Shown: positions 1 through 64,000 of the stretch, one piece after another
Layout of the letters: the number at the start of each line of letters is the position of its first letter
How positions within the stretch are numbered: the first letter of the stretch is position 1
Assembly: GCA_951406725.2 (NCBI GenBank)
Contig: OX597830.1
Location: forward strand, 35,216,001 to 35,280,000
Source: Octopus vulgaris
Lineage: Eukaryota
DNA length: 64,000 bases
Direction of reading: 5' to 3'
Translations under genes and position numbers: made by a program
Notes under the pieces: model-generated
What the model saw: the letters and a program-made list of their open reading frames with translations, nothing else
Databases searched by the model: none
Told to the model about the DNA's origin: nothing

Positions 1-99
1 TGGGGGGTTTTTTTCAGCTAGTTTCCAATCTCTATTTTATTGTTTAATTATATAAACAGAAAAGCATTTTTCCACTCCTATATATTTCCTTATTATGCT

Positions 100-1350
100 A
101 AACGGTTCCCATTCTAAGTGTTGTGGCCTTCAAAGTTCTTCTTTGTAGTTAGTTTTCCACTTGTAGGCAGTCCGACCTCGTTATTTGTAGGTAGATACAC
201 AACTTTATCCATACAAGCTTTGGATGTGCCATTTTGGAAACTGTTTGCCGATACCTTTTTTTTTTTGTTGCTTTATTTTATTCTGTCTGAGCTCATCATT
301 TTACTTCCGCATCATTATTTATACGTTGTAGTTTATTCCTGGATGGCATGCGGTATATTTGCACCAAGTATTTCTACGAAGCATCCGAGCTTTAGCGCTA
401 TATCAGATAGTTTCTTTTGTAATATTTTTTTCTTTTACTTTCTCCATCATTTCTACGTATTACTTCTTAACAGTTTCACCTCTTCCTAAATGTCTATGCA
501 GATGGTTGATTCGGGTCTAAATCCTGAATGTATCTAACTTAATGTCATCAGATTTATATAATATCCGTCTTCTTCCAGTAACTTTCGCACATATCACTAA
601 ATCTATTTTCTCATTAATGTCATACGAGAATTTATGAAAAACTATAAGTAGATTTACGTAGCTCTATATTATTCTGAGTAGATATATTAAAGCTTTCCAT
701 ATAGAGAAGGCAGTTGGTATCGTCTTGAGCATCTATATCTATTTGCTGTTTCATTAAAATAGATTTTACTCGAAGAATGAGGTTTAGGTTAAAGATTATT
801 GGATATTATATAACTTGCTGGATGATTTCTCTACTTATTGGTATACGCCTGGATTTAATTATCTTCTCTTCGTCTTGCAAGGATGTTTGTTTTTCATTTT
901 TACATAACATTATTGAAAATTTTAGTTAGTATAGGGATTGGCTACTTACTGTTCGAGTGTTTCTAATATCCAAGAGATTGGTTGGTATACTAGCAAATTC
1001 TCTTCAGTAAGCAATCCAAATCATATTAAGTCTTCGCTCTTTGCTTGTTTCTCATTAAACCTCGATTTACGAGTTGCTACACTTTCAGGTATCCGTACTG
1101 CTCCTTTGTAATAATACAATCAGTATCCAACTCTTTGTAAAGAATGTGTGAAAGGATTTTGTAACTTATTCGAAAGTAAGTTACAACAATTTCAGTTTGG
1201 GAATCACAGAAATTTTATTTAATTCTAGAAAATTAATATTGTTTACATTTCAGCAGCAATGAAGGTTTTGATTCTGGTCTGCTTATTTGTCCGCAGAATA
1301 ACACCAACACACAGCTCCTGGGTATCGGTTTCTCAACCATTTTTTTTTTA
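100..1350 (-). mobile_element. Old, heavily degraded R4/Dong-like RLE non-LTR retrotransposon (RT region)
   Basis: Manual minus-strand translation with stops and frameshifts gives RRLNMIWIAY*REFASIP (cf. RNLSxAWIDYKKAFDS), IFNL...NCLLYMESF (cf. LFxL...NHLxYMDDL) and HPKAxxDxxYLP-like text, in the same order as in ORF 18738-20909. Confidence 0.6.
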
Positions 1351-1404
1351 CCTATGACATATATATACATACCTACATACACACACACATACATATATAT
1401 ATAT

Positions 1405-1570
1405 ATATGCGATGAGGGTCTTTCAGTTTTCGTCAAACCAATCCACTCAAATGTCTCTGGTCGGCTCGAAGCTATTGTAGAAGACACTTGCACAACAAGC
1501 TACGCACTGGGGCTGAACCCAGAACCACATTGTTGCGAAAGAAACCTCTTACCACACAGCCACGCCGGCG
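1405..1570 (-). mobile_element. tRNA-derived SINE family A, 5' half
   Basis: Reverse complement of the head and body of the full copy at 22769-23175. Confidence 0.8.
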
Positions 1571-2409
1571 TGTTCGTTTAAGCTTTTCTTTTACTTCAAT
1601 AGCATCTTCTATGTTAATGATTTTAGACGTTTTATTACAATGAGTTCTTTTTTTTTCCTTTTGAAAATACGCCTCTCTTTTCCGATTTTTCAAAGAATAG
1701 AAAGGCTTTACTATTTTATTTTTCACGTAGTGTATCGTCTTTTCATTGTATTCCAAGACGTTTGACAGTATTAAGATCAAACCCGGTTTTCCACAATGCT
1801 GCCAGTGATATTGACTTGATTAAATCATTCAACCCGGTTGACAATCAGTTAATTTGCTACAATGGATGGTATATCCTGCAAGGTTTCCCAACTTATGTTT
1901 ATATTTTCGTGGAACTGCTTGTTTCTGCATGAGTTGCTTTTACGTATATCGAATTATTTTTCAGCAATTTTTTTAATGATCTCTTTTACTTCTTATTCAT
2001 TATTTCCATTTGGCCCATTCTTACGTCTGTTATACATGGTATTGTACATCTGTTGTTCATGGTGTTCTGTTTGTTTATGTGAGCGCGAAAAATAATATTG
2101 TCAGGGTTATGTAGGAGACCGTCTTAGGATATAGGCACAATGAGCAGTCGTCCAGGGTCCCCACGTTTCTGGGTGCCCACTCCTGATCATTGTTTGCTGT
2201 GGTTTTCTATCAACAAATGAAAATGTAGGGATCAATGCATTGATTTTCCTAGGGGCCAACAATACTACAAAGACGGGCTTGGCTATGTATTTTGTTGAAT
2301 GTCTCTTCGGGTACATCAACTGTATTCATCATTAGTTTGGATTTTTTTATACGAAAATCTCAAATGAAACGAGAAGCCACTTTGTGTAAGGGACTACGAA
2401 GAAGGAGAA

Positions 2410-2640
2410 ATTAAGACAAAAGCAGTAAATTTACAGATATCTTTAAAAAGTTCAGCTCATAAGAAAGAGGAAAATAATGAGTTGGAAGAGAGTTCTGAAG
2501 TCTAGCAGTTGGAGGGAAAAAGCTATGACTGTAGAAATAATTTCTTATTCATCGAAACACAGTAGCATTTGGATGAAGACTCTGTGAGTTTCGAATCTGA
2601 TGAGATGACACAAAGACAGTTCTTTTTCTATTATGAATAT
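2410..2640 (-). mobile_element. 3' end fragment of a CR1/L2/Jockey-group LINE
   Basis: Minus strand reads YSHSFFPPTARLQNSLPTHYFPLSYELNFLK, matching the SFFPRTxRLWNSLP C-terminal motif of these LINEs. Confidence 0.6.
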
Positions 2641-2653
2641 GCCATATTTATTA

Positions 2654-2886
2654 CCTATTTTTTTATTACCCACAAGGGGCTAAACATAGAGGGGACAAAC
2701 ATGGACAGACATAGGTATTAAGTCGATTGTATCGACCCCAGTGCGTAACTGGTACTTAATTTATCGACCCCGAAAGGATGAAAGGCAAAGTCGACCTCGG
2801 CGGAATTTGAACTCGGAACGTAAAGACAGACGAAATACCGTTACGCATTTCGCCCGGCGTGCTAACATTTCTGCCAGCTCGCCGCC
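2654..2886 (-). mobile_element. tRNA-derived SINE family B (Nin/Deu-like central domain)
   Basis: Minus strand GGCGGCGAGCTGGCAGAA...GAGTTCAAATTCCG (A/B boxes) followed by GCCTTTCATCCTTTCGGGGTCGATAAATTAAGTACCAG; many copies in the window. Confidence 0.85.
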
Positions 2887-2889
2887 ATA

Positions 2890-3240
2890 ATTATTACCTC
2901 CGCCGTCGCTGTTTTCAGTCGTGCTTGTTCGTTTGTTTGTCCGTGGACAAGATACCTCAAGAGCCACTGGATGGATTCGGATGAAACTTCCAGGGATGTT
3001 TGGCATTGTGACTAGCACAAACTGATTAGATTTTGAGATCGGTCCGATACCAGACAATGATTCTGGATTGGATTTTCCTGCTTTTTTTTTACTTAATTTT
3101 TGAGAGCAGTCGGGTTCATTTTCAGTATTCTCGTTTGTGAGAGCAGTCGAGTTTATTTTAGATATTCTCACTTAAAAAATCATCTCTGGCTAATCGTTGA
3201 GATGACATTAGTGTTGCCTTGGTGGAGGTATTATTTTCTT
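2890..3240. mobile_element. Non-autonomous Helentron/HINE-like element
   Basis: TTATTACCTCCGCC at the start and GCCTTGGTGGAGGT near the end (subterminal inverted repeat ACCTCCRCC), with an internal GTTT microsatellite. Confidence 0.45.
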
Positions 3241-3449
3241 TTTGTCGTGTTGTTTCATTTATTCAACGACATATCTGGTCTATAGTTGAACTCTTTATAA
3301 ATATTATTGGTTTAAGTTTGTTTCATTTTCTATTGTTTTCAATGCACAGTGTCGTTTCCTTTCATTTGACGGCGGAAATTTGAACATTTACCCTTTCTGG
3401 TCGTATGTGCGTAAGTTAAATAATGTATTTCATACGTTATAATCAACTT

Positions 3450-3500
3450 GATATCATCATCATCATTATCATCGTCGTCGTCATCATCATCATCATCACT

Positions 3501-3547
<47 letters not shown>

Positions 3548-3769
3548 TATCATCATCATCATCATCACTTTCATCATCATCACTATCATCATCATCACTA
3601 TTATCACATCATCACCATGATCGTCATCATCACTATTATCATTATCATCATCATTATCACCAACATCATCATCACTATCATCATCATCATCTTCATCATC
3701 ATCATCATCACCATCACTATCTCATCATCATCATCGTCGTTGTCATCGTTGTCGTAAACATTATTATTA

Positions 3770-3836
<67 letters not shown>

Positions 3837-4227
3837 CATCATCATCATCATCATTAATATTATTATTATTATTATTATTATTACTATTATTATTATTATT
3901 AGTGTTAGTACAGTCGTTGTTCCTGTTGTTGATATTATTACAGATATTCTTGTCATCTTTTCCGTCAGCAAAATAATCATTAGTATTAACATCAGTTGTT
4001 CCAGCGTGCTCATTTGCCGTAATCATTATCGCTTTCATTAACACGCTCGTCGTCATCATCGTCATCGTCGTCGTCGTCGTAGTCGTCATTATCATAATCA
4101 TCATCATCATCATTTGTATCAAGTTCGGCTTTTTCGTTACTGTCTGCAATATCAATTTAGCTACTCTCAATTATTGTCATCATAATTATCCGTATTATCG
4201 TAATCGTGTCCGTCATCATCATCGTCG

Positions 4228-4271
<44 letters not shown>

Positions 4272-5055
4272 GTCATCGTCATCGTCATCATGATCATCAT
4301 CATGATCATCATCATCATCAACATCATCATCATCATCATCGTCGTTGTCGTCGTCATTCTCATATGCTCATCTTCATCATCACCATCATCATCATCATCA
4401 TCATCATAATCATCATCATCATCATTATCATCACCAACATTATGCTGCCGTCATTGTAAACTCTATCGCAGCTAACGTAATCAAGAAGATATCATCTTCA
4501 TCATCATCAGCAGCATCATCATCATCATCACTGTGAGCAGCAGCAGTAGAAACAGCAGCAGCTTCGGTGTTAACTCCATAATTGCCATTGTCATCATCTT
4601 CATTACCCACACCAACAGAACAAACACGCGCGTACACGTAATTCTCATCATTACGAAAATCAACGTTGATTCTTTAACAAAACAATAAACGACCAAAAAC
4701 AAAAGAAAACAACTAACAAAACAAAAAATATGAAACACAATACGGCCGCCATCATGTTCTTCATTTCTAGTTCATTTAATTCTCTAATACTCCCCACCCT
4801 CCATTTTCACCTCACCCCACTTTTAATGACTGATTGTCCGACAAACATAAAAGGCTCACTTCATTAACTTGAACATCTTCTTCTTCTTCTTCTTCTTCTT
4901 CTTCTTCTTCTTCTTCTTCTTCTTCTTCTTCTTCTTCTTCTTCTTCTTCTTCTTCCCCTTCTTCTTCTTCTCCTCCTTTTTCGTCTTCTTCCCCTTCCTC
5001 TCTCACTTCTTTTCTTTTTCTTCTTCTTTTCTTCTTCTTCTCTTCATTATTATTA

Positions 5056-5105
<50 letters not shown>

Positions 5106-5137
5106 ATATACTTCGCTTCCTCTTCATATCAATATTT

Positions 5138-5185
<48 letters not shown>

Positions 5186-5222
5186 TCACAACAACAATAA
5201 GAAGAACAACTACTACTATTAT

Positions 5223-5255
<33 letters not shown>

Positions 5256-5770
5256 CACAACAATTGGTCATGCTTGTTGTTGCTAGTGTTGTCCGGCTTC
5301 GTCCGTCACTCGATTTACCATCACTTCGTCTATTGTTTTTACTCTATCAACGTCGCCATTATCAAACGACCTTCAGCTACTTTTAACGCTTCTAACACAA
5401 AAGCCCTCCATCGTCGCCATTAAACACCTACAGGCTACGGAAGATCATGTTTTGTCTGTCGTCACAACATCATCCTCGTAGCCGACATCTTCATCATCAT
5501 CATCGTCGTCGTCGCCGTCGTCATCGATGTCATCACTACGACCATCATATGTCATTATAACCATCGTGTTCATTGCCGTCATTATCATCGCAATTATCCC
5601 CTTCTTGCTCCTCCTGTACCTCCTCCTCTTTCTCATCATCATCATCATCATCATCATCACTAACCTCGCCGTCACTACTACCACCACCACCACAGCAACA
5701 ACAACAACAACAACAACAACCATCATCACCACATCGTCGTCATCATCATCCTCATCATCATCATTGTAAC
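3450..5770. repeat. Compound trinucleotide microsatellite field (ATC, ATT, GTC, TTC, TAC, AAC)
   Basis: Directly visible; produces the poly-I/S/H/F/Y pseudo-ORFs. Confidence 0.97.
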
Positions 5771-6212
5771 CGTCATTAACTCTATTAATGATCAAATTTG
5801 TAGTATTAGAAGTAGTATGTACGTTTGCATATATATGCATGTGCGTATATATATATGTACGTATATGTATGTATATATGTATGAATGTATATATTTATGT
5901 ATATATGTGTACATGTATAAATGTATTTACTGTTCTATTTATGTATCTATATATGTATTGTTCTATGTATGTATGCATGTATGTATGTATCGAATTTTTA
6001 TTTTACATTTTTTTTTTGGTTTGTGTGTTTGATTATTGTTTAACTTTTTGAAAGTTCTGCTGTATTAGCTTCAGTGATTAATTGTGTGTAATTGCGTTTT
6101 ATTTCATATGTGAGTTTATTTGGGTTGAGAGAGAAAGAGAGGGAGAGGGAGAGAAAAGAAGAAACAAAGAGAGAGAGAAAAATACTTGATTAGAGAGAGA
6201 AAGTATGTTTGG

Positions 6213-6279
<67 letters not shown>

Positions 6280-6540
6280 TGTGTGTTTTTCGGTAATGGC
6301 AGCGAACTTTAACTAATCTTGATTTAAAGGTTAATATTCCGTGTGGAAACGCAGCGGTGCCTTCATTAATTTCGCCTTAATATAAGACCGTATAATTCTT
6401 TAGCATTCTCTACAATGTATACATATATCTAATCGCGTATGTTTAAGAGGTACGTTTATGCATACATGTATATGTGTGTCTCTGTATATGTATATAAGTT
6501 CATATATGCATGTGCCTACACCCAATCACACATGTACATA

Positions 6541-6637
<97 letters not shown>

Positions 6638-6790
6638 GTATTTATGTATATATATGTCTGTATATATATGTATGTATATATATATATATGTATATATATA
6701 TGTATATGTATATATATATATGTATATATATACTTATGTATGTATGCATGCATATATATATATATATAATATATATATATATATATGAGT
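6213..6790. repeat. (TG)n and (TA)n microsatellites
   Basis: Directly visible. Confidence 0.95.
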
Positions 6791-8393
6791 GCGGCTGTAT
6801 GTGTGTTTACGCGTGTAATTATTGAATGCCATTGTGTTTTTGCCTGGCCTAACATTCCAGTAGAAATTTGAAAATTATATTCTCTAATAAGGTTCTAGGC
6901 TACGCTTATTCTACAAGCTCTGTATTTTTAGAAATTACATTTTATCAGACGTAGAATAATGGTTTCGGAAAATATTCTCGCTTACGTAATATGCTTTAAT
7001 AAAAATCGTATTATGTCTCCGAAATAGCTTGATTCTTCTGATATAAGTTTTCAGATAATTGCAATTATTCGCAGGCGAAGATAGAATATCAGATATTATC
7101 ACAAGATATTGAGAACATTCAAGTTGTTGTTTGTTGTTTTCTAGTATTAGTTGTGGTTTTGTTCCCATATCAAGCCTTATCGAACAGACCTATGATCATA
7201 TGAGTGAGTTCTTGATGTCGCCAACTCGATATTTCGTGTATTTATTACTTCCATATTTTGTGTATACCTGGTGTGATTCTAAGGAGATTCGGCTTTTGTT
7301 TCTAGCCAGGATTGCGATCATATAAAGTGCCTTTGGAACTGTCTACGCAAGCAATAGTTACCTCAGTAAAATCAGCCGTTTTTTTTATTTTTCTATCTTT
7401 TTATTGGTTTCAGTTAGAGAACACGGCTATGGTAGGGTACCAGAGCTATATATTCCTTATGGAGCTCTCTACGACAGTCCTATTTAAGGGGAGCTATGAA
7501 GAACAACAACCTTTATTGAGCAGCATATCTTTTGGCTATCAGAAATGGTGTGTCGAAAACTATATCAGGCACTATGTCCTACCATTTATCGAAGCACCAG
7601 ACGTTGATTTGAAGGATATTTGCCTGCTAGATCTAGCTGATTGAATGACTACGTAGTGGATCTCCGGTTTGCTCAAAAATATGAAGCTACATCTTTAATT
7701 GTTTATTCCAAAATTGTTACTGATGGATCCAACTTGTTACCTCATTGTCCTCAGCCGTAATTTATGCTTCGTTTTCATTATTTATGGATATATAAATAAT
7801 GGACGTTTTACTTTTTGATAGATAGAAAAGAAAGAAAAGTACTCGCCGGTGACCGAAAATAACAAGCGAAAACAGAGTAAAGCGAAATATTAGGTGGTCA
7901 TTAACAAACACCTTCCGAGAAACTCTTGATTCTACCGACTGTTCTACAGAAACAGTGTAAAGTTGAGTTTCAGTAGTATTAGATGTGAAACATGTCCACC
8001 ATTAAAAATGTTCAGGATGCAGTGAGAAGGCCTATGCCTAAAAGGCCTACGCCTAAAAAAAAGCATCACATACATTTCCTAATGCCACAATGTCTTTCAG
8101 CAACTTACACTGTCACACAGAGTGTGTAAACAATACACTTAAAATTCACTTATATCAACACAAGTAAAATTAAGAGCATATTCTGAAAACATATAGAAAT
8201 GTCCACATAGATTTGAAGTAGCAGAACTGTATTCATAAAAATTTTTAATGGGCGAGATTAGTCCCAACTTAGAAACGCAATCAAATATTTGTTGTTGTTG
8301 TTGTTGTTGCTGTTGTTGGTCATCCAGTAAATATATTTCATTTATGTGTTTATTGTTTGGAAATAACTAACCTGCACTACAATATCATATATA

Positions 8394-9017
8394 CAGGGTG
8401 CAATGAGTAATTCGCCGCCATTTTAGATTTTTAATTTCGCGTCCGCGCATTGTTTGTTTTTTTTATTTTTTCGACTACACAGTACAGTAGGTTCAGATGT
8501 GCGCCATCTGTGAGAAAAACAGCACCATGACGCAATTCACTATGCCAGAAATTTGGAAATCGCTTAGCATTCGCACCGGAAGCCCCAATACGAACATTTC
8601 AGCGTTTGGGTGTCAATCTGAGGACAGTGCAATCTGAATACATGTACTGAGGGTGATAAAAATCAAACACCCACTCAACATCATGTGCTTGGGGTGATCA
8701 CTAGTGATAGCAACGTTATGCCTCCATTCATCTTCCCACGCGGCCTCACAGTCAACATGGAGGCCTACATCAAGTGCCTTGAGGAGGTAGTGCTGCCCTG
8801 ATCAAGAGGGTGGCTGCTAGAAGACACTATGTCTGGCAACAGGACTCCGCACCATTCCACACAAGCAGGAGAACCCAGTCGTGACTGTGAGACAATTTCT
8901 GCGACCACATTACCCCTAACATCCACCCACCTAACTCCCCAGATTGCAACCCCGTTGATTATTGTGTGTGGAGGGCAGTTGAGAGGGACATCAACAACAC
9001 TCCTTGTTACACCAAAT
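8394..9017 (+). mobile_element. Truncated Tc1/mariner-superfamily DNA transposon (maT/DD37D-like)
   Basis: TA|CAGGGTG terminus; broken transposase HIMCLGVITSDSNVMPPFIFPRGLTVNMEAYIKCLEEVVLP and PPNSPDCNPVDYCVWRAVE (WPPxSPDxNPLDY motif). Confidence 0.75.
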
Positions 9018-9898
9018 ATTACAGTCCGGACCACATTGCTCAATGCGCTCTAGTTTTCAAAGAAATCACGGTGTGATCTTAGGAAAAGTTAACTATTATT
9101 TTTACCAGGGCCTGCAAATGCGTACAGAATCTCTCGTTGGCTCATAATATTTGGTAGTGGAATTACTTTAAAAAGCTGAAATGCAAAGATTTTTAATATC
9201 AGTTAAAACAAACCAATATTTTGAAGTTTTCCAAATATGCTACGTTAAAAACAGGGGTAAAATTACCCTAAAATCACAGCTCATTCTCTTATTAAAAAGA
9301 AGATATTAGGTTATGTGGTCACTACTAGAATGTGCTTGAAGCATAAATGGAATGATCGAGATTAGAGAAAATTTGATTGTATGTCTTCTCGAGCAAGGCT
9401 GACCTATATGAAAGCAACAATAACAATTACAGCAATAATTAATAGACGCAATTTCCAGTGAGGTGATACACCTCATTTCTTCTATTCGAAGCTGAGTCTA
9501 TTAAAGCCCACAGATCCAACAATGATCCATAGATACTGACATCAGCACCGCGTAATAATTGTTCTGTTCTGTACATTCCTGTTTAATGGCAGAAATATAT
9601 CATAAATATTTTTGCGTGATGGCTCGGGGCCTGCATTAAAAGAAAATTGGTTATCAGCATGAACTAAGTTTTATTTATCAATATTTTTGCGAACATTTAA
9701 AATATCATAGGACATGCATTGCAGCGTAGTTGAGAATGTTGGTTTGCAATCGCATGTCTTTGGGGTCAGTTCAACTGTGTGGTTCCTTGTACAAGTATCT
9801 TAAACAACGACCTCGTGCAGCTAAGTTAATTTCATACATATTAACTTAAATGTGTGTGTATGCGTATATGTGTGCATGTGTGTATATTTCTGTATATA

Positions 9899-10109
9899 CA
9901 GGGTGGCCCAAAAGTAGGTTTACAGTTATTCAACTATCTCTTTCGCATTCATGTATTATCAGTTAAGATTTTTATTATAAAAAATATGAAACCGTTATTC
10001 TATGCTAATTTAGTTAATTGTAAGATAGAAATTTAAATGTAATAAAATATTTTAAAAGAAATTTAAAGTGCCTACGTGATACGTGTAAGCCTACTTTTGG
10101 ACCATCCTG
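9899..10109. mobile_element. MITE with about 26-bp TIRs (Tc1/mariner type)
   Basis: CAGGGTGGCCCAAAAGTAGGTTTACA ... TGTAAGCCTACTTTTGGACCATCCTG, preceded by TA. Confidence 0.8.
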
Positions 10110-10821
10110 TGTACCACACTATTTGACACTCAGATTTGATTTAATTACACCCCTGTAGCAGAGGCGTTTGCCAGTACTTAAAATAAGTAAATAAGTTCTA
10201 AGTTCGATTGTTCTAAGTTCGACGGAATGACCATCACGACTATTGTTGACTTTGTAGAAGAGTTGGAGAGTCCGAAAAATGTTTCCGCTCTTTCCGTTCT
10301 GATTCCACATCCCACCGAGATCACCTATGCTTTTCATCTTTTCGGGGTCGATGGATGGGAAAGTCTTCTTTTTTCTTATGCCCCTTTATTAGACTATTTT
10401 CCTTAGTCATTACATGGTGATTGCCATAAGCTTTAAGCTTATATAAAAGTACCATTATTATTATTTACAGGATTGTAAACCACGGCGCCGTAGTAAAAAA
10501 GCATTCGCACTGTATCCGTCAATTATTCTACTCGATATTATCCATAAAAAACCTTCCTCTGAAAATTGTTCGCTCTGTGCCAAAATTATAAATCACTACT
10601 TTGAAACGGCACAGTATAGAATGCATAGTATACAAATTGTAAATCACTATTTTGAAAGGGTACAGTATATTTGTGGTAAATTTAGTCGTTAAATTCTAAG
10701 TTTGTAAACGACGTAAGCGTTTAGTTTCTGAATGTTTCCTGGTTGATAGTCTCGATTGATCCGCCACCTCAAAACTGGTGGCGTGGTGCTAATATTAGAG
10801 ACCTTAATATTACAAGTGTAA

Positions 10822-11203
10822 GTTGGCACGCCGGGCGAAATGCTTAGCGGTATTTCGACTGCCGTTACGTTCTGAGTTCAAATTCCGCCGAGGTCGATTT
10901 TGCCTTTCATCCTTTCGGGGTCGATAAATTTAGTACCAGTTACGCACTTGGGTCGATATAATCGACTTAATCCACCTATCTGTCCTTGTTTGTCTCCTCT
11001 GTGTTTAGCCCCTTGTGGGTAGTAAAGAAATAGGTATTTCGTCTGCCGCTACGTTCTGAGTTCAAATGCCGCCGGAGTCGACATTGCTCTTTCATCCTTT
11101 CGGCGTCGATAAATTAAGTACCAGTTGCTTACTGGGATCGATCTAATCGACTACCACAGCTACCAACAAATCTCAGGCCTTGTACCTATAGTAGAAAGGA
11201 TTA
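10822..11203 (+). mobile_element. SINE family B, dimeric copy
   Basis: Two successive B-box plus Nin-like cores; same layout as 24471-24820. Confidence 0.85.
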
Positions 11204-11684
11204 TAAGGATTATATTAAAAGCGTAGGGAATGATGTTTGAGGTAGATTTAGTTATTTATTCTAGCAATTTCAACGACTACGTAAGGGTCCAATTTCTTAC
11301 TAGTTCAGTAAAAGTGAGAAGATTATTGGTGCAAGTAATGATAAATCTGAGTGGAAACTAAGTTTGTTAAAGAAAAAAGGGTGAAGGAAATGTATGAAGT
11401 CGTGTAATACAATAGAAATGATAGTAATTTAAATTACTAAGACAAGATAGAACACACATATAAGTCTTCAGAGATGCATATAATTAAAAAAAGCGAATAA
11501 GGCTATGATTAATGAGAGAGATTTTGATTCCGATGAATAAAAAAAAATGAAATAAAAGAGAATATGAAAAAAAGGGAAAACACAAGAGACGTGACAATAG
11601 GAAACTTCGAGTTTAGTACAAAGTAATTAAAGTACAAATGAGATAGAGCATATAAACACACACACACACAAAAACACACACATT

Positions 11685-14220
<2,536 letters not shown>

Positions 14221-14991
14221 TTTTGCTTAATATTTGTTATTTTCCGTACACTCCTGCGTAAGTGCTTAAACATGTGTGTACGTGTGCGAGCGTGTATGTG
14301 TGTGTGTATTTGAGTGTAATTTAATTACTTATCCTAGAATGGGGTCAGTAATGGTTCGTGATAATTTGCATTTCCTTAAATAATGGTCCAGCAATTTACA
14401 GACTCACAACATTTTCCTACTGTTGTCATTACTTTGGGTAATAATACAACTTTTATTTCAATAATTACACGTATAATTCTTTCTCTGCCTATTTTGTATG
14501 TCTATCATTCTCTCTCACTCTAAATCCCCCCTCTCTTTCTCTTTCCCTCTCCTTCTTCGTCTTTTATACGAAGTCACTACCAATAAAAATTTGTTCGTCT
14601 TTTTCACAAATCATGAGTTTTCTTGGAGATTTTTTTATATTTTTCCCCACATTATTTTACTATTAAGGAAAATTAGATAATGCGTTTAGTTTGAGCACTC
14701 TCTGGTTTCACAAATTAATACAAATGGCCGACTGTATACATTCTCAAATATATATACATACATGTGTGGGTGTGTGTGTTTGTGTGTGTATCCTCGTGTG
14801 TGTGTATCGGTGTGTGTGATGATGTATGTATGAATGTAGATGTTCATGAAGATTTTTCACACAAATATTTTCCTAAATGTATGAATAAAATTATCTTTAT
14901 ACTTATATGACTCATTCCCCCTCACGCCACGTCTCATTCCCTCACTATATCTCTGTATTACTCACTTTTTCTTTCTCTTTATGATTCCCTC

Positions 14992-15129
<138 letters not shown>

Positions 15130-16199
15130 CATGAACATATATACGCACTTATCCACTCGTGCGTTTCAAAAGGTAATGTGGCTTATACGGTTATGCTTTA
15201 AGATTTTGATTGATTCTTTCCAACACAAATTGCACTGGGCACTCTCTCCCTGATATTGCTTTACAGTGTCGAAGGTGCATCCTGTATTACTATATGGTGT
15301 GCAATTATTTTATACGCAGTGTAAGGAGGTAGCGAAACTATAATTATTGCTTTAGCAATAATTACACCTCGTAAAGGAGCTAAGGTGAGCTGAGTATCGA
15401 CGCTTAAATGTAACTGTGATGTCCAAATGTTTTAGTGAAATTCTGTTGTTCGTTAATTGTTGATCATTTGTAAACTTCATTACACCTTCAGCAGCTGTCA
15501 TTCGAAGGGCAATTAGCTTGTATCCCATAGTCGCATATTTGCATATCGGATGTGCATCCCTGATATTTCTCATTAGTATTATCACTAATTAAAGGGGACG
15601 AGCAGTTAGATTCGTTACCCCTCCGGCCGGGCGAAACACTTAACGGCATTTTGTCTGTCATGAGGTTCTGTGTTCAAATTTCACCGCGCTCCATTTCGCC
15701 TTTTTCCCTTTGGGGTAGATGAAAATATAAATACCAGTTGAACACCTCTTTGAAATCGCTAGCCTTTTGTCAAAATTGGAAACTTTTATAACTAAGATTT
15801 CTCTCAGCAGTTAAATAGTTCTATTTCGATGCGAATGAAACCAATTTTTCAATGTCTTGCTGCTTCTAGGTTGCTGCTTGAAAATTGTCAATGTTCATTG
15901 TTCAGTGTTCGCGTGTCCATCGTTACATTCTACATTAATCATTGTCCCACTGTCTATCCCTAAGTTTATATTACGGCTAGTATCTTCTTCTTCTTCTTCT
16001 TCTTCTTCTTCTTCTTCTTCTTCTTCTTCTTCTTCTTCTTCTTCTTCTGCTTCTTCTTCTTCTACTTCTTCTTCTTCCGCGACATGGTGATCTTATATCA
16101 ATATATACAGCACATGACCTTGCAGGTGCGGCCCAGTTAGAAATTTTTAGGTTGAGTAGCCCATCCCGCTCAAAAGGCCCCTGATTATTTTTAACATTA

Positions 16200-18372
16200 T
16201 TATTTTCTCTTTATCACAGGTTTTGTTTGAGCTCCTGGAGTCTTGCATGCGTAGCTGGCTTACTACCTGCAGCCTACGGTACCATGCTATTCGTTCTTTT
16301 TATCTATCTAATACTATCCTGATCATTCTAGCTGTGCCAAGGAGGAAAACCATTTTGTAACAGTTCTACTGGGCAATCTATACCAATTTCTTTTATATTC
16401 TCCCTTATGCCTTCTGATTCTATTCCCAAGGACCCAACAACAATTGGCATTATCTTCACCTTGTTCATTTTCCTCAGCCGGGCTATTTCGTAACTAATTG
16501 TATCTAGCTAATTATTATTGTTATCATTATAGAGGTCGCACATTATACGATATTGTGAAGTTGTTGATTGAAGATATTGTGTCTACCGGGGGTTTGTACT
16601 GTTTGTCGAGTCACAACAAGGATCTCAAGCAGACAGTACTCTACGCCATATGCGTTTAGTTTCAAGTAATGCCGACTTTTGCAATACACCTGGATTGTAG
16701 GGTATTTCTGAAATTTTCAGATTTTATTTTTAGACTGGGTGGTATTGAACCCTATGCTCTGATGACAAAAGTGTTGACCTTTATGTTTTTTTTTCTCGTA
16801 GCTGCTACATCTTATCGATCTCAATTCTCAGGTTTCCATATTTATCAACCTCTTCTTTTTCTTTCATGATTATATGTTGATCTCCTAGTACAATCACGTC
16901 AATTATTGAGCACTCCTGTTTCTCCCTACTAAAGGTTACTATACCCGGTCTTCGGTGTTCTAATAGCTTGTCTGTCTGGAAGTCAGGTTCCTAGATGATT
17001 TTGCCTCCCCCTTTTCGATCATTTTCTTTTTCCGGTATATGTTGGTACCAAATACCCGTAACCTCATATCCATACTTACAGCATATTAGCCAGTGGAGGT
17101 TTTGGGCTACCTTGTCATGTCTACGCCTGTACTCTTTCTGCGCAAGATGTTCACAAACACTAACAATGTGAGTCACGCTTTTGACTCCCTCCCACACATT
17201 CTGCAGAAGTCCGTTGCAATTGTGTGGTATATATTCTTTTTCATTTCACTGAGTTGGTATTCAATGCCTGGTCCTGGGTAGCGATGATTAAGCTTACAGT
17301 ATTATTTTTAAAGTCAATCTTGTTAAGCCACCTCTATGATGCTTCCTGGTCTTTTAATATGTTGGTTTCACGGTGGAACTGGTCATGTAATTCCATGCGG
17401 AATAGAGTTTCTTCTCTCTCTTTGGCTGTTCTTGATCGGAATTCATGAGCACTCTCAAGTCCATTTTTGTTAAATCCTTCTGCATTACCAACATACTGTA
17501 ACAGGTCTTGTTTGCTGTTTACCAAATATTCTGCCCTGTTTTCTTTTTAACTGCGGTTGTACTCCCGTAATCTAATCAGCCTACGTCCACCTTTACGCCT
17601 CTTCATGTAGAACCTGTGTACATTCTTCTTAGGCACAATACATTATCTTTGTCTTTCGGGTAATGCGATAGAGTTGGTTAATCTCTGCTTGTGTCCATCT
17701 CAGAATAGGTGCATTATAGCAGAATACAGTAACTGCCCATGTGTTAATGCAGTCACAAGATTCCTTGAGTCGAGTTTTGATTCCAAGAGAAGTTTAAGGC
17801 GTTTGAAATATGCAGTGATGACTGGATTTTGGAAACAATCCACATGTATGGAATAGCTGAGAATATGTGTGCACTGATTAAGAACAGCATGCCTAGTTGG
17901 AAAGCTTGTCTTTCTTGTAACAACCAGCACTTAGCCGAGGTAACAAGCAAAAGAGATATCTTCTAAGGAGGCTTTTGTTCACCTCTGTTATTTGTTATAG
18001 CCTTGATCCCACTTTCTGTAGTCCTACACGAAGTCAACGCATACTATGAGCTGAGAATGTATGAACCTCGTTTCAACTACCTTCTCTTCATGGATGCTTT
18101 AAAATTGCTCGCAAAAACAAAGCCTGAGATGGACAGGCAGGTTGAGACTGTGCAAATGTGCAGCAAGGATATAGAGATGGAATTCGGTATCTCGAAGTTT
18201 GCAGTGTTTACTTTGAAGCGGGGGAAAATGAGTAAAGAGAAAATTATAGGGACTTAGAATTGCCAAGCGGAGTGAGAATGAAAGACCCCAATTATAACGG
18301 GTACAAGTACCTTGAGATCCTAGAGCTGGACAATATCTTGAATAAAAAAAATGAAAGACAAGGTCATCACTG

Positions 18373-18375
<3 letters not shown>
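16200..18375 (-). mobile_element. Degraded R4/Dong-like RLE retrotransposon with an inverted 5' segment (17820-18375 reads on +)
   Basis: Minus strand: VITAYFKRLKLLLESKL, HIVSVCEHLAQKEYRRRHDKVA, LLGTARMIRIVL. Plus strand: WILETIHMYGI, SPLLFVIALIPLS, LLFMDALKL, YKYLEILE. 5' end abuts (TTA)n. Confidence 0.85.
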
Positions 18376-18441
<66 letters not shown>

Positions 18442-18514
18442 CATTATTATTATCATCATCATCATCATCACCATCATTATTATTATTATTATCATTATTA
18501 TTATTATTATTATT
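18374..18514. repeat. (TTA)n/(TCA)n tract shared by two R4/Dong-like insertions
   Basis: Directly visible between the two elements. Confidence 0.95.
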
Positions 18515-21013
18515 CTATGTTTGACTTTTGCTTTATATTTGTACAAGTTGGCTCCAAGTCTCACCCAGAGACCTCAAGAGACAACAGGGTTGGAAGTTCA
18601 TGTTGTTGTTATGCCTAGTGTGCCATATATTTGGGGGTGGGGATGTTGTACTAATGAATGTCTAAAAAAAATTTTTAAAAAAAAAAGGGGTTTTTTTTTT
18701 TTTTTACCGAAAATTATGTTTGTTTTAAACCTTGAGATTACATAGAGAGTATTTTGCGTAGGATATGAGCAGTTCCCATGAGCACTATCTTTTGAACTTC
18801 TGCCATTTTTGGGTTTCCTGGTATCTGAGTTAGGTAGCTATCAGCCCCTTTTGCTATCATTCCCAGGGCACCTATGACAACAGGTATTGTTTTAGTCTTC
18901 AGCTTCCACATTTTGCTGATTTCTATTTCAAGATCTTTATATTTGCTCAGTTTTTGGTAGGTCTTGACAGATACGTTTATATCGATTGGGACAGTCATAT
19001 CAATGAGGAGGCATGTTCTTTGTTTGAAGTTTTTCAATATGATGTCTGGCCTATTTGCATCTATCTTCCTGTCAGTTTGAATGGTGAAGTTCCAGAGGAG
19101 TGAGATGTGGTCATTTTCAAGCACTGGGGGTGGTTTGTGTTCCCACCAGTTTTTTTCATGGGGCAAATCCAGGTTTTTACAGATTACCCAGTGAATATAT
19201 TGTGCAGCTCTATCGTGCCTGTTGAGATACTCTGTAGGCGCTAGAAGACTGCACTTGGAGACCACATGGTCAATGGTTTCATTTTGTTGCTTGCATACAC
19301 GACACGTTGGACTGCTTCTGATCTTTAATATGTTGACCTGGTAGTTTCTTGTTGGTAGGCATTGATCTTGAGCTGCTATGATAAACCCCTCTGTTTCAGA
19401 TTTTAAGCCAGAGGCCATTAGCCATTGATGGGTCAGGGCTTTGTCGATATCTGCATTATTCGCTCTCTTTGGGTATTTGCCATAGAGAGGTTTTTCTTGC
19501 CATTTATTATTCAGAATATCTAAGGCCGCAGTTTTGGCACGGGTTTTCATGCGCCTAGCTTTTTCTGTGCTTGTTTCTTGTATATCTATCTCTAATTCCG
19601 AAATTGGTTGTATTCGGAATTCACTTAGATATTCCTTTGCCTGTTTTGTGACTGAGTATGATGCTTTCTTGTTTTCATGTTTTGAGACAAGTTTTAGCAT
19701 CCAGTCCTCAGAGTTTTTCAGGTAGGTGTCTAGGCCAATTGTAGCAATCTTCATTGTTATTGCCAGTTGCAAAAGACCACGGCCTCCCTCTTTTCTTGGC
19801 AGATAGAGTCGTTCTGTATCTGCCTTAGGGTGGTGCATTCTATGCATTGTCAACAGTTTCCTTATTTTTCTGTCGAGCTGACATATTTCAGTAATTGAGC
19901 AGTTAACAATATTGAAACTGTAAGTCACGACTGGTATAGCTAATGCATTGATTGCTTCGATCCTGTTTCTTGCATTCAGCTCTGTCTTGAGTATTGCTCT
20001 CACTCTTCGATAGCATTCTCTCCTGATCCTTTCCTTCATCTCTGAATGCCTTATTCCGTTCCCTTCAATTATCCCTAGGTACTTGTAGCTCTCCGCTGGG
20101 TCTAGTTCTTTTATGACATTCTGTTGGTCAAGGTTAACGTTAGATGTTTCTGTCATTTTTCCTTTGATAAAGGTAGCCTTTGCACATTTATCGAGGCCGA
20201 ATTGCATTCTGATGTCGTCACTGAATTGTTTGACTATCGCTAGTAAGCCCTTGAGTTGTTGATCATTTTTTGCAAAAAGCTTTAAATCATCCATGTAAAC
20301 GAGATGATTTATATTTTTATCAAACATTTTATACCCGTACTGCGCATCATTGAGCAGCTTTGAGAGAGGTATTAAGGATAAACAAAAGAGGAGTGGTGAC
20401 AGTGAGTCACCCTGGAAAATGCCACACGAAATTTTTACATCACCAGCATTTAGGGATTCACTGTCACTGTTCAGAGTTAGTGTGGTTCTCCATGATCTCA
20501 TACTTACAGTCAAGAAGTTTCGCAGAGTTGGTGCTATCTTATACATTTCAAGGCATTTCCTAATCCAGCTATGTGGTAGGCTATCAAAAGCCTTTTTATA
20601 GTCTATCCAGGCTATTGATAAGTTTTTGTGTCGTTTGTGACAATCTTCTAAGATCATCTTATTGATGAGTAGTTGGTCTTTACAGCCGTAGGATCCACGT
20701 TTACATCCTTTCTGTTCATTAGGGAATATGCTGCTGTCTGTTAAAAAACTATAGGTATATTCCGTCAGGACAGATGTTAGTGTTTTGTACATAGTTGTTA
20801 AGCAGGTTATGGGTCTATAGTTTTTTGGTTCATTTGTTTCTTCACTTTTTGGAAGCAGGAATGTTAACCCATTAACTAGCCAAGGAGGCATCCTACTAGG
20901 GTGTTGCAAAACATCATTGTACAGTTCTGTTAGAAGTTCATGGCTCTCTGGGAAGGCATTCAGCCAGAAGTTAGGAATTTTATCCTTTCCTGGAGACTTC
21001 CATTTGCTTGACC
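18515..21013 (-). mobile_element. Young 5'-truncated R4/Dong-like RLE non-LTR retrotransposon, with 3' UTR at 18515-18737
   Basis: Uninterrupted ORF plus 3' UTR, bounded on both sides by (TTA)n. Confidence 0.95.
18738..21013 (-). CDS. RT + CCHC zinc knuckle + restriction-like endonuclease polyprotein (N-terminally truncated; the frame stays open to the TAA tract)
   Basis: KSPGKDKIPNFW, NYRPITCL, EQKG, WIDYKKAFDS, GIFQGDSLSP, YMDDLK, CRVC...ETIDHVVSKC, RHD, RPDI...IDMTVP...KLSKYKDL. Confidence 0.93.
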
Positions 21014-21065
<52 letters not shown>

Positions 21066-21205
21066 GGCGGCAAGCTGGCAGAATCGTTAGCATGCGGGCA
21101 AAATCCTTAGCAGTATTTACCTCATCTTTATGTTCTGAATTCAAATTTCGCTGAGGTCTACTTTGCCTTTCGTCCATTCAGGGTCGATGAAATAAATACC
21201 AGTTA
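21066..21205 (+). mobile_element. SINE family B copy abutting the (TTA)n tract
   Basis: GGCGGCAAGCTGGCAGAA head plus Nin-like core. Confidence 0.8.
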
Positions 21206-21625
21206 TGTAACTGACTAGTCCCGTTGATACTGATACATCGATTAGAAAGCATTATTTCTCTTAGCGATATTTCACAACTGTATCCGGCCTATTCCACTTA
21301 ATTTCTTCATCTGTGTATCTTGACATATGTTTGCTACTCATTTTTTGCAGTGACCTTTTCTGGTGTGTGTCTACATCATTGTTGCTGTTGTTGTTGTTGC
21401 TGCTGCCGCTGCTGTTGTCGTTGTTATCATCATCATCATCATCATACTACTGTGAAATTCAACTGTGTATAGCAATAGTAATATATATTTATTAACTGAT
21501 ACAATTACAATGAGACCCACACACATACACGATACATATATACACACATATAAAGAAGCCTATGTTTTTTTGATGAAATTTAAATTTTGAAAATTCATTT
21601 GTACTCCTCTTGGTTGACATACATA

Positions 21626-21664
<39 letters not shown>

Positions 21665-21704
21665 TATCGTAATCACTATCCTCATCACCACCATTGCAGT
21701 CTTT

Positions 21705-21760
<56 letters not shown>

Positions 21761-21789
21761 TGACATCATCATCATAATCGACATCATCA

Positions 21790-21935
21790 ACGTCCACGTC
21801 CCATACTGACATGGGTTGGACATCTTGACAGGTTCTTTTGTGTTCAATGACTGCATCGTACACCAGTGTCTGCATCGGCATGGTTTCCACGACTGGATGC
21901 CCTTCCTAAGACCAACCACCTTACAGCGTGTACTG
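21790..21935 (-). mobile_element. Fragment of an RTE-related (bipartite) SINE/LINE
   Basis: Minus strand GGTTGGTCTTAGGAAGGGCATCCAGTCGTGGAAACCATGCC resembles the conserved RTE 5' motif GGTTGGCGTxAGGAAGGGCATCCxGCCGT. Confidence 0.55.
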
Positions 21936-22329
21936 CGTCATATTTCGTACTGAATTGTTTCTATACATTATATGTACATAACATGCCATAACTGTTGAAA
22001 TAGTGTACATACTTTTAGCGCAAATAACAAGTTAAGAGTTATTTTAACCCTTTTTCACTCCAACACACCTGTCACTATCACGAGTTCCATGATTAAAATT
22101 TCCTTATGTAGTCTTGTAGACTGAAAACCTTCTCTCGTAATTTGTTGTTAATTTATCATTTTCCCAAGCACGAGCTTCATATAACAGTTACATTAGTAAA
22201 TGCTTAATTATTTTAAGATTTTATTAAAACACCCATGGAGTATTTCCATAGAGTTATGGTAACAACATTTTTTTAATATTCTTAGCCATCACGGTAAATC
22301 TGAATTCGTACTCGATTTCAAGACGATGA

Positions 22330-22712
22330 TTATTCTATCAGGATAATGCTCGGCCACATACAGTGATGATGACATTCCAAAGGCTGGAGCAGTTTGAATG
22401 GGAAACGATGCCCCACCCACCATATTCGCTGGACATTGCTCCATCAGATTATCATTTATTAGCAGTCTTCAGAATCATTTGGACAGAAAAAATATGAATT
22501 GTGTAGACGAGGTAACAACAGTACTAGAGGCGTACTTTTCGCCACGGACAAGTGAATTCTGGAATAGGGGACTAGCAAGGTTACCACATAAATTGAAAAG
22601 CATCGTAGAAAATTAAGGAGAATATATTTTACATTAAAAAATAACTTTGTTTATCTTAATATTGAAAAATAAAGGTATAAAAACTGCATTATTATTAACG
22701 GATGACCCAATA
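22330..22712 (+). mobile_element. Mariner (DD34D) transposase 3' relic with probable right TIR
   Basis: QDNARPHTVMMTFQRLEQFEWETMPHPPYSLDIAPSDYHL; ends ...GGATGACCCAATA. Confidence 0.8.
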
Positions 22713-22768
22713 CATGGATATATACATAGATACACATATATATTTAAATATATATGTATATATATATA

Positions 22769-23175
22769 GGCGCAGGAGTGGCTGTGTGGTAAGTAGCTTG
22801 CTAACCAACTACATGGTTCCGGGTTCAGTCCCACTGCGTGGCATCTTGGGCAAGTGTCTTCTGCTATAGCCCCGGGCCGACCAATGCCTTGTGAGTGGAT
22901 TTGGTAGACGGAAACTGAAAGAAGCCTGTCGTATATATGTATATGTATATATGTGTGTATGTGTTTGTGTGTCTGTGTTTGTCCCCCTAGCATTGCTTGA
23001 CAACCGATGCTGGTGTGTTTACGTCCCCGTCATTTAGCGGTTCGGCAAAAGAGACCGATAGAATAAGTACTGGGCTTACAAAGAATAAGTCCCGGAGTCG
23101 ATTTGCTCGACTAAAAGGCGGTGCTCCAGCATGGCCGCACTCAAATGACTGAAACAAGTAAAAGAGTAAGAGAGT
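22769..23175 (+). mobile_element. Full-length tRNA-derived SINE family A with an internal (TA/TG) microsatellite
   Basis: A box TGGCTGTGTGG, B box GGTTCAGTCCC, AAAGAGT-repeat tail; near-identical reverse copy at 35698-36066. Confidence 0.9.
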
Positions 23176-23425
23176 ATATATTATATATATGCGTGTGCGT
23201 GTGTATGTGTATATAAAATTCAGAAACAGCAAAGTCATCTTGAAGTGTTTAAATTGAACAAAAGAACCCTAAAATATTATCACAAACAACACCAGGCAGG
23301 GAATTATGAAGGTAATTATTGAAGGTATTGAAATCACGCCGTTCTATTTCTCTTCTCCCCACGAGTTATCTCCTGATGCTGTCTGTTTACCACACACACA
23401 CACACATACATATATACATATATAC

Positions 23426-23512
<87 letters not shown>

Positions 23513-24300
23513 ATATATATTTATATATATATGTAGGTATATGTATATATATATAGATATAATATGTATATATATGTACATAGATATATACATATATATA
23601 TAGGGAATGAGAGTGAGAGATAGGTATACATGTATGTATATATATCTGTGTGTATATAAATAAGTCCATGTATGTGTGTATGTGTGTGCTTGCGTGTGCG
23701 TGTTTGTTTGCTCAGAATATATTACCGAAATTGTTCGATTGTTTTGCAAACGACAACTCACATCTTGCTGACATAAGAAAACTTAGTGTTATCTATTGTT
23801 TGTGATAGTGTTTTTCGTCAAAAGGCTCCCTGCAGAGCAACCAGATCTTAGGTGGTTTCCTTATTGGAAACTTGTCTCAATCTTTTAATTCTGTCTTGTT
23901 TTCACTTTTTCCTCATACTCTCACGGTTAATAAATAAACATACAGTTCTATTCAATCGACAAAAGACAGTTGTTTTTCTTTTCCAAATTTGGTCATCAAT
24001 AAGGTATCTTCACCCCGTTCTCTGATAAAGTACTTTGTGCCCACTATTAGTTGACGTCATAATTTCTGGGTGCCCTCTTTGAGTTTTTCAATTCTTTTAA
24101 ATGGGTAGTTGATGATTTCATTGAAAATATATCTAAGGAAAAAATTACTTGTTTATATGAACGATTTGGCTTTTATGTAAGTGCGTTTCTACATACACTC
24201 ATATCCTCATATATAGATATAAATTTGTGCGTTTGTGTGTATACATATACACAAGTATGTGCTAATGAATGTAAGCGTTCAATATTTATAGACTTGTAAA

Positions 24301-24820
24301 TCGGCCAGCTGGAAGAAACGTCAGCACGTCCTAAGTTCAAATTCCGCCGAGGTCGACTTTGCCTTTCATCTTTTAGGGGTCGATGAATTAAGTACCATTT
24401 GCGTACTGAGGTCGGCCCCCTCCCCAAACATTTCGGTCCTTGTGCTTAGAATAGAAAAGATTATATAAACCGGCGAGCTGACAGAAACGTTAACAAGCCG
24501 GGCGAAATGCGTAGCCGTATTTTGTCTGCCGTTACGCTCTGAGTTCAAATTGCGCCGAGGTTGACTTTGCCTTTCATCCTTTCGGGGTCGATTAAAATAA
24601 GTACCAGTTACGCACTGGGGGCGATATAATCGACTTAATCCGTTTGTCTGTCCTTGTTTGTCCCCTCTGTGTTTAGCCCCTTGTGGGTAGTAAAGAAATA
24701 GGTATTTCGTCTGTCTTTACGTTCTGAGTTCAAATTCCGCCGAGATTGACTTTGCCTTTCATCGTTTCGGTGTCGATAATTTAAGTACGAGTTGCGTACT
24801 GGGGTCAATCTTATCGACTT
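24301..24820 (+). mobile_element. Cluster of SINE family B copies (monomer plus dimer)
   Basis: Three Nin-like cores GCCTTTCATC...GTCGAT...AAGTACCAG. Confidence 0.85.
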
Positions 24821-25689
24821 TAATTTGTAGTCCATGATCCATTGAGATAGTATTCCATTGCCTCTTTCATCATGTATACTATTTGAAAACCAGGTGTTGA
24901 TTGCATTGAAGTCTCACAATGATGATAATGGTTATAATGTTAAATTTTTTTTTGTTTAGTTGTATAAACTGGTGGAAGCGCCGCGTCTGTCTGTGTGTAT
25001 CTGTATCTGGTTGTTTATTATAATGTCGTGCTTCATTTTCTCAATATTCTATTTTAATCTTGAGAGCATGCATTTCTGCTGTATTGGTGTCCTGTATTAG
25101 TTTACAATTATCATTTCTGATGTCTGTACGTAAAAATTTATTCTTGCATATATATGGTTCCAAACGCGTGGTGAAAAATTCTGTCTAATCTAATCTCAGT
25201 ATAATTTCATACAGAACGTAATTTACTTCGTGAGAATCTTTTCAAAGTTATTCCTATGCGAACGTCGATAGTAACAATAAAATTTATTAGTTCCATAAAT
25301 GCTATCAATGTTGCATTACAAAATCTCCAAAAATTGTTTGTTCATGTGTACACAATTTAGCTTTGTGTATGAAGCTAGAATTTTTTTTAAAAATTCAGTG
25401 CAGACAGTTGACACTGAGAAGGGAATAATTTCAATGCATTTTAATTTTATCGTTTCTCTCCTTATCATGAACACATTTATGTTTCTCTGCAAACTTGAGT
25501 ATCTTCCTAGGGTAATGTGTAAACGGTATGCTTTCGAAGTGTTTGTGTAAGTTGCGTAGGTTATAAATTGAAATGCAATTTCTTCAGTGTGTCTATGAGA
25601 CTGCTTTGAGCAGATTTCTAATATTCGCTGACGAAAATGTGTTGGAAAAATATTTTACCAATACATACATACATAAATATATATAGATA

Positions 25690-25830
25690 TGCAGCACGGG
25701 ATTTTGTCAGTTAACAGGTCGCGGGCTCCAAGCGACGAAAATATTTTGACAAATCAGATTTAAATGTTGAAGGGAATCTAACGGTTTTTGTGTGTTTCTT
25801 AAATGGCTTATAAACAACTTCCACGCTGCA
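25690..25830. mobile_element. Short element with imperfect terminal inverted repeats in TA context, containing a hammerhead-shaped fold
   Basis: TGCAGCACGGGA ... TTCCACGCTGCA; internal helices TTTGTCA/TGACAAA and GTCGC/GCGAC followed by GAAA. Confidence 0.4.
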
Positions 25831-26504
25831 TATATATATACATATATATATGCAAAATATCTATTTTTTAAAGGTGCAGATCTGACTGAAATTTCTCAGT
25901 GACCAATCGAGGACTTCGACGAATTTTTTGTTGGCCCGGCAAAGAAACCATGGGTTACATTGGCATTTGTTGATGTTCGAGGTTCTTTCATATAACCATT
26001 GCAGTTATGGATAGTAAACACAATTAGCTCTAAGGTTAAAATAAACAGAAGTACATTCAGAGAGTTACCTTGTAATATTCTATCTAAAATCAGAGAAAAT
26101 ATTTTCATAATGGTTTCAGTTACATAGACCTGGATTTTTGTCCGGGTCTCTATTAAGTTTTTCAATACTAGCAACTAAGACAACGAAATACAATAAGTTC
26201 AGTAACTACTATTTAAAAATAGATTTCATTCGTCTTCTTCAATTTAAGAGATACTGTCAGCTGTCGACGACGTTCTCTTTTATTTCAGACGACACACGCT
26301 TATTATAAGAAAATTTCGGCTATTGTTCGTTAACATCAAGTCAACTATGATCGGTCAGGCATAAAATCAAAGGTAAAATAGGCATGCCCATTCCGGGGTT
26401 TACAGATATCAGGCTTTACATAAGCAAGTGAAATATCTTTCTAATATTATTATATTTTGAGCGCCATCGTTGGATATATATGTACAGGTATATATATATA
26501 TATA

Positions 26505-26544
<40 letters not shown>

Positions 26545-27585
26545 ATGACAATTGTCACGATAGACTCGGCCGACAGATGGACTCGTCCCACACGCGACAG
26601 CAGCCGTTCGGCATAAACCCACAGGTCCGAAATGGATGGACACCGCACGAGTGCAGAGCGGTTTCATCGCTTTTACCGCATCTCGGGCAGCTCGGTCCGG
26701 TGTATCTCGAACCGTGCCTGTAGAGCTTATCCTGAACAGGTAATGCTTTTCGATAGCACTGCCAGTCCAGGGATCTCTTCTGATTTTCCAATGGTCCCGG
26801 CCCAAAAGTTGCCCTGAATAGGCGGATTAGGTATTCCTCGTCGACGCCCAGATTCTACCCTAGAAAATCGTAGCACCTCCCTTCCACTAATCCTCTATAA
26901 AACGCCTTTGTTGTAATAAAGTCGCACAAGTTTGGTCCCGGACGGCAGAGTTGCTTGAGAGCAACGCGACACTCGCGGTGCCATTCGCGTTCAGCTTCCA
27001 GTAACCGGACCCTGCTTATGTGTCTTATCTAAGTCAAGTGTACAAATCAGAAATTTGTGGTCTGTGTAGCTGACTATGTGGAAATATGGACCACCTACAC
27101 TATCCTTATCCACTGTCCTACAGAATACTGTATCTAAATACGATCTGGACGATCCGATGCGGTGGCTCCATGTCCACATTGGCATATTTGGGTGGTCCAA
27201 TCGACACCTTTCAGACAATTGGAAATACCTGAGCAAGTCTTTGAGGCATTTGCATCCCTTCCTATTACTACCTCTTCCCACGTAGTCTAGATGCGTGACC
27301 AGGGTAGCATTCCAATTTCCCACTAAAAGTAAAGGTCGAGACGTTTCCAGGAAAACCTCTAGACGTCGAAAGAAATATGGCCGGCCAGTTAAGGACGGTG
27401 CATAAACTGTTATCAGTCTAAAAGTACACTCATTGCTGCCATCGACATCCAAGACGACCAACCTACCCTCCGGGTCTAGGAAAATAGCTTTTAATTTGAG
27501 GTGCAGACTCTTTCGAAAAAGCACCACGGGACCTCCTTCACCCATTCTCGGCAGACACGGAGAAAAATAAATGTCGAAATAGATA
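26545..27585 (-). mobile_element. Internally deleted L1/Tx1-like LINE: APE endonuclease joined to the C-terminal zinc-finger region, RT missing
   Basis: GRLVVLDV, VYAP, LLVGNWNA, WTW, SYLD, TDH, GYWKLN (APE), then directly WQCYRKALPV...CPRCGKSDETALH (zf-RVT type). Confidence 0.85.
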
Positions 27586-28344
27586 GATAAATAGACAGAC
27601 AGATAGATGTGTACATACATACATACATACGCACATACATACATACATACATACATACATACATACATACATACATACATACATACATACATACATACAT
27701 AGGTGTTCTTTAATAGCAAACCCGCGAGGGCAAACTGACATGTGATCCCAACTTTCCAAGCTATATCATTCCCATTTTTGTTGTTTTATTTTGTTTCGAT
27801 TTGATTTTTTTTTTTTTTGCTGTTGGTTATCTGAGAGTACATTCCATAATGTGATCTGACTTCTGCTAACATCAGAGCGGGATTTGTTAGCGTCTTCTCG
27901 AGAACAGTGCAAAGTAGATGACTCTTTATTGGATCTCTCATTATCACCTATATATTTTCATGAACAGTCATTTGCTGTCAAATCATAAAAGCACATAAAG
28001 ATATAGTCGTGATTCTGTTGTCATACCAATCACCCTAATAACGACGCGGCCCTTTAACGTTTTAATCTTTACGATTCAACAAGCAATGATATACTCAGTC
28101 ACTGCTTAAAGCCATCGTTTTAATCATATATTGATTAATTAACTCTAATTGAACTTTTGTTTTAAACTTTTTCGGTTTCATTGCGTTTATTTACATATTT
28201 GATTCTTTGTTGTATTTCTATTGTATGATTAATTACATTCACACATACAGACACGTATACACACTGGGATGTACACATATATGTGCAGTTATGTTTGTAT
28301 ATGTGTATATAATTTAGCTCTCCTAGTCTCTTTTCCTTTTCCAG

Positions 28345-28389
<45 letters not shown>

Positions 28390-28411
28390 TAAATACGTAC
28401 ATACATACACA

Positions 28412-28457
<46 letters not shown>

Positions 28458-28546
28458 CACACACATATATACACATACATATATGTGTGTTTCTATGAAT
28501 ATATGGGTGCTTTAATTACGTATGTGCGTATGTGTGAATGAGTATA

Positions 28547-28577
<31 letters not shown>

Positions 28578-28729
28578 GTATATATACATACATACATACA
28601 CACACATATATATAAATATATATATATATATTACACATACTTAAATGAAAATTTGCATAGATATACATATATATATATATACATACATAAACGCACACAC
28701 ATACTCACACACACACACACACACATATA

Positions 28730-28776
<47 letters not shown>

Positions 28777-29735
28777 ACACGTAAGCAAATACACAAACAA
28801 ACAGTGTAAATAGAAGATACAAGAGAATGTGTAACTTCTGAGGAACAAGATTTAACAACTAAGTTTATTTACTTTTACGCTTTCATTGAAAGAGGAAGAA
28901 TATTAACGCTTTAACGCTTCGGATATTAGTCCGTCTTAAAAAAAGGAAGAAAGAATGCGTAATATGAGATAGAAAACGAAATAGTGAGTGAGAAACAAAT
29001 TGAGGCTTACATATTAGGGAAGAAGTTTTTTTCCTATGCGGACAAAGTTAAGTAGAGAAATAGGAGCTGGTATGTCAAGGCTTGTAGAAGCTCTACCCAT
29101 GTGGGGGTTGGTTCGCTGTGTGTATATTTATGGAGCTATTTCGATGCGTAGCGCCGCTGTTTATAGACCTGTGGAGTGTTGCTATATGTGTGGACTCGTT
29201 AGCGGTGTTGTGGGAAAGCGTGCACTTGAGATTGTGGGAAAATGTAGATATTAGTGAAGCTAATGTGATGTCAAGACTAATTTGTGTAGCGCGTATATAT
29301 ACATACACACGTGAATGTGTGCATATATATGTGCGTGCGTGTGTGAGCCTGAGTGGATATGCGTGTTTGTGTGTGAAGGAGGGTGGACAGAGAGAGAAAG
29401 AGAGAAATACATCTCGCATTTAGTCCCACCCTATCCCGAGAATTCATTTCTCTCTCTTTCTCTCGCTCTCTCTCTCTTTCTCTCTCTCTCTATCTCTCTC
29501 TCTCTCTCTCTTTCACCACCCTTCTTGTTTTCTATTTCTTATTTCTTATATATAAGAATAAATGAAAATATACCACCAGCACCACCTACAACAAACATAT
29601 TGAAGAATAAACATTGTGTTAAAAACGTATATATATATATATATAGTATAAGATACCTGCCTAAGGCACCACGCAGCTGGACTGAACTCAGAACCCTGTG
29701 GTTGGGAAGCAGATTTCTTACCAGACTGCCACACC

Positions 29736-29784
<49 letters not shown>

Positions 29785-29849
29785 TTGGCAGGTGTCTTCT
29801 TCTATAGCCTCGGTCCGACCAAAGTTTTGTGAGTGGAAAAGTTGGAGGA

Positions 29850-30720
29850 CGGGTACTTCCTGGGAAACTCCAAGGCCGGGTACTTCCTGTCCGATCGGGT
29901 AGGACATCCTGGAAAAGCCCGTAGAGGCGAGGTAGCATTTTCTGGAAAAGTCCGAGGATGAGTATTTCCGGGAAATGTCCCAGGAGGAGTACGTCCTGGA
30001 AAAGTCCGAAGAGTGGGGGGAATTCCGCATAGGGACACTCCTGGAAAACCTCGACGATGGGTACTTCCTGGGAAAGTCCGAGAAGGGGGTAGAACTTCCT
30101 GGAAAAGTCTGAGGATGGGTACTCCTGGGAGAGTCCGAGGATGGGAGGTATTATTTCCTAGAAATGTCCAGAGGGTGACTTCCGGGAAAAGACCGAGGAG
30201 GCGGATTCCTGGAAAGACTGAGGAGGGTAGTTCATGGAAAATTTCGAGGTTCGGGAGGTATGACTTCCTGGAATAGTCCGAGGAGTGGAGGTAGGACTTC
30301 CTGGAAAAGTTCTACGATGGAGGGGGTAGGACTTCCTGGAAAAGTCCGATTAGGGGGACTTCCAAAGAAAGTCCGTAGAGAGGGAGGGGAGGAAGGACTT
30401 CTTGGAAATGATCATGGAGGGCGACTTCCATGAAAATTCCAAGGCGGGTGGAGCGAGGAGCAGAAGAACTTCTTTGAAAATCTGAGGAGAGGGACTGCCT
30501 GAAAAATTCCAAAGAGTGGGGGGTTGAGTGGGGAAGGGCACCAAGGAGTTTCTGGAAATGTCCCAGTGATCGCCCTGGAAACTTCACCTCCCCCTCAACT
30601 CCTCAAAGTTGAGAGGAGGGGACAAAGGAACTTTCCCGGAAATCTTTCCTCCCATTCCTACCATTCTTCCCCCTCAACACACCACATTGGAATTTTCCAG
30701 GAAGTCACCATCCCCCTTCT
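29850..30720. repeat. GC-rich degenerate array of about 25 palindromic units GGACTTCCTGGAAAAGTCC with variable purine-rich spacers
   Basis: Directly visible; the last units (about 30580-30720) are inverted and C-rich. Confidence 0.9.
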
Positions 30721-31184
30721 TCAGGTTCAAATTTGGCTGCAGGATCAGCACCTTTTTTGAAAAGAGTATTTGGAAGTCGATTACGTCGAATCTAGTACTT
30801 GACTGGTACTTACTTTATCGACCTTGAATGGATGAAAGATAAAATCGACCTCTGTGGAACTTGAGCTCAGAACGGCGAAATGCCTTTAATCAATTTCTCC
30901 TGTTAACTGGTCTTACATTTCACAATGTTCATTCGTATAATGACAATCCTTTCTAGTATAATCACACGGCCTGACATTTGGGGTGGTGTGGAACTAATCG
31001 ATTACATCGACCACAACGCATAACAGGTAATTATTTCTTCGATTTCGAAAGGTTCAAAGGCAAACTCGACTTCAGCGAAATTTGAAATCATAATTTTATG
31101 AGAGACGAATTGCCATTAAGAAATTAGACGATTACCGCATAAATGCACGCGCGCGCACACACACGCAAACACACTTATATATAT

Positions 31185-31372
31185 TTCTTTACTACCCACA
31201 AGGGGCTAGACATAGAGGGGACAAACAAGGACAGACAAAGGGATTAAGTCGATTACATCGACCCAGTGCGAAACTGGTACTTTATTTATCGACCCCGAGA
31301 GGATGAAAGGCAAAGTCGACCTCGGCGGAATTTGAACTCAGAACGTAACGACAGACTAAATACGGCTACGCA
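31185..31372 (-). mobile_element. SINE family B lacking its 5' head (fused to the Helitron end)
   Basis: Matches 2654-2850. Confidence 0.85.
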
Positions 31373-31862
31373 GTATCGCCCGGCGTTGCTCGGGTTTGTA
31401 AGGGAAATAACTATATAAGCATTTTTAGAGAGTTACTTCCCATATATAATAGCAAAAACATGCATAAAAATGGAATAAAAATGATGGTAATTTTTTTTTA
31501 AATGGTAGACTCATCGTAGACATTTTTAGAGAGTTACTTCCCTTATATAATAGCAAACAAATGCATTAAAAATGGAAGAAAAATGATGGTAATTTTTTTT
31601 TTAAATCGTAGACTCATCGTAGACATTTTTAGAGAGTTACTTCCCTTATATAATAGCAAAAAAATGCATTAAAAATGGAAAAAAATTTTATTTAAAATCG
31701 TAGACTCATCGTAGATGCGCGCTAATACCCAGAAGGGCTCGATATGAATCATGACTATAAGATACCCGCTTTTGGTTAAACTGCACCGCAAAATATGGGA
31801 GTAGTTAGGAATCTAAATCGTAGGAAACAGACACCACACAACTTCTCTTTTATATATATAGA
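31370..31862 (-). mobile_element. Non-autonomous Helitron with about 3 internal tandem copies of a ~98-bp unit
   Basis: Minus strand starts A|TCTATATATATAAAAG and ends with the hairpin CCCGAGCAACGCCGGG then CGATACTG (terminal CTAG lost); unit ATTTTTAGAGAGTTACTTCCC...GTAGACTCATCGTAGA repeated. Confidence 0.75.
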
Positions 31863-32011
31863 TTTAATATCATATGTTATATTGCATTATATATACGTGA
31901 GTGTGTTTGTGTGTGTCTGAGTGTGTGCCTGTGTCAGTGCGTGTGTGCGGTGGCCGTCTAATTTAACCACTTTTGTTTTTTTGTCTTATTTATTATTCTT
32001 TCTTCGTCTAT

Positions 32012-32048
32012 TCTTTCTGATAAAGAGCAAATGCTTGAAACGTAAACT
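32012..32048 (+). ncRNA. Degenerate minimal hammerhead ribozyme motif (Penelope-type)
   Basis: TT CTGATAA A GAGC-AAAT-GCTT GAAAC GTA AA; G8 mutated. Confidence 0.45.
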
Positions 32049-32102
32049 TTTCATTTTTTGTTGATTCCTATCTAATCTTTTGCTTTTCAAATTCTTTTAG
32101 CG

Positions 32103-32181
<79 letters not shown>

Positions 32182-32879
32182 TATGTATGTATATATATAT
32201 ATATCTACTAAATTATGTGGACGTAATTTGATTCATATATAGATATGTAAACATACTCTTGTTTGAATGTCAAATTATGAAACTATTTCTATCTCGCTCA
32301 AACAGTCTCTGTATTTAAATATTTCCTTCATACATTGCCCGTCAACCTATATATTGTTTTAGCATATTCTTCTTTACTAATTTCTTTGTCTTCATTGTTT
32401 ACATAGCTTCATCCGTCATTGCACTAACAACTCAAGGCATATATATTTTTACGTAGACTCAAATATTGTAATGAACAGAATGTAGCATGTTCACTAAACA
32501 TGCACACATACGCACATTTATATACATGCGTATATACATATATGCATATATATATATATATATAAATATAAATATAAGCATATGTATATATACACTTAAA
32601 CATGTATATACTTATGTAAATACACATGCAATTATAAATATGTGTATGTATGTATATATATATTTATATATAATATATATGTGGGTATATATATATATAT
32701 ATGTATATATATATGTGTGTGTGTAGATACATAGACTTACATATATACATGTAGAGTTTATCAGTTTAAAATGTATCAAAATTTAACATCGGAGTTTCGC
32801 CGAGCAATGCTTTTCAGATATACGCTGAAACATACAAATACAGGCGCACGGATATATATATGTGCATGTACGTGCACTG

Positions 32880-32919
<40 letters not shown>

Positions 32920-33198
32920 CCAGCTGCATATAAATGCATATACGTGTGCAGATGTTGTTATATATGTATGTATGTATCTCTGTATGTATATCAATGTTGG
33001 TATGTGAATGTGCATAGACATTCATAGATACATAAATATATGGAAGTGGTTGAACGTGTGCATGCGTATATGTATATACCCGTATATATATGTGTTTGTT
33101 GGTGCGTGTTTGTATGTATGCATGTAGTTACAACAGTTGAGAAATCATTATGAATCTTACGAGATTATATGCATTTTATACACAAACATACGCACACA

Positions 33199-33251
<53 letters not shown>

Positions 33252-33702
33252 TCTGAAGCTCCCACAATCATTTAATCTCTCGCACCTACACACACAAAGG
33301 CGTATACACACATATACTGAAGCATGCATGTAATACTTATTCGCATGTGCTCGCTTATGCACACACACACACACACACACACAAACAAAAATAGTCCGCA
33401 GTTATATATACTGGCACACACTTCTCAAAAAAAAATACCGCATGCACACAGACGTATATACATAAAACGTTAAACCGAGAGAAATTCTTTCATTAATTAG
33501 CTAAAAGCATTCGTATTTTTTCTGGTCATTCGTTTATTTGAAAGACGAAGCAATTCAGTGGAAAACAACAACTACAACAACAACAACCTCAACAACAACA
33601 ACAGCAAAAACAATTGCAACAACAAAGCGAAAGAAAGACAAAACAATAACACCACAAACAATGATGCCGATGACGACGACGATGATAAAGATGATGATTG
33701 TG

Positions 33703-33771
<69 letters not shown>

Positions 33772-34801
33772 GGCCCCCATCCGTTAGAAAGTCTACGTTT
33801 TCTTTAATAGAAGCGTAAATTCAGATTGTTTTGTATTAATATTCGCTTTGATTGTCCAAGCTTAGTTCCTCGTTTCGTCTGAGAGATTCTGGAATTTTAA
33901 GCTAAATTTCTTTATTTGTTACAACAATGAATAAATAAAAAGTGATGTTGGGTTTAGATTATATACGTATATGTGTTTCTGTGTATAGAGAATGTGTGCG
34001 TTTGTGACAGTTTATGTGTAAGTTTTGCTTGTGTGTTAGCGGTTGTGTTTGCGGTGGCGGTGGTGTGGGTGTTTGTAGTGGTAGGTACATGGGTGGGGGT
34101 GGGTAATATTTGTTTGGTTTTGTTGTCGAATCACAAGAAACGAGAGAGAGAGAGAGAGAGAAAAAAAAAACCACCATGAAACAAAAAAAAAATGAAAATA
34201 TTTATTTATACATTCCACGTTCATCTCGGCACTCACAATATTGCGAAAGGAAATGAAGAAAAATGTCGAAGAGGAAAAACAAAACACAATGGCAAAGAAA
34301 AGAATACGTGAACACAATAGCATGCATATACACATACGAACACACGGCTTTATACATATGTATATATACCTACATGCGTACATATATGCATATATATATA
34401 TATATGTGCCTGTATACATATAAACACGTGTGTCTATGTGTATATATATATATATATACACACACATATATATATATAAATATATGTATAAATACAAGTA
34501 TGTGAACGAATTCTTATGCTCATATATATATGTATATATATATACATATATATATTTATGTATGTATATACATATATATGTATATATGCATGTATATATA
34601 CATGTATGCATATATTCATATATACATATACATATTCATTTATAGTGATAAAGATATATGATCTATAAGTATATACATATATATGTTTCTCTGTATATAT
34701 ATATATATATATACCTATTTTTGTATATTGGTTTGTATGTATATATATATATATATATATCATAAGTTTGTATATGTATATACCTACATATATCATCCTC
34801 G

Positions 34802-34832
<31 letters not shown>

Positions 34833-35307
34833 ATTGTGTGTGTATATTTGCATGCGTATGTATGTATACTCACATATGTAGATATACATATAGATTAAAA
34901 GAAAGAGATTGAGAGAGAAAAGAGAGAGTGGGAGAGATTTGCAGGAGAGCACAGTGATAAAATAATTTCTATTCAAAATTTAGTTTTGCAACGATTGAAC
35001 GGAAGTTTTATGTGTGTTCATCTCTTACATAAACAAACATTCGCCTTGTTTCATTATCATTTGCAATTCCTCACTCGCTTTCCTTTACTTCTCATATGAC
35101 GTACTAATTTATGATAATGGGTAATATGTGTGTATGTGAGTGTGTGGTGTGTTTGCAAAGAAGTTGCAAGTGACTTCGAATTTTTGCTACAGTAGAGTTC
35201 TTGAAATTGCTTGATAAAGACCTTGTTATTTTGTAGATCGTATGATGAAACGTTACTGTTTTTTTTTAATCTATAACTATACATATAAATACACTATACG
35301 TATGAAC

Positions 35308-35349
<42 letters not shown>

Positions 35350-35697
35350 TTATATATGCGCAGTTTGTGCGTAACTAAAACTGAAAACTTCAACCATATT
35401 ATTGCAGACTCCGAGGGAATGTCTTACATGTATTATATTCTCATGAGGCATGATGTGATGGCCAGAACCGACTGGAGCAGAAGGGAAATTTAAATACCAG
35501 CTGACAAATTAACTTATTGGGACTTTGAAAAACATTATTGATGAACTTTAAAGATTAAAACAGCCAGCAAGATAAAGAATAAACGGACATATATTACTGT
35601 TGAGAAACAAATTAGATATATGCCCTCTTGTGAAATCGTCCATCTTGTCGACACCATTGTGGTCAGAAAATTACAGGAGAACGATAACGTTTATGGA

Positions 35698-36066
35698 CTC
35701 TCTTTTACTCTCTTTTACTTGTTTCAGTCATTTGACTGTGGCCATACTGGAGCACCGCCTTTAGTCGAGCAAATCTACCCCAGGACTTATTCTTTGTAAG
35801 CCTAGTACTTATTCTATCGGTCTCTTTTGCCGAACCGCTAAGTTACAGGCACGTAAACACACAACCATCGGTTGTCAAGCAATGTTGGGAGGACAAACAC
35901 AGACAGACAAACATATACACACACATACATATATACAACGGGCTTCTTTCAAGGCTTTGGTCGGCCCGAAGCTATAGTAGAAGACACTTGTCGAAGGTGC
36001 CACGCAGTGGGACTGAACCCGGAACCATGTGGTTTGTAAGCAAGCTACTTACCACACAGCCACTCC
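35698..36066 (-). mobile_element. Near full-length SINE family A
   Basis: Reverse complement of 22769-23175 with one internal deletion. Confidence 0.9.
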
Positions 36067-36671
36067 AACAGTAGACTGTTGATCTACTGTATATATTGTT
36101 TATTGATCTTGTCTATCTAGTAGCAAAGATACACTTTCTTCTGATATTTATCATTTTGGGAGAAACGGGATACGTAACAACCTGACAGCAGCTAAGTGTG
36201 TCTGAATTTGGTTTCTTGAAGAGAGAATACCACTTCGTTGTTCAAACGCTGCAAATTATCGCGATATCTGGAGCAATAAAATTCTGCAAGAACTTAGTCA
36301 TTATCCTAAAAGATTATATGCAAAACACGGTGCTTCCGTCACTACAATGCAAGTGGTTGGTCGGAATTTATTCTATTTGAAAAAAGAAAAAAAAATGAGA
36401 TTGAAAAAAGCACGCATACATGAATATACACTGCAAAGTTTGTGCGTGATGTTTTAAGGAAGGATTTTCGGAAATATTTTGTCAGCTTTTTTTTAAGAAG
36501 TTTGCTTCTTAACCTTATGATCTTCGGTCAGACCGACAAAAGTCTTGCAAATAGAGGTGATAGATGGAAACTGAAAGAAGCTTGAAATTTATGTATACGT
36601 TTTTGACATTTTTTTTACCTCCAAACAGACGATAAATTGATTTTACTTCAAATCTTTGTAAACTTTTACTG

Positions 36672-36710
36672 ATAATTGATAAGATGAGATTCATCATCGA
36701 AACCGGTTAT
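36672..36710 (+). ncRNA. Degenerate hammerhead motif
   Basis: TTGATAA GATGA-GATTCA-TCATC GAAAC CG GTT; palindromic stem III AACCGGTT. Confidence 0.4.
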
Positions 36711-37856
36711 ATTTTCTTTATACTAGTTTCCACCTCTATCTTTTATATATAAAACTTTGATTTGTATAGATCTCTAATCTTTTTTCAACTTTATATATAT
36801 ATATATGTGTGTGTGTGTGTATGTATATATATTTATATATACATAATATTATAGACATATAAAGAGAAAGAAAGAAAGAAAGAAAGAAAGATAAAGAGAG
36901 AGAGAGAAAAGAAAGACACACAAGTGTGTGTATGTGTGTGTGTGTGCTTATGTGTTTGTGATTGTATTTGTACCCCGTCACCGCTTGACAACCGTCGATG
37001 GGGTTTTTAGGTTTCCGTAACTTAGCGATTCGGCAAATGGGGGAGAGATTTCCAAAATGAATCCTTGGATCGATTAGTTCACCTTCAAGGCCGTGCCCCT
37101 AGCATGGATGCAGTCCGATGTCTAAAACAAGTAGAAGGCAAACAGTAGCTAATCCCATTAATGCCTCAAGTACTTCTTGACCTTATCTAAATTAATCCTG
37201 ACCAGTGCGTGCATATCTATGCTCTTTGCACTCAGTCAGAAATAATCCTGGCCATAATTTTGCTAATTGTAAAATCGTTAACAATGAATTCAAAAATTTT
37301 CATTGATTAATTCATAGTAGATTTTTATGGTTCATTACATTTGTGTTATATCTGCGAACTGATTTTTGGTTTGTATTTTGCTTTTAATAAAGCTTCCAGT
37401 GTTGATCCTTTCTTTCGTTTCTGCTTCAGAAAACAAAAGCCAAACAAAAAAAAAAATAAAAAATAAAAAATAACAAAAATATTGTTGACAGTACAAACAT
37501 CATATGTAAAAAATCAATTTAATTCGTTAAAATTTCTGACAGAGAAGATTCTGAAATTTTAATGGTTTAGGAGAGTTATTGCCCGAAACTAAGCTTTAAA
37601 ATGATTATTCAGCAAATATGATAAATATTTAATAAAAATTATTTAATTCGAAATAGTGGTGTCTTTAAGAAAATGTGTATGACGTAAAGAAAAAAACTCT
37701 TCATTAGGCATACATACAAGCATAGGATTCGAGTATAAACACACACAGTCAAACTCACGCACACACATGTAAATAAATAGACATAATTATGTATATATAT
37801 ATGTGTGTGTGTGTGTATCTATATCTACCAATAAAGATGCGTATAAATATAAATAT

Positions 37857-37925
<69 letters not shown>

Positions 37926-38121
37926 TATATACATGTATATACATGTATATATATACTTATATGTGTGTGTGCGTGTGTTTGTATGTGTATGTATATCCAG
38001 AGATATTAAAACCATATTAAACACCTGTCTGATAAAGAAGTCAATAAGAACCCTAGAGCTAAATAATAATTTATTATTAATGGAATTCCGATGAAACTTT
38101 AAAGTAAATGCTATTTCAATG

Positions 38122-38161
<40 letters not shown>

Positions 38162-38185
38162 TATATGAGTATATTTTAATGCATT

Positions 38186-38267
<82 letters not shown>

Positions 38268-38689
38268 ACTGTATCAAGCAACTCTTGGATGTTGTTAACT
38301 CACAGGTCGCATTGCACTTACTTGTCATTCTTGTACATTTCAAATGATTCCCAACCGGCATGCTATGAGAGCAAGCTTATGTTGAATGAATGACGGAAAT
38401 TACGATAGGCCCTACGCCATTAACGGGATCGCAATGTGTCACAGGGTGATTCATTTACAGCTGTGTAGACTTGAGCAATGTCGATATGAAGAGTCTTGCT
38501 GTAGAATATAACGCACCACCTGATCCAGAAATCAAAACCATGCTGCGATCGTGAGCTGAAGCAACTCCTTAATTATTAGTCCATGCATCTACACACACAC
38601 ACATGCACATACATATATGTAAGTATGTATGTATGTATGTATGTATGTATGTATGTATGTATATAAACATTGCATATAAACATTACCGT

Positions 38690-38936
38690 AAATCCAGCTT
38701 TAGTCTTCAGGGTGGAGAATTAGGCACCTCAAATCTTTTTAGTACTACTATATTTACACTTCTATATTTAAGAGATGAAGAATTATGCACATTATTTACA
38801 TTATTTACAGTTGACCGATATTTGTCCTCATTTTGTTTGTTGTTAACATAACGTTTCGGCTGATACACCCTCCAGCCTTCATCAAGTGTCTTGCGAAATT
38901 TCGAACGTGGGTTCTCCTTCCTAAGGTATTTTTCGA
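38690..38936 (-). mobile_element. Penelope-like pLTR fragment with a hammerhead at 38846-38890
   Basis: Minus strand GACAC TTGATGA A GGCTG-N10-CAGCC GAAAC GTT ATGTT. Confidence 0.6.
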
Positions 38937-38959
38937 TATTATTATTATTATTATTATTA

Positions 38960-41041
38960 TCTTCTTCTTTCAAATTTGCTTACATTTCTTGCCGAGTGTC
39001 TTCCCGACTCCTAGGGCAAATAAACTCATAGTATATATTGGTAGGCCATTAAGCTAAACTAAATTAAATTAAATTAAAAGTTCGTTCATTTTTTTTTTTT
39101 AAGTTAAAAAAACTATTACAACATGGGCAGTAATAGTTCTCACATCGACAATGCTCTTCTCAATACGTGTGATGTAACAGTTATGACAATTTTTTGCACT
39201 TCTTGCAGGGACGGTAAGCCAGGGATCATTCTCATATAATTTTCGGTTCCCTTCTCGATCATTCCTAGTGCTCCTACGATCACTGGTATTGTAACCGCCT
39301 TGAGATGCCACATTTTCTCAATTTCAATGAGCAGGTCTTTATATTTTCTGAGCTTGTCAAACTCTTTCGCCGAGATATTATGATCACAGGGGATGCTCAT
39401 GTCGATCAATAAGCAAACTTTATTGTTTTTGTCTTTCACAACAATATCCGGTTTATTGGCTTTGATGGTTCGTTCTGTATGTACTGGGAAGTCCCACAGA
39501 ATGGATACATTTTCTCCTTCAGTTACAGCTTCAGGGTGGTGATTATACCACTTGTCGGCAGTTTTGATATTGTAATGCCGACTTATTAGCCAGTGTAGAT
39601 ATTGGCCAACTCTGTCATGTCTTAATTTATACTCCACTGGTGCTAAGACTTTACATCCAGAGATTAGGTGGTCCACTGTTTCAATCATGTCATTGCAGAA
39701 TCGGCATTTTGGGTCTGCTCCATTTTTCATTACATTGGCCTGTTAGTTCCGGGTTAATAGGCTTTGATCTTGAGCAGCCAGGATGAAACCTTCGCTTTCT
39801 GCTTTTAGCCCTGAGATCCGTAGCCACTGATGGGTTTGCTTCAGGTCAACATCAACATATTTGCCGTGCAGAGGTTTCTCCTCCCACCTACCAGCCAATT
39901 GCTCGTGCGCTTTTTTCGTTGCCATTTTTTCACCTTCTTTGCAACAATAGTTGCCGTACTTCCCTTGGGTTGTTCAGTTTGGGTATCCTGCAAGAGATCA
40001 ATAGCAAATTTTTTGCTTTCCGTTATGATAGAATGAAGCTTCTTTCGTCTCTCGTGATTTTCCACGAGCTTTAGCATCCAGTCATTCGTTATTTCAAGAT
40101 ATTTGGCCAGTCCAATTGTGGTTGTTTTGTAAGCTAGTTCAAATTGGATCAGACCTCGACCTCCTTGGGCTCTGGGAAGGTAAAGGCGATCTACGTCTGC
40201 CTTTGGGCGGTGCATCCTATTACAACTCAGCAGCTTGCGTATTTTCTTGTCTATATTCTTTACTTCACTCATATTCCAGTTCAACCCATTGTAGTTATAA
40301 GTAACAACTGGAACTGCTAAGGAATTTATAGCTAACACCTTGTTACGTGCATTTAGTTCAGATTTCAGGACTGCTCGAACTCTCCTATAACATTCCTTCC
40401 TGATCTTCTCTTTCATGCTTGCATGCTGAATACCAGAGCCTTCATTTATCCCTAAATATTTGTATGTTTTGTTCTTGCTCAAGCTCTCTTATGACTGTGT
40501 CAACATCTAACACGACTGAATTTGTGGTCTTCACTTTCCCTTTCTGGAAAGTGGCCTTGGCACACTTCTCAAGCCCAAACTCCATCCCGATGTCATCGGT
40601 GAATGCTTTCACAGTGCGCAATAGGCCTTCAAGTTCATTATTGTCTTTACCATAGAGTTTTAAGTCATCCATATAAAATAGAAGGCTTATTTTTTATTGG
40701 CAATTTTATACCCATACCCTGTTCTGTTTAATTCACTTGTAAGGGGTATTAGGGATATGCAGAATATTAAAGGTGACAGTAAGTCACCTTGAAAAATTCC
40801 ACAGTTGATGTTTATATATTCTGAGGCAAGTACTCCATTAGAGTGGTATAATTGGAGATTCGTATTCCACAACGACATATTGTGCTTCAGGAAGCTTGAA
40901 ACCACAGGGGAAATTTTGAAGATGTCCAGCGATCTCAAGATCCATGGATGCGGTATACTGTCGAAGGCCTTTTTATAGTCAATCCATGCGGAGCTGAGAT
41001 TTCTGCGCTTGTTGTGACAGTTCTCAAGGATCATACGATTA

Positions 41042-41042
<1 letters not shown>
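38960..41042 (-). mobile_element. Second-family R4/Dong-like RLE retrotransposon, 5'-truncated and frameshifted
   Basis: AWIDYKKAFDSIPH, GIFQGDLLSP, MDDLKLY, CRFC...ETVDHLISGC, RHD, KPDI...IDMSIP...KYKDL spread over several frames; (TTA)n on both sides. Confidence 0.93.
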
Positions 41043-41113
<71 letters not shown>

Positions 41114-41118
41114 TGAGG

Positions 41119-41247
41119 TCACTGCTTGGAATCGAACTCGGAATCTTGGGGTTAGCAGCCCGCGTCCTTAATCCCTACGCTATATGCGTAGTGGTTAAGC
41201 GCGCGGGCTACTAACCCCTAGATTCCGATTTCGATTCCAAGCAGTGA
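41119..41247. repeat. Head-to-head inverted pair of tRNA-like sequences (62-bp arms, 5-nt loop)
   Basis: Left arm 41119-41180 is the reverse complement of right arm 41186-41247 with a few mismatches; each arm has an A-box-like, an anticodon-like and a B-box-like part. Confidence 0.85.
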
Positions 41248-41249
41248 AT

Positions 41250-42200
41250 ATATGAATAATTTAGATGGTATATGCGAATAATTTAGATGATATCGGGTTC
41301 GTATACGTTTTACGTAAATTAGAACTCTTTCACCCTGGACCCAGAGTCTTCACTAACTTCAGAATTTCAAAACACTAATTGATAAAATAAGCAACGTACA
41401 GTTCACCTTGGAACACAGTAAATTTGTACAAAACTTGCTGGTAATATAATAATCAAATTTGAGAGACGTGACAATTGAGACAATAATTGTTATTTACTTC
41501 TAACCACTAAAGACTTCTAAAAACAAATTTAATCTAGCGCGGTTAGTCTAAAGCAAAGAATATAATCACTCGCTACGCTTTTTGAATACAGCTTGAGAGA
41601 CGTGATCCAACAATGTCAATTCATACCAGAATTAAAATCTACCAAAGCAGTAGTTATGCAAGAATTACGAAGGACAGAAAGCAGCTCAAATATGCCAAAT
41701 ACTTTATATTACAACACAAGTCAAACAGGAGATCCAAGAAATACAGAAGTACGGAAATTCATGAAATGCTTTTTAGTAATGAAGTAAAATGAGACGCATA
41801 CATACATATACACATAAAACGCACACACACAGGCATACTTATGACGAAGAAAAATGTAGCCGAATACCCTTTTAAGTACGTTATGTAAATTAAGCTAAGT
41901 TGATTAATCGATCAACTATTGAATCGATTAATCAAGCAAGACTCAATGTACAATGGATGCAATTTACTGAACTATAGGAAACACGTGCAGAGTAATATAT
42001 ATCGTTGAAGATCTTATGTTTTTACTATATATTTATATATATGATAAGAAGAAATAAAACGATTATTTTATGAAATTCATTAGCTTACATCTGTTTCGAC
42101 TATAAGATGCAGTGGACTCATAGTTGAGTGCCTTCATCTTTGAGGCTCTGATGAAACTGTGAAACAGCTGTTAGCAAATGAAGTCCATAAGGTAATCGTT
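41250..42200 (+). mobile_element. Degraded Penelope-like relic(s): RT remnant and pLTR with a hammerhead at 42145-42175
   Basis: LDDI, QFTLEHSK and FNLARL-like remnants; GCT CTGATGA AACTGT GAAA CAGCTG TT AGC. Confidence 0.45.
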
Positions 42201-42554
42201 TAATTTTTTAGGTATCTCTGTCTATCTAATCCACTTGCAACGGTTTCTTAGGCACGAAGCTATAATAGAAGACGCTTGCTGACGGTGCCACGCAGTGAAG
42301 CAGAACCCGGAGGTAAACCGCCTTTTATAATTAACGGCCATCTAGGTGGCATTACACGAGAATAGTAAATATAATCATTATTATAGGCGAAGGCGTGGCT
42401 GTGTGATAACTAGCTTGCTTGCCAACCATATGGTTCCGGGTTCAGTCCCTCTGTGTGGCACCTTGGGCAAGTGTTTTCTGCTATAGCCTCGGACTGTCTA
42501 ATGCCTTGTAAGTGGATTTGGTAGACGAAAACTGAAACAAGCTCGTCGTATATA

Positions 42555-42602
<48 letters not shown>

Positions 42603-42916
42603 ATGTTACATTACTCGGTAGTCAAGATAAAACTCTGAGTTTCAGATGCCGAAGTGGAAATCCACAACACCATCTCTTCGGTTATCTGGCTATTTGAAAA
42701 CGTTATGAAAAAATACCGTTAAAAATGAAGGGAAATTACTCTGTTATAACTCTGCTTTGCCTGCGTACTTATACATCGCTCGCATTTTTCGTCATAAAAA
42801 TTATATAAAAATACATAAAAATAAATAAAAATATATAAAAATATATAAAATCTTCTTGGGACATAACACAGAAAGCATGTTCTATCCGTTTTCTTTAGGG
42901 GACCAAAAACGTAACA

Positions 42917-43410
42917 ATCATAACATACAAAAAACACAAGAAGAAAACAGCTGTTCATGCAGGAATAAAGAATTGTGCCCGCTAAATGGAGCTTGCATGT
43001 CCAAGACCATCATATATGAAGCTACCGTAAACTCTATAACCACTAAAGACACCGTTTCGACGAAGAAATACGTGGGCCTGACAGAGGGTAATTTCAAGGC
43101 CAGGTTCAATAACCACACTTTGAGCTTTAGGCACTGGAACAAAAGAAAAGCGACACAATTATCCAATCATATTTGGTCTTTAAGAGATAAAGGTGTCGAT
43201 TATAACATACAATGGAAGATTTTGGCCAGATGTAAGCCCTACACTAACGGCAGCGGAAGGTGCGGTTTATGCGACATGGAGAGATGGCTTATCTGGAAAA
43301 GCAGCTTAGACCCTACCACATGTCTAAATACAAGGACAGAGCTTTTCGGATCATGCCCACATGTGACTAAATTTCTGTTACGTTTTTGGTCCCCTAAAGA
43401 AAACGGATAG
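42917..43410 (+). CDS. GIY-YIG endonuclease domain of a Penelope-like element (fragment, no RT)
   Basis: CSC...CPLNGAC, IIY...KYVGLTEGNFKARFNNH, CGLCDMERWLI, LNTRTELFGSCPH; the first ~20 aa of the predicted ORF come from the inverted arm. Confidence 0.88.
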
Positions 43411-43604
43411 AACATGCTTTCTGTGTTATGTCCCAAGAAGATTTTATATATTTTTATATATTTTTATATATTTTTATGTATTTTTATATAATTTTTATGA
43501 CGAAAAATGCGAGCGATGTATAAGTACGCAGGCAAAGCAGAGTTATAACAGAGTAATTTCCCTTCATTTTTAACGGTATTTTTTCATAACGTTTTCAAAT
43601 AGCC

Positions 43605-43667
43605 AGATAACCGAAGAGATGGTGTTGTGGATTTCCACTTCGGCATCTGAAACTCAGAGTTTTATCT
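43605..43667 (+). ncRNA. Variant type I hammerhead ribozyme in the pLTR (mirror copy at 42625-42687 on -)
   Basis: Stem I AGATAA/TTATCT; core CCGAAGA; stem II GATG..GTGG-ATTT-CCAC..CATC; TGAAA; stem III CTC-A-GAG; GTT site. Confidence 0.6.
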
Positions 43668-43765
43668 TGACTACCGAGTAATGTAACATATTGTATAGAT
43701 AAATTTCCTCTATTTACATAATATTGAGGTCTCTTTCTTTCTTTTGTTATCTTACCGTTTTATCA

Positions 43766-43831
<66 letters not shown>

Positions 43832-45051
43832 ATAAATATATATACACATATGTCTGTGGGTGGATATGTTTATGTGTGTGTTCGTTCCCTCAACATCGCT
43901 TGACAACCGATGCTGGTGTGTTTACGTCCCCGTAATGTAGCGGTTCGGCAAAAGAATAAGTACTAGGCTTACATAAAATAGATCCTAGGGTTGATTTGTT
44001 CGGCTAAAGGTGGTACTCCAGCTTGGCCGCAGTTAAACGATTGCAACTAGTAAAATAGTAAAAGAATTAAGTGTATTTGAAATAAGTAAGCATAATGAAC
44101 GTTTTTTAATTAGGGATCGAAACCGCATTGGATGTGTGGACGAACAGGACACTACTATCATTGAACTACTTTATTGTAAATACATCTACATCTACAATTT
44201 TCTCATAATTAATCTGGTGTTTTTGTTTTTTTTTCTTTCGGTGTGTTTCTTTGTTTGTTGTTTTGTTTTTGCTTTTTCTTGCTATTTTTTATAGACAAGC
44301 AGTTTTGTTTCTGTATTCCGTTGAAAAACTCACCAAATTTATATTCTTTTAACCCTAGTATGAGTCTCCCTTCGGAAAATCTTAATTCTAATACATCAAG
44401 TACTTTGGGAGCTGGAAAATTAGCAAGCAAATGATTGATTGGTACAGAACTATCAACAATTAAAATCCCAATTCAGAAAGTTCGCTGAAATACATCTTCA
44501 TTCGTCCATTGTATATATGCGACATTTTGACACGTACACACACAAACAGAGACACGCAGACACACACACGCACAAACTCACACACACATACATATATATA
44601 TATAATTAGTCTAAAACAGTAGACGATATGATTAATAAATGCTAACAGGCATTCTAAAGTAAAACAACTGAAGTTGACTGACCTTCATTTAAATGTATTG
44701 TACCTTCCCTTGGTAAATGAGCAACAAGAAGAAACGTTTCTTAATTAAAAGAAGAGAATCAATAACACCATTAGTGAAAGGAAGATGTGCAGAATTGTAT
44801 GTTTGTGATACAAATTCCAGTTGCCTTACACTTTTGTAGATCTATAAAGTTTATACAAATATAAACTAATCGGATTTTTCTCTAACAAAACTACCTGTTA
44901 TTTTACTTCCTAATAAAGCTAAAAGATCTTCCAATCATAATCATAATCATCACCATCATCAACATAACCCAAGCAGAAAGCATCACCAATCTCATAATTT
45001 ACGGATCAATAATCGTAAGATCTACTGCTGCTGCTGCTGCTACTACTACTA

Positions 45052-45145
<94 letters not shown>

Positions 45146-45677
45146 TACTACTTATACTACTACTATTACTACTACCACCACCCCCACCACCACACCCACT
45201 GCTACTTCTACTAAACATCACGGCAGAGAATGCAGTATGCTAGCACAAGAAGAGTATAAGTGCAAGCATAACTGTAGAGGTAACAGAGTGCCTTTTAGCC
45301 GTGTGTCTGACTTCGAAATACAAAAAAGTGATATGAGCAAAAACTACAAGCATAAAAACTGCCACACCGAATTTATCAGTCAGATTGACAATCATTAAGT
45401 TCTAACATTTTGACGCGTACACTTGTACAAATATCGCAACGTGTGTAACTCAAAATTCATATATCATTTACAAAATAAGAATTACAAAATGCCCGTTAAG
45501 TTGACAGCAATGACCATGTTGAAATCTCCCTGAAAAAAATATTAAATATTCAATTCGGAAGATAGAAGGATATTTCAGTATGAAGTGGGGAGAATACGCA
45601 GCTAAATGTCAGCTACAAGGTCCAGATAAAATAGTATATTCCATAAATAAATTCACGATAAAAAAAACATATACACA

Positions 45678-45714
45678 CACCCCAGGCATCCGGGTTCGAC
45701 TCCAGGCATGAGAA
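45678..45714 (+). pseudogene. 3' half of a tRNA-Glu-like sequence
   Basis: CACCCCAGGCATCCGGGTTCGACTCCAGGCATGAGAA resembles the 3' half of metazoan tRNA-Glu (CACCCAGGCGGCCCGGGTTCGACTCCCGGTATGGGAA); TTTT follows 7 nt downstream. Confidence 0.5.
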
Positions 45715-45725
45715 CGCATGCTTTT

Positions 45726-45885
45726 GGCGCAGGGGTGGCTGTGTATAGGAAGCTTGCCTTCCAACCACATGGTCCAGGGTTCAATCCCACTGCGTAACAC
45801 CTTGGGCAAGGGTCTTCTACTATAGCCTCAGGCTGATCAAATCTTTGTGAGTGGATTTGGTAGACAGACACTGTAAGAAGCATGT
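45726..45885 (+). mobile_element. SINE family A, 5' half
   Basis: Matches 22769-22930. Confidence 0.8.
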
Positions 45886-45891
45886 TGTGTG

Positions 45892-45922
<31 letters not shown>

Positions 45923-46328
45923 CTGTGTGTGTGTGTGTGTATGTGTGTTTGTGTTTGTATTTGTCCCATGTCCCAACGAGGTTGTAGTGGTGAACGCATA
46001 AGTCAAACTTGGACAGGAAACAGACAAGAACACGTCTTCCTTGTTCTAGCTACAACGGAGAGAAAGAAAGAACCACAAGTTAGGAGAAGAAAGAAAGATG
46101 GCCGGTGGTACCGTTGGAACCACGTAAGCAAGGGAAGGGAAGGGAGGGTGAGAGAGTGGTAGAGTAATAGGATAGAATAGTGCGAGGAGGGGAGATAAAA
46201 GAATAACAGAGAGAGAGAAAGAAAAACGAAAGAGTAAAAAGATCGTATAGAGTGCGCATCAGAATTATTAAGATAAAACTTATGTGCCGCTCAATCATAT
46301 AATATAAATAAAATATATATATATATAT

Positions 46329-46420
<92 letters not shown>

Positions 46421-47106
46421 TTAGTTAGACAGACACAGGTTGACGTACGCAGAGGAAAGTATATATGTCTATAAATACCAATAGTTTAATGTATTGTATT
46501 TTTCATTTATCTAAATATTTTATTTGTTGTTTGTTTTTTGATTACCATTAGAGTTAAACACATCAACTTAGCAGGAATAACATTAATATTCTTATAATAT
46601 AAACAAAGAATTCAAACATAATTTGAGAGAAAATATATATGCATAGTGAACGACGTCTCCAAACGTTGAAAAGCAACCCTCTTGGGGAAAAGTACTAATT
46701 GTGAGTAGACTTCGCAGGAAACAATGAAAAATAACGATAATGAATTGATAAATAAATATACAATATTAATAGGAAGAGAATTTAGAGAATCTAATCTGAA
46801 AGTAAATAAAGGCCAAAGTGACAAAAGTTCAAATAAGAGGAATAGTGAAGAAGACGCGTCCACGATTAAGCAAAAGTGGAAGAGAACATAAAGAAAGTAA
46901 TTCCTGTGAGGCTTATAAAAGAACTTACCAGAAATTGAGTTTCAACAGCTGCAATGAAATTATGTCAGTGATAAGGTCGCAGAAGTACGACAAAATTGTC
47001 GATGTAGTAAATGAGCAAAATGTAAATAACATTGGAGGGGTTTTTTTTGTCCTATTTTCTGAAACAGGCAATATGATTTCTCTGTGATGTAACTGTGGCT
47101 GTTTGA

Positions 47107-47330
47107 GGAAGTGCGTGGCTTAGTGGTTAGGTTGTTGGGCTCATGATCATAAGACTGTGGTTTCGGTTCCTGGATCAAGCAAATCGTTGTGTCTTTCAGC
47201 AATATACTTCATAACAAAAAGCTCCAGTCCACTCAGCCGGTACAAATGAGTAATCTTGCGACGGACCGGCGTCCCGTCCAGAAGGACAATAAATATGCCA
47301 TGGCAACCAGCCTCTATCAGTCGGCGTGTC
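47107..47330 (+). mobile_element. tRNA-derived SINE with a V/Meta-like domain
   Basis: TGGCTTAGTGG A box, GTTTCGGTTCC B-box-like, TGCGACGGACCGGCGTCCCGTCCAG motif. Confidence 0.65.
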
Positions 47331-47331
47331 T

Positions 47332-47410
<79 letters not shown>

Positions 47411-48239
47411 TCATACATACACACATACATACATACATACATACATACATACATACATACATACATACATACATACATACATACATACATACATACCTGT
47501 GGAAAGAAACTTGAGAGTACGGAGTGGTGAGAATATAAGACTTCCCTGAAAGAACATCGTACTAATTTTTCAGTACATCTCATGATATTGGCTTCATTTT
47601 CGAACAGCGGGAAGATAAAAAAAATATTCACACACCAATAACATATTTCATTATTTTTCATTCGAGTTCTATATATTTCAGTACGACACAAGGCTCCAGC
47701 TTTACCTTATTTTCTCAATAACTTATCTTACTCTAATTGTTTCCATCGTTTCTCTTTTAGTAGGCTACTACAAAGCATCTATTCCAAAAAAAATATCGCT
47801 ATTTTTCCATATTCTTTCGTCTCTCCTCTTAAACATCGTCTATCGCTTACCTCTCTCAACTTTCTCTAAGACACACAAGCACACATATACATACACACAC
47901 ACACACATACACAAAGCACATCAATCTCTGCTTTTTTCGTATTATGGTTGTACCTTTCCACTTTCCCAAGTATTTTATTCTTCATCATGCAATTCATGTC
48001 TTTTGATTTATCTCCGTCGCTTTTTTCTCTTTATACATAATTACTACAACTGTAAAATCGAGATAGATTAGTAAATAGTGAGATAGACTGATAAATATCT
48101 ACACAGCCCAGCATACACTCACCACACATATGCACACACAGAAATCTGCATGCAGAAAAACACACACACAGAGGTATACATACACACACATGCATGCATA
48201 TTTATATATATATATATATATATATACACAAACATATAC

Positions 48240-48270
<31 letters not shown>

Positions 48271-48627
48271 CATATATATATTTATATATGACAGAGAGGG
48301 TATTCTCCCTGTCCATTATATTCTCTCATCTACGTACTCAACATATCAAAAAACATTTAGTCTCCATCACATGCAATGTATTGCTGTTTCTTATTCCTGA
48401 AAACCATTTTTTTTTTTACAACAGATAACTATATATTTATATTAGTTTTATCATTTGAAATAATTAACGACTTCTTTGAGTTGTTTATCTTTTTTTTAAA
48501 TTTTTCGTTTTACAGAGAACATCATCAATAATATTGTTCTCTCATGTTTTTTGTGGGGTTTTTGCAATTCTTTTTTCCTTTCCACCTTTAAAAGGTGTTT
48601 GTTCCAGGCTTTTAAGACAATATATAT

Positions 48628-48734
<107 letters not shown>

Positions 48735-50599
48735 CATATATATGTACGTAAATATGTACATATTTCTATACATATACATGTGTCTGTGTGTGTATGAAAT
48801 GCATGTATGTATGTATGTATGTATGTATGCAAATAACATTGTTGCTAGCACGCAACTTCATTCGAAATGTTTAAAGTAGCATTTGTTTTCTCTCCTGATG
48901 CGCTTTAGAAATTTGAGATTATATGCTCGTTTTAGTGGGAAGCGGAGCGCTTTTTGTCTTCATAATTTAGTTTTCTTTCGTTCTTTTTTTCCTTTTCCAA
49001 ACGCACACATACATCCACATATACTCACACGTATCCTCAAACACTAATATACACTTCTACGCACATATGTATGTATGTATGTATGTATCATTATATGTAC
49101 ATACATGTGAGTGTGTGTGTGGATGATAACCCTGTTTGTTTTCGATTTAATGAATACTTTAGCATGTGTTAATTCGTGTTTAGATAGGTTGGCGCTAATA
49201 TCACACATTAGTCGTAGCTTTTAAAGCATTTTTTTTTGTTCGTGGAGGGGGTGTTAAAAGACAAATAATTCATTATTAAATCTGGGAAAAGATGAGCAAA
49301 AATAAAATGGCGTGGTGGGGATAAATACTTTTAAAAGGCAAAAAAACATTAAAAAATTAGTAATTATAGCACAAACATTTGAACAAATAATAATAACAAT
49401 AATAATAAAAGCAACAACAACAATTGTTGAGCATCATGATGTTAATAAAAAAAATTCTTTCGATGCTTCCGTGATTCCACTTCACAAAAATTACTCGCCC
49501 CTCATTTGTATGAAACCAAGTGATGATTTAATTAAAGAACAGCAGAAAGATATATAACTGACATGGATACTCTTCTGCTCTCTGATATTATTTTTTTTTA
49601 ATTTTTATGATTTTTCTTTTTGTTTTTTTTTTGTTTTTGTTTTTGTTTTTTCTGGAACTGGGAAGCCAAGATTTCATTAACTACTTCTTTTATATCACGC
49701 AACCTCTGCGTTTTGAAATAAGTTCCTGTACTATTTCAGATGGTCTCCTCTTCGAATTACAATTCTCCAATCCAGTCTTCCTCTACAGTTCAAAACAAAA
49801 CAACTTGTCTTATACATGCTTTGTTTCGCTGAAGTTGTTGCCTTCTTGCTGGTTTTCCTCGTCCTCCTTCCCATAGATGGTGGCTGGTGTTTTCTCAAGT
49901 ATATGTGAATGTGTGCGTGTTTGTATTTGTATATGCGAGTGTCTGTGTACACTTATATACATACTTGCATGCTCACACACAAACATACACATAGACACAC
50001 ACACTCATATATATATGCTAATAGATAGCTGAATGTACATACACGTATGTATGTATATGTGTGAGAGGGTATGTGTGTATATAGTTGGGCATATTTAATA
50101 TATTATCTGATGCCTTTAACTTGAGATAATACTAACGTAGTTATTAATTAGTGATGTGTAATTGTCACCCAACTACGAAAAAATTTTAACTCAATGGATG
50201 ATGAGATATTTGATTCTAAATGTAATAACAATAACTATTATTATTATTGAGTGAGAGAGCAGTGCATCACATCAAAGTGACACTGGCCTGCAATTTGGTG
50301 GAGAGTGCTAGACGAGTACATCGATCACCGACTCCAGTACTTGACTGGTACTTAATTTATCGATCCGGAAGGGATAAAAAGCAAAGTCGACCTCTTCGGT
50401 GGAATTTTAACTCAGAGCATAAAGACGGACGTAATGACACCAAGCATTTAACTCGGCGTGCCAACAATTGTACCAGCTCATCGACTGTTGGAAAAGAAAA
50501 GAATCTTTACTTTTCATCCTTTTGAAGTCGATGTACCAGTCGATGTAATCGGCTTGTCTCCTCCCCCAAATTTCAGGCCTTGTACCTCAAGCAGAAAGG

Positions 50600-50656
<57 letters not shown>

Positions 50657-50662
50657 TTTATT

Positions 50663-50910
50663 GAGTGAGTGCGTGAGTGAGTGAGAGAGTGCATATTATC
50701 AAAGTGACACTGGAATACAAACATACGAAGCCCAGTATACCCATCATGACTACCCGTCTGATAAGGGTACACTAGGCACAACATCACAACCATAAGTGCG
50801 CGACATGGTGAGCTCATATCAAGATAAACAACACGTGACCTTGCAGGTGGGGACCACCCATGTTTCCAGAGGTAAATTATTCAAACCCCCAAAGAATCCC
50901 TCTCAACACA
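50663..50910 (-). mobile_element. Short TAA-flanked repeat family (other pieces at 50249-50288 and 16080-16185)
   Basis: Shared terminus TTATT|GAGTGAG...GTGCAT...ATCAAAGTGACACTGG and shared GCGACATGGTGA...TGACCTTGCAGGTG; strand is inferred. Confidence 0.6.
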
Positions 50911-50929
50911 TTATCATTAATATTATTGC

Positions 50930-51017
<88 letters not shown>

Positions 51018-51039
51018 ATTGTTGTTGTTATTATTACTA

Positions 51040-51087
<48 letters not shown>

Positions 51088-51603
51088 GGATGTAAAATGT
51101 CGGAAGAATTGCCGCTAATTATTTTTCCGACACGCTAGCGATTCTTCCAGTTTGCCGTCTTGAAGGTTGCCTGTGAAACTTGAAACCACATCATCACCGA
51201 ATATGACAGACGTGTTACCATTCTACCAAAAGTATAATAAAAATAACATAGGCAAAAAAATTGAAGAAAAGACTACCATAACAATGGTTAAGAAATGAGA
51301 TTAAGAGCAATTGTAAATATATCGAAAGCATAAAATGCATTTAGAATTAAAAGGTAATAAAGAAGGGGGCGAACTAGGGGAATTTGTAAGGCCCGGATAA
51401 ATTGACTTGTGTTATTTGCTTTGGTTTTCTGCATACTAAGCTCAGTTTTTGCCCTTCTTTCTTCCGTGATCGACGAAGTTAAATATAGGTCCAGTAGTGA
51501 GATCGATGTAATCTACAATACTCTCGCAACAAAGTTAGTTAGGTTTGTGAATAAGGTAGAAATTAGTTTGTAAGTAAGATACTCAATAGTCCTTTTCAAG
51601 GAA

Positions 51604-51915
51604 GGTGCATGGCTCAGTGTTTAGAGCGTCGAACTTACGACCGTGAGTTTGTGTGTTCGAATCCCGGACCGGGCTGCGTGTTGTGTTTTTAAGCAAGATA
51701 CTCTATTTCACGTTACTCCAGTTCATTCTTTCTATAGAAATGAATTGCGACGTCACTGGTGCCAAGATGTATCGGCCTTTGCCTTTCCCTTAGATAAAAC
51801 TGGTATGCATAGGCGACTGCAGGTCTTCCATAAACAACCTTGCCTGGACTTGTGCCTTGGAGGGTAACTTTCTAGGTGCAATCCCATAATCATTCGTAAC
51901 CGAAGGGGGTCTCCG
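51604..51915 (+). mobile_element. tRNA-derived SINE (third family)
   Basis: TGGCTCAGTG A box, GTTCGAATCCC B box, followed by a CORE/Meta-like body. Confidence 0.7.
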
Positions 51916-52369
51916 AGTCCTTTTCATGTATCATCGATAGAAGAGAGGTGGGGGATGAATAGAGTGAGTGATATACAGAGAAGACAACAGAAAGAACGAG
52001 ACAGAAAGTGTTGATGCTCAAACATAGGCAAAAAAATATGCAGAGGGTGAGAAAGAGACTGAAATATGTTGTGTAATGGAGTGAGGAAGGCTGGTGGTAG
52101 CTGGAGAGAAAGTTATTGTATGGCTGCAATAATGGTGTTAAATCATTTTTAGAAAAAAGGAGATGGAAGAATAAAAGAGAAATGTAGACGAAAGGGGAAT
52201 AAGGAATAAGAGAAATAACGTACGTGAACTCGAAGAAGTATAAGAATATCATTTTATTTTAATGTCTGATAACAAATATTTGTAGTTCAGAATCTTTAAA
52301 TCGTTGTCTTCGTTCACAATCAGCCACCGTGTCAACACTGACTAAACAGGTTTTAAAGATGCAGAGTTT

Positions 52370-53170
52370 GTTCTAAGACAGACTATTAACAGAGATATTA
52401 AGAACATAGTCATGCTAGTATGGAAAGCAAATTAAGTCTAAGAATGATCATAGTCTTTCACTATTGCGAAAGACTGTGATCAAACATAAACTATGACAGA
52501 AATAAAACGACAATGGAAAGGGAACAATTATTGTCTATAGTATGCAATGACCGAAACCAAACCATGAACAACGATAATCATTTAAAGTAAACTATGTAAA
52601 GTAAACAGAGAAAGGAAATGATTTAAGGTAGACTATTATCAAAACGAAAGTCTTATCAAAAGTAGAATACGTTCAAAGGTAGATTATGATTGAGCAGAAT
52701 ATGATCAAATGCCAAATATGATCAATGACAGACTACCATCAAAGTCAATTCAGACTAAGCTCAGTGGCTTAACAAAGATGAAAGGCAGAATATAATCGAA
52801 GGCTAACTTTTGATCAAGGCTATGATGAAATGCAGAATATAAACAAAGACAGACTATGATCTTAAGCATGCTATGATTAAAAGAGACTATGATGAAAGAG
52901 AAATTATAATTAAAAGCAGACTATGATGAAAGGGAGTCTCTAATCTAAAGGTGACTTTTGTCGAAGGCAGACTGTGGTCAAAAGGAAACTATGATCAAAG
53001 GGAGACTATGATTAAAGGATAACTATACACGAAGGCAGACTATTATCATAGGGAGATTATGATAAAATGAAAGCTATGATTAATGACAAATTACCATGAG
53101 ATCAGACTGTAATCAACGGCAAAGCATGATCAAAGTAGTCTGTGATCGAGTAGTCTATGATCAAAAGTAT
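52370..53170. repeat. Degenerate 17-bp minisatellite, consensus about GGCAGACTATGATCAAA
   Basis: Periodic GACTATGATCAAA variants, most regular at 52620-53165. Confidence 0.85.
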
Positions 53171-53195
53171 TCTAGTCATCTCTGTTATGCAATGC

Positions 53196-53400
53196 TCATG
53201 TGTCACTCTTAGAGAAATATATTGTCGTTTTGTCTGTATAGATTAACTTGTTAGCTTCTTGGCTTATATTTCGTAGATGAAACATTTTGTGAGCACTCGG
53301 ACTAGTTCTTGGGTTTGAGGTTACCTTACTTCTTCCATTCTCACTGTCTTGCAGACCTTCTACAAAGCCATGGATACTGACGTTCTTCCTCACTAAAAGA
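53196..53400 (-). mobile_element. Possible mariner transposase N-terminal relic
   Basis: ENGRSKVTSNPRTSP...ANKLIYTDK resembles FKxGRxSVxDxPRSGRP...VxxLIxxDR. Confidence 0.35.
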
Positions 53401-54178
53401 TTAAAAAAAAACATTAACAAAATATTTATCGATTGATAAAATCTAAATCTTACGCCATTAATTACAGACAAAATTCTCTAATGGAATCAAAGGTTCATAA
53501 TCCCTTTCACATATCATTTTTATTAATCCTAACAAATATTATAATACCAAACCTTTATAGTGTGGAACACAGGCAGTGATTTGTCTGTGAGTTGTGAATT
53601 GGTTTCAGGTGGTGACTTACCAGAATTGTACGAACTGGAAGGAACCTGTGGAGAAATAATCACGCAAATTTACTACGCTCCAAATTCAAGCCCCACCTAG
53701 GTCAACATGTTGATTTTTTTCATCAAAATTTTATGGTCGATATTATTTATACCAGTGCATAACAATGAAACAGTGAAGTTGTTAGAACACTGGAACTGAT
53801 GCCTCACAAAGTACTTTCTGGTTTTCTCTGTTTGCAGTTCTGGGTAGTAAAGATAAAACGTTGTCCAAATTTCAAACTGCTATTCCGACCTTGAATGGCT
53901 TTGTGCGCTCATTTGCAAACTTCGTAAGCAGAGAATAACTTGAATATATATTTTAGCCTTTCTACGACCAGATTCGAAACCTTGAAAATATATAAGGTGC
54001 TTGGCGGTGTACTCCTTCCTCTGAATAAAGAGAAATTTTTTTAATGAAGTGCCTAATGGTTTTATCTATATAAAATTCCATTGCCAACTGCATGGGAGTA
54101 CAGACAACACCACTTGAAGAATAGCTCTCGGTTATAAAAATTTATGAATTATGATATTAGTTGATAATATGCACTACA

Positions 54179-54376
54179 CCGTATTTTCCGGCATACAAGT
54201 CGATATAATATATAGTGTAAACACGCAGTGTAAGCATTCAAATATCATTCAAATATTCCTGCATTTCGATTAGAATATTAGGTTTTCCAGAATTTTTTAG
54301 GTGTATAAGTCGACCTACCTTGTTCGGGTCGTAAATTTTGGTCTGAAAAATTCGACTTGTATGCAGAAAGATAAAA
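54179..54376. mobile_element. MITE with about 25-bp imperfect TIRs
   Basis: CCGTATTTTCCGGCATACAAGTCGA ... TCGACTTGTATGCAGAAAGATA. Confidence 0.6.
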
Positions 54377-54968
54377 TAATGAGATATATGTGTATGTGTG
54401 CATGTGCGTATGAGTGTAAGCATGTGCACGTTTGTGCGGGTGTCTATGTATATCTCTCTATATATATATATATATGTATACCCGTATGTGTGTATGAACG
54501 TGTCTGAGTGTGTATGTGTGCACGCGCATGTGTGTGTGTAATATGTTGAATGATCGTTTGTGTACCGTCTCTAGGAGCTTTATTATGAAAACCGCCGCAT
54601 CACTTCCATTGCGGAATTCTGTTGCATAAAACACTTAAATGATGTAGCATGATACTTCAATAATATTGAGTGTTGATGAGGTGTTTATAATAGAAAAAAA
54701 ACATTAGTCTTATAGTCTCTCGTTATATTGGCCTTTTTCACAAATGTGTTTGAAAAAATTATACATGCCCGTTTGCATAAACATTGGTATGCGCTCACAT
54801 TGCTAAAAGAATATTTACAGAAACACACACAGATATATCTATATATATGTATGTACATATATACATACATATATGCATACGTACATACATATATATATAT
54901 ATATATGCAAAGAGACTCCTACACATTTCTTCATATATGTGTGAAGGTGTATAGGTGCATGTCTTGAA

Positions 54969-55017
<49 letters not shown>

Positions 55018-55134
55018 AGTGTGTGTGTTTGTATGTGTGTGTATGTATGTGAGTGTATGAGTGTGTGAGTGAGTGTGTGTGTATAAATCTGTGTGAGTTT
55101 TTACATATGCATGTGTACTCATATATATATATAT

Positions 55135-55167
<33 letters not shown>

Positions 55168-55954
55168 CATATATATATACATGTATACGTGCATATGTTT
55201 TTATGCTGAATATATACACTATACCGTATATATACATGTGTGTGTGTCTGTGTTTTCATATACGTGTGTTTGTGTGCGCGAGTCTATGTGTACGCACATG
55301 CGTGCGCGTGTTTGTGCGTGCATGAGTGTGTACGCTTGTGTGCTTGCGTATGTGTGTGTGTGTATGCGTGTGTGATGTGTGTGTATCTGTGAGGGTGAAT
55401 CTGCATTTGTAAATGAGTTTTTGTTTTGTGTTTGTAACTCTTTGAATTACTGTAGAGAATTGGCAATATAAATTTCTGCATTTTCCAATTGGTAGAATAT
55501 TTAGCTAAATAAATCAACCTTTCATGTTGACTATTTCAGCACATTTACTAGAATATTACGACTACAGATAGATATCTAATTGGACTGAACTGGGCCAAAA
55601 AGAACATAATACAAATATTTGCTCTGATATTGGTCCACGCTTCTACAGTTCGCTGTCACACGTGACCAATGAACAACAATTATTGTATATCTTGTGTGTG
55701 TGTATGCAAATAGAAATTTATGTGCGTGTATTTATCTCTGTGAGTGTGCGTGTGTCTGTATGTGTGTGCATACATATATGTGTGCGTGTGTGCCTTTGTG
55801 TGTATGCATATTGCATATATGCATATGCACATACGTGTAGAAATACACACACAAACACACATACACACGTATATAGAACGCGTGGAGGGGGGTGGGAAGA
55901 TTAATACAGAGAATGAGGGAGAGAGAGACGTATGCATGACAGTGCCTATGTCTA

Positions 55955-55993
<39 letters not shown>

Positions 55994-56133
55994 GCATATG
56001 TATATATATATATGTATGTATATGTATGTATATATGTATATATATATATATATACACGCACACATACATATATGTACGTACGTATAGGTATGTATGCACA
56101 TATGTATATATGCATATATGCACATATGTATAC

Positions 56134-56164
<31 letters not shown>

Positions 56165-56329
56165 AAGATTACTTTTATGTTAGGTTTTGGCTCATATCTA
56201 ATTTTTTTTATATCTTTGTATATTTTTTATTTCTTTATACATATTTTTTTTTGTCTTTTTGCCATATTTGAAGTGTTTTGCATTATTGTCCATATTACTG
56301 CTAATGTTGTTCTTATTGTAGTTGATGTT

Positions 56330-57630
56330 ATTGTTGATGATGCGGCTATTGTAATGCTTTTTGATACTGATGCTGATAGTAATGGTGGTGGCGGTGGTGG
56401 GTGGTGGTGGCGGCGGTAATGGTTTGTAGTGATGATTGTTATGGTGTCAGTGGTGGTGATGGTAGTGGTAAGGATTAGACTTGTGTCGGTGACGGTGACC
56501 TCGTCGGTCATGATGTTGATGGCATTGGTGATGGTGGCGATGGTGGTGGTGGTGGTGGTGGTGGTGAGGCGGTGTTAGTCTTTATCTCCGTATGGTGCTG
56601 GGAAGACAGTGCTGGTGTCGACGATGGCGGCTATGTTGACGATGGCGGTGGAACGATTGACAATAATCTTCTAGTCACTCAGGTGGTATCGTTGTTGTTG
56701 TTGTTGTTGGAGTCGTCATAGATATTGTTTTTGTGACGGCGGAGGTGGTGGCGATGGTGGTGGTGGTGGTGGTGGTGGTGGTGGCAGTGGCTGTTGTAGT
56801 GTCTAGTGGCCGAAGTGGGGCTGTAGGCGATAGTTTTGGTAGCAGTGAGCGTTGCGGTGGTAGTGGTGGTGGTGGTGGTCGTCGTCGTCGTCGTGGCGCG
56901 GTGGTTGTTGTTGTTGTTTGTGGTGGTGGTAGTGGGGTGGGTGGGGCTTTTAGGTGTAGGTGGTGGTGGTGAAGGTTGTAGTGGTGTAGGCGGTGGTGGT
57001 TGGTGGTGGTGGTGGTGGTGGTGGTGGTGGTTGGTGGTGGTGGTCGGTAGTGGTGATGGTTGTTGTTGGTTGTGGTGGTGGTTGTTGTTGTTGGAGGTGG
57101 TGGTGGTGGTGGTTGATACGATATCGGTGGTATTCATTTGGTGGTGGGGGTTGATGGGGGTGGGTCCTCAATTTGTGCAAGTAAAGATTTTGTTGATGGT
57201 GCATTGTGTAAGGGGCTGCTGATGGAAGGTGGTGATGGTGATGGTGATGGTGGAGTTGGCAATGGCCGAAGTGCGATTGGTCATGGTGGCGGTGATGAGC
57301 TTTGTGGTGCCGCTGTTGTTAGTGATGATGCTAGACGTCACGGTGACGACATTGTTGATGACGATTGCCAGGGTGGAACAGAAGCAGGATGGTGGTGGCG
57401 CTGCTGCTGGCTTATAGTGGCATTCGTCATAAGGGTGATGATTATGACGACGACGACGACGATGATGATGATGACGATGATGAGGAGGAGGAGGAATGCG
57501 ACGATGTGGATGGTGGTGCTGCTGCTGATGATGATTATTGTGGTGGTGGTGGTGGTGGTGATGATGATGATGATGGTGCTGGTGCTGCTGATGCTGCTGC
57601 TGGTGGTGGTGGTGGTGGTAGTGGTAGTGG

Positions 57631-57663
<33 letters not shown>

Positions 57664-57890
57664 CGACGACGATGTTGGCGACCACGACGAGGATTGGTCT
57701 GATGATGCTGATGGTGACGATGATGATCATAGTGACGGTAGTCGTCATAGTTGTCATATTCACCACAGTCGTCGTGGTCAACATCGTCGATGTGGTGGTT
57801 GTGGTGCTGGTTGTGGTGCTGGTGGTGGTGTTGGTGCTGGCGGTGGAGGTTGGTGCTGGCGATGGAGGCGATGGTGGTCGTCGTTGTTTC
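56330..57890. repeat. Compound (GGT)/(GAT)/(GTT) trinucleotide field
   Basis: Directly visible; source of the poly-V/G/W/D pseudo-ORFs. Confidence 0.95.
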
Positions 57891-58081
57891 CCTGTGAATT
57901 ATCGTTCCGGCTATTTCTAGTGTTGTTATTCACATAGCATGACGACCGAGTCATTCGTCATGTTTCGCATAACAATAGAGGTACACATTGAATTGGTGTG
58001 TATGAGTATGTGTTTACATATATACATATATACATATATACATACCTACATACATACATATATATATATATATATAAATAT

Positions 58082-58116
<35 letters not shown>

Positions 58117-58361
58117 AATATATATATATTTATATTTATATATATATATATATATAAATATATTTATATAATAAACATATGTATACATATATACATGCGT
58201 TTCTGTCTATGTATGTATGCATATATGTATATATATATATATATATATACCTATATATATATATATACACATATATATGCATGTAGGTATTTATTTCTAT
58301 GCACAGTACATATAGAGTTAAGTAGAGGAAAGTATAGAATTATAAAGACAAAGATTGCCAA

Positions 58362-58465
<104 letters not shown>

Positions 58466-58964
58466 CGCTGGATATGTGAGAAAGGAAAGAGAGTGTCAAG
58501 CAGACAGGGAGACAGTCTAATAAAAACAGAGTATTTGAGTTTCGGGTATGAAAGTGAAGCATTTATCTAGATATATAGATATCTAAATAAATATATACAC
58601 TTATAAAGAAGATTAACAAAACAAATAAACTGGATATAATATATATGTTAAGATTATAAAAAATATATATATCAAATACAATCTCAAAAATATGAAAATA
58701 TGAAAAACTATTTTAGTCTCTGTTGTGTATAATTTCATAATGTATTGTTGGTGTATATGTTGTTTTTATATTATATGTATACAATTGTATAATATTTATA
58801 TATTTACTTGTTATTTTTTGAAATATTTTTTTTTTTTGCGGTACCATTCATAGTGAGCCAAGGTAACATATATATATGACTTGCGGCGCTCTTTTGCCTA
58901 TGGAAAACCTTCAAACAAATGTCATTATTTGTGATACTGCTGACTATAACGCATATTATATACA

Positions 58965-59034
<70 letters not shown>

Positions 59035-59190
59035 TATATACATGCATGCATGAACACACACTCGCACGCACACCCATACACACACGCACAAACACACACG
59101 TGCACGTATTTCTTTCTTTCTGTATGTCGTATTTAACTTTGTGTCTCTATGTACTTCTGTTTCAGTTTGTTTACATACAATTCTTTGTGC

Positions 59191-59257
<67 letters not shown>

Positions 59258-59843
59258 TGTGAACATTATGTGTATGTGTATGTATGTATAGGGCGATAGA
59301 GAGTGCGTGCATGTGAGATAAAGAGGCATACACATACACAACCGTATATAAAGTATACATGTGAGGTGTCCTTGCATTAGATGTAAGCGTTTATTTTTCG
59401 GCTATTTTCTCTTTATCACCCACTCTCACTTTCTCAATTCAATCTATCTCTCTATCTCACACTTGCTTCTCCGTACTTCTATCTTCCTACCCCTCCTTCT
59501 TACTTATATAACTTCTTAAACGCTGTCTCCATGTATATATATATACACACACTCACACACATATATATATGACACATTCTTTCACCTTTTTCAGGCATTA
59601 CCTTTATTATCCACTCCTTTCCCTTTTATTTGTCTTCCATGGTTATTCATAAATACGTACATACTTATATGCATGCGTGCGTGCAAACACACACACGTAC
59701 TTACACACATACAAACACAAACACATACATATATATATGTGTGTGTGTGTAGCGGTGGTAATGAGAAAAGGGAAGCCGAAACGGCTGGGACAGATTTTAG
59801 CATGCTTGATATTGGATTAACCCATAAATCGAATTGAAAGTGT

Positions 59844-59878
59844 CTTTGACGTTTCGGACGCCAGGCTTCATCAGAAAA
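59844..59878 (-). ncRNA. Minimal hammerhead motif with an intact catalytic core, probably in a Penelope-like relic extending to about 60640
   Basis: Minus strand TTTT CTGATGA AGCCTGGCGTCC GAAAC GTC AAAG; stem II is weak. Confidence 0.55.
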
Positions 59879-62254
59879 AGGAGAGAAAAGAAAGAGTCAG
59901 GCAAAATAGAGAATCAGGTAATGAATTGGGTTAAAAGAAGAAGACACCATTTATAAGACAAATGTGCATCGACAGATGAGAAAATTTGAAGGAGTAAAGA
60001 ATGGGAATTGAAAATTGAAAATAAAGTAAGAGATTATTGATTACCACCACTGGAATAAGTTGCCTTTGACTAATCGAATTCTTGCACGAAGAACTGTAGA
60101 CAAAATGCATTGAAGAAGGATTTTGGTCATCGAAAGTTGTGTCCAAAGGAGGTACCTTGGCAGATAATATTCAATTTTAAAGAGAAATGGCTGGAATCCT
60201 CTGATCTACAGTTAGTGTTTGGAGGCAATGCAAATATTTGTTTTCAGATCTGGCAGGAGATGAAAGATGCGCGTTGATATATGATCCGGAAATATAGCTT
60301 CACTTCGTGCAATGGCGTCACACCTCTTCTCTAAGGCTATGGAATTTACAAGACAGCGATTGGCAAAGACAGTCAAGAAAATTTTCAGCAGAAAGAGACC
60401 GAACAAGAATTTATATACGACTCACATTGATCAAACCAATGTCCTACCACACACATCTTTGCCTTAATATAACAAAAAGCAATCGATAAACTGAACTGGC
60501 TACTGGTCACCCAATTCACAATACAGTTTGAATTTGGGATACAGAACGACTTCCGCCGGTTCGGTTTAATGAAGGACAGTCTTCGAGAACAATGACTTGC
60601 TGACACACACGCGGTAAAAAGGGGTGTGATAAATGAAACAGAAAAGTGAACACCTCTTCCACATTTTCAAATTGGATTTAAGATTTGTGCGCAATAGTGG
60701 CGCAAATGCATCGCTCGTGGTGGATATAATATTGAATAATACGTTTCATGTGAAGGAAGTTTTACTCTACAAACGTGCGCTATCTGGTCAATCTATGGAA
60801 GTTCATAAAAAGTTATGCCACCATTTTCATCACCTCGTATGCATGCAACCTACACACACACACTACACAGCCAAGTATACAAATCTGTATATACGTACAC
60901 ACACACTAACCATAACCCCCACACACAGACTGATATTTGTCTGTGTTTACGTGACATTATTTAGGTTTTTGTACAGATATAATATAAAATATCAATAAAA
61001 ATCAGCATTGTTTTCTGTATCCTGTACGTTTATATCCCATAAATTAGCGCTTCGACAAATAGAATCGACAAAATAAGTACCGGACTTAGACGAGTATCAC
61101 TATCAATATGATTGATACATTGCTATTTTTAAATTCAAATTCGCAATCGTCTTCTCACCCTTATATTCCGTTTTACTATCTCTTTCACCTCTATTTCACG
61201 CTTTCTCTCCCCCTCTCTCTCTTTAGCTTTCTTCTTACTATCTCTCTTATCCTATACATTCATATATTTATTCTCACAGTAGATTCATCCTGCAGCCAAT
61301 GAAATTACTTCCCTGATATAGTAATTTTACTTTTTTTATTTTTCTAACAGTATAATTTAACTTCAAAATAAACTGGATTCGACCTTGTGTTGGCTATATT
61401 GGAAGATCTTTATTTAAAACGCTCATATCACTCAACATATATATACACACTTACTTAAATATATATATACACAAATAAATATATGTGAATATTATATCTA
61501 TATACATATATATATTATTTATTTGCATGGATACTCGTATGACATATATATATATATACTCATATATGTGAAAGCGCGTGTATATTTATACATGTGTATA
61601 TAGATATGTACTTATATGTATTTAAGTAGGTTCATATCTATGAAAATATATATGTGTATGTATAAAGATATTGATACGCACACACACACACACACACGTA
61701 TAAATACATACATATATTTATACACACACACACACATACCTATGTATATATATATATATACGCACATACGCACTCAGAGAAAGGGAATAAACAATCCGTA
61801 TTTGATCATTGATATTTATTTCTTTATTGTAATTATGTTTATCGCTAAAGAATTTTTAGAACCCCGCCCCACATCCCCCCTGTTTCTATTATGGCCACAT
61901 GACAAAAAGCCATGCTCACACTTTGCTTCCAAGGCATTTGTGTTGGACGTTTGAAGGCAGCAAATCTTGCTGAAAATGGGCTTCAGTTTTGCCATACATA
62001 CATACATCAAAACCATTTTTATTTTACTCGTATTCCATTTTCAATGTTATTATGTCGCTCGCTTTATTTCTCTTTTCTGTTCCATTTCTTTCTTTCTTTC
62101 TTTGTTTCTTTCTTTCTTTCGTTTTTCGATTTTTTTTCTTATTACTTTTATTATATATTTGTATTATTTTATTTTATATCTATGTATTTTGCTTATTGCT
62201 ATTATTTTGATATTCAGGCCTTGTATTAATTTATTGATATTATTTATTTTTTTC

Positions 62255-62291
<37 letters not shown>

Positions 62292-62353
62292 TGTGTATGC
62301 ATATACACATTTATGTATATACATATATAGATACACACACACACACATATATA

Positions 62354-62407
<54 letters not shown>

Positions 62408-62891
62408 AATATACATAAATATATATACATATATATATATGTATATATGTATATATACATATATATGTGTGTATCTATGTAAACTTATATTTCAGTGTCT
62501 TGTTTGTTTTCCTTTCTCTCTATTCCTTTCTCGTGTTTTGTTGTTGTTGTTGTTGTTATTGCTGTTATTGTTGCAGTTTTTGTTGTCGCATTTGTTGTTG
62601 TTGTTGTTTTATAGTTTTTATTTCAGTCCATTCAGAAAGCTATAAGGCTGTAGTCTGGGAGTCGGCATATTCCATTCAATAGATATTACCTAATTTCGTA
62701 TTATCACTGCTAGACCGACCACTGTCCGTTAATTTTTGTATATACGTGTCTCTCATTTTTATTTATTCTTTTTCAATCGTAATATCTTTGTCGTTTTTGT
62801 CTTCCTTCTTTTTTTTTTCTAGCAGCAATTACTTTTTTATATGTGTTTTTTTTCTATATACATTTTTTCATATTATTTCTTTATCTACCAC

Positions 62892-62993
<102 letters not shown>

Positions 62994-63260
62994 CTTTAAT
63001 GTTGTTATTAATATTATTTTTATTTTTATTTTATTCATGTCATTCTCTTACTGTTTCCGGTTTGATGCGGTTCTGTGTTCGATTAATGATATTCTTGCTA
63101 TATATCTCTTAAAAAGATCAAAGTTATATAAATCTCCTAGGAATACATGATACAACTCACACACACAATCTCTCTCTCACACTTCTTTCTTCCTCTCTCA
63201 ATGCCACCCTCTCTCACTTTATGCTATTCTTTCTTCTGTAAATGTCCTTCTCACGTTTGG

Positions 63261-63304
<44 letters not shown>

Positions 63305-63426
63305 CCAAATATACATATATGTACATATGTATCTACACACATATATGCATATGTGTATACATATGATTATGTGTGTATATGCTGAGAGAAAGCGATAGAT
63401 TGATGGATATATAAATATAATGCAAC

Positions 63427-63457
<31 letters not shown>

Positions 63458-63887
63458 TATACGAATGTAAATATATGTATATACATATGTACATTCGCAC
63501 ATATGTAATGAGAAAGAGATAGAGAGATGAGTATATAGATATATACAGATATGTATGCATTCGGACATACATATATATGTATATACATACGTATATTTAT
63601 ATATGTACTCGCAAAGATAGGTATAACTATATATACGTATGATAGATTACATACATGTTGCATCTAGCTTTATATATGCATATATATATATATATGCGTG
63701 TATACATATGTGTACATATGTAATATGTATATATGTGCCTGTGCGTATTTTTGTATGTTTAGTTCATATATATATATGTATATATATGTATGTATATATA
63801 TAAATATGTATATATATACATATATATATATGTATATATATATATATGTTACATATATATACATATAAATATATATGTATATATGTA

Positions 63888-63942
<55 letters not shown>

Positions 63943-64000
63943 TATATGTATATCCGCTCTTACTATATATTTTATTTTTCTGTAAGTGGAAAAGAATTAG

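What the first reader, a model, noticed from the sequence alone, without database searches (positions are those of the whole stretch)
18374..21064. Young (TAA)n-targeting RLE retrotransposon with intact RT-CCHC-RLE
Seen: about 2.3 kb of uninterrupted coding sequence with all RT, zinc-knuckle and PD..D-type endonuclease motifs. Both the truncated 5' end and the 3' UTR join directly to (TAA)n. Known: R4-clade Dong elements target TAA microsatellites. Inference: a recently active, microsatellite-specific family. Full-length copies may exist elsewhere and would be a candidate sequence-specific TPRT enzyme that may also lengthen TAA tracts.
Basis: partly seen in the sequence, partly recalled or inferred. 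Interest (0 to 1): 0.7.

Follow-up and report, generated by a model that had tools for sequence, protein, structure and literature searches.

The report
Truncated copy of TAA-targeting Dong retrotransposon
This is a young, front-truncated copy of a very abundant jumping gene that sits inside a TAA repeat and likely belongs to the Dong family, already known to target such repeats, so it is an ordinary example rather than a new system.

Summary
Observation confirmed. A stop-free 757-codon frame (minus strand, 21011-18738) encodes RT, CCHC knuckle and restriction-like endonuclease, and both ends abut TAA tracts. The copy is 5'-truncated: in 4 of 4 runs other copies continue in frame past 21013. 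It lacks about 400-500 N-terminal residues and carries a private W371C, so 'intact' overstates it. The family is abundant and young. TAA targeting is supported by a second copy in the window with TAA at both ends and by 17 of 27 truncated relatives with same-strand TAA at the 5' junction, against 0 of 560 control bins. 5' flanks of this family outside the window were not seen. By eye, RT blocks match published Dong (90/110) better than R4 (56/110) or R2 (35/110); no tree with named references was possible. TAA-targeting Dong in molluscs and recently active Dong-R4 families in Octopus vulgaris are in print (PMC7998251, PMC13282606). This scan noted such elements on other DNA of this genome before (e1-9809270). 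One extra: the copy abuts an older relative with a twin-priming-like 5' inversion. New member of a known kind.

The parts
21014..21064 (-). (TAA)17 at the 5' junction, read as upstream half of the target tract (inferred)
   Evidence: other family copies carry coding sequence here instead
18738..21013 (-). 5'-truncated single ORF, 757 codons in frame 21011-18738, starting at the WKSPG motif upstream of the RT core
   Evidence: (full-length relatives 1100-1260 aa)
20070..20849 (-). Reverse transcriptase core (Pfam RVT_1, residues 55-314; YMDD at 20286-20297)
19251..19304 (-). CCHC zinc knuckle (C570, C573, H582, C587; invariant in 33 of 33 aligned proteins)
18939..19052 (-). Restriction-like endonuclease motifs (RPD654-656, D671, K687, K690, Y691)
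   Evidence: whole predicted model matches R2 TPRT structures, TM 0.68-0.78
18515..18737 (-). 223-nt 3' UTR with A/T runs and a predicted bulged hairpin at about 18553-18579
   Evidence: folding z-score 0.39, so not significant alone
18374..18514 (-). Compound (TAA/TGA)n tract at the 3' junction; also the 5' flank of the older copy
   Evidence: 3' loose ends are TTA repeats in 4 of 4 runs
21065..21205 (+). Flanking dispersed repeat, opposite strand, not part of the element (tRNA-derived SINE by recall and by-eye A/B boxes)
   Evidence: 13 other matches in the window at 72-82% identity
16520..18375 (.). Older, decayed Dong-like copy with an inverted 5' piece (minus 17822-16630; plus about 17823-18375)
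38960..41043 (-). Second, independent Dong-like copy (46-51% aa identity, with frameshifts and stops), 5'-truncated, (TAA)22 upstream and (TAA)7 downstream

Best explanation
It is a 5'-truncated copy of a very high-copy non-LTR retrotransposon with RT, CCHC and restriction-like endonuclease motifs, flanked by TAA on both sides, likely a Dong (R4-clade) element that likely inserted into an existing (TAA)n tract by target-primed reverse transcription. Shown: domain content, truncation point, TAA at both junctions, abundance and 3'-over-5' excess of family sequence. Inferred by analogy with R2/R4: a full-length master made the protein; its N-terminal Myb-like domain and endonuclease recognised and nicked the TTA strand of the microsatellite; the freed 3' end primed cDNA synthesis at the RNA's 3' end; synthesis stopped after about 2.5 kb; the cDNA joined the upstream TAA half (1-nt microhomology); a staggered second cut would duplicate a few TAA units invisibly. 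This copy cannot make the full protein and has since picked up a few mutations.
For: Motifs and fold (R2 TPRT structures are the top 7 fold matches). Other copies continue in frame past 21013 in 4 of 4 runs, so the upstream TAA is not element-encoded. 3' loose ends are TTA repeats in 4 of 4 runs; summed depth is about 1e5-2e6 in three runs and 2e4-4e5 in the fourth, against about 10-150 for most single listed contigs, and falls 3' to 5'. A second copy has TAA at both ends. Relatives from other organisms: 22 of 39 evaluable at >=37% identity have same-strand TAA upstream and 0 of 39 antisense; 17 of 27 truncated-looking loci, control 0 of 560 bins. 25 of 34 displayed variants segregating in the family are synonymous against about 27% expected, as for master lineages under selection. 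By-eye RT block identity: Dong 90/110, R4 56/110, R2Bm 35/110. In print: TAA is the Dong target in most insects, molluscs and cnidarians (PMC7998251, passages); R4 makes a 13-bp duplication (PMC6895275, passages).
Against: 5' junctions of other copies of this family were not among the displayed loose-end rows, so family-wide targeting rests on 2-3 window copies plus relatives at 35-60% identity. 10 of 27 truncated-looking relatives and 11 of 21 near-full-length ones showed no (TAA)>=4; in at least two (L015, L019) the upstream DNA looks like more element. One contig carries 825 letters beyond an element piece ending at 20275 (table 8, record 19), which may be a copy with a short or non-TAA 5' flank; its letters were not shown. 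No tree with named references. Petrosino et al. found no insertion polymorphism for a Dong element in O. bimaculoides (PMC9115989, passages).
Confidence: 0.9

Rival explanations
1. The family has only a TAA 3' tail and weak AT-rich preference; TAA at 5' junctions arises by chance in a microsatellite-rich genome or by survival of insertions in such tracts.
For: The window has 140 tandem-repeat rows; family-wide 5' flanks were not seen; one contig extends 825 letters past an internal point.
Against: Chance per junction is about 0.006, and about 4e-5 for two. Strict strand asymmetry in relatives: 22 sense, 0 antisense. No other microsatellite type lies at the window junctions.
Confidence: 0.04
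2. The upstream TAA was made during insertion (non-templated or slippage synthesis, or a template jump to another RNA's UAA tail) instead of being a pre-existing target.
For: The 5' tract is perfect while the 3' tract is partly decayed; no empty allele was available.
Against: Beyond the 5' tract lies an opposite-strand repeat, not a Dong 3' UTR. The decayed 3' tract is also the flank of an older element, so a tract pre-existed. The second copy splits a tRNA-like head from a hammerhead-like motif, a layout that unreviewed notes describe as contiguous around a TAA tract (e1-10100147; not confirmed by Rfam).
Confidence: 0.04
3. It belongs to another RLE clade (HERO, NeSL/Utopia, R2, CRE) that converged on TAA.
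For: Some HERO families target microsatellites (PMC4640811, passages); no reference tree was built.
Against: In the published alignment (PMC5678591 supplement 6, parts 1-2) only the Dong and R4 rows share the query's YRPITCL, GIFQGDSLSP and YMDDLKL blocks or near-copies of them (by eye). R2 proteins align at about 20%. 0 of 62 full-length relatives have an N-terminal zinc finger.
Confidence: 0.02

Closest known systems
Dong (Bombyx mori), DongAG (Anopheles gambiae), DongBg (snail Biomphalaria glabrata), Dong1/2 of Darwinula stevensoni (PMC3812793 and PMC7998251, passages)
   Same: Single ORF with RT-CCHC-RLE; TAA on both sides; RT blocks 90 of 110 identical to the B. mori row by eye; full-length relatives lack N-terminal zinc fingers.
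   Different: A different family; this copy is truncated. Rough depth ratios suggest thousands to tens of thousands of copies; I did not find a comparable figure for the insect families.
Dong-R4 families of Octopus (PMC13282606: 5 recently active families, 1129 near-full-length insertions, 4.73 Mb in O. vulgaris; PMC9115989; PMC8967140; passages of each)
   Same: Young, abundant Dong-R4 LINEs in what is probably the same kind of genome (octopod origin of the window is my inference, shared by earlier scan notes).
   Different: The passages I read give no target site. I could not compare sequences, so identity with one of those families is likely but untested; their repeat libraries and supplements were not read.
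R4 of Ascaris (AAA97394 row in PMC5678591 supplement)
   Same: Same clade; shares the main RT blocks (56 of 110 by eye).
   Different: Targets large-subunit rRNA genes and makes a 13-bp duplication (PMC6895275); less similar than Dong.
R2 (R2Bm, R2Tg; PDB 8gh6, 9nl3, 9dou)
   Same: Same overall RT-thumb-knuckle-RLE fold (TM 0.68-0.78); the model for the mechanism.
   Different: About 20% identity, 28S rDNA target, N-terminal zinc fingers plus Myb.

Membership tests
Dong / R4 clade | Single ORF with RT, CCHC knuckle and C-terminal restriction-like endonuclease | tested here: met
Dong / R4 clade | RT sequence closest to Dong among named RLE elements | tested here: met
   By-eye count over 7 motif blocks (110 positions, blocks chosen by me) against PMC5678591 supplement rows: Dong 90, R4 56, R2Bm 35
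Dong / R4 clade | Nested in the clade in an RT tree with named references | not testable with these tools
   No named reference sequence was available as a tool object. The tree has unnamed relatives only; the element lies among TAA-flanked rows.
Dong / R4 clade | (TAA)n at both junctions, including truncated 5' ends | tested here: met
   2 of 2 well-preserved window copies; 17 of 27 truncated relatives, control 0 of 560; family-wide 5' flanks not seen
Dong / R4 clade | N-terminal Myb/SANT-like domain without zinc fingers (PMC7998251) | tested here: inconclusive
   Region missing from this copy. In relatives 0 of 62 have a finger and 36 of 62 match a conserved tryptophan block, but Pfam found no Myb family in 33 members.
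Dong / R4 clade | HDV-like self-cleaving ribozyme at the 5' end (PMC3774820) | not testable with these tools
   5' end absent here; Rfam found none in 15 related loci, a weak test
R2 clade | 28S rDNA target and N-terminal zinc fingers | tested here: not met
   No rRNA or other Rfam family at gathering score in the window; 0 of 62 relatives with fingers
HERO, NeSL/Utopia, CRE | Clade-typical RT motif blocks | tested here: not met
   By eye, their rows differ from the query at the GIFQGDSLSP and YRPITCL blocks

The most novel reading that the evidence does not exclude
In this genome Dong is not a minor rDNA-spacer element but a currently active family with tens of thousands of copies that splits and extends TAA tracts by staggered cutting, making it a main shaper of the TAA microsatellite landscape (4 of 11 TAA loci in this window are Dong junctions). 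The neighbouring twin-primed copy would be direct genomic evidence of a 3'-overhang cut in an RLE element, and the published failure to find polymorphic Dong insertions in octopus would be an artefact of repeat-flanked junctions.
Probability: 0.25. Interest if true: 0.5.

Novelty: new member of a known kind. Interest (0 to 1): 0.22.

Why it matters
As found, it confirms that known Dong TAA targeting holds in a probable octopod genome where Dong-R4 is already reported as abundant and recently active. Its practical value is as a source: a young, high-copy family makes it easy to recover a full-length master and study a microsatellite-specific TPRT enzyme. My paper searches returned no in-vitro cleavage or TPRT study of a Dong protein, though the library lacks most subscription papers. 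All solved relatives found were R2 or LINE-1.

Tried and rejected
No whole genome was held, so copies could not be tabulated. Two read-laying runs did not display internal 5' truncation junctions (2099 and 79 loose-end rows hidden). No RNA holder listed. Rfam: nothing at gathering score in the window; no ribozyme in 15 relatives; no hammerhead or tRNA hit around the second copy; no support for a 5S-like head in L082 and only a T-arm-like scrap in L008. 3' UTR folding is no better than shuffles (z 0.39 and 0.68 for the two copies). The idea that the copy is a longer element interrupted by the SINE was rejected: the Dong-like scrap at 21204-21326 is from the endonuclease region, not the missing N-terminus. 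No inverted copy was found among the 117 fetched loci. The protein atlas gave only generic RT clusters. Earlier-findings look-ups by sequence, by place and by words gave nothing. A twin-priming paper search gave two papers, with no RLE case in the passages read from one. The 'bacterial' records holding close relatives are read as eukaryotic contamination of assemblies (inference), not as bacterial elements.

Full report
Observation. On the minus strand, 21011-18738 is a 757-codon frame ending in TAA with no internal stop. Pfam finds RVT_1 at residues 55-314 (E 6e-28) and a sub-threshold zf-RVT at 543-589. YMDD (239), a CCHC knuckle (570-587) and the endonuclease motifs RPD654, D671, K687 and K690-Y691 are present; these columns are invariant or nearly so in 33 aligned proteins. 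An AlphaFold model (mean pLDDT 88.6) has R2 TPRT structures as its top 7 matches (TM 0.68-0.78, 17-20% identity), then LINE-1 ORF2p. A perfect (TAA)17 (21014-21064) joins the coding sequence directly. After a 223-nt UTR comes a 141-bp tract of 37 AAT, 9 GAT and 1 GGT units.

It is a truncated copy. The closest relatives are 45-66% identical, and many are 1100-1260 aa long (1930 hits among 7990 candidates scored, 120 listed), so about 400-500 N-terminal residues are missing. In 4 of 4 sequencing runs laid on 20700-21020, contigs continue past 21012-21014 with element sequence that reads in frame as ..EDVRSALR.. into the window's SSKWKSPG, like the relatives (translation by hand). The upstream TAA is therefore not element-encoded. 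The junction shares one A between target and element. No Met precedes the element sequence in the open frame. Of the 40 variant rows shown out of 135, 6 are sites where the window copy differs from at least 90% of family depth in all four runs. Three of these change residues, including C371, which is W in the other 32 aligned proteins. 'Intact' thus applies to the frame, not to a working element.

The family is abundant and young. Twenty of 24 listed runs, from 9 studies and four coded organism labels, hold 70-93% of the element's words, including runs of only 22-77 million letters; the best holder may be the window's own source. Summed contig depth is about 1e5-2e6 in three runs and 2e4-4e5 in the fourth, against about 10-150 for most single listed contigs, and falls from the 3' to the 5' end as expected for 5'-truncated LINEs. 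The tool warns that this is no copy number; my rough ratios, from rounded values, are about 2e4 at the 3' end and 2e3-7e3 at the 5' end. In run X1, 11051 of 36688 laid contigs are at least 99% alike. In the complete variant table for 20700-21020 only one site sets the window copy apart from nearly all others. Of 34 displayed segregating variants 25 are synonymous, against about 27% expected, which suggests several master lineages under selection; the rows are the best-supported ones, not a random sample. Present-day activity was not tested. Petrosino et al. found no insertion polymorphism for a Dong element in O. bimaculoides (PMC9115989, passages).

Targeting. 3' loose ends are TTA repeats in 4 of 4 runs, which alone could be a tail. 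The 5' side is the test. A second, decayed copy at 41043-38960 (46-51% aa identity, so a different family) is truncated at another point and has (TAA)22 upstream and (TAA)7 downstream. A random site lies in a same-strand tract with probability about 0.006 here. Among 117 fetched loci from other organisms, 86 are at least 37% identical. Of these, 39 have at least 150 bp upstream: 22 show same-strand (TAA)>=4 and 0 the antisense. At the 3' end, 19 of 33 evaluable show TAA and 2 the antisense. Below 37% identity only 2 of 23 have 5' TAA. Restricting to truncated-looking loci (at least 35% identity, at least 75 bp upstream), 17 of 27 have TAA within 135 bp (16 of 26 after merging the duplicate L050/L076); 10 of 21 near-full-length loci have it 5-461 bp before the ORF; 0 of 560 control bins do. 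Against: the negatives above; an 825-letter contig extension at 20275 whose letters were not shown; and no view of this family's own 5' flanks outside the window, because no genome was held and those rows were hidden.

Clade. No named reference could be put into a tree. An IQ-TREE of 117 unnamed rows places the element with P0002 inside a large group where TAA-flanked rows are spread throughout (quick search, midpoint root). In the published RLE alignment of PMC5678591 (supplement 6, parts 1-2 of 23 read; rows cut), I counted by eye over seven motif blocks of my choice: 90 of 110 identities to B. mori Dong, 56 to Ascaris R4 and 35 to R2Bm; HERO, NeSL/Utopia and CRE rows lack the diagnostic blocks. 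None of 62 full-length relatives has an N-terminal zinc finger, matching the description of R4/Dong in PMC7998251 (passages). That paper also reports a divergent Myb/SANT domain there, and states that (TAA)n is the Dong target in most insects, molluscs and cnidarians.

Mechanism. Shown: anatomy, truncation, flanks, abundance. Inferred from R2/R4: recognition of (TAA)n by the Myb-like domain and endonuclease of a full-length master, a nick on the TTA strand, TPRT from the RNA's 3' end, premature stop, and joining to the upstream half. The compound, partly decayed 3' tract argues that the target pre-existed. A duplication cannot be read inside a repeat; R4 makes 13 bp (PMC6895275, passages). Tract lengthening is therefore plausible but untested. 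Counting by hand, 4 of 11 TAA/TTA loci of five or more units in the window are Dong junctions.

A neighbour of interest. The 3' tract is also the 5' flank of an older Dong-like copy. Its minus-strand part runs from about residue 334 (query numbering) to the C-terminus (17822-16630) and ends in a decayed TAA-like tail; its plus-strand part runs from about residue 140-148 to about 332 (17823-18375). Both parts share the 13-mer GTCATCACTGCAT at their meeting point in element coordinates. This is the geometry of twin priming (recalled from LINE-1; the primary paper was seen only as a citation in PMC6895275), which would need a 3' overhang at the upstream cut. It is one old copy; none of the 117 fetched loci shows an inversion, and later rearrangement is not excluded.

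Known context and verdict. TAA-targeting Dong elements are listed for silkworm, mosquito and a snail (PMC3812793, passages); Dong has a 5' ribozyme (PMC3774820, passages). Dong-R4 is expanded in coleoids (PMC8967140, passages), and O. vulgaris has 5 recently active families with 1129 near-full-length insertions (PMC13282606, passages; supplements not read, and they may hold this family). That the window is octopod is my inference from repeat content (recalled), echoed by unreviewed scan notes. Note e1-9809270 already describes TAA-inserting Dong elements and their 3' hairpin elsewhere in this genome; the hairpin folds here but not better than shuffles. Verdict: real, correctly read, ordinary; new member of a known kind; interest 0.22.

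Noticed in passing
window 16520-18375: Old Dong-like copy with an inverted 5' piece and a 13-bp overlap at the inversion point, the geometry of twin priming; I found no RLE case in the passages read. The young copy sits head-to-tail in its 5' TAA flank.
   Followed up: partly
window 38830-41250: The second Dong copy lies between a tRNA-like head (about 41110-41250, partly an inverted duplicate) and a hammerhead-like motif (about 38850-38890, by eye; no Rfam hit), as if inserted in the TAA tract of the Penelope terminal repeat described in earlier notes.
   Followed up: partly
L003:84-167, L008:10-90, L082:130-230: Some near-full-length relatives begin with Pol III-like heads right after the 5' tract. 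L003 has an Rfam tRNA hit (E 0.027); L008 is weak and L082 unsupported.
   Followed up: partly
window 421-1051 and 21204-21326: Two further very decayed Dong-like fragments on the minus strand; all five Dong-like remnants in the window have their main part on the minus strand.
   Followed up: no
window 1-64000: Strong strand bias of the repeat: 16 TTA-type against 2 TAA-type tracts on the plus strand.
   Followed up: no
window 18660-18716: Run of A, C and T homopolymers in the 3' UTR; reads seem cut there, so the local sequence may be error-prone. The second copy and L001 also have A-runs in the UTR.
   Followed up: no
L081-L105: Close Dong-like relatives with TAA flanks occur on contigs filed in bacterial genomes, likely eukaryotic contamination.
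   Followed up: no
window 29929-30350, 31420-31686, 52820-53162: Minisatellite-like arrays with periods of about 26-33, 103 and 17/68 bp.
   Followed up: no

Follow-up and report, generated by a model that had tools for sequence, protein, structure and literature searches.

What is the GC-rich array of palindromic units that stands near the middle of the window analysed here, a 64,000-nt stretch of the 2.8-Gb genome of Octopus vulgaris (G000:C17:35216001-35280000)? The array spans positions ~29834-30725, and a first-pass annotation had interpreted it as a homotypic STAT/Rel binding cluster grown from a minisatellite, possibly an enhancer, or else as the subterminal array of a foldback element. 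The results presented below make it probable that the array represents a solo copy, now eroded, of a satellite and was copied into this position during break repair, that the family was shaped by binding, and that this copy is now drifting. In our best reading the array is not a dedicated enhancer, a foldback end or a CRISPR array.

The array has a GC content of 0.52 in a window of 0.34, in agreement with its description as a GC-rich island, and contains 22 forward and two inverted recognisable units plus a few partial ones (~24 overall, where ~25 had been estimated). In the forward block (29834..30563, plus strand) ~22 units of the core ACTTCCTGGAAANNTCC with a GAGG tail are separated by purine-rich spacers; the unit centres are 25-72 nt apart and the spacing is no multiple of 3. 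This block is followed by an orientation switch (30564..30626), a local inverted repeat with a C-rich and then a G-rich arm, which appears to be a junction of the type that fold-back template switching leaves. The inverted block (30627..30725, minus strand), which agrees with what had been noted for the last units, has C-rich spacers and two units, their cores at 30627-30643 and 30689-30705. The usual core contains four A residues (GGACTT-CCTGGAA-AAGTCC) instead of the three originally read, a form with one exact match and three near-matches genome-wide. The hairpin expected from self-complementarity is present but weak (-3.1 kcal/mol with DNA parameters). Because a contig of an independent run (X3) spans 29795-30434 without a gap and with three differences, the array is no assembly artefact. 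A coding repeat was rejected (spacings that are not multiples of 3, no Pfam match), as was a structured RNA: Rfam gave no match inside the array, and the weak matches obtained for the window fell on adjoining microsatellites. A search for the strict G-quadruplex pattern in the array was negative as well. The supposed CRISPR-like layout did not hold up either, the units being unlike one another, their spacing 25-84 nt, the spacers related purine-rich words, and no cas or CRISPR family being found.

The sole perfect core (30331..30347, plus strand) holds three predicted sites. A GAS site, TTCCTGGAA, at 30333-30341 matches the GAS consensus TTCCNGGAA as given in the available part of PMC5985295. 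It is overlapped at 30337-30347 by TGGAAAAGTCC, the element that is repeated eight times in the NFAT5 reporter described in the available part of PMC12107062, and which matches the NFAT5/TonE consensus TGGAAANNYNY (PMC6401628, available part). The minus strand of 30331-30338 reads CAGGAAGT, an ETS-like word one base off the ETS word CCGGAAGT (PMC12111515, available part). GGAA is common to all these motifs (STAT, NFAT5, Rel and ETS). Compared with 300 dinucleotide shuffles of the array, TTCN3GAA was present 14 times (shuffle mean 0.69, maximum 4), TTCCNGGAA nine times (0.10), TGGAAANNYNY ten times (0.28) and ETS-like MGGAAGT nine times (0.55), and nine of the ten occurrences of TTCCNGGAA in the window fall inside the array (chance mean 0.45). 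Recounting reproduced exactly the 14 TTC-N3-GAA and three TTC-N4-GAA sites counted by eye, and two further words named at that time, GGGGAATTCC at 30017 and GGGGACTTCC at 30354, are both present. The middle triplet had been described as widely varying; its variation is not free, since it is CTG in 5 of the 14 sites, and most others are one-step decay from CTG. The proposed NF-kB/Rel site cluster was not recovered, since GGRRNNYYCC is not enriched in the array (6 versus a shuffle mean of 2.4, maximum 8); this word fits the GT subtype and the C5 satellite described below. For the Rel-family half of the unit the best reading is an NFAT5/TonE element, which had escaped the first-pass annotation, and 55% of 1037 family units match TGGAAANNYNY. 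What is new is an immune/stress block in which a GAS site overlaps an exact NFAT5 element and an ETS-like site lies on the opposite strand. Because the unit spells these overlapping predicted sites, the array likely binds immune and stress regulators of the STAT, NFAT5/Rel and ETS types.

Exons for STAT, NFAT5-like, Rel and NF-kB p100/p105 factors were located in the genome at G000:C17:64.06 Mb, C6:94.95 Mb, C11:36.13 Mb and C7:114.86 Mb, respectively. NFAT5 is the best PDB match of the NFAT5-like exon. The STAT exon was found through Pfam STAT_linker in a genome search and has no PDB sequence match; a genome search with Pfam STAT_bind gave no match, and its control was silent too. Stat-1 and NF-kB appear in a pathway legend in the available part of a study of octopus haemocytes (PMC4199593).

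Copies of the array, for which a genome search had been advised, turned out to be numerous. The array matched 76 places on many contigs with 64-80% identity, and the core ACTTCCTGGAAANNTCC occurs exactly 764 times genome-wide versus 4 times for the reversed control; by hand count, the first 100 core matches represent 47 places. When the left half of the core was left free, 750 matches were obtained versus 12 for the control. The repeat family is present at more than 100 places in the genome. We examined 69 arrays and 40 further regions. The 69 arrays have a median of 13 units and 471 bp, and 19 of them contain both orientations; solo arrays have 2-50 units and lie on many chromosomes between unrelated flanks. 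Core positions 13-14 define subtypes, with GT in the majority in 34 arrays, AG in 27, including the array studied here, and AT in 8; the exact AG core has 53 occurrences in the genome. In some regions three to four separate arrays are clustered within 70-300 kb (G000:C3:15.14-15.21 Mb; C23:31.7-32.0 Mb; C15:47.69-47.84 Mb), and at L018 1255-2400 (G000:C9:118.97 Mb) an array with ~55 bp of flank is found a second time, inverted and with 98% identity, on the other side of a TA microsatellite. Scans of viral and metagenome sequences yielded 2 and 13 stretches, respectively, with GGAA/TTCC tandem words of the TTCCTGGAAA type in unrelated contigs. A viral origin is unsupported because these stretches share only the low-complexity core, and not the tail or spacers; such similar words in unrelated contigs count against novelty. 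No account of this repeat was found in the literature, in a search outside which subscription papers, repeat databases and supplements lay.

The unit is also part of a larger satellite. TRF identified a regular 52-bp unit, which forms multi-kb arrays and one half of which corresponds to the core of the array here. The 52-bp consensus of L222 contains ACTTCCGGGAAAT and ACTTCCTGGAAAGTTCCGAGG, and its unit combines a perfect GAS half, TTCCGGGAA, with a window-type core with GAGG tail. Conservation is also high for the GAGG tail and for the GGTCGAAA part of the 52-mer, neither of which matches a nameable motif. At G000:C2:215.454-215.484 Mb lies a 30-kb patchwork in which blocks of 52 and 73 bp alternate with 23-, 13-, 10- and 59-bp blocks in both orientations. 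The 59- and 10-bp blocks look like TEAD and CP2/Grainyhead sites, and the 23-bp block contains AGATCAAAG, which matches a TCF/LEF reporter word in the available part of PMC12107062. At G000:C5:136.39-136.42 Mb, a variant of the 52-bp unit extends with gaps over ~28 kb; in this C5 variant ATGGAAAGTTCC is kept, GAS is lost and GGGGATTTCCC is gained, and TGGAAAGTTCC is present in 94 of 148 anchored units. A U6 snRNA copy (L217 4176-4277, G000:C5:136.388 Mb; 78 bits) directly abuts the start of this 28-kb 52-mer array. Among the 40 further regions, 38 have at least two cores and 22 of these also carry larger-unit or other-block words, seven of the 22 belonging to two long loci. Window-type arrays joined directly to other motif blocks were detected by script in 4 of the 69 arrays (L042, L045, L129 and L143), and further direct joins were seen by eye in L038, L051 and L154. 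The presence of the unit in the larger satellite together with these direct joins indicates that the array here is a stray, spacer-expanded form of one patchwork block.

Two other blocks were observed alongside. L155 and L156 (G000:C6:15.54 Mb and C21:40.55 Mb) contain a dispersed block with a ~43-bp unit and the words GGATTA and TAAGTG, which presumably are homeodomain-like sites; in L042, L051 and L154 it adjoins the STAT/Rel block directly. In the window itself, a 17-bp minisatellite of ~15 copies at 52820-53083 has a unit with GATCAAAGGG, a TCF/LEF reporter word, and probably gives the window a second solo TF-site block.

If the motifs mattered, TTC and GAA had been expected to be more conserved than the rest of the unit. 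Alignment of 1037 units, with at most 3 mismatches across 15 anchored positions and more decayed units dropped, showed that core positions 3-12 are 85-96% conserved, the T at the GAS centre (93%) being kept equally well; anchoring on non-STAT positions only gave the same picture. Decay followed base class (A/T 5-9%, C/G 8-20%). What stood of the expectation was an edge at C/G positions, with 10.1% mismatches at the GAS-critical positions C5/G9 versus 13.2% at C6/G8; bootstrapping the 66 arrays placed the difference between -5.1 and -1.2 points, an interval without 0. This edge is small and confounded by centre-versus-edge position and shared ancestry; the A/T critical positions did not differ significantly from the central T7 (5.7% versus 6.7%). 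The related prediction of a changing centre between kept TTCC and GGAA failed for the 1037 units and held for the 52-mers. The latter retain the textbook TTCC(C/A)GGAA with a variable centre, and this centre differs between arrays: TTCCAGGAA and TTCCCGGAA account for 5/18 and 3/18 of the C2 52-mers, and TTCCCGGAA for 8/26 of those of L211.

Variants that reach one quarter of an array are common at positions 13, 14, CpG 17-18, 0 and 2, and rare at positions 3-12 (7 cases in 57 arrays). Consensus cores differ only at 13-14, the NN of TGGAAANNYNY, in 55 of these 57 arrays, which is partly ascertainment because the arrays were found through the core, so that identical consensus cores were favoured; the five bases upstream of the core form 26 different consensus words. 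A search blind to the left half gave 138 right-anchored units with ~7% mismatches at T7 and G9, 13% at T3, 17% at position C5 and 28% at C6. In a blind AG-type search GAS was intact in 26 of 54 family units and TGGAA in 31, and mismatches affected position C5 in 13 and C6 in 17 of the 54 (hand counts, two random-looking rows of 56 omitted). STAT-breaking variants have spread in L190, L211 and the C5 satellite, and the STAT reading loses weight when the left half is left out of the search. In sum, variation at the level of the family is partly motif-shaped, with a steadier NFAT5/Rel half, and the solo copies are decaying.

The left flank (29784..29837, plus strand) is a fragment of a high-copy repeat that is truncated by the array: other copies go on with different letters at 29837, and its last four bases, TGGA, double as positions 7-10 of that partial unit with which the array starts, a microhomology of 4 nt. 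The right flank (30726..30880) is a different high-copy repeat, for which neither a match to the left flank nor a target-site duplication was seen. Both repeats are presumably SINE-type, and the window is rich in microsatellites and SINE-type repeats. Further to the right (~31370-31862, minus strand) lies a short element of high copy number that starts with TC in the manner of Helitrons and has a terminal hairpin; it contains 2.6 copies of a 103-bp unit (31420-31686), and array L051 has a similar piece upstream. Orthologues of the array are present in runs X5 and X8, which carry other species labels, with ~3% divergence (17/612 and 24/670 bases differ). A 35-bp unit (30290..30324, plus strand) is present in X3 and absent from the orthologous contigs of X5 and X8, which points to a recent unit gain or loss; X5 and X8 each have an additional gap of 22-28 letters. 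In run X4 no long orthologous contig covered the array, a result that does not argue for its absence there. The window yielded no host gene. Its 104 non-repetitive ORFs gave four Pfam matches, all to reverse transcriptases, in a scan that short exons would escape, and the nearest gene that was to be identified did not emerge. The non-LTR retrotransposon reverse transcriptase frames (18738-21086, minus; 39140-41043, minus; 17967-18254, plus) are an open frame of 782 aa, a copy broken into pieces and a fragment. ORFs 42829-43410 (plus) and 26991-27785 (minus), without Pfam match at 1e-3, resemble GIY-YIG (Penelope-type) and APE-type endonuclease fragments.

It is very improbable that one transposon family, whether foldback or Helitron, brought the array here as its protein-binding subterminal array or as an internal VNTR. 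A TC start, a terminal hairpin and a CTAG end between flanking A and T are Helitron hallmarks. Twelve of the 69 arrays do abut non-autonomous Helitron pieces, mostly with the AG subtype, as the array here; Helitron copies start with A/TCAATAATATT (A/TC) and end with a hairpin and CTAG/T. The 2-kb non-autonomous family concerned (L033, L072-L100) looks undescribed; its ends are clean, a SINE piece is embedded in it, and candidate copies number at least 385. However, 28 of the best 30 copies are without an array, arrays meet the Helitron at different internal points, and no Helitron piece lies within 350 bp of the remaining 57 arrays or within ~4 kb of the array here. Because candidate copies are that numerous and nearly all of the best ones arrayless, it was the Helitron that captured the repeat, in the form of one sub-lineage. 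Within the family, units are gained, lost and inverted locally. Helitron cargo was rejected for the array here, no Helitron ends or body being present around it, as was a foldback or other DNA transposon: there are no terminal inverted arms or target-site duplication, ends are not shared between copies, and the inverted units form a short internal block. The transposon-carried reading of this copy is thus largely refuted. An immune or cytokine-responsive enhancer was the main idea of the first-pass annotation. That the repeat was co-opted for a nearby gene, as an enhancer that is under selection and responds to cytokines or osmotic stress, also seems unlikely to us. Such an enhancer would account for the dense intact sites in 0.9 kb (14 GAS, 10 TonE, 9 ETS-like), the persistence of the array under two other species labels and the finding that none of 27 listed differences to the X5 and X8 orthologues falls on TTC or GAA, and Helitron-borne heat-shock elements offer a precedent (PMC6927752, available part). 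However, the 0/27 (with ~8 further differences unlisted) is biased because paralogue depth hides differences at the cores, and the 0/16 of a clean stretch is not significant; only 1-2 of ~24 cores are perfect, and the ORF scan revealed no gene to be served.

A purely neutral quasi-palindromic minisatellite, with TTCC/GGAA units spread by slippage and template switching and motif matches as a by-product of GGAA, deserves more weight, although we consider it doubtful. It fits the decay by base class, the loss of each motif in about half of the units, the orthologues, which in the comparison of X3, X5 and X8 gave no sign of constraint relative to flank, and the look-alike tandem repeats in 15 unrelated contigs. 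It leaves unexplained the canonical sites in neighbouring patchwork blocks (the TCF match was checked), the widespread variants at the free NN positions and the canonical kB decamer gained by the C5 variant, and no compensatory change between the hairpin arms was seen across subfamilies. Of the STAT/Rel cluster grown from a minisatellite, the minisatellite and the STAT/Rel-type motifs stood, and the many copies, near-uniform decay and breakage of about half of the units speak against the remainder. We therefore return to the eroded solo copy. A single microhomology junction, the missing ends and the mixed orientations suggest that it likely arrived by templated insertion at a break, copied from another array, and would then have undergone unit slippage and fold-back inversion, although no empty site was seen. 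Binding of STAT/NFAT5/ETS-type proteins may have given the unit an advantage in amplification or retention, so that the family was likely shaped by regulator binding, and the copy here is now probably drifting. In the cell the copies would serve as weak binding patches or sinks that respond to signals, and as enhancers only occasionally.

A bolder and quite tentative proposal is that the octopus satellite is a natural JAK/STAT, NFAT5 and NF-kB response element whose binding promotes its copying, and which serves as a genome-wide sink and a seed-bed of inducible enhancers. If so, infection or osmotic stress would load factors onto arrays of tens of kb and hundreds of solo copies, and the 52-bp unit would split a merged STAT/Rel site into specialised halves. 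Merged, split and NF-kB-shifted unit arrays coexist in one genome, so that binding and variant spread are directly comparable. The single locus is a decaying stray copy, ordinary debris from a family that is itself unusual, and is not to be mistaken for a dedicated enhancer.

GC-rich strand-asymmetric minisatellites or VNTRs have a variable unit number, a purine-rich strand and local duplication, deletion and inversion. The repeat described here shares all these features, but differs in that one core is common to more than 100 unlinked loci and to a regular 52-bp satellite. Human HSat3, according to the available part of PMC11526998, is a satellite transcription-factor platform with binding shown and, like the repeat here, has GGAA-containing units with motifs for signalling factors, including immune ones. 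HSat3 is megabase pericentromeric pentamer DNA, whereas the octopus repeat has a 21-52-bp unit, overlapping predicted STAT/NFAT5/ETS sites, and a distribution over kb-scale patchworks and short solo copies. If it is bound, the idea of a satellite as transcription-factor platform, drawn from one human repeat, would also cover a modular system of an invertebrate for immune and osmotic signalling. The heat-shock element clusters of Caenorhabditis, for which the available part of PMC6927752 reports binding and gene induction, are likewise dense homotypic stress-factor sites spread by Helitrons, as are the 12 arrays mentioned above; those clusters lie exclusively within Helitrons, whereas most octopus arrays lie outside them, their source is a satellite, and their sites are known from sequence. 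Helitron minisatellites have been proposed as raw material for chromatin function (10.64898/2026.08.08.743475, available part). Synthetic NFAT5, GAS/SIE, NF-kB and TCF reporter arrays share TGGAAAAGTCC, TTCCTGGAA and the TCF word with the octopus blocks (PMC12107062, PMC5985295, PMC6401628, available parts), but the array here is natural and decayed, its motifs overlap in one unit, and no promoter is known for it. The repeat belongs neither with HSat3 nor with the Helitron-borne heat-shock clusters.
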